From Promethearchaeota archaeon (lineage in GTDB: Archaea; Asgardarchaeota; Lokiarchaeia; Sigyniarchaeales; SOKP01), in NCBI GenBank assembly GCA_016926735.1, contig JAFGOA010000223.1, positions 35,147-99,146 of the forward strand: a stretch of DNA of 64,000 nucleotides. The letters are read 5' to 3'. The notes beneath the pieces are model-generated. The model saw only the letters and a list, made by a program, of their open reading frames with translations, had not been told where the DNA came from and ran no database searches. Of this stretch, positions 1 to 64,000 are shown piece by piece. The number at the start of each line of letters is the position of its first letter. The first letter of the stretch is position 1. The position numbers and the translations under genes are program-made.

Positions 1-44
1 AATCCGACAAAATATAATAAATATAAAGTGAATTAATTTCCTAA

Positions 45-269
45 TTGAGAGTAAGAATGCAAATAATAACGATAAATTTACCTGAGAAATATTTGGAAGC
101 CATCCAAATATTAAATGATTATAAAATCTATCCTTCAAGAAGTGAAGCTATTAGAATTGCTTTAGAAAGATTCTTAACAAATGAACTTAAAATGGATAAG
201 GAACTTGAAGAAGATAATTTTAAAATGCTTACAAAAGGCAGAATTAATAAAAAAAAAATAAAAAGATAA
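45..269 (+). CDS. Ribbon-helix-helix (CopG/MetJ-like) DNA-binding protein
   Basis: IITINLPEKYLEAI...YPSRSEAIRIAL is the typical RHH strand-helix-helix pattern; true start may be the ATG at 57. Confidence 0.8.
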   Translation: MRVRMQIITINLPEKYLEAIQILNDYKIYPSRSEAIRIALERFLTNELKMDKELEEDNFKMLTKGRINKKKIKR

Positions 270-406
270 ATATTCTGCTTCTCTTGCTTTTTTTTTTTTC
301 TAAAATACAAATTAAAAAAATACATGATTTTTATTTGATTAGAAGATTTTTTTAATTTTTTTTGACACATACAATTATAAGAAGTTACTAAATTTGTGAA
401 ATTACA

Positions 407-1456
407 ATGAAAGTCGCAAAATACTATAATAATAAAGATGTAAGAATAGAGCAAATTTCAAAACCTACTATTAATCCAGATGAATTTTTAGTAAAAATAA
501 GAAAATCTGGTATTTGTGGTTCTGATATTCTTGAATATTATCGTTTTGCAAAAATGAAGAAACTTGGTGTAGATAATCTTATATTAGGGCATGAAATAGC
601 TGGGGATATTGTAGAAATTGGAAATAACGTAAAAGAATTTAAGATTGGAGATCGAGTATTCGTATCTCATCATGTACCATGTTTTAATTGTCATTTTTGT
701 AAACAAGGTCATCATACAGCATGTCATTTATTGCATAATACAAACTTTGACCCTGGTGGATTCTCAGAGTATGTTAGAATTCCTTCTATTAATATTGAGA
801 AAAAAGGTGTATATGTCTTTAATGAAAGTATGTCGTATGAAGATGGTGTTATGTTGGAACCATTAGCTTGTGTATGCAGAGCTCAGAGACTTGCAAATAT
901 AAAAGAGGGACAGACTATTTTGATTCTAGGAAGTGGTGTATCTGGTATACTGCATCTTAAATTAGCAAAAATGAAAGGAGCAGCTAAAGTAATAATGACA
1001 GATATTAGTGAGAATCGATTAAAACAAGCTCAGAAATATGGCGCTAATGAAATAATTAATGCTAATGAAGATATATTCTCTATTATAAAAAATCTTAATG
1101 AAGATCGAATGCCCGATTCTATAATAGTATGTACAGGAGCACTAACAGCCGCTAATCAAGCGCTTAAATGTGTCGGAGCAGGATCCACCATCTTATTTTT
1201 TGCCGTACCAAAACCGGGTATAAACCTTGACATCCCAATTAATGATTATTGGAGAAATGAAGTGATCATTATGACCTCCTATGGTGCAGCGCCCCCAGAT
1301 TTGGATGAAGCATATGAATTAATTTCAAATAAAAAAATAAATGTCAGTGATATTATTTCACATCGTTTTCCTTTAAATAAAGTTCAAGAAGCATTTAATA
1401 TGGTATGTAATGCCGATAATTCATTAAAAGTGATTATAGATTTTGATATGAAATAA
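407..1456 (+). CDS. Zn-dependent medium-chain alcohol/polyol dehydrogenase
   Basis: GICGSD, LGHE, structural Zn CxxCxxCx7C, GSGVSG Rossmann motif. Confidence 0.92.
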   Translation: MKVAKYYNNKDVRIEQISKPTINPDEFLVKIRKSGICGSDILEYYRFAKMKKLGVDNLILGHEIAGDIVEIGNNVKEFKIGDRVFVSHHVPCFNCHFCKQGHHTACHLLHNTNFDPGGFSEYVRIPSINIEKKGVYVFNESMSYEDGVMLEPLACVCRAQRLANIKEGQTILILGSGVSGILHLKLAKMKGAAKVIMTDISENRLKQAQKYGANEIINANEDIFSIIKNLNEDRMPDSIIVCTGALTAANQALKCVGAGSTILFFAVPKPGINLDIPINDYWRNEVIIMTSYGAAPPDLDEAYELISNKKINVSDIISHRFPLNKVQEAFNMVCNADNSLKVIIDFDMK

Positions 1457-1546
1457 TTGAAATTTTTATAGTTTTACCCTTTTTTATTTTTGAGAGAAAT
1501 ACTTCTTTTTCAAAAACTAATTAGGTTATCAAAATTACTAAAAGTG

Positions 1547-2824
1547 TTAAGAAATACTAACCGATTCTAATAAAAATTGTTTATACGAAGTTTGGAACAT
1601 GTCCCTTATTCGCACAGGCTGAAACCAGTAGCCTCTATCGGATAGATCTTGAATAAAACCATCTCCGACTACTTTTCTGAGAATATTTAACGCTCCATTT
1701 ACATCAGCATTAAGAATGTAATTCGAGCCTTTAAATATTCCCCGTTTTATCCTTTTACCAACATAATGTTGATGTTTCTGTATTGGTTCTAAATCTAATG
1801 AACTACATTTTGACGTGTAGGATTCATTGACATCATGAACTTTAATTCCTACAAGGCGAGCTTTATAAGTTATCATTTGTTTAAGCTTTTGAATGGGGAT
1901 ATTCAAAAAATTTTGGTTATTTCGTTTGCCCATTCGAATATTTTGTTTTATATTATCTAATTTACCCAAACAAATGTGTCCTATCTGTTTTTCCAAACAA
2001 TAACCGACAATGAATTGAGCTGTTTTATGCAAATAATCCTTTACAATTGAGTTTCTCCTTATTGTAATCTTATCGAGTCTATCAGTCCACTTTAGTTCTT
2101 GTTTATCCTTAATAGAAAAAAATCTTGCTTTCTGTTTATTCCATTGCCGATTAATTGATTTTAGAATTCTCCCTGAAATAATAATTGGTTTAGTATTCAT
2201 ATTCTCTGCTGTAGTGATTAAATTATTCAATCCAAAATCGATTGATAAATATCTCGTGGTATCTAATTTTGACGTTTCTATTTCTTTTTTATATATTATT
2301 TCAATTTCATAAAATCCTTTTCGTGGCAAAATCCTTATCTGTTGATACTCTCCAAAACGCTTGTTTTTATACGTAGGAATTTTAATTTCAATAGGGTTTT
2401 CAAACTCAGGAAATAGTTCTTTAAAAAGGTGAGACATTGTAAGAACGATTTTATCCTGTTTAATCTTGCTATTCTGGTTAGTAAATATCAAAATGTTGTT
2501 ACAACCTTTCTTGTATTTAGGTGGTCTCGGTCTTCCATTGAATCTTTTCCTATCTTTTTTCCACTCCTTTATAGCATTGAAGAAACTTTTCCAGTTTTTA
2601 TCCAAGACTTTAAGAATTTGTTGAGAGGTTTGAGCTTTTAACAATTTATATTGGCTATATTTTTTCATTATGAAATCTAAATCGTTATATCGAAGCCAAT
2701 TCTCTAGATGAAAGAAATCCTGTCGAATATACCAATTAGCTTGATTATAAAGCTTCTTAGAAATTGAACAGAGCACATCTAAATGCTCAGTTCTCAGAGT
2801 CCTGAATTTATATACTAATTTCAT
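1547..2824 (-). CDS. tnpB: RNA-guided endonuclease TnpB
   Basis: SKKLYNQANW, RPPKYK, RuvC-I SIDFGLNN, VNESYTSKCS, RuvC-III NADVNGALNI. Confidence 0.93.
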   Translation of the reverse strand: MKLVYKFRTLRTEHLDVLCSISKKLYNQANWYIRQDFFHLENWLRYNDLDFIMKKYSQYKLLKAQTSQQILKVLDKNWKSFFNAIKEWKKDRKRFNGRPRPPKYKKGCNNILIFTNQNSKIKQDKIVLTMSHLFKELFPEFENPIEIKIPTYKNKRFGEYQQIRILPRKGFYEIEIIYKKEIETSKLDTTRYLSIDFGLNNLITTAENMNTKPIIISGRILKSINRQWNKQKARFFSIKDKQELKWTDRLDKITIRRNSIVKDYLHKTAQFIVGYCLEKQIGHICLGKLDNIKQNIRMGKRNNQNFLNIPIQKLKQMITYKARLVGIKVHDVNESYTSKCSSLDLEPIQKHQHYVGKRIKRGIFKGSNYILNADVNGALNILRKVVGDGFIQDLSDRGYWFQPVRIRDMFQTSYKQFLLESVSIS

Positions 2825-2934
2825 CCTGAAATTCCTCTTTCTTTTTTGTTACAAACTCTTTTCTTCTCCTTGAATTAATTGACATAGCATAACAATTAAA
2901 CTCTTAACAGATTTAAGACTTCATAAGCTTTCAT
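2808..2934 (-). pseudogene. tnpA: IS607 TnpA (serine recombinase) remnant with large internal deletion
   Basis: Hand translation: MKAYEVLNLLR from ATG 2934, joined out of frame to FNCYAMSINSRRRKEFVTKKKEEFQDEISI*, whose stop overlaps the tnpB start; both pieces resemble IS607 TnpA termini. Confidence 0.7.
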
Positions 2935-3632
2935 ATTATTAAATGAATAATTCTTAATAAAAAAGGTAAGTGAGTCTTATGATTTTTAATAAAAATGGGG
3001 ATGATATTATCTCAACTACTTATTGGAATTTTATAAAAATCTATAATTATTTATAATAGTTAAAAATTCATTACACTTTTGGGATTTAAATGGATATTTA
3101 GATAGAAATACTCAAGCATTTATCTTCCGTAACCCTAATTATTATACTGAAATAAAAGAAATTATGAATAGTGATTGGATACATAGATTATTCAATCAGG
3201 CTCTCGATAATTTATAACAATTTAAAAATTCTATTTCTTTTCTAAAAACACATAGTTTTGAAAAATTATTTTTATTTCAAAATACGATATATTTATCCAA
3301 TTATATATGTATAGATTAACATAACTTGAAGATACTTCAAATAATTTAATATTTTTGTTTTCTTTAGGAAAAAAAAATTTTCCCTAATATTTTAGGATGG
3401 TAAATTTTCAAACGAGCTTTTTTTTGTTTTTTACTACATCCTAAGAGTATATGATTTTATAAATACAAAATCTATAGAATAATCTCAAATAAAAAAAAAA
3501 AATTGAGAAAATAATGTAAGAAAATTGTACTATATAATGAAGGGATTTGATATCTATACAAAATAGATTTTAATGAAAAGGAGATTAATAAGAGAAAATT
3601 TTAGGTAAAATTTTAATATAAGGTGAATAAAA

Positions 3633-4724
3633 ATGAAAAAAATACGATATCCTACTGAAAATGAAAAAGAAGGGATTACTAAGCTAGAAAATTTGATTAA
3701 AAATTATCCATTTCATTTTTTGAAGGTTTATAACGAATTTAAACAAGATCAAGAATTCCCTATGCTTCAAATAATTATTTCTTGTAAGATGAAAGGATTT
3801 TCTATTCCCTCTTCAAATAATTATATGCGAAATATAATGCGATATAGAGGATTAAATACAGATGATATCAATCGATTTGAAAATTTAGTTATTAATCATC
3901 TAAATTCTTTAATAGAGGAAATAGGATATACAGAAACTAAAGAATATTTAGAAATGAATAATTCATTTAAAGAACTTAATGTGTGGATTGAAGAAATGTA
4001 TAAAAGATTAAGTTATTTTGATAATGATGGTGGGTGGAATAAAGTTGGAGTGGATGACTACCAAAGAATCGAAGAAATTTTAAAAAGAGAAAAAATATAT
4101 AGAGGGACAGAAAACGATGTAAAGGTTAAATTCAAACAAATTTTTGGTTTTCAAGATTTAGTTATAAGAGAAGAAACATACAAGAATCTTACTACTTCAG
4201 AAGAATTTGATGAGATTATTTCGAATATATTAATGTTACTCGGAAAGGGATCATATAAATGCAATGGTGGAAAGGTTAGATTAATTGGATCTTCAGTAGA
4301 AGATATCGAAGAAAGTTGCATCTATTCTTCCCTTCAAAAATATCCCAGAGTATTGAAAAATATGGATCAAGCATTGGAACATAAAATTAAGAAGAAATGG
4401 AATGAAGTAGCATTGTATTGCTGTAAAGCTATTGAATATTTTTATAAAATAATATTAGGTAATAAAAAAAAATATGAAAAATTAACACTTAGATCATTAA
4501 CAGAAGCAATAAGAAGAAATCAAAATAAATTATTAAAAATTGATGATACTGTGTGGCTGGGAGTTGATAAATTATTACAATCTTGTGTTAATTTAGTTGG
4601 GACAATAAGAAATTCCAGAGACTCAGGTCACGGAAATGATCGAGATGTTGAAAAATGGGAAAGTCAAATGGTATACAATTATACAATCGTATTATTAAGA
4701 ACTCTAATACAAATTATAAAATAA
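3633..4724 (+). CDS. Protein with C-terminal HEPN/Abi_C-like domain (possible defence RNase)
   Basis: C-terminal helical domain with IRNSRDSGHG (R-x-H HEPN-like motif) after CCKAIEYFYK. Confidence 0.6.
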   Translation: MKKIRYPTENEKEGITKLENLIKNYPFHFLKVYNEFKQDQEFPMLQIIISCKMKGFSIPSSNNYMRNIMRYRGLNTDDINRFENLVINHLNSLIEEIGYTETKEYLEMNNSFKELNVWIEEMYKRLSYFDNDGGWNKVGVDDYQRIEEILKREKIYRGTENDVKVKFKQIFGFQDLVIREETYKNLTTSEEFDEIISNILMLLGKGSYKCNGGKVRLIGSSVEDIEESCIYSSLQKYPRVLKNMDQALEHKIKKKWNEVALYCCKAIEYFYKIILGNKKKYEKLTLRSLTEAIRRNQNKLLKIDDTVWLGVDKLLQSCVNLVGTIRNSRDSGHGNDRDVEKWESQMVYNYTIVLLRTLIQIIK

Positions 4725-4841
4725 TTGAATTTCAACAATAAGTTTTGGAGTTTTATAAAAAATTACCAATTTTTATAAATAATTTAAAGGTTATAAATAA
4801 TTACTAATCTATAATTTTTTAAATCTTTAAAAAAGATAAAA

Positions 4842-5267
4842 ATGAGCGAACAATGGAAACATGCTGATTTAGCCTCTCTTATTGGAAAATTAGCATGGAT
4901 TATTGGTGTTATTTGTGGTGTGATTCAATTAATTATTGGAATTGCATATGGATCTTTCACCTTATTAGGTACTCTCTATATTGTTCCAATAAATATATTT
5001 TGGGCGATTGGCGGTGTGATTATTATAATAATATCCCTTTTAATTATTAAACCCCAATTTTCAGATAAATGTGCAAATAAGGAATGGGACGCACTATATG
5101 ATTGGGCATTAGATCTTGGAGGAACTAAAATATGGTGGATGTTAATTTGGATTGTTGTATTTATTATTTTTGGCTGGGGATATAGTGCTGGTCCAATTAT
5201 AATAGTCTTTCTTCTTCTTTTCCTTGCTGGTCCAGAGAATACTAAATGGGACAAAAATAAAAAATAA
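4842..5267 (+). CDS. Small integral membrane protein, unknown function
   Basis: About 4 hydrophobic segments, followed by a T-tract. Confidence 0.7.
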   Translation: MSEQWKHADLASLIGKLAWIIGVICGVIQLIIGIAYGSFTLLGTLYIVPINIFWAIGGVIIIIISLLIIKPQFSDKCANKEWDALYDWALDLGGTKIWWMLIWIVVFIIFGWGYSAGPIIIVFLLLFLAGPENTKWDKNKK

Positions 5268-5412
5268 TTATTTTTTTTTCTTTTTCTGCTAATCTTGAAA
5301 ATATGTTAAAAATAAAAATTATTTTATTAAATTATCTAAAAGTATTACCTATGATTAAAAAAAAGCACGTATAATCATTAAAAATTAAAAAAGAAATTAA
5401 AAAAAAGAGATG

Positions 5413-5543
5413 TTATAGTCCTTTAGGGCCATTTTCATATATTTTATATGCTTCATCAACAGATGTATTATCATGAACAATTGCTCTTACAGCTTTGATC
5501 ATACCAATAGGACTATCACTTTGAAAAATATTTCTTTCCATAT
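5413..5543 (-). pseudogene. Displaced second copy of the aldolase last exon ([42 protein letters not shown])
   Basis: Same 131-nt length as exon 3 (6893-7023); 20 differences over the 129 nt from ATG to stop by hand alignment. Confidence 0.9.
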
Positions 5544-5559
5544 ATTCAATTACGATATT

Positions 5560-6708
5560 TTATTTTAATTCTTCAAATTTCTTTCCTTTAAGTTGCTTAT
5601 GCCAATAATGTGGTTTTGGTTTTTTAATATTCCATTTTAAACATATTTCATTAACAATCCTTGGATATACATTATATATTTCACATATTTTTTTAATTGG
5701 CATTTTCCAAACTAATTTTATCAGTTCATCCTTTTGAATGGAGTCTTCAAAAATATTTTTAGATGCAACTCTAAAATATTTCCTCTTTCGCGATAAACTA
5801 TCTGGAAAATTATCTAACATTTCATTAAATAGTTTTCCGCCCAAACTAAAATAATAATTCCCTTTACCATCGGGATTGATTTTATGAGGAATATTAAATC
5901 TTTTTTTTATTTCTTCTAAAATTAATTTACTACCAATATGAAATTGATTAGTCCCTTCTTTTCCATCACCATCAAAAAAACCTAGTAAAAATGCCAGATC
6001 TAATTCTCTATTATCTAAATTAGGAAATCTTGTTCTTTTTTTACTACTTTTTACATAACCTAATGTGTATAGATCACTTTGAACATTAGAATTTTTAAAA
6101 GTAATCCTTACATATGTTCTTAGTTCATTTTTAGTCATTTTTGTTCGATATTTCTTGTATTTAGGATTTAAACCTATCGCTTTACAATACCTATCTATTA
6201 AAATTTCATCATTTTTGCTTAATTCAAGTTTTAATTCTCCTCTTTCTCCTAAATAAACTTCAGCCCACAATATTCCAAGCCAATAAGCTTTATTTTTTGA
6301 ATTAATTTTTTTAAAGTAATTTATATTTAAATCAAGATGATAGTTTAAAACTTTTAGACCTTTTTTTCTAGATATTGGTAATTCTTCATTTGATTCTTGG
6401 TATTTCTTAATAAATTTTAATGTATTCTTCCCACGTAAGCCAAAATAAGCTTTAATATTATTACTCCATTCGTTTAATTCATCTAAAGCAATTTTAAATT
6501 GAGGATTCACTTTAATATTTCTTATAATTCTTTTTATACGTCTTTCATAATCACATAATATAAGACTTAATTTTTTATAAGATAAACTTCCATTATGAAT
6601 TATTTTAACTTTAAAACCATTAATAAATAAGGTGGATGATACAATCTTAAAAATCTCGTTTCTTAAATCTTTTATTAATTCTGATGCAGAATAAGTAAGT
6701 CTTCTCAT
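5560..6708 (-). CDS. LAGLIDADG-family homing endonuclease-like protein (free-standing)
   Basis: Two LAGLIDADG-type helices, KAYWLGILWAEVY (degenerate) and LAFLLGFFDGDG; very basic; C-terminal HTH-like segment. Confidence 0.8.
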   Translation of the reverse strand: MRRLTYSASELIKDLRNEIFKIVSSTLFINGFKVKIIHNGSLSYKKLSLILCDYERRIKRIIRNIKVNPQFKIALDELNEWSNNIKAYFGLRGKNTLKFIKKYQESNEELPISRKKGLKVLNYHLDLNINYFKKINSKNKAYWLGILWAEVYLGERGELKLELSKNDEILIDRYCKAIGLNPKYKKYRTKMTKNELRTYVRITFKNSNVQSDLYTLGYVKSSKKRTRFPNLDNRELDLAFLLGFFDGDGKEGTNQFHIGSKLILEEIKKRFNIPHKINPDGKGNYYFSLGGKLFNEMLDNFPDSLSRKRKYFRVASKNIFEDSIQKDELIKLVWKMPIKKICEIYNVYPRIVNEICLKWNIKKPKPHYWHKQLKGKKFEELK

Positions 6709-6892
6709 TCCTCAATTATTTTGTTGTGTTTATTTCTGGTCTTTTTTCTATTTTTATCTAATTGAATTACTTCTCTAGTTTAAAGAATCTTTATTGATTT
6801 ATATGGTTTTTATTAATATATATTTTAATAGAGTCTGCAGATTTTTTTAAATAAAATATTTATATTATAACAAGAAAAAAAAAATAAAAAAA

Positions 6893-7737
6893 TTAAAGTC
6901 CTTTTGGACCGTTTTCATATATGCTATATGCTTCATCAATAGACTTATTCTCATGAACTATAGCTCTTACTGCTTTAATCATGCCAATAGGGCTGTCACT
7001 TTGGAATATATTTCTTCCCATATTTGCGCCTATAATTATAAAAAATAGTTATAGTCTACGCCGACAGCTCCTTTATCAATAGCATTCCTTGCCATAATTA
7101 AAGCATCACGCTCCTCAATCTTCTTTCCACCAGCTATTACAACCGGTACTGGAGCGATAGAAGTGACTTCGTCGAAGTTCTCACAATAATATGTTTTTAC
7201 AAAAGTGGCACCTATTTCTGCTGCCATTCTACTTGCCATACCCAAATATCTTGCATCTCTAACCATTTCCCGTCCAACTGCTGTTACTGCTAAGACTGGA
7301 ATACCATAATCTTGTCCCCAATTTACAATCTTAGTTAAATTCATTAAAGATTGTTTTTCAAATTCACCACCTACAAAGATGGAACAGGTAATTGCTGAAA
7401 CATTTAATCTTATCGCATCTTCAATTGTAACATTTATTTCTTCATTTGAAAGTTCTTTTAACATACTTGCTCCGGCAGATACTCTTAGAACGATAGGTAC
7501 ATCAAAATCCGGTGAAACACAATTTCGAAGCATACCTCGTGTTAACATTAAAGCATCAGCATATTCAAAAAGGGGTTCTAACTTCTTAAAAGATTTTAAC
7601 ATTCCTGGGATATTGCCAAAATATTCATGAGTATGTATTAATTATACATATTTTCCATGATCGACAGCAAGCATGACGCAATGCCCAGATTTAGGTTTAA
7701 TTATTCGGGATAATCTATTTTGCATTCCCCAATCCAT
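6893..7737 (-). CDS. lsrF: LsrF/DhnA-type class I aldolase/thiolase in three exons (7737-7654, 7623-7056, 7023-6893), 260 aa after splicing
   Basis: Exon 1 [13 protein letters not shown]...MLAVDHG; exon 2 YFG...ATFVKTYY...VVIAGGKK...GAVGV; exon 3 [24 protein letters not shown]; 84+568+131=783 nt, in frame. Confidence 0.88.
7024..7055 (-). other. Candidate 32-nt BHB intron 2 of the aldolase gene
   Basis: mRNA GCGU-AG^A-CUAUAACUAU UUUUU AUAAUUAUAG-GCGC-AA^A; splicing gives GGC GUA GAU AUG GGA (GVDMG). Confidence 0.85.
7624..7653 (-). other. Candidate 30-nt BHB intron 1 of the aldolase gene
   Basis: mRNA CAUG-GA^A-AA UAUGUAU AAUUA AUACAUA CU-CAUG-AA^U; splicing gives GAU CAU GGA UAU UUU (DHGYF); contains an in-frame UAA. 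Confidence 0.85.
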
Positions 7738-7862
7738 AGTTTTATCACTTATTTCTTATAATAATTTTATTTTGATATCGTAATAAGTAATGAAATTATT
7801 ATAAATTTTAAGTTTAATAGCTAAAATAAGATATTTTAAAAATTTGTATTAAATATTGTTTT

Positions 7863-8126
7863 TTATTTCAATTCTGTTGTTTTGGTTGCCAAAATAAGAT
7901 CTATTTTTTCATATCCTCTAATTATACCCTTTTGATCGATAAATACAACGAATTGATGATCAGAACAGACAATCCCTGCAGGAACATGTATTTTAACACA
8001 GCCAGATTCTTTTTTTGAAAAAATTTCTGTTGGAATTTTAACTATTTTATCAATTCCGCAAGTTGGACAAGATATATTGAACTCTCTCATGATTGATTCT
8101 AATTTCTTATAATTAATATTTAACAT
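7863..8126 (-). CDS. Small putative zinc-binding protein
   Basis: CPTC ... CSDH ligand pattern. Confidence 0.6.
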   Translation of the reverse strand: MLNINYKKLESIMREFNISCPTCGIDKIVKIPTEIFSKKESGCVKIHVPAGIVCSDHQFVVFIDQKGIIRGYEKIDLILATKTTELK

Positions 8127-8216
8127 TTTTTCTTACTTAGATATATTAAATACTGAGAAGTCAAATAAAAATGTTCACTTTTCCTATGAAATAAAGGAAA
8201 AAAAATTAAAAAAAAA

Positions 8217-10850
8217 TTATTCTCTTTTTAGAATTTGTGAATTTTGAGTTGTGTATACAAACAATATAATTAGTATCATTGGTATAATCCCAATAAAAAT
8301 GATACTATATATTCCTTCTAAAAGGGTACTATCAAAAACTATTGGTATAAATAGAGTACCGAAAACATTGAAACAATAGTGAATAATAATACAAGGGATC
8401 AAGCTTCTTGTCTTAAAATAGGTATAAGATAGGGTAATACCCATAAATGAAGCATATATTATTTGTTCAACTGTTGATAAAGGAGATTCACCAATAAGTG
8501 TTAGAAAATTGATTAGATGAGATAATCCAAATAGGAGTCCACACATTATAATGGTATTAATAGTATTATATTTTTCTTTAAATATTGATGTATTTATCCC
8601 TCGGAATGCTATCTCTTCCCAAATAGCTGGAATTAACATATATAGGAAAATAAAAGCTCCAAGTCCAAAATAGACCGTATCTAAAATATGGAAAATCCTA
8701 TCAAAACTAAATGTATAGTTACCAAATATTAAACTTCCCATATATAATGAGAATACAATGATTAAAAAGGATATGATTCCAATTAAAATATTTTTTATAT
8801 AGTTTTGTTTGTTAGTAATTTTGATATCCTTTAAATATTGGTTTAATTTTTTCGATCCATATGGAAGTGACAACCATTTAGGAACTATTATAATAAAAAT
8901 TAATGCTAAAACGCTAAATTCTGTAATTGGACCAACTATTCTCCTTATATTATTAAAACCTATTGGATCTATTATTGGATTTATGAATAATGATATTGTT
9001 AAATAGATTAAATTCAATACAATAAAGGGTAAACACCAATATAAAAGCAAAACAGCAATAGCTCCAAAAATAGGATTTTTTCTCAATGATCCTCCTGTTA
9101 TATATGATTTATATCCTTTAAAAGAAGGAAACATCTTATCGAATGCAACAAATAACACACATAAAATTATTCCACCAATAAGTAACATAGCAGATGCTAA
9201 GAACCAAACTTCCATATATATTGAAGCTAAAACCATTATTATCGTAAAATTCAAGAATACAAGTCCTAAATTCATAAGACCAATTAGAAGCCATTTTCTT
9301 ATCTTCTTTTCTTTATAGATTTCTTCTGTAATATATTTATATTTCATTTTGCCAAAAAGCATTATTTTCATCATAAATGCGATAAAAAGAAATCCTAAGG
9401 ATATAGGCAATGCACATAATCCTACTATCACAACCCAAAAGCTTTGTATGATTATTGAAGCGAATATAGTAGACACAATAAATGAAATTGATTGTATTAT
9501 GATCATTAGTATTAATTTTGCTTTTGCTTGATCTCTTGGAAGAATTGGTAAGGAAGAGGTAATTGCAAATCCTGATTCTTCCATATTCATCAATCCCATC
9601 ACAAGCATAAGTGGATTCATAGTACTTATTATAAGTAAACTAACCATTAAAAATGATAATAGTTGTATATTAAGATCTGATACTTCTGTTAATCCTGAAG
9701 AGAATGAAATGATCATAATAATGGTCATGATCATTGGCATGATTAATAACATAGCTGATTGAGGATCTCTTGCAGCTGTTGTCAAATCTTTTTTAATATA
9801 TGCTTTTATTGGACCATATTTTGCTACCTCAATCTTTATTTCTTCAATATTTAGATCTTCGATTTTTCTTTTATATTTCTTTTCTTTTCGCCCTCCAATA
9901 ACAGCTGATAATGATTTTAATGCTTTTCTACTCATAAGATATGTTATTCCTAAAAATAATAGAAATCCAATAGTAGAAGTCGCCCATAATGATAATGATG
10001 TATTTGTTGGAGATATAAATAATGATATGAAATAAATTGGCGCGAAAGGATATGGAATTAAACTCAATATAAGGTTCCAAATATTTGTATATGGAGATAA
10101 CGAAAAATAAGCAAGAGTACCTTCTAATGTAAAAAATACTAATTGTAATGTAATATTCATTCCAATAGAAAGACCAATAATCACACTAAATACTAAAATT
10201 TTCATTCTTGTAGATTTTTTTGAAGTGGTTTCAGGATTGAATATTACTCTGCTTACTCTTTCTCCAATGAAAATTAAGAAACATAAACAAAAAATGGCAT
10301 TTGGAATTGAAATTAAGAAACTTAAAAATGTTAATACTAAATTATGGGTAAATATAAACATCATTATTGGTATAGCTAAGCATAATGAAATTAATTGGAG
10401 ATCTATACTCCTAAATAAAGTCATGAAAGCATATTTTCTCAATTTTGGTTTTGATATTGGCAATGTTCTTAACCAATAGAAAGATTCACCCGACATATAT
10501 GCTCCCATTGTATATAATCCAAATAAAACTAGATATGATAAATAGGATGTCATTAGTATAGAAAAAATTATTCCATAAGTGATTACTGTTATTTCCATAT
10601 TACTATTGGGAACCAATAAATCTAAAACATTAGGACCACTTACAAGATATATTAATGGTAATAAAACTATCATAAAAGAACTAATTATTTTAAGGAGCAC
10701 TACCATATTACCTATATATTTCTTATTTTTCTCACATTTTTCCAAAAAACTGGCTTGTCTTGAACCTGCTTGTTTCATTTGGGCTTCATAAAAAACCTCG
10801 TGAGAAATAAATTTCGCCATAGAATAATATTCTATAAATTTGTTTTTCAT
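8217..10850 (-). CDS. ABC exporter permease fused to a C-terminal CPBP (CAAX/Abi) intramembrane protease domain
   Basis: Multi-TM protein downstream of an ABC ATPase; C-terminal EEIAFRG, FGLSH and IIHYCFN CPBP motifs. Confidence 0.8.
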   Translation of the reverse strand: MKNKFIEYYSMAKFISHEVFYEAQMKQAGSRQASFLEKCEKNKKYIGNMVVLLKIISSFMIVLLPLIYLVSGPNVLDLLVPNSNMEITVITYGIIFSILMTSYLSYLVLFGLYTMGAYMSGESFYWLRTLPISKPKLRKYAFMTLFRSIDLQLISLCLAIPIMMFIFTHNLVLTFLSFLISIPNAIFCLCFLIFIGERVSRVIFNPETTSKKSTRMKILVFSVIIGLSIGMNITLQLVFFTLEGTLAYFSLSPYTNIWNLILSLIPYPFAPIYFISLFISPTNTSLSLWATSTIGFLLFLGITYLMSRKALKSLSAVIGGRKEKKYKRKIEDLNIEEIKIEVAKYGPIKAYIKKDLTTAARDPQSAMLLIMPMIMTIIMIISFSSGLTEVSDLNIQLLSFLMVSLLIISTMNPLMLVMGLMNMEESGFAITSSLPILPRDQAKAKLILMIIIQSISFIVSTIFASIIIQSFWVVIVGLCALPISLGFLFIAFMMKIMLFGKMKYKYITEEIYKEKKIRKWLLIGLMNLGLVFLNFTIIMVLASIYMEVWFLASAMLLIGGIILCVLFVAFDKMFPSFKGYKSYITGGSLRKNPIFGAIAVLLLYWCLPFIVLNLIYLTISLFINPIIDPIGFNNIRRIVGPITEFSVLALIFIIIVPKWLSLPYGSKKLNQYLKDIKITNKQNYIKNILIGIISFLIIVFSLYMGSLIFGNYTFSFDRIFHILDTVYFGLGAFIFLYMLIPAIWEEIAFRGINTSIFKEKYNTINTIIMCGLLFGLSHLINFLTLIGESPLSTVEQIIYASFMGITLSYTYFKTRSLIPCIIIHYCFNVFGTLFIPIVFDSTLLEGIYSIIFIGIIPMILIILFVYTTQNSQILKRE

Positions 10851-10865
10851 ATAGGTTTGCCTCTG

Positions 10866-11678
10866 TTATTTATTATTAAAAGATTCTCGTAATTTTTTTA
10901 TAATTTCCATTACAGAGATATCTTGATCAGTTAATCTTAAAAACACATCTTCTAAACTTGCTCCTAATTTATTTGATTGTTTGCGTAATTCATCTATAGT
11001 GCCTATTCCTACCATTTTACCTTTACTAATGATTCCAATCCTATCACATAGTTCTTCAGCTATTTTCATAATATGGGTCGAAAATAAAACAGCTCCTCCA
11101 TTCTCTATATGCATATCTAATATTTCCTTAAAGACTTTAACTGATTTTGCATCCAATCCTGCTAAAGGTTCATCTAAAATCAATATTTTTGGATTATGTA
11201 TTATTGAAGCGATAATTTGCATTTTTTGCTTATTTCCATGAGATAATGTATCTAAAATTTGTTCATAATATTGAATTGCTTCAAAACTTTCTAAATATTC
11301 TCGTAACATCTTTTGTGTCTTGGAAGGATTTAATTTTCTTATTGAGGATATAAAATTAAATAAATCCTTTGTAGTTAAAGATCTAAATATCAATGGTTCT
11401 TCAGCAACATATCCAATGTGCTCTTTTATTTTAACATCTTCTCTTTGAGGGTTCATTCCAAAAATATTTATACTTCCTTCATTTGGTTCTAGAAGGCCTA
11501 GTAGTAATTTAATAGTTGTAGTTTTTCCTGCTCCATTTGGTCCTAATAAACCAAATATTTCTCCTTTTTTAACATTAAATGAAATACCATCAACGGCTTT
11601 AGTTTGAACATGTTGATTATTTATATTTTGTTCAAAATATTTTTTCAAATCTTGAACTTGAATTAATGTTTCTGTCAT
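10866..11678 (-). CDS. ABC transporter ATP-binding protein
   Basis: GPNGAGKTT, LSHGNKQK, ILDEP, H-loop. Confidence 0.95.
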   Translation of the reverse strand: MTETLIQVQDLKKYFEQNINNQHVQTKAVDGISFNVKKGEIFGLLGPNGAGKTTTIKLLLGLLEPNEGSINIFGMNPQREDVKIKEHIGYVAEEPLIFRSLTTKDLFNFISSIRKLNPSKTQKMLREYLESFEAIQYYEQILDTLSHGNKQKMQIIASIIHNPKILILDEPLAGLDAKSVKVFKEILDMHIENGGAVLFSTHIMKIAEELCDRIGIISKGKMVGIGTIDELRKQSNKLGASLEDVFLRLTDQDISVMEIIKKLRESFNNK

Positions 11679-11857
11679 TTTTTCTCAATTTAAATTAATA
11701 TTAGTTAATATATGTCAATATATTACACTATATAAATATTATTATTCGTACGTATATTACTCTTAGATGTCTTATATTATATATTTAATAATAAAATAAT
11801 TGTAATAAGAAAGAAATATATTTATATATTTTCTATTAGGGGGAATTAGAATAAAAA

Positions 11858-12799
11858 TCATTTTTCTCTAATAATCATAATTATAGAGAGTACTATAATA
11901 ATCGTACCAATTAAGTGATATATTGTAAATAATTCTCCTAAAATAATCATTGAAAAAATAGCTGTTACAATTGGGGTAGGTGCCATTATGATTGTTGCTT
12001 TAGAGACCTCTAGATAATTAAGTGATGAATACCAGCATAAAAGATCAATTCCATAAGCTAATGCCATAGCAATGAAAATTAATTGATTATAGGGATTTAA
12101 AAACAATTTAAAATTTTCTATTGGAAAAAAGATTATATAAAGAATAATTATAAAAATTCCATTCATAAAATTTCGGAATAGAACCAATTGACTGGGTAAA
12201 ATTTGAGAATTGTTTAATATTGGTTTAGTTATAGAATGAGCTAGCATCCATAACATTGATGTAATTATTATTAGAATTACTCCTAAATTAAAATTAAGAA
12301 GATTGAATTGACCTTGAGTTGTTGAAATAATCAGCCCTGTCATTAATATAAACGAGAAAAATATTTGTTTCCGAGTCACTTTTTCTTGATTAATTAAATA
12401 TCCAAATAGCAATCCAAAAAGAATAGTAGTTTTTTGAGTGAGAGCTCCATTCACAGCTCCTGCTATATCAAGCCCAGTAAAATATAGAATTTGTGAGATA
12501 GAAAAGCTTATTCCGATATATAGTAGAAAATTAGCATTTTTCTTTTTTTTCCAACTATATAGAAGTGAATTATTCAAATGAAATTGATTTGGTTCTTTTA
12601 AAAGTTGATTTTTTAGTTTTCTTCTATGAATTAACGTTATAGGAATAAAAAGTATTGCTTGATAGAGACACGTTATCCCTGTAAAAAAATAAGGATCTAA
12701 AGCCTCATCACGACCTAAAGCAATAATGGGTTGTAGTCCAACTAAAATCATAGCTATGAAGGCATATGATAAACCAATACTTAATTTTTTATTTTTCAC
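11858..12799 (-). CDS. DMT/EamA family transporter
   Basis: About 10 TM in two repeats; FSMIILGELFT...IGTIII C-terminal signature. Confidence 0.85.
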   Translation of the reverse strand: MKNKKLSIGLSYAFIAMILVGLQPIIALGRDEALDPYFFTGITCLYQAILFIPITLIHRRKLKNQLLKEPNQFHLNNSLLYSWKKKKNANFLLYIGISFSISQILYFTGLDIAGAVNGALTQKTTILFGLLFGYLINQEKVTRKQIFFSFILMTGLIISTTQGQFNLLNFNLGVILIIITSMLWMLAHSITKPILNNSQILPSQLVLFRNFMNGIFIIILYIIFFPIENFKLFLNPYNQLIFIAMALAYGIDLLCWYSSLNYLEVSKATIIMAPTPIVTAIFSMIILGELFTIYHLIGTIIIVLSIIMIIREK

Positions 12800-13005
12800 G
12801 CTACAATTTGAAATCTGGCAAGGTTAATGAATTTTTAGAAATTATTCACATCGATAAAAGTAATAGTCTGTAATTATTTTTCTCTTGACGTCGATTTGTA
12901 AAAATTATCTTCGGTGATTTATTTGTTACAGTTATCTGAAATTTATAAAAGAATATAAATATAGGATTTTTATATATAACCAAATTTTGACATAAGTGAA
13001 AAGTT

Positions 13006-15192
13006 TTGATATTAGGAGAATTAAGATACAATCATCAAAATATGAAAAGAGGGTATACAAACAGAACTCTTTATATTAATCTTACCAAAAAGGAAATTAA
13101 AATAAAATCTGTCTCTGATGAAATGAAAGAGAAATTTATTGGAGGAAGGGGTTTTGATATTTGGTTAATGTGGAATAGTTTACCAAAAGATCGAATAGTC
13201 AAGTGGAATGATCCTGAAAATGAAATATGTTTGGCAACTGGGCCTCTTGGTGCATCTACGTATTATCCTGGAGGGGGAAAATCAATAGTTACTTCAATAT
13301 CTCCTTTAACAGGTATAATTATCGATAGTAATGTAGGAGGTTATTTTGGGTCATATTCGAAATATTCTGGTTTCGATGCAATTGAGATTCAAGGTAAAGC
13401 AGAAAAAGAAGTTCTCATCTTTATAAATGGACAGGATCATATTATTCAATTAATAGAAGCAAATGATTTTGAAGAATTATCCGATAATTCCCATTTGCTT
13501 ACCCAACAATTAACAGAAAAATTTGCAAAAGAACCCTCAGAAAAAGAAAAACAATTAGTTTCAGTTGTATCTACAGGACCAGGCGCTAAATATACAAGAT
13601 GGGGATTGTTAAATTTCTCTTGGTATAATAGGAAAAGAAAATGGGCTTCATGTAAACAAGCAGGTCGAGGAGGGATTGGAACTGTTTTTGCAGATAAAAA
13701 AATTAAAGCGCTTATATGTAGGGCTCCTATTTATGATGTAAAAAGAAATAACCCAGCGAATCCAGAGAAATTAGCAGAGTTAGGTAAGAAACATAATAAA
13801 AATATCATAAAATTTGATCCTACAATGAATCAAATGAGATTTGTTGGAACTGGCTATCTACCTGATATTATGAATATAACCGACCTACTTCCAACTGAGA
13901 ATTATCGTTTTGGACAACATAGAGAAATTAAGGATAAAAATATTCCATACAAAAGACAAGTATGGTTTGAATTATTTGGAGAGCATACCGGAAAAGGAGC
14001 GGATGGGTGTTGGCTTGGATGTTCTGTGAGCTGTTCACATTGGATTAGTGATTATGAAGTTATGACAGGACCTTTTAAGGGTCAGAAAGTTATAGTTGAT
14101 GGTCCTGAATATGAAACAATTGCAGGATGTGGTTCCAATTGGGGTGTGTGGGATCCAAAATGGGTAGTAGAAGTAAATTTTTATTGTGATACCTATGGTC
14201 TAGATACAATTGGAGTTGGTACTGGTATAGCATTTGTAATGGAATGTTATGAAGAAGGGATAGTTAATAAAGATATTACTGGGGGTCTTGAATTAAATTT
14301 TGGGAATATTGAGGCTGCTATAGAATTAATACATCAAATGGCTCGAGGAGAAGGATTTGGTGTTGTTGTTGGTCAAGGAATAAAGAAAATGAAAAAGAAA
14401 TTTGCAGAAGAATACGGAGGAGATCCTCAATTTTTACAAGATATTGGAATGGAACATAAAGGATTAGAATTTTCAGAATATATAACAAAAGAAAGTCTTA
14501 CTCAGCAAGGAGGTTATGGTTTAACAAATAAAGGACCTCAACATGATGAAGCGTGGTTAATTTTTGAAGATATTGTACGACACTCAATACCTACTTTTGA
14601 AGATAAGGCAAAAGCACTCTATTGGTTTCCCCTTTGGAGAACATGGTTTGGGTTATGTGGACTATGTAAATTACCTTGGAATGATGTTCCTCCTCCATCT
14701 AATTTTGAATTACCTATTAAAATGGCCGGTGAATTACTCCAAGCTAAAATCCCACAACATGTTCAATGGTATGCTGATTATTTTTCAGCAGTAACAGGAA
14801 TTCATACAGAACCAGATGATTTGATACAAATGTCTGAGAGAGTATATAATCTTCAGAGAATTTTTAATATAAGACAAGGTAAAGGACTAAAGGAGCATGA
14901 TTCAAATTTACCATATCGAGCAATGGGACCGGTAACAAAAATGGAATATGAAAGTCGACAAGAAAGATATGATAATCAATTAAAAGAACTTGAAATAGAT
15001 GTGAAAGACCTATCAACTGAGGAGAAAATGAAGATTCTAAGAAAAAATAGAGAAATTCAATATTTTAAACTTCAAGAAGCAGTATACGAGAAAAGAGGAT
15101 GGAATGCTTTTGGTTGCCCAACTATCGATCTTTTAAAAAGATTGGAAATAAATTATGAAGATCTTATCCATGTAATTAAACCATATCAGTAA
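13006..15192 (+). CDS. aor: Tungsten-type aldehyde:ferredoxin oxidoreductase family protein
   Basis: FIGGRG, SPLTG..DSNVGG, AGRGGIG, CWLGC, DGPEYET, CDTYGLDTI, LFNIR-like motif; start could be ATG 13042. Confidence 0.92.
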   Translation: MILGELRYNHQNMKRGYTNRTLYINLTKKEIKIKSVSDEMKEKFIGGRGFDIWLMWNSLPKDRIVKWNDPENEICLATGPLGASTYYPGGGKSIVTSISPLTGIIIDSNVGGYFGSYSKYSGFDAIEIQGKAEKEVLIFINGQDHIIQLIEANDFEELSDNSHLLTQQLTEKFAKEPSEKEKQLVSVVSTGPGAKYTRWGLLNFSWYNRKRKWASCKQAGRGGIGTVFADKKIKALICRAPIYDVKRNNPANPEKLAELGKKHNKNIIKFDPTMNQMRFVGTGYLPDIMNITDLLPTENYRFGQHREIKDKNIPYKRQVWFELFGEHTGKGADGCWLGCSVSCSHWISDYEVMTGPFKGQKVIVDGPEYETIAGCGSNWGVWDPKWVVEVNFYCDTYGLDTIGVGTGIAFVMECYEEGIVNKDITGGLELNFGNIEAAIELIHQMARGEGFGVVVGQGIKKMKKKFAEEYGGDPQFLQDIGMEHKGLEFSEYITKESLTQQGGYGLTNKGPQHDEAWLIFEDIVRHSIPTFEDKAKALYWFPLWRTWFGLCGLCKLPWNDVPPPSNFELPIKMAGELLQAKIPQHVQWYADYFSAVTGIHTEPDDLIQMSERVYNLQRIFNIRQGKGLKEHDSNLPYRAMGPVTKMEYESRQERYDNQLKELEIDVKDLSTEEKMKILRKNREIQYFKLQEAVYEKRGWNAFGCPTIDLLKRLEINYEDLIHVIKPYQ

Positions 15193-15229
15193 AAATTGGG
15201 TTATAAAAATTTTAAATTTTCTTTTTCTT

Positions 15230-17365
15230 TTAAAAATTTACAATAAGGAAATAGCCCCAATTAACAATAGATCCAATTATAATTGCTATAGTTATTTCAA
15301 GTAGTGAAATTTGAAGTGCATATTTCCAATTGGTCTGTTTTGCAATTATAATAATAGTTGCAAAACAAGGAATATATAACATCGTTACCAGACTAAAAAC
15401 GAACATCTGAATTGGACTTAACAATAACGAAACCGAACCAACCCCAATTGAGACAGCTAAAACTTCAAGTAATGCAAAAGTTAGCTCTTTCCTTAGTATA
15501 CCGTAAATTAAAAATATGCCTGTTACTGCTGGGAGTCCCAAACAAAAGACAGTTATTGGAGTAAGTATAATATTTACAGACTCTAATACGCTGAAGATAT
15601 ACATCACTTCTAATAAAATACCGATGAGTATAATTATCGGTAAAGATCTAAAAACAAATTCTCTTGTGCGTACCCATGTTTGTTTTATTATAACTCTTGT
15701 ATTTGGTTTTCGATATTCATGCATCTCCATGATTAATTCTGTACATTCACCCGGCATTGTCTTATTTAGTATCCGTCCAACAAAAATAATAACTATAAAA
15801 TTAATTAGAAATAATAGTCCTACGAATCCTATTCCAAGATATTCTCCAACTAATCCCATTACAACTACCATAGTTGCTGCACATGGAATTAATGAAGTTA
15901 AAGCAATAGAAATCTTTTTTTCTCTCTCTGTCTCCATAATCCTACATCCAGCACATGCAGGAACATTACATCCGAAACCTAATATCATAGTGATAATTGT
16001 TTTACCATGTACACCTAAAACATGCATAAATTTATCTAATAAAAAAGCAGCTCTAGGTAAATACCCTGAATCCTGTAAAATTTCAATCAATAAAAAGAAA
16101 GGAATAACATATACTAATACTCCGCCTACTGCCCCAAAAAATCCTCCTACAGCACCTTCCCACAATATTTTTCCCGCAACTGTACTAGTATCTATATCTG
16201 TACTTAGATAAGTATATAATTGATCCACCAGTCCTCCCAGAAAATCCCCAATTATAAATGTAAAATAATATATTCCAATCAATACCAATGCTAATATTAC
16301 ATATCCCAAAATTGAATGTGTAGTTAGATGATCTATAATATCCGTAATAGATTGTTTCTTTGTTTCTTTTCTTGTGTCTATTATTAGAATACTATCAATT
16401 ATTTTGTTGATATTTTGATATATCTCTGAAGATATAATAGTAGAGATCTCTTCTCCATGGTATTCTTCCAAATTTTTTCTATAATCCTTTGAAGTTTTAA
16501 TAATTTCTGAATTATGAATATCTTTTGATATTAATTTTTCTATTTCTCTATCATTTTCTAAAAGTTTTAAAGCTATAAACCGAGAAGGATAATGATATTT
16601 TTCAGTATCTCCTATATTTTGCTCAATATTATCTTCTAGCAATTGGATTTTCTCTTCAACTTCCTTACCAAATGAAAGTAAAGGTGATAAATCTGGAAAT
16701 TGAAATAATTCTCTGGATGATGTATTTAATTCTAATTTTGGATACATATGTTTGATTTTAAAATGATGGTGATGAGTTCTTCTTTTTTTTCTATGTTCTT
16801 TTTTATGTGGGTTAAATTTATGCTCATATATTAATTCTATAGCTTCTTCAAGCAATTGATATACTCCAACTCCATGAACAGCAACTACTGGAATAACAGG
16901 AACTTTAAATATTTGTTCAAACATTTCGAAATTAATGTCTTTATTTCTTTTTCTAAGTATATCCATTTGATTTACTGCGATTACAATTGGAATTTTTAAT
17001 TCAAGTAATTGAAATGTAAAAAATAAATTTCTTTCTAAATTGGTTGCGTCTATTACATTAATTATTAGATCTACCTCATCTGAGGCGATATATTCTCGAC
17101 TTACAATTTCCTCTAAAGAATATGCTGATAATGAGTATATTCCAGGTAAATCAACAATATTGATATTATGCCCCAAGAAATTAAGATGTCCTTCCATTTT
17201 TTCTACTGTCTTTCCTGGCCAATTTCCAATTGTCTGAGAAAGCCCTGTAAGTTGATTAAATATAACACTTTTCCCCACATTTGGATTTCCAGCTAAAGCA
17301 ATATTGATTTTATTTCCTATAAATTGATTTTTCTTTCTTTCTTTATGAGAACAACAATCTTTCAT
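15230..17365 (-). CDS. feoB: Ferrous iron transporter FeoB
   Basis: GNPNVGKS, NWPGKTVE, DLPGIYSL, GFGCNVPA, LYIPCFAT. Confidence 0.96.
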   Translation of the reverse strand: MKDCCSHKERKKNQFIGNKINIALAGNPNVGKSVIFNQLTGLSQTIGNWPGKTVEKMEGHLNFLGHNINIVDLPGIYSLSAYSLEEIVSREYIASDEVDLIINVIDATNLERNLFFTFQLLELKIPIVIAVNQMDILRKRNKDINFEMFEQIFKVPVIPVVAVHGVGVYQLLEEAIELIYEHKFNPHKKEHRKKRRTHHHHFKIKHMYPKLELNTSSRELFQFPDLSPLLSFGKEVEEKIQLLEDNIEQNIGDTEKYHYPSRFIALKLLENDREIEKLISKDIHNSEIIKTSKDYRKNLEEYHGEEISTIISSEIYQNINKIIDSILIIDTRKETKKQSITDIIDHLTTHSILGYVILALVLIGIYYFTFIIGDFLGGLVDQLYTYLSTDIDTSTVAGKILWEGAVGGFFGAVGGVLVYVIPFFLLIEILQDSGYLPRAAFLLDKFMHVLGVHGKTIITMILGFGCNVPACAGCRIMETEREKKISIALTSLIPCAATMVVVMGLVGEYLGIGFVGLLFLINFIVIIFVGRILNKTMPGECTELIMEMHEYRKPNTRVIIKQTWVRTREFVFRSLPIIILIGILLEVMYIFSVLESVNIILTPITVFCLGLPAVTGIFLIYGILRKELTFALLEVLAVSIGVGSVSLLLSPIQMFVFSLVTMLYIPCFATIIIIAKQTNWKYALQISLLEITIAIIIGSIVNWGYFLIVNF

Positions 17366-17490
17366 AAATATCAGATTTTTTTTAGTTTAATTAAGCTCTT
17401 TTTTTTAAAAATTTTAAGATTAAAAATATTTTGGAAGTGTTTTTAATGCAAAATCTTACTTTCCATCTATATATAAAAAATTTGTATTTT

Positions 17491-17790
17491 TTAAATATTA
17501 CATTCTTTATTACAATTTACTAATATTTTCGAAGCAATTCCTCTTCCAATGACAATTTTTGATCCTTTAACTTCGATCTCCAATGGTCCTCTAAGTGGTG
17601 CTTCTTTTTTTTTCTTAATTATTGATCCAGGAACAATTCCTAAATTAGCTAAATGATTTTTTGCTTTCATACCTGAGTTAACAGATAAAACTATAACATC
17701 CTCATTTTTCTGACATAATGTTAAGCATTTAATCAATGTTTTTCCTATCTTAGATATTTGATCTGAATCATTGAATTTAATTTCATTCAT
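17491..17790 (-). CDS. feoA: FeoA
   Basis: LANLGIVPG...APLRGP...IGRGIASKI, upstream of feoB. Confidence 0.9.
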   Translation of the reverse strand: MNEIKFNDSDQISKIGKTLIKCLTLCQKNEDVIVLSVNSGMKAKNHLANLGIVPGSIIKKKKEAPLRGPLEIEVKGSKIVIGRGIASKILVNCNKECNI

Positions 17791-17846
17791 AACTAAACAG
17801 TTTTTTATTCTATAATATAAAAATAGTTTTTATTATATTTAAACTT

Positions 17847-17860
17847 TTAGGCATGCCTAA
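17847..17860. promoter_or_regulatory. DtxR/IdeR-like metal box TTAGGCATGCCTAA
   Basis: Perfect 14-bp palindrome about 60 bp upstream of feoA; TTAG-N6-CTAA architecture. Confidence 0.7.
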
Positions 17861-18043
17861 TAAACAATATAAAATATCTTAATTTAAGATATTTAAATAA
17901 TTAAGAAATACTATTCTTATCAATAATATAAATATCTAATAAAATATTCACGGAAATCAAAAATTAATCGTATATTTTCCTAATTTCTCTTCTTTATTGT
18001 ATTTAATAAAAAATAGTTTTTGTTTATATAATTAATAATATCA

Positions 18044-18340
18044 TTAACCCATACAAATATTATTACAGCTTACAATAATTTTTGCTACCAAACCTCGTCC
18101 TAATACAATCTTAGTACCTTTGACAATTATTTCGACAGGACCATTAAATGGTGCTGATTTACTTTTTATAATCTTTACACCCGGAACAATTCCTAATGTT
18201 GCTAATCTTTGAGTTGCTGTACCTCCAGCATCCACTTTTATTACTTCTAGTTCATCACCAATCTCACATTCACCTAAACATTTAATTAATGAACTGCCCC
18301 TTTCTTTATTTAATATTGATTTTCTGTTTTGAATATCCAT
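18044..18340 (-). CDS. feoA: FeoA (second paralog)
   Basis: LATLGIVPG...APFNGP...LGRGLVAKI. Confidence 0.9.
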   Translation of the reverse strand: MDIQNRKSILNKERGSSLIKCLGECEIGDELEVIKVDAGGTATQRLATLGIVPGVKIIKSKSAPFNGPVEIIVKGTKIVLGRGLVAKIIVSCNNICMG

Positions 18341-18407
18341 TTTATTCTTATATAGAAAAAGTTTTTTCTTCTCTATGTATTGTTAATCATACTTGGTATT
18401 TAAATTA

Positions 18408-18421
18408 TTAGTGTTTCCTAA
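18408..18421. promoter_or_regulatory. Second, weaker DtxR-like box TTAGTGTTTCCTAA
   Basis: Same TTAG-N6-CTAA spacing at a similar distance upstream of the second feoA. Confidence 0.5.
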
Positions 18422-18765
18422 ATATAATATATTAATTCTTTTCCTTATAAAAGATAAACTGAAATAAATAAATATATTTGATTTTTAAAAAGAAATAATA
18501 AAAATCTTAAGAATAATATTGTTATTTTATTTAATTTGATAATATTTTGAATAATTATTTAAAAATTACTCCTTTTTTTCTCTTATGAATAATTATTCAG
18601 AAAAATAAAATAATAATGTTCATAATCTTGGATTATTAAATTTATTAATTTTAACACATAAAACTAGCAATAGCTATAAATAATTCTTAAATGATAAATT
18701 CAACATTGTATTCTTATCAATTTAATATCCGTATGAGGATATTTCATATTTTGAATTCTTTTTTA

Positions 18766-18785
18766 TTATGAATATATATTCATAA
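18766..18785. promoter_or_regulatory. Palindromic operator TTATGAATATATATTCATAA
   Basis: Perfect 20-bp palindrome; motif recurs at 18585, 20685 and 24007. Confidence 0.7.
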
Positions 18786-18831
18786 AACTTAAATATCATT
18801 ATATCTATTAATAACATAATAAATAAAAAAA

Positions 18832-19209
18832 GTGATTATAAAAATGCCAAGTGGAGATGGAACTGGTCCAAATGGTTTTGGACCAAGAACTGGAAGGGCG
18901 TTAGGATATTGTGCCGGATATAATGTACCTGGATATCTTAGGGGTCCTGGAAGAGGAGGTTTTAATAGAGGATTAGGCTTTGGAAGAAACTTTTATGGAA
19001 GGCGATTTGATTATCCCTTTCATAGAGGAGATCTATTAACTCCTATAAATCCAATTAATAATATAGGACTTAATTCAGAGATCACTCCTGAATCTAAAAT
19101 AGCTATTTTAAATAGAGAAAAAGAATATTTGGAGTCAGAAATGGAAAATCTTAAGACAATTATTGGTAATATTGAAAAAAATATCACTCAAATTAAAAAA
19201 CAAGAATAA
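18832..19209 (+). CDS. DUF5320-like Gly/Arg-rich protein
   Basis: MPSGDGTGPNGFGPRTGRALGYC N-terminus, RG-rich middle, coiled-coil C-terminus; likely start ATG 18844. Confidence 0.85.
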   Translation: MIIKMPSGDGTGPNGFGPRTGRALGYCAGYNVPGYLRGPGRGGFNRGLGFGRNFYGRRFDYPFHRGDLLTPINPINNIGLNSEITPESKIAILNREKEYLESEMENLKTIIGNIEKNITQIKKQE

Positions 19210-19238
19210 TTTATTTTATTTTTTATTTAATTTTAAAA

Positions 19239-19694
19239 TTAAAGAGAATTTACTTTAGATATATTTTTTTTATATTTTTTTATTGTATCTTTTAGAGCGT
19301 TTATAGCTAATTCTGCACAATGTTTATGATCTTTTGGTAAGCCTTTAAGTGATTGATCGATATGTATAGTTTTTAATGATTCTATATCTTCTAGTGGTTT
19401 TCCTCGAGCCATAATGGTTGTTTGACTTCCTGCTGCAACTAATGCACCACATCCATCTGTAATAAAAGTTATGTCTTTAATTATGTTTTCTTCTATTTTT
19501 ATAAAATATTTTATTGATTCTCCGCATTTTCCTTTATAATTATTTTTTACACTTAAATTATGCTCCTCCAATTTTCCCCAATTCTTGGGATTATGAAATA
19601 ATTCTACGATATATTCATTAAATTCTTCAATTTCTTTTGCAATTATTTCTTTCTGAAGCTCCTCTATAAATCTATCAAATTCTTTATTTGACAT
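19239..19694 (-). CDS. NifU/IscU-like Fe-S scaffold protein
   Basis: FHNPKNWG, GKCGE, TDGCG, HCAELA. Confidence 0.88.
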   Translation of the reverse strand: MSNKEFDRFIEELQKEIIAKEIEEFNEYIVELFHNPKNWGKLEEHNLSVKNNYKGKCGESIKYFIKIEENIIKDITFITDGCGALVAAGSQTTIMARGKPLEDIESLKTIHIDQSLKGLPKDHKHCAELAINALKDTIKKYKKNISKVNSL

Positions 19695-19722
19695 TTTATA
19701 AACTCTAAAGTGTTCTTAATAA

Positions 19723-20595
19723 CTACTTTTCCAATAAATTTTGAATTTTATCTACTATTTGTTTAAATGATGTTGCACTTTCATTATCTGTGTTATTAAT
19801 TACAAAAGGTAAGCCTTGATCTCCTTGAAGACTTACTTCAACCTCGAAAGGTATTTTCCCTAAAAGAGGTATATTAAAATCCTTAGCTGCCTTTTCCGCA
19901 CCACCTGGAGGATAAAGATTAATATATTCATTACAATGTGGACATTGAAATCCGGACATATTTTCAATAATTCCTAAAACATGTCTCTTCATAATCTGAG
20001 CCATCTTAATGGTTTTTCGAGCATCCATCAAAGCAACTTCTTGAGGTGTTGTAACAATAATCACATTTTCATCCGGAATAAGTTGTAATATATCCAATGT
20101 TTCATCAGATGTACCTGGGGGTAGATCACATATAAGAAAGTCTAATTCTCCCCATAAAGCATCTCCTAGAAATTGTCTTACAGCCCCCATTTTCATAGGA
20201 CCTCTCCAAATTACTGGTGAATCAGAATTATCTATAAGAAAAGCCATACTCATTACTTTGGTATTAAGTGGACCATCTATAGGATAAAATTTTTTTAATT
20301 CTTCATTTATTCTTGGTTTTTTACTAGAATCAATTCCTAGCATTTTATTTACATTCGGACCAGTTATATCTACATCTAATAGTCCTACTCGAAGGCCTAT
20401 ACTTGCGAGACTCATTGCTAAATTTACGGATACTGTTGTTTTACCGACCCCTCCCTTACCTGAAATAACAACGATTTTATGTTTTATCTTTGCCATGTTA
20501 TTTTTTATATTATCTGTCGTTTCATCCATTTTTTCTTTTTTAGCTTGTTTTATAGTATCTTTAAGATTAATATCTTCGATTTTTTCATCTTTCAT
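19723..20595 (-). CDS. mrp: Mrp/NBP35 (ApbC) Fe-S carrier ATPase
   Basis: SGKGGVGKT, VIWRGP, DLPPGTSD, ENMSGFQCPHC. Confidence 0.95.
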   Translation of the reverse strand: MKDEKIEDINLKDTIKQAKKEKMDETTDNIKNNMAKIKHKIVVISGKGGVGKTTVSVNLAMSLASIGLRVGLLDVDITGPNVNKMLGIDSSKKPRINEELKKFYPIDGPLNTKVMSMAFLIDNSDSPVIWRGPMKMGAVRQFLGDALWGELDFLICDLPPGTSDETLDILQLIPDENVIIVTTPQEVALMDARKTIKMAQIMKRHVLGIIENMSGFQCPHCNEYINLYPPGGAEKAAKDFNIPLLGKIPFEVEVSLQGDQGLPFVINNTDNESATSFKQIVDKIQNLLEK

Positions 20596-20684
20596 ATGGT
20601 TTCACTTTAATTCTAATTTTTTTCCTTTTTCAATCTTTTTTTTTATTATTTAGATTAAATTTAAATATTTTAATAAGTTTATTA

Positions 20685-20704
20685 TTATGAATAAATATTC
20701 ATAA
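20685..20704. promoter_or_regulatory. Palindromic operator TTATGAATAAATATTCATAA
   Basis: Lies in the divergent mrp / nifX-like intergenic region; same motif as 18766. Confidence 0.7.
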
Positions 20705-20746
20705 AAAAGAATAAAAAAAATACAAATAAAAATAGTTGATTAAGAA

Positions 20747-21154
20747 ATGGTTATTATAGCAATACCTTCGATGAATGATGGTGGATTAAATGATTTTCTA
20801 AATCCACGATTTGGGAGATGTCCTTGTTTTACATTTATTGAACTAGAAAATAAAGAAGTTACAGCGGTGAAGATTATAAATAATGTTGCTACTAATTCAA
20901 TGGGGGGCGCAGGAATACAAGCGGCACAAATTGTTGGAGAAAATAAAGCGGATACAGTTATTATAAATTTCTTGGGTCCTAATGCAATCCAAGCACTTAA
21001 ATCTTTTAATATTAAAATCTTTGAGCTTAGAAACGATAAAATTTCCATAAAAGATGTTCTAGATCTATATAATAAGGGGGAATTAGCAGAGATAAATGCT
21101 TCAAATGTTAATTCTCATTTTGGAACTAATAAAAATATAACTAATCCGAATTAA
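20747..21154 (+). CDS. NifB/NifX-family cofactor-binding protein
   Basis: PRFGRCPCF, GGAGIQAAQ, LGPNA. Confidence 0.88.
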   Translation: MVIIAIPSMNDGGLNDFLNPRFGRCPCFTFIELENKEVTAVKIINNVATNSMGGAGIQAAQIVGENKADTVIINFLGPNAIQALKSFNIKIFELRNDKISIKDVLDLYNKGELAEINASNVNSHFGTNKNITNPN

Positions 21155-21200
21155 ATTATTAAAAAATTAATTTTATACATATTTTAATAAAAGCTTTAAA

Positions 21201-22115
21201 ATGTCAAAAAATCTTAAAATTATTTGTGTAACTGGAGGAAAAGGTGGTACTGGAAAAACTTTAGTCGCCGTTAATTTAGCAGTGATGTTAAAAAATCAAG
21301 GTAATAAAATACTGCTTATTGATGGAGATGTTGAAAATCCTAACACTCACTTATTATTAAATAGGGAATTATTAAATGATAAACCCGTATATATGTTCAA
21401 ACCAAAAATTTCAGAACATTTATGCTATAAATGTGGAACATGTGCTGAAAATTGCTCTGCTCATGCATTATTATACATAACAAATTCTGTTCCTATTCCA
21501 ATGCTTACTGTGTGCTCTGGATGTAAATTATGTTATAAAATTTGTCCTTCAAATGCTATTGAGGAAGATTATAAAATAATTGGATGGACTTATTACTCCA
21601 CCAAGGATAATCTTTCTCTTATGGTTGGTGAATTAAAACCATCTGAGGCTCGTTCTGCTGCAATCATTGAAGCATTATTTAAACGAATGGAAGATATTCA
21701 ACAAAACAATATAGAAGATTTTGATTTTATTATTTTTGATAGTGCTCCTGGAGCTCATTGTGATGTTGAATTATTAATAAATAAAGCCGATATCATCATT
21801 CCAGTTACTGAACCAACGAAATTCGGTGAATTAGATTTAATGCGAATAATAGAATTAATTAATCTTTTGGAAAAAGAATACCAAATCATAATTAATCGAT
21901 CAACTTTACCTGGGTATAAAGATGTATTTTTAAAGAAATTAAATGACAAAAATATTAACATTCTTGGTGAAATACCTTTCGATGAAGATATTGTACTATC
22001 TTATTGTCAAGGTATCCCTCTAATGAGTGAAGAAAGCATATTTAATACAAAAAATGAAGGATATTTATCATTTCAAACAATATTTAAAAATTTATTAAGT
22101 TGGATAAATAGTTAA
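21201..22115 (+). CDS. MinD-superfamily P-loop ATPase with inserted 2x[4Fe-4S] domain
   Basis: GGKGGTGKT, DGDVENPN, CxxCxxCxxxC twice, VTEPT. Confidence 0.9.
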   Translation: MSKNLKIICVTGGKGGTGKTLVAVNLAVMLKNQGNKILLIDGDVENPNTHLLLNRELLNDKPVYMFKPKISEHLCYKCGTCAENCSAHALLYITNSVPIPMLTVCSGCKLCYKICPSNAIEEDYKIIGWTYYSTKDNLSLMVGELKPSEARSAAIIEALFKRMEDIQQNNIEDFDFIIFDSAPGAHCDVELLINKADIIIPVTEPTKFGELDLMRIIELINLLEKEYQIIINRSTLPGYKDVFLKKLNDKNINILGEIPFDEDIVLSYCQGIPLMSEESIFNTKNEGYLSFQTIFKNLLSWINS

Positions 22116-22128
22116 CTGGGAATGAATA

Positions 22129-23055
22129 ATGAAAAACAAGAAAGTTGGAGTTATTTCTGGTAAGGGAGGGGTCGGTAAAACCTCACTTGTAGCTTCATTA
22201 GCATATTTGACTGAGAATGATAGAGATATCAATTCTATTGTTATTGATTGTGATGTCGATGCACCTAATTTAGCTCTGATTTTATCACCAAGTCCAAATA
22301 ATAATCTAAAAAGAAAAGATGTATATTCAACCTTAAAGGCTTCATTTCAAAAAGAAAAATGCACACAATGTAAACGCTGTATTGATGATCATTTTTGTGA
22401 ATTTAATGCTTTAAGTTGGGATTTTGATAACAACATCCCATTGATTGATTATCTTTCATGTGAAGGATGTGGTGCCTGCAAATTATTGTGTCAAGGATAT
22501 GCTTTTGAAATAAATCCTGTTAAAAGTGGTGAAATTATTTACTATATTTCAGATATTGGTATACCTATTGTTTATGGTAAAACAAGATTAGGAAGTACAA
22601 CCTCTGGAAAACTAGTTACAGAATGTAAATCTTACATTGAAAAATTAGATGGTTTAGAAAAAATAAATCTAATTATAATTGATGGTCCTCCTGGAATTGG
22701 CTGTCCTGTTATTGCAACTATATCAGGATTAGATTATCTAATTATTGTCACTGAACCAACACCCTCAGGATTACACGACCTTAAGAGAACTATCGAACTA
22801 GTTCAAAATTTTAAAATTCCTTTTGGAATTGTGATAAATAAATTTAATATTGATACTCCTTTTCAAGTTGAGTTTAAAAAATATTTTAATGAAACAGGTT
22901 TTGATATTATTGGTAAAATTCCTTTTGATTTAACAATACCTGAAGCTATGTCATATGCAAAACCAGTTATTGAATTTAATCATGAATCTGAAGCAAGTAA
23001 AGCTATTAAAAATATATATACACAAATAAAGAATATTTTATGGAACGGAAAATAA
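22129..23055 (+). CDS. MinD-superfamily P-loop ATPase with inserted ferredoxin domain (paralog)
   Basis: SGKGGVGKT, DCDVDAPN, CEGCGAC, DGPPGIGCP. Confidence 0.9.
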   Translation: MKNKKVGVISGKGGVGKTSLVASLAYLTENDRDINSIVIDCDVDAPNLALILSPSPNNNLKRKDVYSTLKASFQKEKCTQCKRCIDDHFCEFNALSWDFDNNIPLIDYLSCEGCGACKLLCQGYAFEINPVKSGEIIYYISDIGIPIVYGKTRLGSTTSGKLVTECKSYIEKLDGLEKINLIIIDGPPGIGCPVIATISGLDYLIIVTEPTPSGLHDLKRTIELVQNFKIPFGIVINKFNIDTPFQVEFKKYFNETGFDIIGKIPFDLTIPEAMSYAKPVIEFNHESEASKAIKNIYTQIKNILWNGK

Positions 23056-23091
23056 TTAATTTATTTATTTTAAAAATCTCTATCTTTAAAA

Positions 23092-23511
23092 TTAAATTTG
23101 TTCTCTAACAAAGAAATATACATTTTTTGAATTGCAATTCACACAATTAATTTTCTTATCTTTTGAAGCAGAAACATCTTCCCATTCATGATTACAATCA
23201 ATACAACCATAACCAATGAATTTTACTTTATAGTCGAAAGTACCTCCAAAAATTTTTATATTTTTTCCTTCAATGAGAGCTTGGGTTGTTTTCTGATGAG
23301 CACTTTCGAGAATACGTGAGAAGGTTGGTTGACTAATACCCATCTCGTCAGCAGCTGTTTTTTGATCTAAATTTAAATAATGTTTTAATCTCATAGATTC
23401 GAATTCTGAGATTGTCAAAATAATAGATTCTTCAAAAGAGGGATCTTCACTTGCAAAATAGAAATTATTGGGTGTTTCTCTTACCCATCTTCTTCTTTTT
23501 CTTCTCCCCAT
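23092..23511 (-). CDS. DUF134 HTH DNA-binding protein with C-terminal Zn ribbon
   Basis: MGRRKRRR, EFESMRL, QKTAADEMGISQPTFSRIL, CxxC...CxxC. Confidence 0.88.
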   Translation of the reverse strand: MGRRKRRRWVRETPNNFYFASEDPSFEESIILTISEFESMRLKHYLNLDQKTAADEMGISQPTFSRILESAHQKTTQALIEGKNIKIFGGTFDYKVKFIGYGCIDCNHEWEDVSASKDKKINCVNCNSKNVYFFVREQI

Positions 23512-23625
23512 ATTTAATCAATTGAAATCTTGATGAATTAATTCTTTTAAAAAAACTAATTATCTTTTAATTATTAAAACTAATTATAACAATAAATTTA
23601 TTCCTATTTTTCTGATATCATAATT

Positions 23626-23985
23626 TTAGTGATGACAACTTGGTCCTTCTAATTTGTCCAATTTATCACTAAGAAGTAACTCTATATTTTCTTTTACAGT
23701 TTTCTCAGATATTCCTTGATAAAGATTAATTCCTACTTGAATAAATCCCATATAAGGTCTACCTCCAATCCCTCCAATAATCATATCAGTTACATCTCTA
23801 TCTTTCATATTCAAAACAGGTTCCATACAACTTGAATGACCTTTATTTTGTAGTAAAAATGCAATCTCACCAATGTGATTATCATTGGTGTTGATCCCAA
23901 TAAAAAAATTACAATGACCAAAATGATCAGACATAACATCATCTATTTTTGAACCATCTGAAGGAATAGCTATTATTCTTTTCAT
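23626..23985 (-). CDS. NifB/NifX-family protein
   Basis: HFGHC, GGIGGRP. Confidence 0.85.
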   Translation of the reverse strand: MKRIIAIPSDGSKIDDVMSDHFGHCNFFIGINTNDNHIGEIAFLLQNKGHSSCMEPVLNMKDRDVTDMIIGGIGGRPYMGFIQVGINLYQGISEKTVKENIELLLSDKLDKLEGPSCHH

Positions 23986-24006
23986 TTTTACCTTACCTTT
24001 TTATTT

Positions 24007-24022
24007 ATGAATAATTATTCAT
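24007..24022. promoter_or_regulatory. Palindromic operator ATGAATAATTATTCAT
   Basis: Perfect 16-bp palindrome 22 bp upstream of the nifX-like/DUF134 unit. Confidence 0.65.
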
Positions 24023-24099
24023 TTTATATAAATTTACATATATACAAATCTTCCTGGTTAGAAAAATATATAATATTTAAAAAAAATTACATCATTATA

Positions 24100-24363
24100 A
24101 TGGATTTTTTACATGCTTTATTATTTTTATTTATAATTTTGTATTTTTCTTATGTTATAAAAGCTAACTACTTTTACCTTGTTTTTATAGCAGTTGTTTT
24201 CTTATTTTTTTTTATTTCTCTATTATTTTTAGAGCCAATGCAATTTATAAATGCTATAGTAAATCAGATAATTTTAACACCTTGGGGATTGATTATCTTA
24301 ATTATTTTGGGTATTTTGTTGATATTCACTTCAAAACTAAAAAAAAAAGTTGAATATAAGTAA
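24100..24363 (+). CDS. Small membrane protein (likely start ATG 24100, not 24007)
   Basis: Three hydrophobic segments; the longer start lies inside the operator palindrome. Confidence 0.5.
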   Translation: MDFLHALLFLFIILYFSYVIKANYFYLVFIAVVFLFFFISLLFLEPMQFINAIVNQIILTPWGLIILIILGILLIFTSKLKKKVEYK

Positions 24364-24388
24364 AATAATTAATTTATAAGAATAATTT

Positions 24389-26068
24389 TCAATAAAATCT
24401 ATTTATTTTTCTTAATCCAAAAAATAATAGGAAAATAGTAGGGAATATAAGAAGAATCTGATGCAACAGAAAAATTAACTCAAGTAGATCAAGATTTATA
24501 GCAGAATTTGGCAAAAAATAAAGTATAATATTTAAAGAAATAAATAAGCAAATAAGTTGTAGTATTATAATATAGTATGTATTAATAAACACTATTTTTT
24601 TCTCGTATTTAAATAATGGATTATAGCATTGTAGTCCTACTCCCAAAAATAATAAAGTAATATTATTTGATAAAATAAGCAAAAAGAGAAATAAAATAAG
24701 CAAAATATCAAATAAGAATATTAACGAAATTAAACAGGTAATTAAAATATCTACTATCAATATAATTAAGAATTGAGAATAAATATATGAAATTATAAGA
24801 GACTTCAAACCTCTTGGAGATTTTCGAAAATGAAAGATAAGTTCTTTTGAATCTAAAAATGAAGATGTACTATTAAAAATACTATAGAAAAATGAACCTG
24901 TCCATGTAATTAAGAAAATAACTAAAAATTTATATTGATCAAAATTAATAGTAATTTCTATAGTTTCATTAAAAGGAGAATCTTCAAGAAATTGAATTAG
25001 ATTTGGATAAGAAAAAAAGAATACGATTCCAGATAAAATTAATATTGCTACTGTAAAAAACAATTTCGCAATATTTTCTTTTTCTCGAAAGAATTCTTTT
25101 AATTGTGTTATTACTAAAATTTTCCATTTATTGAGAATTAACTTACTAAATATTTTAAAAATTTGATTATTATATGTAAGAAACTTTGATTTAGAGTTTT
25201 GATAAGTATTTTCTGAAATTATTGAACTATTGACACTTTTATAATATATAAATAAGGTAATAATTGGTAATAAAACAGATAAAATTATTGTTATCCATAA
25301 TATTGTTTCAGATATAGTCAAGAAAGTAGGATCAATAACATAAGCAATTATATTTGAATACCAAAATGGAGGTAAGAAATTAAGATATATTTTATAATCT
25401 TGCGAAACTGAAAGAAAAAGCACAAGAAATTGAAGGCTGTATACTATTATTTTTATCAAAAGAGTGAAAGTATAAATAAAATAGACTCGATTTCTCTGTA
25501 ATTTATAAATTCTAAATGCATTATATTTAATGATATTCATTATTATCATTCCAAGAAGGAGGCTAAAAATAAGTAATAAAAACAAATTGAGATATATAAA
25601 AAAAAAATCGATTATTTGAATCTCTTTTATTAAACCTAAAATAGATATGAAAAAAGGACCAACAATTAACACAATCATTAAATAAAAGGGAATTCTCCAT
25701 AAGAAATCTGCCATAACTACATCTCTAATCTTTATTGGTGATGATAAATAGATTTCTCTCATATCTATTTCTGCTTTTCTATTAAAATCGTAAATTGGAA
25801 CTAAAAAATTAACTAAAAAAATTATAAAAAAGAAACTCCCTAAAATATTAAGGAAATAATCTCTTATATACTCAGAACCGAATACCTTAAAAATTGAAGG
25901 AATAATTGAATTCAAGACAATAGGTCCAAAATATATCCCCCAAAATATAAGAAAGCCTATAATAAAAATTAAGAATCTTTTTCTATTTTTTTGAAATCGA
26001 AATGTAAAAATACGAAATTCTTTTTTTGCTATTGTTAGCCAAATTCTTATATTTTTTTTTTCAAGCAT
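24389..26068 (-). CDS. Putative ABC exporter permease
   Basis: Multi-TM, IAKKEFR N-terminus, divergent from an ABC ATPase. Confidence 0.7.
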   Translation of the reverse strand: MLEKKNIRIWLTIAKKEFRIFTFRFQKNRKRFLIFIIGFLIFWGIYFGPIVLNSIIPSIFKVFGSEYIRDYFLNILGSFFFIIFLVNFLVPIYDFNRKAEIDMREIYLSSPIKIRDVVMADFLWRIPFYLMIVLIVGPFFISILGLIKEIQIIDFFFIYLNLFLLLIFSLLLGMIIMNIIKYNAFRIYKLQRNRVYFIYTFTLLIKIIVYSLQFLVLFLSVSQDYKIYLNFLPPFWYSNIIAYVIDPTFLTISETILWITIILSVLLPIITLFIYYKSVNSSIISENTYQNSKSKFLTYNNQIFKIFSKLILNKWKILVITQLKEFFREKENIAKLFFTVAILILSGIVFFFSYPNLIQFLEDSPFNETIEITINFDQYKFLVIFLITWTGSFFYSIFNSTSSFLDSKELIFHFRKSPRGLKSLIISYIYSQFLIILIVDILITCLISLIFLFDILLILFLFLLILSNNITLLFLGVGLQCYNPLFKYEKKIVFINTYYIIILQLICLFISLNIILYFLPNSAINLDLLELIFLLHQILLIFPTIFLLFFGLRKINRFY

Positions 26069-26291
26069 CTGAAGCAGGCTAAATTAGAATATGTATCATT
26101 TCCCAATTTATTTAATAATATAGTATACAAAATACCTTTGGAGTTTTAAATTTATTTAGAAGATTTTTAAATATATTTTAAGAGAGATAAATTATTAAAA
26201 TTTTAGCTATTCTATATTCTATTAACCTAATTTCATTTAAAATTTAATTATTTTATTAATATATATATTTATATCAGTTAAAAAAGAGATC

Positions 26292-27059
26292 ATGGAAAAT
26301 AATTTTGCAATTAACACAGAAAATTTATCTAAATCTTATAATAACAAAATAGCTGTTTCTAATCTAAGTCTAAAAGTTAATTATGGTAAGATTTATGGGT
26401 TATTAGGCCCAAATGGAGCTGGAAAGACAACAACTATCCAAATTTTAAATTGTATAATAAAACCTGATTCAGGTAAAGCTCAAATTCATGGATTTGATAT
26501 TATGAGCCAAAGTGATAATGTGAAAAAAAATACAGGATATCTACCAGAAACCCCTGCTTTATATGAAAAATTAACTCCAGAAGAATATCTTGAATTTATA
26601 GGAGAATTATATTTTATTCCAAAAATTGTATTAAAAAAGCGTATAATTGATTTATTGGAACTTTTTGATTTAGACAATAGAAAAGATGATTTAATCGGGA
26701 ATTATTCAAAAGGAATGAAACAAAAAGTTAACATATGTGCTGCATTAATTCCAGATCCTCCAATTATTTTTTTAGATGAACCAACCTCGAATTTAGATCC
26801 TGCTTCGGCAAAGATTATTAAAGATTTGTTTAAATCATTGATTTTAAATGCTCAAAAAACCATTTTTCTCTGTACTCACCTTCTTGATGTTGCTAAAGAA
26901 CTATGTGATAGAATTGGTATTATTAATAACGGTTGTTTATTAATTGAAGGAACTCCTAAAGAAATTGTAGATTCTGGAAATTATCTAAATTTAGAAGATG
27001 CTTATCTGAATATTTTAGATATTTCTCATAATAAAGATCTATTAAAATGGAGAAGTTAA
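26292..27059 (+). CDS. ABC transporter ATP-binding protein
   Basis: GPNGAGKTT, YSKGMKQK, FLDEPT. Confidence 0.95.
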   Translation: MENNFAINTENLSKSYNNKIAVSNLSLKVNYGKIYGLLGPNGAGKTTTIQILNCIIKPDSGKAQIHGFDIMSQSDNVKKNTGYLPETPALYEKLTPEEYLEFIGELYFIPKIVLKKRIIDLLELFDLDNRKDDLIGNYSKGMKQKVNICAALIPDPPIIFLDEPTSNLDPASAKIIKDLFKSLILNAQKTIFLCTHLLDVAKELCDRIGIINNGCLLIEGTPKEIVDSGNYLNLEDAYLNILDISHNKDLLKWRS

Positions 27060-27248
27060 AAAAGATATTATATAAAAATAACAACCTATTGGGAGTATAC
27101 ATTTTATTTTCGAAAGCTATTTAAATATATTTTTTATGAAATAACATTATGATTTAAAAAAATATAATATTTAAAATAAGTCTAAAGATACTTAGCATAA
27201 GCCTAATTAAAGTTTAACTTTTAAATATATTGAATAATTTATAAAAGT

Positions 27249-29252
27249 ATGAGTAAAAATAAATACGAATTTAAAGCAGAAATTAAAAAACTATTAGATA
27301 TCTTGAGTAAATCCCTTTATCAACATAAAGAAGTTTTCCTCAGAGAATTGATTAGTAATTCTGTAGATGCACTTAAAAAAATTCATTTTTTATCATTAAC
27401 AGATAAAAATATAGAAGATATTGAAGATAATCTTAAAATTGAAATTATCATTGATTCTGATTCTAAAACAATTACTGTTAAAGATACAGGAATTGGAATG
27501 AATAAAGAGGAGCTTATTAATAATTTAGGAACTATTGCTGGAAGTGGTTCTCAAAAGTTTCTAGAACAACTTAATAATACCCAAAAAATAGATAATAAAA
27601 ATGTGGATTTAGATGTTATAGGTCAATTTGGTGTTGGGTTTTATTCGATTTTCATGGTTGCTGATAAAGTTAAAGTAATTTCGAAATCATATATTAAAGA
27701 AGAGAACGCTTATGAATGGGAATCAGATGGAACTGGAGAATTTATTGTAAATAATAATGATAAATCTACAAGAGGAACAGATGTAATATTATTTCTTAAA
27801 GAAGATGAGAAAGAATACCTTGATAAATTTAGGATTGAATCAATAATAAAAAAATATTCTAATTATGTCTCTTTTCCAATTTACGTTTCTGAAATAAAAA
27901 AAGAAGCAGAAGAGGAAAAAGAGAAAAAAGTTGAGGAAGTGGAAGATAAAAAAAAACCTGAACCTATTAATGAATTAACTCCTTTATGGAAAAAAAATTC
28001 AAAAGATATTACTGAAGAGGAATATAAAAGCTTTTACCATTTTATTTCCAATAGATATGATAATTATTCACATGTTATTAATTATAGTATAGATGGCACT
28101 GTTCAATTTCGTTCTATACTTTTCATACCTGAATCTGATATCAATCAATTTATAAGACCTGATGATGAATATGGCTTAACTCTTTATTCTAAAAATGTAA
28201 TGATTATGAAAAATTGCAGTGATTTAATTCCAAAATGGATGAGATTTATAAAAGGAGTTGTTGATTCAAATGATATTCCATTAAATATCAGTAGAGATAC
28301 CATTCAAACTAATCGGGTAATGATGAAGATAGAAAAATTACTAATTAAAAAAATATTAAGAGAACTTGATAATATCGCTGAAAATGAACCAGAGAAATAT
28401 AAGAAATTATGGGAAAGTTTTTCTCCATATATAAAAGAGGGTATTCTTTCTGACGCTTTTAGAACAGATAAACTTCTTACTTATCTTCGCTTTAATAGCT
28501 CAAAATCAAAAGAGGGCGAATATAGAAGTATTGAAGATTATATAAAAGATATGCCTGAAACTCAAAAAGAACTATATTATTTAATTGGCGAAAATCTAAA
28601 TACTTTGAAGTTATCACCTCATTTAGGATATTATAATGAAAATAATATGGAAGTTATATTATTAGATGAACCTATTGATAATTTCTTAATGATGAATGTA
28701 CGTGAATATAAAAAAACAATACTGGAAGGTGAAAATGAAGAAATTAAATCATACACCTTTACTCCCATAGATGTAACAGAACCTACTAAGGAAGATAAAG
28801 AAGCATCAGAGGATGAGGGTAAAAAAGATAAAACTGAAGAACTTATTCCTGAGAATATAAAGAAATTCTTTGAATATGTAAAATCTACTCTTGGAGAAAA
28901 GATTCTTGAGGTTAAACTGTCTGATCGTCTCTATCAAAATGTATGTAGATTGGCAAATCCTGCTGGTGGTATGACTTCAAGTATGCAAAGAGCTATGAGA
29001 TATTGGACAAAAACAGAATATGGAAAAGATTTTGAAATTCCGAGGAAAATTTTAGAGTTTAATAAGGATCATCCTATTTTTAATAAATTAATTGAACTTT
29101 ATGAAAATGATCCAAAAGATGATAAAGTCACATTAATTATAACTCAACTTTTTGAAAATTGCCTTTTAGCTGAAGGTGATCTACCAAATCCATCTCTTAT
29201 GGTTCCAAGAATAAATCAATTAATTGAGTTATTATTAGTTGAAAAAAAATAG
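27249..29252 (+). CDS. htpG: Molecular chaperone HtpG/Hsp90
   Basis: FLRELISN, DTGIGM, IGQFGVGFYS, PLNISR. Confidence 0.97.
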   Translation: MSKNKYEFKAEIKKLLDILSKSLYQHKEVFLRELISNSVDALKKIHFLSLTDKNIEDIEDNLKIEIIIDSDSKTITVKDTGIGMNKEELINNLGTIAGSGSQKFLEQLNNTQKIDNKNVDLDVIGQFGVGFYSIFMVADKVKVISKSYIKEENAYEWESDGTGEFIVNNNDKSTRGTDVILFLKEDEKEYLDKFRIESIIKKYSNYVSFPIYVSEIKKEAEEEKEKKVEEVEDKKKPEPINELTPLWKKNSKDITEEEYKSFYHFISNRYDNYSHVINYSIDGTVQFRSILFIPESDINQFIRPDDEYGLTLYSKNVMIMKNCSDLIPKWMRFIKGVVDSNDIPLNISRDTIQTNRVMMKIEKLLIKKILRELDNIAENEPEKYKKLWESFSPYIKEGILSDAFRTDKLLTYLRFNSSKSKEGEYRSIEDYIKDMPETQKELYYLIGENLNTLKLSPHLGYYNENNMEVILLDEPIDNFLMMNVREYKKTILEGENEEIKSYTFTPIDVTEPTKEDKEASEDEGKKDKTEELIPENIKKFFEYVKSTLGEKILEVKLSDRLYQNVCRLANPAGGMTSSMQRAMRYWTKTEYGKDFEIPRKILEFNKDHPIFNKLIELYENDPKDDKVTLIITQLFENCLLAEGDLPNPSLMVPRINQLIELLLVEKK

Positions 29253-29306
29253 TTTAAAAAAGAACGAATAAGATCTTATTTTTCCTTTTCTTTTTTATAG
29301 TTTTTT

Positions 29307-30662
29307 TTAGTCTAAATCATCAAAGATATTATAGATTTCATCGATTATATTATCAAATTCAACTATTTTTTGTTCTTCAGTTACCATATTCTTTATCGTG
29401 ATTCTATTTTGTTCCATTTCTTTTGGTCCTAATATTAAAGAAACTCTAACACCAAGTTCACTTGCTTTTTTAAGTTGATTTCCTAAATTTTCAAATCTAT
29501 AATCAATTATGCATGGAAATTCTTCATATCTTAATTCTCTTGCTATTTTGTGAGCATATTGAGATTGTTTTATATTTATTGAAGCAATATAAATAACATC
29601 AGAATAATCGCTATTCATAATTTCCTCTGGAATTAGATTATATGTTTCAAGAAAAAGTTTTAACATTAATAATCCCATTCCAAATCCAATTCCTGATAAT
29701 TCTTCATTTGAGAATAAAGATAATAAATTATCATATCTTCCTCCACCAAAAATCGCTCGTCTATTTTCTTTACCAGTATCAAAAACCTCAAAAACAGTAC
29801 CAGTATAATAATCTAGACCTCTGACAACATTTGATGCAAATGAGCAATATTCTGTGATATCTAAGTCTTGTATAAGATTTTCTATTTCAGATAATTCTTT
29901 ATAACCTTGACTCTCAAGAAATTGATCTGGGATATTATTAAATTTATTAAGAACTTCTTGTATACTTTTTGCATCCTTTAGGATTAAAATACCTTGTTTT
30001 ATTATTTCTTCTTTGAAATTATCATTAATGGTCTCTAAAAATTCCTTTTCTTCTAATTTATTGGATTTATCTAAAAGATTATATATCAATGATATTTTAT
30101 TCTTTGGAACCTTTAAAATAAAATCACAAATTGCATCAATAAATCGTCTATTATTGTAATATATTTGAAATTGTTCTGAAGTTGCCCCAAAACTCGTTAA
30201 AATATCTATAATTATATTCAAGATTTCTAATTCTGCATAAAGACTGTTTTCACCTAAGATATCAACATTGAATTGAATAAATTCTCTTCTTCTTCCTCGT
30301 TGTGTATCTTCATATCTATAGCAAGTTGGAACAGAATACCATCTAATTGGTTTTTTAAATTCTTGACTTTTTCTTGCAATCATTCTTGCAAGTGTGGGGG
30401 TGATTTCAGGTCTTAAAATAAGTTTTTTATTTCTTTTATCTTTAATCCAATATGCTTGTTCTTGGACTAATTCTTCAGATGATTTTGCTGCAAAAATTTC
30501 AATTGGTTCTAATAAAGGACCAGAATATTCTTCATAACAATAAACCTCAATGATATCTCTAATTTGGTCTATTATCCAATTGTCCAATCTTAAATTTGAA
30601 GGATATGAATCCTCCATACCTTTAAGAGGTTGTGTCGAAAATCTTTTGTTTTCTTCTTCCAT
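29307..30662 (-). CDS. hisS: Histidyl-tRNA synthetase
   Basis: LRPEITP, RYE..QRGRRREF, VRGLDYYTG, GGGRYD. Confidence 0.96.
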   Translation of the reverse strand: MEEENKRFSTQPLKGMEDSYPSNLRLDNWIIDQIRDIIEVYCYEEYSGPLLEPIEIFAAKSSEELVQEQAYWIKDKRNKKLILRPEITPTLARMIARKSQEFKKPIRWYSVPTCYRYEDTQRGRRREFIQFNVDILGENSLYAELEILNIIIDILTSFGATSEQFQIYYNNRRFIDAICDFILKVPKNKISLIYNLLDKSNKLEEKEFLETINDNFKEEIIKQGILILKDAKSIQEVLNKFNNIPDQFLESQGYKELSEIENLIQDLDITEYCSFASNVVRGLDYYTGTVFEVFDTGKENRRAIFGGGRYDNLLSLFSNEELSGIGFGMGLLMLKLFLETYNLIPEEIMNSDYSDVIYIASINIKQSQYAHKIARELRYEEFPCIIDYRFENLGNQLKKASELGVRVSLILGPKEMEQNRITIKNMVTEEQKIVEFDNIIDEIYNIFDDLD

Positions 30663-30738
30663 TAATTATAAATAAAGAAGGTTCTAAATTAAATATTCCA
30701 TATACAATAATTTTTAAAATTAAAATAAAAATTTAATG

Positions 30739-30811
30739 TGACCGACGGTCAATAAGTGACCAAAAGTTTAAATAAAAAAATAGATTCTATAATATTAATG
30801 ACCCTTGGTCA
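30739..30811. promoter_or_regulatory. Pair of TetR-type operators TGACC-N3-GGTCA (30739-30751, 30799-30811)
   Basis: TGACCGACGGTCA and TGACCCTTGGTCA directly upstream of a TetR gene. Confidence 0.75.
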
Positions 30812-30846
30812 ACTATTGAATAATAGTCAAAAGAAAAATATTTAGT

Positions 30847-31530
30847 ATGAATTCTTCAAATAAAGAAAAATTAAGCAGAACAAGATTAAGAAGAGAAAAA
30901 GAACGAGAGCAAAAACGGTTAAAAATTATTGCAGTTGCTGAAAAATTATTTTTTTCGCAAAGTTTTGATAATACAACTATGGAACAAATAGCATATGAAT
31001 CAGAATTTAGTAAGGGTACTTTATATAATTATTTTAGATCAAAAGATGAATTATATATAGCTATTGGAGTAAAAGCTTATGAATTAATTATACAATATAC
31101 TATAGATTTTACAAAAAAACATGATCTTGGATTAAGACAACTTATGGCAATCGGATATGCCTATTATGAATTTACTAAAGATTATCCTAATTTTGCTTCT
31201 ATTTTTCATGATATTTCATTAAAAGTACCTAATATTATCTCAAAGTCAAAGAATGAAATATCTGAAATTGAAGATCAATATCTTAAATTAGGGAATTCAT
31301 ATTGGGAGATCATGTTTAGTATATTAGATAATGCAATAAAAAATAAGAAAATAAGAGCAGATAAAGACCCTTCCATGATCGCTTATGTGCTAGCAACTCT
31401 TACAAAAGGATTAATTGAAGATTTAATGCAAACTCCTGAAATAATAAAAAGAGAATTTAAAATGGAACCAGATAAAATAATAGATTTTACCTTTGAATTA
31501 TTAGGAGATGGATTAAAACCAAGGGAATAG
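30847..31530 (+). CDS. TetR/AcrR family regulator
   Basis: TTMEQIA...SKGTLYNYFRSKDEL HTH. Confidence 0.93.
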   Translation: MNSSNKEKLSRTRLRREKEREQKRLKIIAVAEKLFFSQSFDNTTMEQIAYESEFSKGTLYNYFRSKDELYIAIGVKAYELIIQYTIDFTKKHDLGLRQLMAIGYAYYEFTKDYPNFASIFHDISLKVPNIISKSKNEISEIEDQYLKLGNSYWEIMFSILDNAIKNKKIRADKDPSMIAYVLATLTKGLIEDLMQTPEIIKREFKMEPDKIIDFTFELLGDGLKPRE

Positions 31531-31553
31531 ATACTAAAGGAGGATAATAAATA

Positions 31554-32045
31554 ATGTCAAATATTTTAATTGTATATTTTTCTCTTACGGGAAATACAAA
31601 AACAATAGCAGAAAAAATAGCCACAATTTGTAATGCGGATATTTTAGAATTAAAACTTAAAAAAGAATTAAAACCTGATAAAGGAATGACATATTTCTGG
31701 GGAGGATTTCAAGCTACTATGAAAAGAAAACCTAAATTAGTAGAATTCGATATAAATCCTTTTGATTATGAATTAATCATTATAGGCACTCCTGTATGGG
31801 CTTGGACCTTTTCTCCACCAATTCGATCTTTCATATCAAAATTTAAATTAAATGGTAAAAATGTTATTCTATTTGTTTCTTGTGATGGAAATGGTGAAAA
31901 AGCTATGAAAAGGTTTAAAGAAGCTTTAAAAGAAACTAATATCATTAGTGATTCTATTTTTCAAAATCATAAACAAGAGGGAATTGATGAAAAAAAAGAG
32001 AAAGCTATAGAATGGGCAAAGAAAATCTCTGAAAATTACATCTAA
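31554..32045 (+). CDS. Flavodoxin
   Basis: YFSLTGNT, IGTPVW; preceded by AAGGAGG. Confidence 0.9.
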   Translation: MSNILIVYFSLTGNTKTIAEKIATICNADILELKLKKELKPDKGMTYFWGGFQATMKRKPKLVEFDINPFDYELIIIGTPVWAWTFSPPIRSFISKFKLNGKNVILFVSCDGNGEKAMKRFKEALKETNIISDSIFQNHKQEGIDEKKEKAIEWAKKISENYI

Positions 32046-32307
32046 CAAATATCTTAAAATGTAATCATCCAGATGTAATTTATCTTTATTCCTTTGTGTA
32101 TTACATTTTTCTTTTTTTGTTTTAATCTAAATTGATTCAAATAAAAAACAAATTACAATTAGAAATCAAATCAAAATTTTAAATTTTGGAATTTTATAGA
32201 AATTACACTATCTTTATAGAATTTACCAATATTTTATAAATAATTTAAAGGTTATCTTATGAACTATAAACATCATATTTAATTCTTGTTTGATTAAATG
32301 ATTATAT

Positions 32308-32841
32308 ATGGAAAAAAAAATCAGCAAAACCTTAATAATGGGATTAAGAAATAGTGGTAAATCATCCATCTTGGAATATTTTCAAGGGATACGTAACCTA
32401 GTTTTATTCGGAAATATAAAACCAACAGTCCATATCGACAGAGTAATTTATCAAGCAGTTGATTATGAACATCTTATTTGGGATTTTGGAGGTCAAATCG
32501 ATTATTTAAGTGATTACTTAGAACAATTCTATGAATATGCTTATGAAGCAGATGAGATAATATATGTGATTGATATTCAAGATCAAGAGAAATATAATCC
32601 TTCTATCAATTTTTTAAAAAAAATTATTAAACTTTTAGTTGATAAAGAACTATATATAGATATTAAAGTGTTTTTGCATAAATTTGACCCGGATTTGGAT
32701 CATACACATCCAGAGATAAATGAAGAAGTAATTATTAATCTTCTAAAAGATGTTAAAAATATTTTTTCTGATAATATTAGCTACAGTATTTTTAAAACAT
32801 CTCTTTATGTTGATTTTAAAAAATATCAAATAATAGGATGA
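32308..32841 (+). CDS. Small Ras-superfamily GTPase (Rag/Arf-like)
   Basis: G1 GLRNSGKS, G2 PT, G3 WDFGGQ, G4 HKFD. Confidence 0.88.
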   Translation: MEKKISKTLIMGLRNSGKSSILEYFQGIRNLVLFGNIKPTVHIDRVIYQAVDYEHLIWDFGGQIDYLSDYLEQFYEYAYEADEIIYVIDIQDQEKYNPSINFLKKIIKLLVDKELYIDIKVFLHKFDPDLDHTHPEINEEVIINLLKDVKNIFSDNISYSIFKTSLYVDFKKYQIIG

Positions 32842-32918
32842 AATATTTCTTTAAAATTCATCCTGAATTTGCTTTAAATTTATTTAAGATTGAATTTTCT
32901 TGAAGAAGTAGGTCCTCT

Positions 32919-33029
32919 CTATACAGTAATTTTTTGACAATAGAATGCTCTTTTTCCGTTAATATAAACATTTACTTTATCCTCTTCTTTCTGGATCATA
33001 ATTTACTCGTTGATCTCAAATTCCTGCAT
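32919..33029 (-). pseudogene. Decayed gene fragment MQEFEINE*IMIQKEEDKVNVYINGKRAFYCQK
   Basis: Hand translation with an internal TAA; resembles from memory the FKINEYITLKLE..NIYVNG N-terminal domain common in lokiarchaeal proteins. Confidence 0.45.
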
Positions 33030-33053
33030 ATTTTGTTTTATTTACACTTTATT

Positions 33054-33824
33054 TTATAATACATATGACCTTTTTCCTTCATTTATATTTATTCTATATT
33101 GAAGCTTTTCATCATCATAATAGGGATACACATCTTTAGTATTATGTTTTATAAAGAACTCTAATACATCTTCTGGTGTAGAAAATAAAGGTGCGTTATA
33201 ATACTCCCCATCATCTCTAAATGTACTTACTCCAACCTGAACATAATTCTTTTCACGATTAGACTTGCCTCCATCGTGATGAAAGGCATCAAATAAGTTT
33301 CTGGTAATTTCTTTATAATTAACAGATCCTAATTCAAAATTCTCTGAGTATTGTTCTGGAATATTCTCAATGAATTCAACAGCAGATCTTTCTCCATAAA
33401 CTGTTATAAAAGGCAGAGGACATGTGAAATACCATTCAATAACGGATTTTAACTTTCTATATGCTAATGTTCTTTTAATTAATGCCATTTTTTTGTCATA
33501 ATTCTCCTGTTTTTTTCTTACTTCGTCCTCAGTTAATCGAAATTTTGCAAGATTTTTTTCATTCCAGGTATTTTTTATCAATCTTAATTCCTTTGTCTCA
33601 TAGTTATAAATAACAGCACCATGAGACCATGAATCTCTCAGATAATACCAATCATTAAATTCCTCTATGGGAACCATTGGAGTATTAGAAAAACAATCCA
33701 TCGGAAATAATTGAAAATATCTTAGAACTTGAATTTGATTAAATCCCATCTTTTTCTCTAAAGCTTCTGCACATCCTTCAATAATTTTATTAATATCATG
33801 CTTAAATCCCGTATCTTGAGTCAA
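33054..33824 (-). CDS. Hypothetical protein
   Basis: 256-aa open frame with protein-like composition, TTG start after a purine-rich tract. Confidence 0.6.
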   Translation of the reverse strand: MTQDTGFKHDINKIIEGCAEALEKKMGFNQIQVLRYFQLFPMDCFSNTPMVPIEEFNDWYYLRDSWSHGAVIYNYETKELRLIKNTWNEKNLAKFRLTEDEVRKKQENYDKKMALIKRTLAYRKLKSVIEWYFTCPLPFITVYGERSAVEFIENIPEQYSENFELGSVNYKEITRNLFDAFHHDGGKSNREKNYVQVGVSTFRDDGEYYNAPLFSTPEDVLEFFIKHNTKDVYPYYDDEKLQYRININEGKRSYVL

Positions 33825-34308
33825 TTTTACCCCTTCTTAATTTTTTCTTTAATTCTATTTTTATTTATTAATTCTAGTCTTAACCTATATTGAATACAAC
33901 AGAAATATATCTTTTATTGTAAAATTTCTTAGGATTAACATCATATTTATAAAATATATTAATATTGATATCTTTTTTTAACTTCTGTTGAAATAATGGT
34001 ACTAAATTCAGTTCTCTTATCCTCGCTTTAATCCTATAAGGTCTAATAATACAAATAAAGCTTCTCGCTTTAGAAATAATTAAATTTCGAATTATTTGTG
34101 AAATTTAGTCTTTGGGAATTGTAAATAACTTTAATTTTTGATAAAATTTACTAAGAATCTTACTAATATTATATTTTTAGACAAAAAGTTTTAAAATATC
34201 ATAAAACAACTATAAATCAAAAAAATACAATATTAAAATGAATTTCTCAAAAATTTTTGTTAATTTTTAAAAATTAACGTTATTTACAAAGAAATTAGCA
34301 GATTTATC

Positions 34309-35238
34309 ATGTCTTTTATAAGCAATCTTATAACAGTAATAAAAGAAAAGAAAAGTGTTGTATGTATGGGACTTGATCCCCAACTCGAAGGAGTTAATAG
34401 AATCCCTGAATGTTTAATAGAACAATATAATAACCCAAATGATATTATATTAAATTTTAACAAAGAGTTAATTGAAAAAACTTATGATTTGATTCCAATA
34501 ATAAAACCTCAAATTGCATTTTATGAAAAATATGATGCTTTAAATGCTTTAAAGGAAACAATTAAATTTGCTCATAAAAAAGATTTATTAGTTCTTTTAG
34601 ATTCTAAAAGAAATGATATAGGTGCTACTTCAGAAGCATACGCTTTTTCTAATTATGAAGTTTTTAATGCTGATGCATGTACTATCAATGCCTATTTAGG
34701 TTATGATTGTATCAAACCTTTTCTTCAATATGAAAATAAAGGTAAATTCATTTTAGTTAAGACTTCTAATCCAAGTAGTAAAGATTTTCAAGATTTATTT
34801 AGTTTAAATTTAGAAAATATTTCAAATGAGGAATATGAAATAGCTATTGATAAATTGAATCCAGATTTAAAACTAAAACGAAATTACATCCAAATGGCTG
34901 AGCTTATTCAAAAATGGGGAGTGAATTTAGAAAGATATAACGATTATCATAATTTAGGGATTGTTGCAGGTGCAACATTTCCAGAAGAATTAAAAATTCT
35001 GAGAAAAATAGTTAAAAATTCTTTTATTCTAATTCCGGGATTTGGAGCACAAGGCGCTACTGCAAAAGATGTAAAATATGGATTTAATCAAGAAGGATTA
35101 GGAGCAATTGTTAATTCTTCAAGAGGAATTACCTATGCATATGTGAATAATAAGTTTAAACCTGAGAAATTTGCTGATGCAGCAAAAAATGAAATCAAGA
35201 GAATGAATTTAGAAATAAAAAAAGAAATTAATCTATAA
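34309..35238 (+). CDS. pyrF: Orotidine-5'-phosphate decarboxylase
   Basis: GLDP, KPQIAFYE, DSKRNDIGAT, KTSNP, PGFGAQG, NSSRGI. Confidence 0.96.
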   Translation: MSFISNLITVIKEKKSVVCMGLDPQLEGVNRIPECLIEQYNNPNDIILNFNKELIEKTYDLIPIIKPQIAFYEKYDALNALKETIKFAHKKDLLVLLDSKRNDIGATSEAYAFSNYEVFNADACTINAYLGYDCIKPFLQYENKGKFILVKTSNPSSKDFQDLFSLNLENISNEEYEIAIDKLNPDLKLKRNYIQMAELIQKWGVNLERYNDYHNLGIVAGATFPEELKILRKIVKNSFILIPGFGAQGATAKDVKYGFNQEGLGAIVNSSRGITYAYVNNKFKPEKFADAAKNEIKRMNLEIKKEINL

Positions 35239-35356
35239 CTATTTTTTTATCATATATTGATATTATTTGATTTATATTCTATTTTGAATATAATATTTGT
35301 TTCATGAAAAAATGAAAATATTGTATTATCAGGAAAATTAAAAAAGAAATTAATTG

Positions 35357-35827
35357 TTATTCTTGGTCTTTTGATTCATTAAAATTTCTTCCCAAATGAG
35401 CAATTTCAAAATATTCTTTATATTTTTCAATTTCGTCATGAACTTCTTTCAATTCTTTAGTTTCTAACATTTGATCTAAAGTTTTTTTGGTTGATATATA
35501 AATTTCAGGAATGAAAGTGTTGACTTGAGAAAGTTGATAAGCTAAATCTTTAATGGAAGATAAATCTAATCTTAAATCAATTTCTTTTTGTTTAATTTGT
35601 TCAATAATTTTCTTTTCAAGTTTTCTTCTTGATATATTACTCCAAGTTATTTCATATGCGAAATAATTCACACTTTGAACTGCTTCCGTTAAAAGAGCAG
35701 TTCCAGTTGCAATTGCAATACTTCCTGTAATTATATATGCTGTCAAAGTACCTAAAACTAAAGTAAGTGCTCGATAAATTAAACTTTTAACAAGTGTTTG
35801 CTTCCATTCTATTTTTCGTGATTTCAT
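35357..35827 (-). CDS. DUF2061-like membrane protein
   Basis: LVKSLIYR...YFAYEITW N-terminal hairpin. Confidence 0.65.
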   Translation of the reverse strand: MKSRKIEWKQTLVKSLIYRALTLVLGTLTAYIITGSIAIATGTALLTEAVQSVNYFAYEITWSNISRRKLEKKIIEQIKQKEIDLRLDLSSIKDLAYQLSQVNTFIPEIYISTKKTLDQMLETKELKEVHDEIEKYKEYFEIAHLGRNFNESKDQE

Positions 35828-35994
35828 TTAAAATACCATTCTCATTCATTTATAATAGTTGTATTCTGAGATATTAACTATATTAAAATCACCATTATTA
35901 AATCTTATTTGAAAATATCTTAACGACTTACTAAAAATGAGTATATTTCATCTTATTTAATTCAAGAATAAGACCTAGCGTTCAAAAAATGTAT

Positions 35995-36393
35995 TTAAGG
36001 AGATAATATCTGAACTAATGACCATATTTCCATAAACATAAAGAAACCAAGAGGAATCATAAAAACCAAGAAAATGAATATAGATTTTCCAATTCCCACT
36101 TCATACAAAATATTTACTAGATTAATATTTATAAAAATCGCTAAAAATAATACTGGAAACATCTCTGGAGGAGGACCCTCATCATTAAATGCTCCAGAAA
36201 ATCCTGCTAATATTATTGGAATTGAACATAACATTACTACACCAACTTGCAGTCCAATACTTATTAGAATCCATTTTATATCTGTTCTTTTTTCTGCTTT
36301 AGTTATTTTCAAACATATCTTTAAAACAATAATTCCTAAAATTACAAATAAAATTGGTGCTACGCTTGCTATTATAATTGGTTCTTCATCCAT
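35995..36393 (-). CDS. Small membrane protein
   Basis: Four hydrophobic segments. Confidence 0.6.
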   Translation of the reverse strand: MDEEPIIIASVAPILFVILGIIVLKICLKITKAEKRTDIKWILISIGLQVGVVMLCSIPIILAGFSGAFNDEGPPPEMFPVLFLAIFININLVNILYEVGIGKSIFIFLVFMIPLGFFMFMEIWSLVQILSP

Positions 36394-36577
36394 AATTTAT
36401 CTCAATTATTTTTAAATTACTTTCTTATAAAACTAATAAAAAAGATTTTTGATTTAAATTTATTTTTTATTTATAGAGATGATGTTTTAAATAATATAAA
36501 ATATTTTGAATTAGTAAATAATAATATCAGAATTATTTGGAGGTTACCAATAAAAAATAAATAAAGATTGATATGCA

Positions 36578-38539
36578 ATGGAAAAAAAAGAAAACAAAGA
36601 TATACGGAGTTTTGTTGTTGTCTGTCGATGTGGTATTAACATTTCAGAAATAATCGATTGTCCTTCCCTAGTTGAATTCTCTAAAAAATTACCTACTGTT
36701 GTTGATGCTGATGAATATATTAGTATTTGTACTGAACCAGGTGCAGAATTTATAAAAAAAAAAATGACAGAAGCTAATGCCAATAGATTGATTGTTGTTG
36801 CTTGTACCCCTAAAACTCATGAACCTGTGTTTAAAACTGTTCTTGAGTCGATGAATTTAGATCCTTCTTATCTTGAATTTGCAAATATAAGAGAACATAG
36901 TAGTTTTGTTCATAGAAATGATATTGAAGGTGCTCAAAAAGTAGCTAAAGATATAGTTAAATCTGCTGTTGCAAGAGCATCCTTGTTAGAACCTATTAAA
37001 ATAAAAGAAGTAGATATCACCAAAGAAGTTTTAATACTTGGTGGAGGTGTTTCAGGGTTAACTTGTGCAATAGATCTAGCTGAAGAAGGGTATATAGTAC
37101 ATCTAGTTGAAAAATCTCCTACAATTGGAGGTAAGATGGCTCAATTAGATAGAACGTTTCCAACTGATGATTGTTCAATCTGAATTTTAGGACCAGTAAT
37201 GTTACAAGCAGCGAGAACCAAAGGACTAAATATATACACATATAGTGAATTAGAGAACGCTAATGGATTTGTCGGGAATTTTGATGTAAAAATCAGAAAA
37301 AGAGCAAGATTTGTAACAAATGATTGTAATGGATGTGGTGCTTGTGAACCTGTTTGCCCTGCAATTAGTTCAAATGAATTTAATGAAGGATTAAATCCAA
37401 GATCAGCAATTTATACAGCATTTGCTCAAGCAGTACCCTCTATCGCACAAATTGATATGACAAAATGTATAAAATGTGGTCTATGTCAAAAAGCATGTGA
37501 ACTAAATGCTATAGATTTTGATCAAAAAGATGAAATTCAAGAGATAAAAGTAGGAGCAATTGTCGTAGCTACTGGTTGGGATGAATATATACCTCCTATT
37601 GGAATGTTAGGATTTAATATATATCCTAATGTTATTACTCAAATGAAATTAGAGAGAATTCTTGCCCCAAATGGTCCTACAATCGGACATTTAGCAAGAC
37701 CTTCTGATGGAAAAACACCAAAAAAAATCTTATTCATTCAGTGTGTTGGTTCACGAGATTTAAATAAAAATACTTATTGTAGCTCAGGAGTATGTTGTAT
37801 GATTTCAATAAAAAATACAAAGCTTATTAAACAACATTATCCTGATTGCGAAATAACCGTAGCATATATGGATATTCGTGCAGCAGGAAAAGATTATGAA
37901 GAGTATTTTACAGCATCTAGAAAGGAAGGGATAAGATATATCAGAACTAATATTAGTAAGATAGAAGAAAATCTTGAAAATCACAATTTAATCATTAAAA
38001 TGCAAAATACTCTCAGAGATTCTAAGAAATTTCAGGAAAATGAATTTGAAATGGTTGTACTTTCTTGTGCTATGACTCCCCCTAGAGGAATAAAAAAAAT
38101 ACAAACCTTACTAAAATTAGAGACAAGCAGAGATGGCTTTTTCAAAGAATTTCATGCAAGATTGAATCCAATTGATACAAAAATACCTGGAATTATTCTT
38201 GCAGGGGTTAGTCAAGGTCCTAAATCTATAGCTGAATCGATATCTCAAGGAAGAGCCGCAGCCTCATCCGCAGCTCGATTAATGAGTAAGGATAAATTTA
38301 GAATTGCTCTAATTAGAGCAAAAGTAGATAAAGAAAAATGTGCTAAATGCGGTTTATGTGAATTTAATTGCCCTTATAATGCTATTACTTTGAAAGATGA
38401 TGGCGCAGATGTTGATGAAATTTTATGTAGAGGATGTGGTTCATGTTTAGCTAATTGTCCATCAGAAGCAATAAGTTTAAGATATTATAAAGAGAATCAG
38501 TATGAAAAACAAATAGATGCGATTCTTGAGAATACATAG
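36578..38539 (+). CDS. hdrA: Heterodisulfide reductase subunit A-like selenoprotein (Sec at TGA 37181-37183), 653 aa
   Basis: Two track ORFs are in the same frame across one TGA in TFPTDDCSI-U-ILGP, a conserved Cys position; GGGVSG FAD motif; ferredoxin motifs. Confidence 0.93.
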
Positions 38540-38547
38540 AGAGGTTG

Positions 38548-39024
38548 ATGATTATTACAAAATCAGATTTAAAAATTATTAGCTTTATGTGTTGGAAATG
38601 AGGATATGGTGCTGGAGATATGGCAGGAACAATTCGTGCTCAATATCCCGCTACAATCAGACCTATTCGAATTAATTGTACTGGAAGAGTCACTCCAAGT
38701 TTAATGATGCGTACATTAGGAAAAGGTGCTGATGGAATTATAGTAGCTGGATGATATCCTGGAGAATGTGATTTTGAAACAGGTAATCTTGTTGCTGAAA
38801 AAAATGTTCAATATGTAAGAGAAATTTTGAAAACAATTGGACTCTCCGAAGAACGAGTACACATGTTTAATTGTAGTGCAGCAGAAGGACAGAGATTTCA
38901 AGAGGAGATTACTAGAATTTCTGAAATAATTGAGACACTTGGCAACAACCCTTTTAAAGAATCTAATACATTAAAAAAAGTATCTGATTCTAAAGAAGGA
39001 AAAAAAATAAACCGAATTGAATGA
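38548..39024 (+). CDS. mvhD: MvhD/VhuD hydrogenase delta subunit with two Sec (TGA 38599, TGA 38752), 158 aa
   Basis: Hand translation: FMCWK-U-GYGAGD...RINCTGRV...GADGIIVAG-U-YPGEC...CSAAEG. Confidence 0.92.
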
Positions 39025-39058
39025 TTTTTATGAAGAAAATTTGGTCATAAAATGACAA
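39017..39058 (+). promoter_or_regulatory. Eukaryote-like SECIS element (kink-turn core)
   Basis: AUGAU / UGAC core closing a perfect 8-bp stem UUUUAUGA:UCAUAAAA with an A-rich loop, immediately 3' of hdrA-mvhD. Confidence 0.7.
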
Positions 39059-39217
39059 CCTTGTGATGGTTTATTCGGTATTTTCAATTTATAACCTAAT
39101 TTTTAACTAAAAAAATTATTTAGATAATTTATTATCAACTCAAATTAGAATAAAAGAAAAATTTAATTTAAATGAAGAAAAATAAAAAATAATCTAATAA
39201 GAATAATTCAAACTATT

Positions 39218-40528
39218 ATGTCAAATGTTCAGAAAGACAAAATCGAAAAATTATATGAAAAAGCAGAGCAACTTTATAAGGCAATTCAATATAAAAAGGC
39301 AGGTAAGACTTATTATCGCGTGGGAGAAAGCTTTTATGAAATAAAAGAATTTAAAATTGCTCAAGAAGCTTACTTTAAAGCAGCAGATTCTTTTATACAA
39401 AAAGAAGATCATGAAAAAGTCATAAAATCTCTAAGAAAATCTATAGATTCTTATTTAGAATTAGATGATATTGAAAATGCTCTTAAATTGTTGGAAAAAT
39501 CAATTGATTATATAGAGAAATTAAATAATCAAGATCTTAGAGAATCTTCTTATATCTTATTCTCATTCCTATCTTATTTATGTTATTATGCATTAGGTGT
39601 TCCAGATAAGGGGCTCAACGTTGTTAAAAGAGCTCAAAAGAGAGTAGATAAAGAATATTTCAAACAAAATTCTACAATCCACCTTATAACTAATTTTACT
39701 ATCGCTTTAAGAGATAAAAAGAAAAAAAAAATTGATAAACTAACTGAAGATCTGCATCATATACAATTATATAATGGTGAGCTAAAATTAGTTAAAAATA
39801 TTCTCTTAATTGCAACAATTAATGTTGATAATACGCCTGAAATTAAATTAGATAAAGAAGATTACATAACAAATGAAATTATCCAAATGAATATGGATAT
39901 TAATATTCAATCTATGTTAGAGACCGCAAAAAAAGATTTCTTTGATTTTAGAATAGATGAAATTACGATTAAAGGAATTAAAATAAATCTTACTGACAAT
40001 TTATCAATTCAAACAAAACCTAGATTACCTTTAATTCTTGACTTGGAAAGTAATTTTAACTTTAATTTTTCTATAAAACCACAATTTATTACAGAGATGA
40101 GTACAATAGGTCCTATTAAAATTGAATTTTTGATAAATAATCTATACTCATTTTATATTGAAAATAGAAATGAATTTCCAATAAATCTTTCAGCTCCTCC
40201 AACTTCTCTTGAGATCTCCTTAAAAAGTTTGAAAACTCCTTTGATTGATAAGACTTTTCCACTAGAAATATTGATAGAAAATAAAAGTGAGGGAGATGCT
40301 TCTGATTTGAATATAAATATTAAATTTCCCGAACAAATTAGAGTTATTAGAGGTACAATTGAAAAACAGATATATTCTCTAAGATCTAATGAAACAATTA
40401 AATGGGAAATCAGCTCAAGACCTCTTGAAGCAGGAGATTTTGAGATTCAAATTGATTTTAGCTTTAAAGATCCTGATAATAATAATATAGAAGAAAAAAT
40501 AACATTTCCATTAGCAATAAAATTGTAA
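39218..40528 (+). CDS. TPR/SNAP-like helical protein with C-terminal Ig-like domains
   Basis: N-terminal A..Y..A TPR-like helices; C-terminal beta-sandwich (IENKSEGDA...PLEAGDF). Confidence 0.6.
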   Translation: MSNVQKDKIEKLYEKAEQLYKAIQYKKAGKTYYRVGESFYEIKEFKIAQEAYFKAADSFIQKEDHEKVIKSLRKSIDSYLELDDIENALKLLEKSIDYIEKLNNQDLRESSYILFSFLSYLCYYALGVPDKGLNVVKRAQKRVDKEYFKQNSTIHLITNFTIALRDKKKKKIDKLTEDLHHIQLYNGELKLVKNILLIATINVDNTPEIKLDKEDYITNEIIQMNMDINIQSMLETAKKDFFDFRIDEITIKGIKINLTDNLSIQTKPRLPLILDLESNFNFNFSIKPQFITEMSTIGPIKIEFLINNLYSFYIENRNEFPINLSAPPTSLEISLKSLKTPLIDKTFPLEILIENKSEGDASDLNINIKFPEQIRVIRGTIEKQIYSLRSNETIKWEISSRPLEAGDFEIQIDFSFKDPDNNNIEEKITFPLAIKL

Positions 40529-40537
40529 GAATTCGTT

Positions 40538-40560
40538 TATTAGGAAATAAATTCCTAATA
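40538..40560. terminator. Inverted repeat TATTAGGAA-N5-TTCCTAATA (terminator or operator)
   Basis: 9-bp perfect stem 10 nt after a stop codon. Confidence 0.35.
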
Positions 40561-40673
40561 TATTATATTTTAAATTATTAGTTAAAAATAAAGAACTATT
40601 TTTATAAAAGGATCAATTTAATAGTATGTTCTAAGCTTATTATTATACAACATAATGTAAAAAAAATGATAGT

Positions 40674-42242
40674 ATGAGATTAATAGTAAAAAAAATAAAT
40701 TTTGAAACTGGTAATATGAAAGACGTTGTGCTTAACCATAATGATGCTGAAAAAATAGGACAAAAAGTTGGAGAACGTGTTATTATTCAAAATATAAATA
40801 CTAAAAACTTAAGTGAAAAATATTGGGTTGCTATATTAAAAATTTCATATTCAGATTCTATAGTAGCTCCAGGAGAAATAGGAATTTTTGCTGACACATT
40901 TAAAGATATAAAAAATTTAAAAGAAAATTCCAAAGTCTCAGTTTTAGCTGCTGAAGCACCTACATCATATAAAAATATCCAAAAAAAAATTAAAGGTTTT
41001 AAACTTAATTCTGATGAAATTCATAGTATTATAAAGGATGCAGTATCTGGGAAATTGTCACAAATAGAAATTGCATCATTTATTACTGGTATTTCTATTA
41101 ATAATATGGATTCTGATGAAATGACAGCATTAACATTAGCAGAAGGTAACAGTGGAAGAAAATTTGATTTTGGTCCGGAAGTCTATGACAAACATAGTAC
41201 ATAAAATTGCACTCTGTAATTTTAGCTAAAAGGTGGAGTTCCGGGTAATAAAGTAACACTTATAATCGTTCCAATAATTGCAGCTGCAGGATTAATTATT
41301 CCGAAAACAAGTACTCGTGCTATAACATCTCCTTCAGGTACAGCCGATTCAATGGAGGTTCTAGCGCCAATCTCTTTTAATTCAGAAGAAGTAAAAGAAT
41401 TTATCTCAAAAAGAGGAGCATGTATTATTTGGGGAGGTGCTTTAGATATAGCACCTGCAGATAATGTTTTTATAGAAGTTGAACGTCCACTTCATTTTGA
41501 TCCTATGGGTTTAATGATACCTTCAATTTTAGCTAAAAAACTTAGTATGGGTGTAAAAAACCTAGTATTAGATGTACCTATTGGTAAAGGAACAAAATTT
41601 CCTACACTTAAAGATGGACAAAATTTTGCTCTCATATTCAATCAAATTGCCAAAAATATTGGTATTCATAGTGAGTGTGCTTTAACCTTAGCTCATCAAC
41701 CTGTGGGTCACTGTGTTGGACCGGCAATTGAAGCTCAAGAAGCAATTTCTCTTCTGAGGGACTATAAAGTAGGACCTAATTCTTTAATAGAAAAATCAAC
41801 TTCATTAGCAGGTATTCTTTTAGAGATGGCAGGAAAAGCTAAAAATGGAGAAGGACAATTATTAGCTAAAGATATCTTAAAATCAGGGAAAGCTTATACA
41901 AAAATGAAAGAAATTATTGAAATGCAAGGTGGTAATCCTAATATTTTGCCAGAAGATATAGAATTAGGTCCATATAAACTTGATATCTATGCTCAAAAAT
42001 CAGGTCATATCACTCAAGTGGATAATGCTTTAATTAATCAAATTGCAAAAGCAGCAGGCTGCCCCTATTCTAAAACTTCAGGAGTTAGAATTTATAAAAA
42101 ACAAGGTGCTAAAATAAATAAAGGTGATATTATTTTTACAATCTATTCTAATACTGAAAATAAGTTAAAAAGAGCTGAAAAATTATACAATAGTTCTGGA
42201 GGGCCTATTATATTAGGAGGAATGCTCATAGAACGTATTTAA
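40674..42242 (+). CDS. deoA: AMP phosphorylase (thymidine phosphorylase family) in two exons (40674-41200, 41231-42242), 512 aa after splicing
   Basis: DKHST|GGVPGNK, PKTSTRAITSPSGTADSMEVL, SILAKKL; both track ORFs share one frame, interrupted by a 30-nt insertion with three stops. Confidence 0.92.
41201..41230 (+). other. Candidate 30-nt BHB intron in AMP phosphorylase
   Basis: UAGU-AC^A-UAAAAUUGC ACUCU GUAAUUUUA-GCUA-AA^A; splicing gives CAU AGU ACA GGU GGA (HSTGG). Confidence 0.87.
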
Positions 42243-42263
42243 TAAGTATTTTTTTTAATTTTT

Positions 42264-44021
42264 CTATTGTGTTTTGTATAATTGGATGATTTCATTTACA
42301 GTAGTAATATCTTTTACTGATTTATCTGGTCTGAATCGTTGAAATACAGGAAACCTCATTGAATATCCTAATGTAGAGAATTTTTCACTTATTGTAATTT
42401 CATCTCCAATTATTTCTATTACAATTTCAGGAGAAAACCAAATATCTGGTTTTTCTTCACATATTATGTTTTTGAGTTTATTTTGAGTTTTATATTCTTT
42501 CATTTGATTTGTTAAATCTTCAAGTTGTTCATCTGTTAATCCTGAAGCAAACCTAGTGAAAGCTATAAATTGATCTTTTTCAGTATCATAAACCGCTCCT
42601 ATATATGTACCATAAACTCCACTCCTTCGGCCTCTTCCAAAATATGCTCCAATGAGGACAATATCAATTGAATCTTTAAGTTTTCCCCCTTCTAACGCCT
42701 TCAATTTTATCCAAGAAAACCCTCTATTACCTGCTTGATAGAATGAATCTTCTTTAATAGATTTAGCAATTATTCCTTCAGTACCATTCTTTCTTGCTTC
42801 ATTAAAGAAATCTTTTAATTGTTCAGTAGAACTAATTGTTCTTGCCTTCACTAATTTTAGTTCATCCTTAACTATTACTATCTTTTCTAATTGTTTCCGT
42901 CGCTCTGGTAATGTCTTATAAATATAATCTTCTTCTTCATGTTTTAATATATCAAATAAAAATAAACAAACTGGGACTTCTTTTTTTATATCTTCTATAT
43001 CATATTTTCGTCTTCTTTTACTTAATACTTGGAATGGAAGCATTTTTTCATAGAAAGCATCCATTGCTACTACTTCTCCTTCCAAAATAACATTATTTGA
43101 TTTTATATTATCGATAATAACCTTACATACATCAGGATATTGATCTGATACATTTAGTAATCTTCTAGAGAATAATTTTACAATATCAGATTGTTTGTGA
43201 ATTTGTAGTCTTTCTCCATCTAATTTATACTCTGCTGTAAATGGAATTCCTAATTTTTCAATTATTTCTAAGAAGGGTACGCGAGAAGCTAACATAACTC
43301 TTATTGGAATTCCATATGAAATTTTTATATCCTTTAGTTTTTTAATTCCATTTTTTACCAAATCAATACTTATTTCACCTAAATCGGGATGGAGATTATA
43401 AGTGTGCTCAATAATATCTCGATTTTCTTTTTTATCTGTAATCCCAATAGCTAAACCGTCTATGATTGTTTGAGTTGAAACACCTATACGTAAAGTTGAC
43501 GTTATAATACGAAGTAAATATTTCGTTTCTAAAGGAGTTAATTTTCTGAATAAACCTCGTAAAATTCCTAATTTTGTATCATGAGAACCACTTCCTTCTG
43601 TTATTGCAATTTTGCTAAGTTCTGAATATAATTCTGAAATTTCTATTGAGGGTTGGTTTTTTTCATTATTTTTATCAAAGTCCATTAAAGATTTTTGTTT
43701 TTTCTTTTGAGAAAGCAAAATTTCTGCTGTTAATCCTATATCTCCCTTTTTAATTAGAATTTCTCTAATTTTATTTTTATTCATTCCTGAATGAAGAGAT
43801 AAAGCTTCAATAAGCATCTTTTCTGCGATTCCCATTTTTTTAGATTGTTGGATGTTTGAAACCAGTTGTCCATGCAAAAGATATATGATTTTATCAAGAT
43901 CATTGAAATTTTTACTAATCTTAATTTCTCTGAAAAAATTTGATAATATATCTATCATTTCAAGTCTTTTAGATGTATTTTCTAGAGTAGAAAATAACTC
44001 AGCTAATATTTTGAACTTCAT
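42264..44021 (-). CDS. lig: ATP-dependent DNA ligase
   Basis: EYKLDGER, LEGE, EGIIAK, WIKLK, MRFPVF. Confidence 0.97.
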   Translation of the reverse strand: MKFKILAELFSTLENTSKRLEMIDILSNFFREIKISKNFNDLDKIIYLLHGQLVSNIQQSKKMGIAEKMLIEALSLHSGMNKNKIREILIKKGDIGLTAEILLSQKKKQKSLMDFDKNNEKNQPSIEISELYSELSKIAITEGSGSHDTKLGILRGLFRKLTPLETKYLLRIITSTLRIGVSTQTIIDGLAIGITDKKENRDIIEHTYNLHPDLGEISIDLVKNGIKKLKDIKISYGIPIRVMLASRVPFLEIIEKLGIPFTAEYKLDGERLQIHKQSDIVKLFSRRLLNVSDQYPDVCKVIIDNIKSNNVILEGEVVAMDAFYEKMLPFQVLSKRRRKYDIEDIKKEVPVCLFLFDILKHEEEDYIYKTLPERRKQLEKIVIVKDELKLVKARTISSTEQLKDFFNEARKNGTEGIIAKSIKEDSFYQAGNRGFSWIKLKALEGGKLKDSIDIVLIGAYFGRGRRSGVYGTYIGAVYDTEKDQFIAFTRFASGLTDEQLEDLTNQMKEYKTQNKLKNIICEEKPDIWFSPEIVIEIIGDEITISEKFSTLGYSMRFPVFQRFRPDKSVKDITTVNEIIQLYKTQ

Positions 44022-44088
44022 TACGCATATTGAAATAATTAATGAAAATAAAAATGTATTGTTATTTTAAAAAAAAAAGAATAAAAAA

Positions 44089-44922
44089 TTATTTTAAAAG
44101 TTTGTTTAAATCCACAAATTTCTTTTGAATTGCATTTTTAATATTAGTTGATATTCCTGAGAAAGAATTTGAACTAAATTTTATTCTATCTTCCGTAATG
44201 GAGAAACTACAGATTGGACCATCCATCATTTCTACAGAATAAGATCCATCATCTTTCTTACTTATCCATATATCAGAATAATGATCTAATATCGATATTA
44301 TTACAAAAGAAACTTTTGCTTTTATAGAATCATCTTCACTAATAGATGGAGTTGCTGTTTTTTTTGCTTCTTCTATAGGTCCTGGGTGTACTACTGGTTT
44401 AGGAAGCGATTTTTTAATTAGTTCAGGTGACGCTTGAGACATTATTTCAGGTTTTAAATTTATTTTTGGTTCAGGTTTAGCTGCCGGTTTTGGCTCTTTT
44501 TTAGTACTTGATGCTGTGATCGGCTTGGTTACGGAAGTTCCCCCTGATAAATCAAAATTAACTATAAAATTATCTAACTTCTTATGTTTTTTTTCTAATA
44601 CTTGCTGTAATTCATCATTTAACTCCGTATCTAAAGGAACTCTTTTTACTTTCCGAGCATCTATCTCTTTAAGTTCTTTAATGTCTCTTCCGATAATACT
44701 TTTTCCAATTGTATAACCATGCCCTTTTAATGATTCTGCTTGCCTAAGCGCAGTCCTTCTAGCAACCAAACCTTGTTTTGCTCCATGCCAGAGATATAAA
44801 GACATTTGAGATTCATCTAAAACTATAATAGATCGATCTGGTTGAAATTGATCCTTACTCCAATCAATAGGGTCTATAACTCCTCCTTCTAAAACATTAA
44901 ACATTATTCCAAATTGTACCAT
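44089..44922 (-). CDS. Gelsolin-domain protein (single gelsolin-like domain, Pro/Lys linker, C-terminal domain)
   Basis: SIIVLD...LYLWHG....LVARRTALRQA matches the gelsolin repeat core. Confidence 0.7.
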   Translation of the reverse strand: MVQFGIMFNVLEGGVIDPIDWSKDQFQPDRSIIVLDESQMSLYLWHGAKQGLVARRTALRQAESLKGHGYTIGKSIIGRDIKELKEIDARKVKRVPLDTELNDELQQVLEKKHKKLDNFIVNFDLSGGTSVTKPITASSTKKEPKPAAKPEPKINLKPEIMSQASPELIKKSLPKPVVHPGPIEEAKKTATPSISEDDSIKAKVSFVIISILDHYSDIWISKKDDGSYSVEMMDGPICSFSITEDRIKFSSNSFSGISTNIKNAIQKKFVDLNKLLK

Positions 44923-45081
44923 TTTCCAACAATATCTTCTTTTCTTTGATTATAAGATAATTTAATAAATACAATATATATCTCAATTATTTATTTTTTT
45001 TTAAAAAGTATATTTTTTTATGAATATAACCAATACTAAAATTATTCTGAAAATATAGAAATTGTATAAAAAGAAAAAAAA

Positions 45082-48000
45082 TTAAGAGACATAATTAGAG
45101 GCAACTAATAATGAATCGACTATATCAATAGAATTATCATTATTGACATCAGCAAGCTCTGGATATTTCATTCCAGAAGGATTTAATCCAACATAATATT
45201 GAGCAATTAAAAGTGCATCAATTATATCTACGATAGAATCTCCATTTACATCACCCATTTTGAGATCTCCATCTGAATATGTTATTTTATTGAGCATAAG
45301 ATTATCTGTTGTATCTGAACTTCCAGTAACAAATACAACTCCAAAATTATCAACATAGATACTTTCTCCCACCAGATTATCTGTAATAATTACTGAGGAC
45401 ATATAAATAGAAGTTACAATATTTGATTGATCATGGTTCTCAACAATATAGTTCCAAACAAAGTTGCCTGATGATCTAAATTTCAAGATCACGATTCCTG
45501 TATAAGAAGGAGGGGCTCCAATATTTCCAACTATATAAACATTCTCAAATAAATCTAATGCAATATCCCTTCCTTCTTGCCATCCTTCATCACCATATGT
45601 AACTGCCCACTTGAATTCTCCCTCTAAACCTAATTTTAAGAGAAAAATATCAGAAGATCCTTTACCATAACTTAGTGTTGAACCTGTGATATAAATACAT
45701 TTAGAAGAGTGTGCTAAAACAATACTTTCTCCTAAATCCTTCTTATTCCCTCCCCATAACATACTCCAAAGGTGATTTGCTTCTGAAGAATATTTCAACA
45801 CACAAATATCAGCATTTGCTGTACCTGTAATATAAATATTATCTAAATTATCAATAACAATATCATTCCCTTTATCATCTCCATCTGTCCCCCATGTAAT
45901 GTTCCATTCTATAAATCCCTCCGGATTTATCTTCAACAAACATATTTCCGTAGAAATCAAACCATAACTATTTGTAGAGCCAACAACATAAATATTATTA
46001 TTAGAATCTATTGCTACGCTGTTTCCCTCGTCATTATTATCTCCGCTCCATATAAATTCCCATATAAATTCTCCTTTTGAATTATATTTTAGCAGAAAGA
46101 TATTATTATCTCCTAAAGTATTAATTGTAGTACCTGTAACATATACATTTCCGTTTGAATCAAGAGCAACCCCTGTTGCGAATTCATAGCTTCCAGAATT
46201 CCAAATACATTCGAAAATAAGTGTTCCTACTATATTAAATTTTAGTAAATATACATCTGATTCACCTGTATTGAGATCAGTTACCATTCCTACAACATAA
46301 AGATTTCCAATATTATCAACATGTATGTCCATTCCAATATCATATTGTAAAAATGGTTCTAATATCGTGTTTACAAATGGAATATTTGGATGCTCAATCG
46401 GTATATTTTCCTCTGGAGGAGTAATCTTTATTTGAATGGCTTCACAATTTGATAATGACGACTTATAGATAGCATTTTCAGCTACAATTGCATAGTAAAA
46501 TCTTCCATCTGTAGTAAGTTCATCGATAAAAGATGTTTCTAATTGTGTTGTTAAAAGAATAACATTATTATCTATCTGTGTTATTGGAGATGTAGATCTA
46601 TATAATAGGTATTTTTCTGCTTCTGAAATATGATTCCAAGATAAATAGACTTTTCCATTAGTTGAAGGAAAAGGGACTATTGGATCTAATTTTGGCGCTT
46701 TTAAACCCAAGAATATTATTTCTATTGCTTGACAGTTTGATAGAAGAATACCATTTTCATTTGAGGTTGCTATTACATAATAATATGTTCCATCTTCAGA
46801 GATGTGATCAACAAATTCTAAATTCTTTATTGTAGATACTAATATTGTTTTTTCATTTATTTCTGTAATTGGAGAAGTATAACGATAAATTGTATAATTA
46901 TTTGTATTTAAAGCTTTTGTCCACTCTAAATGAATATTATTTGTTAGATTATTATATTGTATATTTTTAAGATAAGTTTTTCCTGGAGGAATGGGAATAT
47001 CAATTTTAATAGTTTGTATTCCTATTTCAAAGACTACAAACAGATAATCTCCTTTAATTTCAAGTTCTATAACACTTCCAGATGTCTCATATTTTCCCTT
47101 TAATTTAGGATTTTTAAGATCATTAATATCAAGATGAACCACACCATCTGCTAATTCTGCTATGTATAAATCATCACCGTCCACTTCTATGGAGACGCCT
47201 AAAAATATTGTATTATAATGACTAACAATATTAGGATCTATAGGATTTTTTATATCTAAAATATAAAGCTCTCGAGAATTTGTTGTAACAAAAGCATAAT
47301 CATCTTTAATTGTAATATATTCAATATAACCTAGACTTTCAAAATTACCAAGAAAATCAATATTTAAAGGGTCGCTTATATTGAAAATTAATAAATTTAA
47401 ATTATCAAGAACAAAGAGAATATTATCATAAATTTCAACATATCGAGCAACAGATCCGATATTGTGCTTTCCTATAATATACGGATTATAAACATTACTA
47501 ACATTTACTACAATTATTCCTGAAATATCGCAAGCAATATATGCGATGTTATCCTTTAATTTTAAATTCATTGCATATCCAGGTATTGTAAGATTCCCTA
47601 CTAAAACAGGATCGTAAGGATTACTAATATTCACACATTCTAATCCATTATTTCCACATGCAAGAAATGCTATGTCCTCATTTAATACAATACTTCTTGA
47701 AGATGTAGTAGATTTGTATACTCCTATTTTTACCAGATTCAAAGGATTTTTGATATCAAATATCGAGAGACCATAATCAGCTATATATGCTTTATCTTCT
47801 CGAATAACTATATCATATCCTCTGTTTTGAAGTCGACCAAAACCTTGAATCATGGATGGTTGAACATTAGTGATATCCACACATTCAATTCCAAATACAT
47901 GAGCTGTACTAGCATAACATATTTCTTTACTAATTGCTATCTCATAAATATTATTATCCTCTAATTTACAGGATCCAATACATATAGGATTTAATCTATC

Positions 48001-48870
48001 TGATATATTATAAAATCCGATTCCTCCACCAACATTTCCTAAATAGGCTATTTCATCTTGGATTTTAATATCGTCAATTCTTTCTGATAGTTCTATTTTA
48101 TTGATTTCATTTGGATTATACGGATCACTTATATTAAAAATTAAAATCTCATGATAAGAACATAGATATGCTATATCATCTTTAATATCCATGTTCCAAG
48201 TTCCGAATATATAAGAACTCCCTATAATCTCTGGTTTCCGTGGATTAGACACATTTATGCAATATATGCCCTCTCTTCCTGTAATATATACAATATTACC
48301 TTTTACTATCACATCTTTTACATTTGGAATATTTAATTGACTTAAAAATGTTGGATTATATAGATCAGAAATATTTACAATTGAAAATGCCTTACTTGAT
48401 CCACAATAAGCATAATTTCCATAGGCGACTACATTGCGTGTTTCATTAGGAATATAAACACGTCCTATTTCAATAGGATTCTCTAAATCGTTAAAATCAA
48501 CAATTGCCATATCTCTAGCATCAGATACAAAAATAATGTTATTAACAGCAAAAACATCGTAACAACTCCATTTTGTTGGAAAAAAATCTATTATGGTAGG
48601 ATTAGTCGGATCAACAACATCAATATAATAGATACCAGGAGTTGTAGCTACATATATTATATTATTAGAATATGTGATCCCATATCCACTTTCACTTAGA
48701 TTGAGTCTACCTATATTTCTATTAGATAATGCAAGAGATTTTATTTCCTCTTTTACAGGGATATTATCTTTATCTTCTGAGAAATTATTATTATTAACCA
48801 ATAAAAAAAGAAAAGAAGAACTTATCAAAAAAAAAAAAAGTAATATTCTTTCCATATCCTTTATTTTCAT
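45082..48870 (-). CDS. Large secreted protein: LVIVD repeats, two FN3-like domains, SBBP-like beta-propeller, C-terminal dockerin
   Basis: Signal/TM N-terminus; repeated IFNISDPYNP units; DSNGNVYVTG repeats; GDVNGDSIVDIIDAL...ADVNNDNSIDIVD. Confidence 0.85.
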   Translation of the reverse strand: MKIKDMERILLFFFLISSSFLFLLVNNNNFSEDKDNIPVKEEIKSLALSNRNIGRLNLSESGYGITYSNNIIYVATTPGIYYIDVVDPTNPTIIDFFPTKWSCYDVFAVNNIIFVSDARDMAIVDFNDLENPIEIGRVYIPNETRNVVAYGNYAYCGSSKAFSIVNISDLYNPTFLSQLNIPNVKDVIVKGNIVYITGREGIYCINVSNPRKPEIIGSSYIFGTWNMDIKDDIAYLCSYHEILIFNISDPYNPNEINKIELSERIDDIKIQDEIAYLGNVGGGIGFYNISDRLNPICIGSCKLEDNNIYEIAISKEICYASTAHVFGIECVDITNVQPSMIQGFGRLQNRGYDIVIREDKAYIADYGLSIFDIKNPLNLVKIGVYKSTTSSRSIVLNEDIAFLACGNNGLECVNISNPYDPVLVGNLTIPGYAMNLKLKDNIAYIACDISGIIVVNVSNVYNPYIIGKHNIGSVARYVEIYDNILFVLDNLNLLIFNISDPLNIDFLGNFESLGYIEYITIKDDYAFVTTNSRELYILDIKNPIDPNIVSHYNTIFLGVSIEVDGDDLYIAELADGVVHLDINDLKNPKLKGKYETSGSVIELEIKGDYLFVVFEIGIQTIKIDIPIPPGKTYLKNIQYNNLTNNIHLEWTKALNTNNYTIYRYTSPITEINEKTILVSTIKNLEFVDHISEDGTYYYVIATSNENGILLSNCQAIEIIFLGLKAPKLDPIVPFPSTNGKVYLSWNHISEAEKYLLYRSTSPITQIDNNVILLTTQLETSFIDELTTDGRFYYAIVAENAIYKSSLSNCEAIQIKITPPEENIPIEHPNIPFVNTILEPFLQYDIGMDIHVDNIGNLYVVGMVTDLNTGESDVYLLKFNIVGTLIFECIWNSGSYEFATGVALDSNGNVYVTGTTINTLGDNNIFLLKYNSKGEFIWEFIWSGDNNDEGNSVAIDSNNNIYVVGSTNSYGLISTEICLLKINPEGFIEWNITWGTDGDDKGNDIVIDNLDNIYITGTANADICVLKYSSEANHLWSMLWGGNKKDLGESIVLAHSSKCIYITGSTLSYGKGSSDIFLLKLGLEGEFKWAVTYGDEGWQEGRDIALDLFENVYIVGNIGAPPSYTGIVILKFRSSGNFVWNYIVENHDQSNIVTSIYMSSVIITDNLVGESIYVDNFGVVFVTGSSDTTDNLMLNKITYSDGDLKMGDVNGDSIVDIIDALLIAQYYVGLNPSGMKYPELADVNNDNSIDIVDSLLVASNYVS

Positions 48871-49016
48871 GATATTATCATTTTCTGAAAATTAAAATCA
48901 TCTTTTAAAAAGATCTAGTACAATATTGAAAGAAAAATCGAATATCAAAAATATAATAAATTTCATAATTGCTAATGAATTAATTTAATTGAAATATAAA
49001 AAAGGAATAACTCAAA

Positions 49017-50003
49017 ATGGAAAAAAAACAATTAAAATTAACAATTCCAAAAGGAAGTCTTCAAGAAGTGGTTACTTCATTTTTCAAACGTGCAGGATTA
49101 TATTTACAATTTTCTTCAAGTAGAGATTATCGTCCAAGTGTTAATGATTCTGAATTATATATTAAGTTGTTAAGACCACAAGAAATTCCTAATTATTTAA
49201 TTGGAGAAGATGAGTTTGATTTGGGTATTTCTGGTATAGATTGGGTAAAAGAAACAAATGCAGATGTCGAAAATATTTTAGATTTAGAGATCGGTGGTGT
49301 AAAAATAGTCTTTTGTGTTCCTAATAATTGGGAAGATATTACATCTCTTGATGATGTTCTTAAAAAATTCAATAATGATGGTAAAACTTTAAGGATTTCA
49401 ACAGAATATTTAACATTATCTTTAAATTATCTAAAAAATAATGCGACATATAAACAACTTTATGGTGATAAAGCCCCTATTGTAATAACTCCTTGGAGGA
49501 AATGGGGTGAAAATGAATTAATAAAAATATTCCTTTCTTTTGGCGCTACAGAAGCTAAACCGCCAGAAGAGGTTGATGTAATTATTGATAATACACAAAC
49601 GGGTTCAACATTAAGAGCTAATAATCTTAAAATTATTGAAGTTCTTGATACATCTACTGCTGTTCTAATTGCTAATAAAAATGCATTAAAAGATGCATGG
49701 AAACATGAGAAAATAAAAGATTTAAAAGTTCTCCTTATGGGAGTAATTGAAGCATCTAAAAAACTTCATATATTTATGAATGTTAAAAAAGAAAATCTGA
49801 ATATAGTTTTATCTAACCTTCCTGCATTAAAAAGACCCACTATCTCAAAATTAGCAGGTGATGATACAGAAGAATGGTGTGCAATTAATACTATTATTAA
49901 AAAGGATGAATTTATTAATTTAATTCCTGTTTTAAGAAAATACGCCCAAGGACTTGTTGTTCATGAACCAAGACAAATTTTACCTTTTGAGAAAATTAAA
50001 TAA
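49017..50003 (+). CDS. hisG: ATP phosphoribosyltransferase (long form)
   Basis: IPKGSL, LRPQEIP, GATE, QTGSTLRANNL, C-terminal regulatory domain. Confidence 0.95.
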   Translation: MEKKQLKLTIPKGSLQEVVTSFFKRAGLYLQFSSSRDYRPSVNDSELYIKLLRPQEIPNYLIGEDEFDLGISGIDWVKETNADVENILDLEIGGVKIVFCVPNNWEDITSLDDVLKKFNNDGKTLRISTEYLTLSLNYLKNNATYKQLYGDKAPIVITPWRKWGENELIKIFLSFGATEAKPPEEVDVIIDNTQTGSTLRANNLKIIEVLDTSTAVLIANKNALKDAWKHEKIKDLKVLLMGVIEASKKLHIFMNVKKENLNIVLSNLPALKRPTISKLAGDDTEEWCAINTIIKKDEFINLIPVLRKYAQGLVVHEPRQILPFEKIK

Positions 50004-50020
50004 TTTTGAGGTAATGTGAT

Positions 50021-51322
50021 TTGGAGGACTTAAGAGTTTTTAATTCAAAAGAAATTAATCGTAATTCACTAAAAGATCTTAAATCTCTATATGAAGTACA
50101 ATTTGAGAATATTGAAAATGATATAAAAAAAATTATTTTTGATGTCAAAAATGAAGGAGATAAAGCTTTAATACGGTATACAAAGAAATTTGATAATGTA
50201 AAATTAGATTTGGCGGATCTTAAAGTAAAAAAATCAGAAATTGATGATGCCTATAGTTCTATTGATGAAAAACTATTAAAAGCGATTCAATTTAGTAAAA
50301 GAAATCTGATTAAATTTCATACTGCTCAATTAAAAAAAGAATGGAATATAAATATTATTGAAGGAGTAAATGCTGGTCAAATTTATCGTTCTATAGATTC
50401 GGTTGGAATTTATGTTCCTGGAGGAAAAGCTATTTATCCTAGTACTGTGTTAATGGCTTGTGCACCAGCATCTGTCGTTGGAGTTGATAAAATAACAATA
50501 TGCTCTCCTCCCCAAAAAAATGGAAGCATTGCTCCTGAAATTCTTGTAGCTGCTAATGAATTCAATATAGAAAATATATGTAAAATAGGTGGAGCTCAAG
50601 CTATTGCTGCGATGGCTTACGGCACTGAAACAATTCTTCCTGTCCAAAAAGTTATTGGACCTGGTAATAAATGGGTAAATACAGCAAAACAATTATTATC
50701 TAAAATTATTGCTATAGATAATCCTGCTGGTCCTTCAGATATTTTAATAATTGCAGATAAGTATGCTAATTATGAATATGTAATTTTAGATTTTATATCT
50801 CAAATAGAACATGATCCTGATAATATCGGAATAATTGTTAGCGATTCTAATGAATTAATCAAATCTATAACCAGCAATATAAATTCTTTTATTGAAAAAG
50901 CTAAGAGAAAAGATATTATTAAAAAAGCTCTTAAAAATAGTTTTATAGTGAAAGCAGATAATCTTGATGATTGTATAAGAATCTCTAATTTAATAGCTCC
51001 AGAACATTTGGAAATTCAAACTAAAAATCCAAGAGAAATATTAGCAGAAATTTATAATGCAGGAGCAATATTTTTAGGTCAATACACTCCAGTTCCTCTT
51101 GGAGATTATTCAGCAGGAACAAATCATATATTACCGACTGGAGGTTATGCTAAAACATATTCAGGGCTAAACATATATGATTTCATAAAAATTATTGATG
51201 TACTCGAATGCACAGAACAAGGATTATATGAATTAAGTGATTCTGCTATTACATTTTCTAAATTCGAGAACCTTAATTCTCATGGGGATGCTATTAAAGG
51301 AAGATTAAAAGATAAAAAATAA
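50021..51322 (+). CDS. hisD: Histidinol dehydrogenase
   Basis: GIYVPGG, GPGNKWV, AGPSD, APEHL, GDYSAGTNHILPT. Confidence 0.97.
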   Translation: MEDLRVFNSKEINRNSLKDLKSLYEVQFENIENDIKKIIFDVKNEGDKALIRYTKKFDNVKLDLADLKVKKSEIDDAYSSIDEKLLKAIQFSKRNLIKFHTAQLKKEWNINIIEGVNAGQIYRSIDSVGIYVPGGKAIYPSTVLMACAPASVVGVDKITICSPPQKNGSIAPEILVAANEFNIENICKIGGAQAIAAMAYGTETILPVQKVIGPGNKWVNTAKQLLSKIIAIDNPAGPSDILIIADKYANYEYVILDFISQIEHDPDNIGIIVSDSNELIKSITSNINSFIEKAKRKDIIKKALKNSFIVKADNLDDCIRISNLIAPEHLEIQTKNPREILAEIYNAGAIFLGQYTPVPLGDYSAGTNHILPTGGYAKTYSGLNIYDFIKIIDVLECTEQGLYELSDSAITFSKFENLNSHGDAIKGRLKDKK

Positions 51323-51407
51323 AATGAATGTAAATTTTATTTTATTGATATTTCAACTAATTGAAACATGTAACTTTAAAATTCAAAATTAATATTTTTG
51401 ATAAATA

Positions 51408-52493
51408 ATGAATGTAAATCAGTTAATTCGGGCACACTTAAGAAAATTTGCCGAATATATTCCTGGGGAACAACCTATAGAAAATGATTGGATAAAATTG
51501 AATGCAAATGAAAATCCTTATCCACCACTCCCAGAAATTATAAATGATATTAAAAAAAAAACAAATGAAAGACTTCGTCTCTACCCAGATCCATTGGCAA
51601 AGGAATTAAAAACTAAAATAATAAATAAACTCCTTAAAAAACATAATCCACCTCAATCTATAGATTCTTATTTTGTTGGAAATGGAACTGATGAAGTATT
51701 AGAAGTTATATATAAGGTCTTTATAGACATAGGGGATGATATAATTTATTTAGATCCCTCATATGGTATGTATAAAACCCTTTCAGATTTATTTGGAGCA
51801 AATTCGATTGAAATAAAACTTAATAAAGATTTTTCACTCCCAGAATCATTATTTGAAGCAAAAGGAAAATTACTGATTATTTGCTCCCCGAATAATCCTA
51901 CTGCCAAATCATTTGATAATCATCTTATATCAAAAATTTGTGAGACTTTTCCTGGTATAGTAATTGTTGATGAGACCTATTCCGATTTTACAAATAAAAC
52001 ATCTATACCACTACTAAACAGAACAAAAAATTTAATCATTACCAGAACTTTCTCTAAAAGCTTTTCACTAGCTTCATTAAGAGTCGGATTTGCTATCTCA
52101 AATCCAGATATAATCAAAGTCATGAATCAAGTAAAATTACCATACAATCTTAATTACTTGTCACAAGTTGCAGCTATATCTTGTATAGATAATATGGAAA
52201 AAATATTTGAGAGAAATAAAATAATTATCTCTGAAAGAGAAAAAATCACTGAAATATTAAATAACTATGAAAATGTAGAAGTAATACCCTCAGATGCTAA
52301 TTTTATTTTAGTTAGATTAAAAAATAAATCTCAAGCTATGTATATCTTTAATGAAATGAAAAAAAATAAGATCCTCATTCGATATTTTCCAAAACCAAGT
52401 TTAGAAAATTATCTTAGAATATCAATTGGTACTGAAGAAGAAAATAAACAATTATTGAAAGTTTTCAATGATATTGCTAATAATTTTCTTTAA
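51408..52493 (+). CDS. hisC: Histidinol-phosphate aminotransferase
   Basis: KLNANENPY, PNNPT, RTFSKSFSLASLRVG. Confidence 0.96.
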   Translation: MNVNQLIRAHLRKFAEYIPGEQPIENDWIKLNANENPYPPLPEIINDIKKKTNERLRLYPDPLAKELKTKIINKLLKKHNPPQSIDSYFVGNGTDEVLEVIYKVFIDIGDDIIYLDPSYGMYKTLSDLFGANSIEIKLNKDFSLPESLFEAKGKLLIICSPNNPTAKSFDNHLISKICETFPGIVIVDETYSDFTNKTSIPLLNRTKNLIITRTFSKSFSLASLRVGFAISNPDIIKVMNQVKLPYNLNYLSQVAAISCIDNMEKIFERNKIIISEREKITEILNNYENVEVIPSDANFILVRLKNKSQAMYIFNEMKKNKILIRYFPKPSLENYLRISIGTEEENKQLLKVFNDIANNFL

Positions 52494-52568
52494 TCAAATA
52501 ACTTAAAATATATATTAGTTCGAATCTTAATTTAAAAATAAAAATTCAAAAAATAGAGTTGTATTGGA

Positions 52569-53717
52569 ATTTCAATTTTTTATTCTGATAATACCATAAA
52601 GTGTCAAAATTGTGGATATAGTATAACAAAACCATATCCTAAAGAACATTTTTGTCCACGATGTGGAAAATATGTTCCTGAACTTACTGATAAATTAAAT
52701 TTAATTAAAGATTCAAAAAAACCACAAGAATTTAAGACACAAAAAACTCAAATTCCTTCAAAATTAAAAGGAAAAGTAAAAATTAAAGAATCTACTCCAA
52801 AATTATCTACAAATGGGAATATAATAGAATTAAAAAAAGGAGAATTTGTAAAGTTAATTGGAATAACTTCTGTTAATCGAACTCCACTATTTTGTAGTAA
52901 TGATAATTACTCTTATCTATTGGAATTAACAAATAATCTTGATTATATAGCAACCAGTATTTTGGGAGGAGTTCTAGATAAAATGCTCCTTATTTCTCAA
53001 GAGACATATACTAAAGAAAAATGTCAATTCCTTGAAAAAGATGGGATAATATATCTTGTATATGGATTATTTCCAGATAAAAAGGGTAAGTGGTTATTAG
53101 AACAAATAGCAAAATACTATATAGAACTTTTAGAAAATAAAAATGCTGATAAATTAGATAAATTGGAACAATACGAAATAAATAATAAATTCAAAAGAAT
53201 AATAAATTTTATTCTTCAAGAATATTTTAAACTTCAAGATGTTTTTTCTGATCAAGAAATACCTTCTGTTGAAGATAATCTTAGAGTCGATTATTTAGGT
53301 CTATCTTCTAAATCAATAGGAGTAATTTCTCTTTTAATTGGAAATGAATTAAATATAGATATTCCAGGTCAATTTGATGATCCTGCTGAAATGAAAGAGA
53401 TGAAAGAATCTCTTCTTACAGCAAAGATTGAAGCTATTGCTGCGAATACCCTTGGTAATACTGGAGCAGTCCCTAGATGGATTTCTGTAAAATTGGGATT
53501 TCAAAGTTATAGATTTTTAACCTTTCGAAAATATCCAAACGACTTTTATCTCTCTCTTCTTTTGGATGGTAATCTTAAGAAATTAGATTCTGTAGAAAAT
53601 GAATTAAAACCATCTCTTTTGAGAGTTACTGAACAACAATTCACAGGGGATCTGAAAAAATATAACCTGCTTAAACCCGATTTGATAAGTTTATTTAAAA
53701 GAAAAAGAAATTTTTAA
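52569..53717 (+). CDS. Zn-ribbon plus longin/roadblock-like domain protein; start uncertain (non-canonical)
   Basis: Frame of track ORF 52920 is open back to TAG 52554 and encodes CQNCG...CPRCG; no ATG/GTG/TTG upstream of 52920. Confidence 0.65.
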   Translation: MSIFYSDNTIKCQNCGYSITKPYPKEHFCPRCGKYVPELTDKLNLIKDSKKPQEFKTQKTQIPSKLKGKVKIKESTPKLSTNGNIIELKKGEFVKLIGITSVNRTPLFCSNDNYSYLLELTNNLDYIATSILGGVLDKMLLISQETYTKEKCQFLEKDGIIYLVYGLFPDKKGKWLLEQIAKYYIELLENKNADKLDKLEQYEINNKFKRIINFILQEYFKLQDVFSDQEIPSVEDNLRVDYLGLSSKSIGVISLLIGNELNIDIPGQFDDPAEMKEMKESLLTAKIEAIAANTLGNTGAVPRWISVKLGFQSYRFLTFRKYPNDFYLSLLLDGNLKKLDSVENELKPSLLRVTEQQFTGDLKKYNLLKPDLISLFKRKRNF

Positions 53718-54148
53718 AAATGTATCATTTCTAATTCTTCTTTATTTCTTCCTTTACCAGATATTAAGCAATTTTCAACTGATAAATTCTCAAAATTTAG
53801 AATTGAATTATTTATAATTATGCAATTGTTTAATTTAAATAAATTTCCAATGATAACATTATCAAAAATAATAGAATTTGAAGCTTCACTGAATTCTCCA
53901 ATTTTACAATTATCCCCTATAAAAACATTAGGTCCTAATAAAACATCATCACCAATTTCAACATTTTTACCAAGTACGACTGGTTCTATAAAGGAGGGGT
54001 AATCACCAATGTAGCTATTAATGTTATGTTTTTGTTTCACGAATTTTATCATGAATTCTTCTAAATAGCTATTAAATTCTTCTGAATCTCCTCTTTCTTT
54101 AATTATAAAAATATCTTTTAATTCTTTTCTTATATTCATATTAATCAT
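53714..54148 (-). CDS. Left-handed beta-helix (hexapeptide repeat) protein resembling an NDP-sugar pyrophosphorylase C-terminus
   Basis: PVVLGKNVEIGDDVLLGPNVFIGDNCKIG repeats. Confidence 0.8.
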   Translation of the reverse strand: MINMNIRKELKDIFIIKERGDSEEFNSYLEEFMIKFVKQKHNINSYIGDYPSFIEPVVLGKNVEIGDDVLLGPNVFIGDNCKIGEFSEASNSIIFDNVIIGNLFKLNNCIIINNSILNFENLSVENCLISGKGRNKEELEMIHF

Positions 54149-54169
54149 AATTTTTAATTTAATTATTGA

Positions 54170-54877
54170 TTAAAGGTTCAATTCTTTAACGATTTCTTCT
54201 ATTCCCTCATTATTTTTAGCGCTTGTTAGAATCACTTTAATATTTGGATTTATCTCTTTAGCATCATTGACCATTTTATCTAGATCTGTTCCTAATCTTT
54301 CTTTCAGATCGATTTTATTTATGATTGCTATCTCTGACATTCTAAATAATAACGGATGTTTTTCTATAACCCATTCACCTTCAGTAGTGGAAACTATAAT
54401 AATTCGTTTATCCATTCCCAATTGAAATTCAGCTGGGCAAATTAGATTTCCTACATTTTCTATAAAAATAAGATTGTATTTTTTTAGGTCGATATTTTTC
54501 ACAATCTTAAGAATATAATATGCATTTAGAGCACATTCTCTTCCTGTATTTATTTGAATAGTGTCAACATTTTTTTTTTGAATACGATCAGCATCCACTC
54601 GAGTTGTTATATCTCCACATATAACCAAAATTTTATATTTCTGAGAAAGTATATCTGTTATTTTTTCTAAAATTGCTGTTTTTCCAGCACCGATTGCTCC
54701 AACAATATCAAATGATTTTATATTGTGTTCATGAAGCTTATTATTGATTAATTCCGCAATAGAATCATTATTTTTTTCCACTTCTTTTTGTGTTTGAATG
54801 ATAATTTGACGATTGTGTTCTTGTGCTAATTTTCTACTTTCTAATTCCATGACTCTTTCGTATTCTTGATCTTTCAT
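54170..54877 (-). CDS. hypB: Hydrogenase nickel-insertion GTPase HypB
   Basis: GAIGAGKT, QINTGREC, IENVGNLICPA, INKID. Confidence 0.92.
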   Translation of the reverse strand: MKDQEYERVMELESRKLAQEHNRQIIIQTQKEVEKNNDSIAELINNKLHEHNIKSFDIVGAIGAGKTAILEKITDILSQKYKILVICGDITTRVDADRIQKKNVDTIQINTGRECALNAYYILKIVKNIDLKKYNLIFIENVGNLICPAEFQLGMDKRIIIVSTTEGEWVIEKHPLLFRMSEIAIINKIDLKERLGTDLDKMVNDAKEINPNIKVILTSAKNNEGIEEIVKELNL

Positions 54878-55093
54878 CTGAGCATTCTTTTTTTTTCTTT
54901 TTTCAAATCTCTAGTTTAATTAATATAAATCAATAAATTAAATTTTGGATTAAATAATTGATTCCATTTAGATTAAAAAGGATTTTAATATTCTTAATTT
55001 TTAAAATCTATCAAAGATTTAAATATCTAATTAACAAATATTGATTTGACACAATCTAATTATAAAAATTCATAAATTAATTTAAAAATAACA

Positions 55094-55849
55094 ATGTCCT
55101 CATCTCAATTACCAAAGGATACATTTTGGATATATCAATTTATAGAAAAATTTTCTCATTTTTTTATAAAGATTTATTTTAAAAATGAAGATATAAATAT
55201 AGAAGATATAAAATTTAATTTTAAAATCAAATTGGAGGGTTTTAATGGAATTCTGTTTTATATCTACAAAAGTGATGCTAATAAGATCACATTTGATTTG
55301 TTAAATCATCCAATGGATCAGATGCATACTATAAGTGATTTAGTATACTCTCCTAAAGATAACTCAAGTATGAATTTAGATTTTTTTCTAATTCCTTTTG
55401 GTAGATTTAAAAATGATAATCAAATTTCTCTGATAATTACATCAGCAGATTTTCAAGTCAAATTCAAATTCTATATTTGGACACCTTCATTGCTATTTAA
55501 AAATATTAAATCAATCATTAAAATAAACAATCAATATGCAGAATTAGAACCTATCTATAAAGGACATAATAATTTTTATCAAATTGAAAACTGGTTTAAA
55601 GCAAATGAAAATAGTACCATTTTTCAAATGATTAATTTGCTAACTGAAGTTGATGAATATTGTGGAATTGATAATATTAAAAATTTAATTTCTAAATCTA
55701 ATGCACTAGTTTTTAAAAAACCTAAAGAGCATATAAAAAGTCTTATTGATGATTTAAATGAACTTAAAAATAAAGCAATAGATATGTCAAAAGAAGATAT
55801 TATTAATTCTTTAAAAGATGTTATCTCTTTCTATTCAAATGAAGAATAA
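55094..55849 (+). CDS. Hypothetical protein
   Basis: 251-aa open frame, no motif recognised. Confidence 0.6.
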   Translation: MSSSQLPKDTFWIYQFIEKFSHFFIKIYFKNEDINIEDIKFNFKIKLEGFNGILFYIYKSDANKITFDLLNHPMDQMHTISDLVYSPKDNSSMNLDFFLIPFGRFKNDNQISLIITSADFQVKFKFYIWTPSLLFKNIKSIIKINNQYAELEPIYKGHNNFYQIENWFKANENSTIFQMINLLTEVDEYCGIDNIKNLISKSNALVFKKPKEHIKSLIDDLNELKNKAIDMSKEDIINSLKDVISFYSNEE

Positions 55850-56169
55850 CCTAGAGAATTTTCCCAATGAAGGTAATTTTCTTAATGTCTTATAATAATT
55901 AAGCTTCACCACCTCTCATTAAATAAATCTTATAAAAGTATAACTCCTAAATGTCTAAATGTGATTGATAATCCCAACATTCATGAATGGGGTCTATTTT
56001 ACCAAATTCTCAGAGAGTATCTTATTTTTTATCTATAAGGATTGATAGGGATGAATTAATGGTTAATATCCAAAAAAGGCTATAATCATGAAGAAAATAA
56101 TTAAAGCTATATAAAATTTTATATGAAAAGTAGTCTTTTTACAATTATTACGAAAATCTAATGTAAAAA

Positions 56170-58575
56170 ATGTTAGTTATGAAACAAAACAGTAAAATTA
56201 AATATACATTATTTTTACTTGGCATGCTGTTGATAACAATCCCTAACTTTACACCTCTGTTATCAGCAAATTATGGAATAGATTCGTCTAAAACAGATGA
56301 ATTAGAAAAAATTACATTTAACCCCGCTTATACTAATGATGATGATAAAAAATACATCTTTCTCTATGATGCAGATTATAATCAAATCTATGTTACAGCT
56401 TTTAGAAAAGTATCTTCTTTTACGATATTAAATACTCAAGTCCCTTGGAATCTTGAACATCTTGATTATATAATTATAGTTAATACAGATTCTTCAAATG
56501 ATGGTGATGCTGATGATTGGAAGTTAAAATCTGTGAAAATATATGATAAATATCGGGGTATCGTTATACCAACAGGTCCGGGTCAAGTTTACCAACACAA
56601 TCCTACACTAAGTTATAATAATAATGTGGAATTTGGTGAATATTGGGATCAAAAAGATGGAGATACTGCAATATTAACGCTGAAGGTAACTTCGACATCA
56701 ATGAAATCTGATTCAAATAAAAATAATCTACTTTTTAATTCTGATGGATTTATTTCTCTCTATAAATATGATGATGTAGAAGCATTTAAAAAATCTATAC
56801 AACAAACATTATTCAATATAAAGGCTCAAATTTATAAAGAACAAATCCCATCGGATATTCCAACTATTCGAAGAGGATTATGTGTTGTTACCGATTTCTA
56901 TGATTTCAAGTTAGAGCAACTTGATACATCAATTAATTCTATTGGAGAAATTCGAACTCTTCTTGATACGAGTAAAGCACAATGGGAGCAGATGTCCCAA
57001 CGAAAAGAATCCACCGTATGGGATATAATCCGTATGCGATTACCTCAAAAATTGACTCAAAATGCATTTGAACATCCAACGTTTTATCGAGAATGGGTTA
57101 TAAATACGCTTCAACAGCAATTAGGTAAATTACTAACAAATTGTAATCTAATTTATATTATTCCCTCAGCACCAGTAAATCGCTATTCTTTTGATATTAT
57201 TCTTGATGGATTATCTATAGATGGCGGTTTTAAGAATTTTATTCTTAATTTGGCTAGCTCTAGGACTATTCCTGAATTTATAAATTATAAATGGGGTTAT
57301 GCTTTAGATCAAATCTATTTAGGAAATTATGACGAAACCTTACAAGAATTTTCTTTAATGTCAGGAAAATTTGGTGTAAGTTCTACAAACATTATGTTTT
57401 CTGCATTCGAAAAAATAAAACTAGGATGGGTTAATCCTCAAATCATTACTAAATCAACAAATGATATTGAGTTACGTCCTGCAGAACAATATTTAGAGGT
57501 TGTTAAAATATCGGTATCACCAACAGAATATTTTCTAGTAGAATATCGTCAAAAACCTGATTTATCTAATAGTTTTGAATTTGATGGGTTAGTCGTTTAT
57601 TATATTAATGAATCTGTATTACCCTCTGATTCTGGTAGAATATTTATACGCCCTGATGTTCATATTCAAACAGTTTCTGCAAGAGATTACCCTGAAGCAG
57701 TAGAACCCATAGATGTATGGTATCCGGATAATCCTGAAAGTCCTGGAATGTTAGATGTTTATTTTATGCATAATGCATATATTTCTGGTTTTCGAATGGA
57801 AAACCTTACTTGGTCAGAGGAGGGTATTCTTTTTGATATAAAGATTACATTGAACGAAGATTATGAACCCCCTCTCACACCTGAAAATCCGAATCCGAAT
57901 CCAGAAGCTGAAAAAATAGCTGTATTTCTCTGGGATTCTAGTGTTGATCAAAGGGAACACATGGAAACTTATGAATCTATGTTAAGAACGAGGGGATATA
58001 GTGTTTTTATTTATATGGAAGATTGTCCAGATTTTGATGCATTTTTCAGTGAAATTGATGAGCGAGAGGGACCAGAAGATACTATCTTTATCTATATGCA
58101 TGGTCATGGTTCTTATACTTGGAATGAAGACAATCATCAATATGATTCTCGGGTGGGTGTATCTAATCATCCTTTATATTCAAGTAATTTAAGAACATAT
58201 TTTGACCAATTTGAGGCTGAAAATAAAGCATTTTTTACCGCAGCATGTCATTCAGGGGGATTTGTAGAGGACTTTAAAGGAAGTGATGTATTTGCAATGT
58301 CATCATCTTGTATTTCTGAAATGAGCACAGCTAATAGACTTCATCCAAAAGGTGAAAATGTTATTTTCGGTCATTTTGTCCGTGTTTTAGAAAGAAAAAG
58401 ATTTGATGGCTCCTTTAGAAAATCTGGTGTAACTGCATTTAACTGGGCAAAACAATTTGGTCAAGGTTGGGGAATTGGTCTATGTTTTTACCCTAGTGGT
58501 ATATTTTGTTATCCAATGATGCCAAGTTATCCTCAAATGTATTGTGGAAATGATTATTATCAAAATAATTTTTAA
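56170..58575 (+). CDS. Secreted protein with degenerate M6-metalloprotease-like domain and C-terminal clan CD (caspase/legumain-like) peptidase domain
   Basis: Signal peptide; FSLMSG, SAFEKIKLGW, EYFLVEYRQ, GLVVYYINE; C-terminal YMHGHG and AACHSGGF dyad. Confidence 0.7.
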   Translation: MLVMKQNSKIKYTLFLLGMLLITIPNFTPLLSANYGIDSSKTDELEKITFNPAYTNDDDKKYIFLYDADYNQIYVTAFRKVSSFTILNTQVPWNLEHLDYIIIVNTDSSNDGDADDWKLKSVKIYDKYRGIVIPTGPGQVYQHNPTLSYNNNVEFGEYWDQKDGDTAILTLKVTSTSMKSDSNKNNLLFNSDGFISLYKYDDVEAFKKSIQQTLFNIKAQIYKEQIPSDIPTIRRGLCVVTDFYDFKLEQLDTSINSIGEIRTLLDTSKAQWEQMSQRKESTVWDIIRMRLPQKLTQNAFEHPTFYREWVINTLQQQLGKLLTNCNLIYIIPSAPVNRYSFDIILDGLSIDGGFKNFILNLASSRTIPEFINYKWGYALDQIYLGNYDETLQEFSLMSGKFGVSSTNIMFSAFEKIKLGWVNPQIITKSTNDIELRPAEQYLEVVKISVSPTEYFLVEYRQKPDLSNSFEFDGLVVYYINESVLPSDSGRIFIRPDVHIQTVSARDYPEAVEPIDVWYPDNPESPGMLDVYFMHNAYISGFRMENLTWSEEGILFDIKITLNEDYEPPLTPENPNPNPEAEKIAVFLWDSSVDQREHMETYESMLRTRGYSVFIYMEDCPDFDAFFSEIDEREGPEDTIFIYMHGHGSYTWNEDNHQYDSRVGVSNHPLYSSNLRTYFDQFEAENKAFFTAACHSGGFVEDFKGSDVFAMSSSCISEMSTANRLHPKGENVIFGHFVRVLERKRFDGSFRKSGVTAFNWAKQFGQGWGIGLCFYPSGIFCYPMMPSYPQMYCGNDYYQNNF

Positions 58576-58736
58576 TTCTTTTTTTATTTTTATCTTTCTA
58601 TATTATAAAACGTAGAAAGTCCTATATAAAACAAAAAGTGACAATTATAAATGTTTAATATGAAAAGATAATGAATATTGGGAAAAATTTTTTAAATTAC
58701 TCCGAAAAGATGTTAATCTAAAAAAAATAAAAAGAA

Positions 58737-59840
58737 TTAATTTTTTACTTTTGATGCTTTTTTTTGTTCTAAAAATGTATTTTCTAAAACTGTTAGATAT
58801 TCAGATAAAACTTTATCAGCTTTTGACTTTTGTACATATTCTCTTTTTATAATATTCAATATATATTTAGGAAATAGCTTGTTTACATAGAAATCTGATA
58901 ATAATGCATAATATTCATTGTTATCCTTATCTTGAAATACTTGAATCATTTGATTATTCCATAATTTTTTAAGTACATCACTAACATTTTCTACTCCTTT
59001 TTTTTTGAGTTTTTCTAACTCACTCCTTGTTACAACTGCTGTACGTAATAATCTAATTGTTTCATAAACCTCAGGATCACTTAGAATATTAATAATACTT
59101 AAATTATCTTCTTCTGAAGGTCTATAATTCTGGAAGAATTTTCGACATTCAACAATAAAATCTTCTGATAATTGAGCTGGTAAGCCTTTTTCCGTAGGAT
59201 TATTAATTAATTCTTCTGGTGGGATTCGCATCATAAATATATCATTCGTAAGAAATATTAATTCAGAGGGCATACCTTTAACAGATGCTTCCTTAATAAT
59301 TTCTTGTTTTATAAGCTCGATTACTATACCCTCTAAATCAACAAAACCATGCTTATATTGATCTTTCAACCAAATACTTAATTCCGATTTTGAAATAACA
59401 CCTTCTTCTCTTAATCGTTTAATAATCATACGTTTTATTTCTTCTCCATATGTAATTGCCAGTTTTTGTTCTTCTCTATATGTAGGATATACAGATAATC
59501 TACGGAATAAAGTTGGTACCATATTTAGATACACATCTTCATCTATGTTCAAAAGAACCGTCCTCGCAACATCGGTTAACCCTCCCTCATATGCATCAGG
59601 ATCTTCATCAATATTTAGTAATAGAATCAAATAATACCCTGTATTTGGTCCTGTATAGTATGAAGCAATATTTAATGATCCAATCATTAAACTTATCATT
59701 CCCGATTCTCCTCCATATTCATGAGTTGAATAGATCTGCATAAGCGTTTTATCATTTACAGAAATTTCAGGAGGGAATTTAGCTAGAATTTCTGTACCTA
59801 TTCTTTCATCCCATCTCATGATCACAATACCAACTGGCAT
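58737..59840 (-). CDS. Longin/uDENN-like N-terminal domain protein with winged-helix-like C-terminus
   Basis: MPVGIVIMRWDERIGTEILAKFP N-terminus typical of Asgard longin-like proteins (recalled, not searched). Confidence 0.55.
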   Translation of the reverse strand: MPVGIVIMRWDERIGTEILAKFPPEISVNDKTLMQIYSTHEYGGESGMISLMIGSLNIASYYTGPNTGYYLILLLNIDEDPDAYEGGLTDVARTVLLNIDEDVYLNMVPTLFRRLSVYPTYREEQKLAITYGEEIKRMIIKRLREEGVISKSELSIWLKDQYKHGFVDLEGIVIELIKQEIIKEASVKGMPSELIFLTNDIFMMRIPPEELINNPTEKGLPAQLSEDFIVECRKFFQNYRPSEEDNLSIINILSDPEVYETIRLLRTAVVTRSELEKLKKKGVENVSDVLKKLWNNQMIQVFQDKDNNEYYALLSDFYVNKLFPKYILNIIKREYVQKSKADKVLSEYLTVLENTFLEQKKASKVKN

Positions 59841-62800
59841 TATTTAACACCTCCAGATTTTTTTTCTTCATATTTTTTCATTTTTTTTCCCTCAAGCCTT
59901 AAAGTATCTTCTAAAGATAATCCAAGTTTTTTCCATTTATCTCCAAGAATTTTTGCAATAAAAAATTCTTTAGAGGGATATAGAGTAGAATCAGAAATTG
60001 TTTTATTTGAATTAATTTCTTTCTTTAATTTTCTCGATTTCTTAATAAACTCTGGGATTCTTGCTATTTGTATATATCTATATCCTACTAAACTCCCAGT
60101 TATTGCACCAATACCTATAACTATCATTAAAAAGTAGAACATTGGAAATCCTGGAATAATTTCTATCATTCCAACTACAATATTAAATTCAAAATCTATT
60201 GTTTCATAATTCTCTTTTTCAATTATGATTAAAGCAACAAAACTTTTAGGAATAAAGAATGTATCTATTCCACTTGTAGAGAATTCAAATCTATAAATAC
60301 CACTTCCTAAATTTATAGCATTTATAGGATTATATCCTTGAATTACTAAAGTAACATTTGCATCAGTGAGAGGATCACTTGTCAGGAAATCTACTATATT
60401 TAATTCCAATATTAGGTCTTTTCCCTGTGCTATATTTAGCTGTTTTGAAGGAAAACCAATTATATCTTTGTTTATTGGTCTTGGGACAATAGTAATAGTT
60501 AAATCAGCAAATTTAATTAAATAATTTTGTTTTTGTAAATAGACAGCTATTGAATATCTACCAACTGTTTGTAATTCTGTGTCAAAATCTAAAATATATA
60601 AATGATCTAAACTTTCAACTAAAAATCCAATACCTTCATTTCCATCTCCATATAGGAAATTTCCATCATCATCTAGTCTGTTCCACTCATAATATTTTGT
60701 ATTACACTCACTTATCCTTATTTCATTAATTGTATCATTATATTCGAAGATATAATTTTTTGCGTGTAGAACTGGAATTTCGTCTATTATTTTTTCTCTA
60801 GATTGACCATTAATAACGGTTGGTATCGGTTTTATATCTAGTAATATTTCATAATCATCAATGTATGTATAATTGTCTTTATTTGCTGTTATCTCAATCT
60901 TATATTGATCAATATTTGGAAATATAGACGTATCAATTGTGAATGTATAATATCCTGGAGATAATTGATCCTCGTAAATTATATCTGAAAACTCACTTAG
61001 ATCAGGAATATTATAAGTTAAATATGCTCCAGTTATCCGCTGTGATGGATTATAAAGCTCAAAATATGAGAGAGTTATATTTATTTCCTTATTATAAAAT
61101 TCAGATGTTTTGTTTGAAATAATGATATTTTTCGTTGTATAATTATGTAAGTAAATTCCTGTTTTAATCCCTTTTACTTCAAAATCAAAAGTCTTATCAT
61201 AAGGATCAATATATCCTATCTTACGACCATAAATTCTTATTTTATACCATTCCTCTCCGATTAATACGTTTGAATTTAGAGTTAGGGAATAATTGCCATT
61301 CCCTTCTGAATTCATATCTCCCGAGAGAACAATTAATGTTGAACTTAATTTAGTAATTTCATATCTTACATAGTCAGGATTTTGAATAGGATGCCAATCT
61401 AATTCAGGTGTTTTTATTGTATAATTAACTGAGAAATACATATTCTCACCCCAGTTAACATCACTTATTCCTTCAGTATCCTGAAATCTTGATTGAAAAT
61501 CTTCAATGTTTATTGTTACATTAAATCTCAATTGTGCAGCTATATCTAAAGTATAGTTATATGGATCAAGTTCATAATATTCTTTCTCAGAATCAAAATA
61601 TTTGTCTGATTCAGTGACTCTAAAGGATTTATTTGATCCATAAAATGATAAAGAAAAAAAATAATCTCCATGGAAATACCAAAAGGGTATATCATTATTA
61701 TAACCTCTTGCTTCACCATAATTATTTGTTATTAAATTCGCAATCGAATAACCCGTATTATTTACTATTTTTACCAACATATATTGTATTGGGAGATGCT
61801 CTGAACTTTTATCGAAAGTGTATATGCTTAATTTAGACATTGCTGCTTTATAGTATAAATTTGTAGTTTCTGAATAATTTAGGTGTATCTGACCATTTGA
61901 TATTGAGGTATTAAAATAAGAAACTACAATTTCCAAGCCATAAGCCACATAATTATCATAAATATTAAATAACAATTTATCTGATGTATCACTACTTTCA
62001 TAATCTTTATAACTACCCTCAATAATTTTCCAAGTCATATCCTTATCAAAATATCTAAGTTGGATTTCTCCCAAATGATCAGTCATATCTTCTAATTCTA
62101 TACAATATTTGATAATCATATTTTTGCCGATATTACTTGAACTTGAACCTTCAGCATATATTGTAATATTAGATTTCCATATATTTCCTATATCATGAAC
62201 TGCTGTACTTATTACAGAATAATCAGCTATTTTTACCTTATTTTCTCGGTTAACAAAACCTGAATCTAATAAATTATTTTTTGTAAGATAATCCTCATTG
62301 TAATAGTAGATCTCATAGTAATAATGTGATCTATTTAACCATCTAAACGTAGTTTTTCCTAATCCAGAATTTAATGATAAATTTGCTAATAAGGGATTTG
62401 TGCTTGTTTCATTGTAGACCAAGATATATCCTAAATTTACTGGTTCATTTTCCCAATCATCCACTTTAAAATCAATAGACCAAATATCTGTATGTATTGT
62501 TCTATTTTCAAATAATCCATAAAAACTTAAAGTACCATCAATATAATTACTACTATTATATATAAGATTTTCATATAAATATGTACCATTGTTTAATGTA
62601 TAATTAATCGTGAGATCATATTCTCCAAATGGGATATCACTGAATATTACTTTTCCATTGTTTGATGTTACTAAAGTCTGTAAAGTTCTGTTTTCTATGG
62701 GTAAAGAATTATTTACTAATGACACTTTCGCATTTGGTAAAGGTCTTCCATCAATGTCTCTGATAGTAATATCTATTAATGCTGATATTTGTTGTTCCTC

Positions 62801-63943
62801 CAACAGCATCACATCTAAATTATAATTGTTATAGATCCATAATAATTCTGTATAAGATAAATTATAGTTAAAGAATCTAAGATCATCTATAATTCCTGAA
62901 AATGCTTGATTTCCAGCAAAACCGTCTCCTAATGAATCTTGTTCTTGAGCTACTATTAACCCTCCTGGTGTAATATATACAGGCTCTCCTGGATTACTAT
63001 ATATCAATCCATCTGTTTGAATTAGATCCGTATATATATGGGTTCCGCTTCCATTTCGTTGCCACACATAAAAGTGCCATCCTGGTTGATTTGGAGCTCT
63101 CATTAACATATAATTATCTGTACCATAATATCCTGATATAATATATTCTTGATCTCCTGGATCACTCTGAGTTGCCCAAAAACATATTGTGAATTGACTA
63201 ACACCATTAATTACCGAATATGGTACGTCAATATAACCCGATGTTTGGGTATCTTCGAAGTCCAAAGCCCAATTTCCCTGGTATCCAGTAACATAATTAG
63301 TATTTATACCCACATCATAAATTGTACCATTATTCTTTCCCATTAAATCTCTCGCTGTCGTAGAACCTTCATTTTCAAAGTCATACCATGCCATTCCGAA
63401 ATGATCTGCATCAAAATAAATGCCGTCAATAGATGCATTTTCATTACCATAATACATATACGTATTATATGTCTCAGAATTCGGAGATATATCTGATTCA
63501 AACCAGATTCGTGCAATATCATTATAAGGATAATCTGTTGTATAATAATATTTTAATAAATTATCGTCTTGAATAATTCTTAAATCTGCTAAATCTGTTC
63601 TTATTTTACCTTCATTTACTAATTTAGAGTGATTAAGCTGAAAATAAACACTATAACTTTCTAAATTATAGTTATAAGGATTAGAAATATTTATACATTG
63701 TCTATATTCCCAATTTACATTCCACCAAGAATCTTCACCAATCTGGCTTTCTTTTAGGTTATTAATAGGATTATTAGGACTATCTCTTTTCTCTTGGTTT
63801 GAGGAAAAATTTATACCAAAAATAAAGCATATATTAAATAGAAATGAGAATATGATAATGGATAAAATAAAATATCTTGAATAGCTTTTTGATTCCCTTC
63901 TTTTTGTTAAAAAGTTTTTTATAGAATTGTCTCTTTTATTCAT
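59840..63943 (-). CDS. Large membrane-anchored surface protein (DUF2341-like, LamG/pentraxin-like, Ig-like repeats)
   Basis: N-terminal TM, WWNVNWEYRQCI, YMYYGN, QEQDSLG..FSGIIDDLRFFN, many N-x-S/T sequons, C-terminal TM. Confidence 0.8.
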   Translation of the reverse strand: MNKRDNSIKNFLTKRRESKSYSRYFILSIIIFSFLFNICFIFGINFSSNQEKRDSPNNPINNLKESQIGEDSWWNVNWEYRQCINISNPYNYNLESYSVYFQLNHSKLVNEGKIRTDLADLRIIQDDNLLKYYYTTDYPYNDIARIWFESDISPNSETYNTYMYYGNENASIDGIYFDADHFGMAWYDFENEGSTTARDLMGKNNGTIYDVGINTNYVTGYQGNWALDFEDTQTSGYIDVPYSVINGVSQFTICFWATQSDPGDQEYIISGYYGTDNYMLMRAPNQPGWHFYVWQRNGSGTHIYTDLIQTDGLIYSNPGEPVYITPGGLIVAQEQDSLGDGFAGNQAFSGIIDDLRFFNYNLSYTELLWIYNNYNLDVMLLEEQQISALIDITIRDIDGRPLPNAKVSLVNNSLPIENRTLQTLVTSNNGKVIFSDIPFGEYDLTINYTLNNGTYLYENLIYNSSNYIDGTLSFYGLFENRTIHTDIWSIDFKVDDWENEPVNLGYILVYNETSTNPLLANLSLNSGLGKTTFRWLNRSHYYYEIYYYNEDYLTKNNLLDSGFVNRENKVKIADYSVISTAVHDIGNIWKSNITIYAEGSSSSNIGKNMIIKYCIELEDMTDHLGEIQLRYFDKDMTWKIIEGSYKDYESSDTSDKLLFNIYDNYVAYGLEIVVSYFNTSISNGQIHLNYSETTNLYYKAAMSKLSIYTFDKSSEHLPIQYMLVKIVNNTGYSIANLITNNYGEARGYNNDIPFWYFHGDYFFSLSFYGSNKSFRVTESDKYFDSEKEYYELDPYNYTLDIAAQLRFNVTINIEDFQSRFQDTEGISDVNWGENMYFSVNYTIKTPELDWHPIQNPDYVRYEITKLSSTLIVLSGDMNSEGNGNYSLTLNSNVLIGEEWYKIRIYGRKIGYIDPYDKTFDFEVKGIKTGIYLHNYTTKNIIISNKTSEFYNKEINITLSYFELYNPSQRITGAYLTYNIPDLSEFSDIIYEDQLSPGYYTFTIDTSIFPNIDQYKIEITANKDNYTYIDDYEILLDIKPIPTVINGQSREKIIDEIPVLHAKNYIFEYNDTINEIRISECNTKYYEWNRLDDDGNFLYGDGNEGIGFLVESLDHLYILDFDTELQTVGRYSIAVYLQKQNYLIKFADLTITIVPRPINKDIIGFPSKQLNIAQGKDLILELNIVDFLTSDPLTDANVTLVIQGYNPINAINLGSGIYRFEFSTSGIDTFFIPKSFVALIIIEKENYETIDFEFNIVVGMIEIIPGFPMFYFLMIVIGIGAITGSLVGYRYIQIARIPEFIKKSRKLKKEINSNKTISDSTLYPSKEFFIAKILGDKWKKLGLSLEDTLRLEGKKMKKYEEKKSGGVK

Positions 63944-64000
63944 ATTTTAGCATCTCATAATAATATGATTAAAATATCATTAAATTCATTTTAAAATAAC

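Follow-up and report, generated by a model that had tools for sequence, protein, structure and literature searches.

The AMP phosphorylase gene of this Promethearchaeota archaeon is returned by gene callers as two pieces of 176 aa and 296 aa, and public protein collections list it as two separate predictions of these lengths. In the window, by which we mean the whole 64,000-nt stretch of DNA analysed, there is a single AMP phosphorylase gene at 40674-42242 on the + strand, split by an insert of 30 nt at 41201-41230. Comparative analysis indicates that this insert is very probably a protein-spliced archaeal intron, cut from the AMP phosphorylase mRNA by the tRNA-splicing endonuclease EndA. The parts of the locus are as follows.

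40674..41200, + strand: exon 1, residues 1-175 and two bases of Thr176 (TIGR03327 positions 2-165)
41195..41198, + strand: exon strand of the 4-bp central helix, formed by the last base of the His codon and the Ser codon (UAGU; 100% of cells paired in 34 copies)
41199..41201, + strand: 5' 3-nt bulge ACA, with the predicted cut at 41200/41201 (from the fold, and the cut rule in PMC2738675)
41201..41230, + strand: predicted 30-nt intron with three in-frame stops (from frame restoration, relatives and shuffles)
41202..41224, + strand: intron hairpin, with a 9-bp stem (41202-41210 / 41216-41224) and a loop (41211-41215); 97.4% of stem cells paired, two-sided change in 8/9 pairs
41225..41228, + strand: intron strand of the central helix, GCUA (from covariation and the consensus fold)
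41229..41231, + strand: 3' unpaired AAA, a loop-type site without an adjacent outer stem, with the predicted cut at 41230/41231
41231..42242, + strand: exon 2, the last base of Thr176, then GGVPGNK to the stop (TIGR03327 positions 167-500)

Removal of the insert leaves an open frame of 512 aa without an internal stop. With the stops read through, the gene scores 563.6 bits against TIGR03327, above the curated cut-off of 535, and covers positions 2-500 of this profile. The gene is single-copy in the genome, the closest solved structures for an intron-less orthologue are 4GA4-4GA6, and the neighbouring genes encode a TPR/SNAP-like protein and an ATP-dependent DNA ligase, in agreement with the initial annotation of this DNA, which had seen no mobile gene nearby. 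The same annotation had placed the insertion in a phosphate-binding loop, in the motif DKHST-GG, of which the KHS residues presumably bind phosphate, as in thymidine phosphorylase. The motif is correct, but the insert does not lie between the Thr and Gly codons as was proposed; it is inside the Thr codon, between AC and A. The three in-frame stops (TAA 41202, TAA 41217 and TAG 41223), the 9-bp inner stem, the helix UAGU:GCUA and the triplets ACA and AAA are all present as that annotation had described them. A 30-nt excision was tried in 27 registers, and DKHSTGG is restored in only two of these, 41201 and 41202, which give the same product. According to passages of PMC2738675, EndA cleaves each bulge behind its second base. 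Applied to the two unpaired triplets here, this rule would remove exactly 41201-41230, and the cuts so predicted coincide with the borders expected from intron-less homologues.

Same-site inserts were present in 36 of 400 genomes of the Asgard phylum, including the window genome, all from one family and distributed over 10 genera, as detected with a gapped pattern that requires the flanking codons and so misses inserts in more diverged flanks. By match length the insert is 30 nt in 31 of these genomes, 31 nt in three and 29 nt in two; as lengths of 29, 30 and 31 nt all occur, removal cannot depend on frame. Further copies of 29-30 nt are carried by four metagenome contigs. A contig of another DNA run reaches into the insert with a variant of its sequence; the best-matching DNA run, which may be that of the source sample, yielded no piece spanning it. 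Presence of the insert in 35 other genomes and in the four metagenome contigs rules out an assembly artefact. In the relatives both exons are open and full-length, encoding 506-546 aa where the locus is complete. One or more in-frame stops occur in each of the 34 distinct inserts, and every insert either stops or shifts the unspliced frame. A continuous, intron-less form of the gene occurs in 85 of the 135 genomes of the family, among them close sisters of carriers and most close relatives of the window genome; 15 of the 135 matched neither the intron-bearing nor the intron-less pattern. We note that one relative, G222, has both an intron-bearing and an intron-less AMP phosphorylase gene (L181 and L182) on different contigs with similar gene order, and that these two forms may reflect contamination of this genome (9%).

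Conservation of pairing rather than of sequence characterises the insert. When 34 of the 36 genomic copies are aligned, 98.2% of 442 cells are paired and 10 of 13 pairs show two-sided change, in 47 cells, counts that refer to sequences and not to events, kin not being independent. None of 500 shuffles scored as high, controls slid along the alignment were 29-49% paired, and RNAalifold recovered the same 13 pairs unprompted. The variants of 29 and 31 nt differ in the hairpin loop, and both loop and stem are free to vary in sequence while pairing is kept. This extends into the exon: in nine copies the silent third position of the His codon has changed from U to C together with a change of A to G in the intron, a switch from a U-A to a C-G pair. 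The Ser codon is AGY at all 36 intron loci considered (33 genomic, three metagenomic) versus 13 of 33 intron-less loci (Fisher p 5e-9, a value overstated since kin are not independent). Together with the exact restoration of the frame, this conserved pairing supports the reading as an intron first put forward in the initial annotation.

The fold also indicates what kind of intron this is likely to be. Only three of 500,000 shuffled inserts combined an in-register helix with a stem of at least 9 bp. When 71 nt are folded the motif is not the minimum-energy form (z -1.25), and when 108 nt are folded it is present, with a displaced exon-exon stem that leaves an 8x4 internal loop (z -2.91). The 4-bp exon-intron central helix with its 3-nt bulge, a defining feature of archaeal BHB-type introns, is present. 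The outer exon helix at the second bulge that completes the canonical hBHBh' form is not, and an outer exon stem is likewise absent from the 33-sequence consensus fold, in line with the weak outer stem and relaxed type that had been proposed. Because the outer exon helix is not conserved, the insert is best described as a predicted substrate of the relaxed HBh'/BHL type, not a canonical BHB. No Rfam family, a group I or group II ribozyme core included, was matched at E up to 1 between window positions 36000 and 43000, and the insert is only 30 nt long. It belongs neither to the canonical hBHBh' introns nor to the ribozyme or endonuclease-encoding ones.

A relaxed motif had led the initial annotation to predict an EndA of broad specificity, and the subunit type is consistent with this. 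The genome encodes two EndA genes, one of which aligns to the α subunit of Aeropyrum pernix over the catalytic Y/H/K residues as well as the K-P-R loop, while the other, by inspection, is without the catalytic His/Tyr/Lys pattern. The host enzyme is of the (αβ)2 kind with a broad-specificity (L1/CSL) loop, the type able to cut relaxed motifs. Residues of the K-P-R loop have been tied to broad EndA specificity in the sections of PMC12397907 consulted, and the relevant part of PMC5829648 describes Asgard EndA as (αβ)2 with an L1 loop, a type that removes non-canonical introns. The ligase RtcB was present in all 63 relatives tested, including both of those from the same genus. No rtcB gene was found in the assembly of the window genome (99.3% complete), most likely an assembly gap. 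Judged from its sequence, the AMP phosphorylase intron has the testable defining features of a relaxed BHB intron, RtcB being the uncertain one. No RNA data set was listed as containing the gene. Two sets of metatranscriptome contigs, from the same study as the genome, contained no contig over the AMP phosphorylase insert or over an insert in an EF-2 paralogue (below), and these sets are neutral with regard to splicing.

We propose that in the pre-mRNA the 4-bp helix would pair the His-Ser codons with the 3' end of the intron, presenting a 3-nt bulge, a 9-bp hairpin and a 3' site in a loop. The (αβ)2 EndA would cleave both unpaired triplets between their second and third bases, and RtcB would rejoin the exons and restore the Thr codon. 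An unspliced message would end at the first intron codon, and the spliced mRNA would encode the 512-aa enzyme for an AMP salvage route to form III RuBisCO. As a RuBisCO gene and an R15P-isomerase-like gene (below its family cut-off) are intact elsewhere in the genome, such a route, known from Thermococcus, is plausible in this host.

Other explanations for the expression of the gene would leave much of these data unaccounted for. Translational bypass, in which the ribosome hops from the Thr codon over the stop and hairpin without any splicing, as in phage T4 gene 60, would be consistent with the stop after the Thr codon and the hairpin after that stop in the window genome, and with the presence of at least one in-frame stop in all 34 distinct inserts. 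However, many relatives have no stop directly after the Thr codon, a matching Thr codon ahead of GG is lacking in most copies, and the 4-bp exon-intron helix, which is 100% paired with compensation, has no explanation under bypass; we consider it very improbable. It is equally improbable that the gene is naturally split with halves made separately, or is a dead pseudogene. The separate 176-aa and 296-aa pieces in public collections are as such a reading would predict, but the first ATG, GTG or TTG of exon 2 is at 41352, so that a second ORF starting 40 codons past the insert would lose 40 conserved residues, GGVPGNK to ITSPSGTADS. In addition, both exons are intact over 10 genera, the covariation points to structural selection on the insert, and the gene is continuous in most close relatives. 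Splicing by EndA is thus the preferred reading, and within it a separate question is whether the intron is a tolerated passenger or a regulatory switch that ties AMP salvage to the activity of EndA and RtcB. Since every insert stops or shifts the unspliced frame, splicing efficiency would set the level of the enzyme, and the intron has been kept across 10 genera. Such a switch is nevertheless unlikely, given that the intron is missing from 85 of the 135 genomes of the family, close sisters of carriers among them, that loop and stem vary freely in sequence as long as pairing is kept, and that the insert-bearing host genes of this genome have no common pathway.

These host genes came from a wider search of the genome. 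A first census of inserts gave 301 candidates and was too noisy; two scans for structure and frame then gave 226 candidates (of which 60 were listed) and 31 rows. Eight accepted inserts of the same build and of 30-32 nt, that in AMP phosphorylase included, lie in seven genes, and this is a lower bound since the scans miss long inserts and inserts without stops. The host genes given for these eight inserts encode AMP phosphorylase, an aldolase-family protein (two inserts), NadE, an EF-2 paralogue, an E1/ThiF-like protein, IorB and a TFS-like protein. One candidate, C167, was rejected as joining two unrelated genes; comparison with profiles covered this candidate and the accepted rows. Positions of the inserts outside AMP phosphorylase and nadE are listed here.

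Window 7624..7653, - strand: 30-nt insert in the aldolase-family gene, after DHG (NF006081 positions 30-59, then 62-250 from residue 2)
Window 7024..7055, - strand: 32-nt insert in the same aldolase-family gene (NF006081 to position 250, then 252-288)
L140:932-962: mini-intron in the EF-2 paralogue
L138:2044-2073: mini-intron in the E1/ThiF-like gene
L139:1027-1056: mini-intron in iorB
L232:1381-1410: mini-intron in the TFS-like gene

Profile positions continue across the insert in nadE (143/144), the EF-2 paralogue (15/17), the aldolase gene and iorB; in the E1-like and TFS-like genes the profile matches on one side of the insert only. The two aldolase inserts are likely to be those that the initial annotation called the other two. 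As in AMP phosphorylase, a conserved motif is the context of the insert in the EF-2 paralogue (the P-loop) and in the E1/ThiF-like gene (GxGxxG). Among the 135 family genomes, inserts recur at the same site in nadE in six, in the EF-2 paralogue in five and in the E1-like gene in nine, and across its carriers the EF-2 paralogue insert measures 30, 31 or 32 nt. A second EF-2 paralogue, on C138, is continuous, and a second E1/ThiF-like gene at about 7223-8170 (-) of C237 gives two separate matches, interrupted near 7800. Some interruptions in the window are of another kind. In-frame TGA codons at window positions 37181-37183, 38599-38601 and 38753-38755 (+) fall at Cys-like positions of hdrA, whose halves match NF040770 at 4-192 and 201-643, and of the small gene that follows it. 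These breaks were rejected as introns, there being no insert; the codons probably specify selenocysteine, which is known for Lokiarchaeia. A 425-aa ORF at window 1547-2824 (-) has a TnpB/IS605-type look on inspection, and ARAGORN found no tRNA in the 64,000-nt window.

It is likely that the AMP phosphorylase intron is old in the family and mostly inherited with its gene, with repeated and precise loss or regain. On a protein tree of 65 loci, 34 of them with the intron, from which partial sequences under 400 aa and most intron-less members of the second-largest genus were left out, the intron requires 14 changes, at least six of them forced by strong branches, and a single intron clade is rejected (p-AU 1.6e-30, on a 63-row tree with two long branches removed). 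Intron similarity tracks host-protein similarity (rho 0.43, 0/2000 permutations), as would be expected if the intron is old and has been lost precisely, although regain by transfer is possible. The description of a settled minimal intron holds for the genus but not for the family. Orthologues with a larger, endonuclease-containing intron at the same site, which the initial annotation had suggested looking for, were not found: over 92 loci, with up to 1400 nt allowed, inserts were of 0 or 29-31 nt only, no longer intron was present among 30 genomes chosen mostly for low or broken scores, and none of four metagenome matches of the 3'-splice-site pattern had an internal endonuclease ORF. The stops flagged in G285 and G288 proved to be outside the gene. 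Third-position identity between intron-bearing pairs is 0.47 near the site versus 0.45 far from it, giving no clear co-conversion tract. Position in a conserved motif, cited in the initial annotation as the pattern of homing-derived elements, fits homing and equally fits selection against imprecise loss.

Free-standing endonucleases may nonetheless have had a role in intron spread. The intron could even now be spreading by collaborative homing, in which a free-standing HNH endonuclease would cut alleles that lack it, in the way that F-CphI acts for the psbA intron, which has no ORF. The patchiness of the gene tree, with its 14 changes and no single clade, is in keeping with this, as is a 446-aa HNH ORF (phrog_2255, E 3e-28) about 60 nt upstream of the intron-bearing gene in one relative, G180; a homologue of this ORF (30% identity) is tail-to-tail with the intron-bearing nadE of the window genome, and a LAGLIDADG-like ORF lies behind the intron-bearing aldolase gene.

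Window 5560..6708, - strand: free-standing LAGLIDADG-like endonuclease ORF behind the aldolase gene (PF14528 E 0.011, under the cut-off; phrog_4645 endonuclease E 2e-25), 34 kb from the AMP phosphorylase intron

Against this, an endonuclease is a neighbour at only one of 19 intron loci with about 4 kb of flanks, and HNH adjacency, read by eye, occurs in one of 36 carriers versus none of 85 intron-less genomes (p 0.30), so that the homing-derived origin put forward in the initial annotation is only partly supported, by the patchy tree and the G180 neighbour but not by a significant association. The HNH family is present in 61 of 135 family genomes (with only 13 candidates scored per genome), and no convincing mini-intron lies beside 29 of its 30 best loci, for which reason a general link of this family to mini-introns was rejected as a rule. 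Neither four other nadE-intron genomes (five loci) nor eight other E1-intron loci have an endonuclease within 1.5 kb, intron similarity follows that of the host protein, and the co-conversion tract is not clear. We regard spread by such homing as possible but rather unlikely, and favour an old intron passed on mostly with its gene. Some further arrangements around these ORFs were observed. Members of the HNH family (L176:1725-3062 in G180; L199-L228) are multi-HNH, winged-helix-ended proteins inserted beside many conserved genes; the G180 member has no Pfam match, and L210 contains a duplicate of the end of the adjacent gene. Window 5413-7755 (-) contains the aldolase gene with its two mini-introns, the LAGLIDADG-like ORF and, near 5420-5545, a second copy of the gene end. 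At L137:187-2541 (C143) a stranded 5' half of nadE ending at GYFTKY is followed by the intron-bearing nadE and the convergent HNH-like ORF, an arrangement that looks like a gene-replacement cassette.

The closest known system is the BHB intron in cbf5 pre-mRNA of Desulfurococcales and Sulfolobales, for which passages of Yokobori 2009 (PMC2738675) describe splicing shown by cDNA, in contrast to the splicing of AMP phosphorylase, which we infer from sequence. As described there, both are short coding-region inserts bordered by a relaxed BHB, with cut sites (predicted ones in AMP phosphorylase) that follow the second nucleotide of each bulge, an (αβ)2 EndA in the host, a variable interior and lineage-specific absence. 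Unlike the cbf5 intron, that of AMP phosphorylase is in an Asgard host and in a metabolic rather than an RNA-modifying enzyme, is nearly fixed at 29-31 nt, and is far patchier (14 changes versus about two losses for cbf5); the window genome moreover has at least eight such inserts in seven genes. The BHB intron of HVO_1309 in Haloferax volcanii is likewise an mRNA substrate of the splicing endonuclease, but according to the sections of PMC7714728 and PMC10485636 consulted it lies in the 5' UTR, is cut by a homodimeric enzyme and interrupts no reading frame. Non-canonical tRNA introns of Asgard archaea share lineage group, motif and enzyme with the inserts described here, with repeated gains and an arrival route left open in the parts of bioRxiv 10.64898/2026.10.13.758758 and PMC11291895 searched; these introns are in tRNA genes and not in protein-coding sequence, the passages searched contain no protein-coding introns, and the preprint (10.64898/2026.10.13.758758) uses neither 'mRNA' nor 'cbf5' in them. 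Collaborative homing of F-CphI and psbA, as set out in part of PMC3984707, also involves an ORF-less intron in a conserved motif, and here too an endonuclease gene adjoins the host gene in one relative and two other intron genes in this genome. The psbA element is a group I intron, in contrast to the AMP phosphorylase intron, which is not a ribozyme and for which the putative endonuclease link is rare. One archaeal mRNA is counted as spliced by EndA in a paper of 2020 (PMC7714728) and two in a review of 2023 (PMC10485636), with only cbf5 interrupted within the coding region. In the literature we searched, which did not extend to subscription journals or preprint supplements, cbf5 was the only coding-region case, and none was reported from an Asgard archaeon. 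The AMP phosphorylase intron is thus a predicted further case of a kind with one published coding-region example, and one that is strongly supported by comparison across dozens of Asgard genomes.

If the intron is spliced as predicted, mRNA splicing would be an everyday need in this Asgard lineage. Metabolic reconstructions are affected, as AMP phosphorylase is listed as two fragments, and nadE, the EF-2 paralogue and the E1-like gene are broken likewise. The alleles of 29, 30 and 31 nt and the intron-less sisters provide ready substrates for studying EndA specificity and the arrival and departure of introns. A broader and more tentative proposal is that Loki-type Asgard archaea carry out routine mRNA splicing with the tRNA machinery, and that hairpin introns of about 30 nt in active-site codons of many housekeeping genes hide these genes from annotation and spread as ORF-less partners of free-standing HNH and LAGLIDADG endonucleases. 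If true, this would provide the route, missing so far, by which introns arrive in Asgard archaea, and would offer a living model of how introns can invade protein genes without a spliceosome, in the organisms most closely related to eukaryotes.
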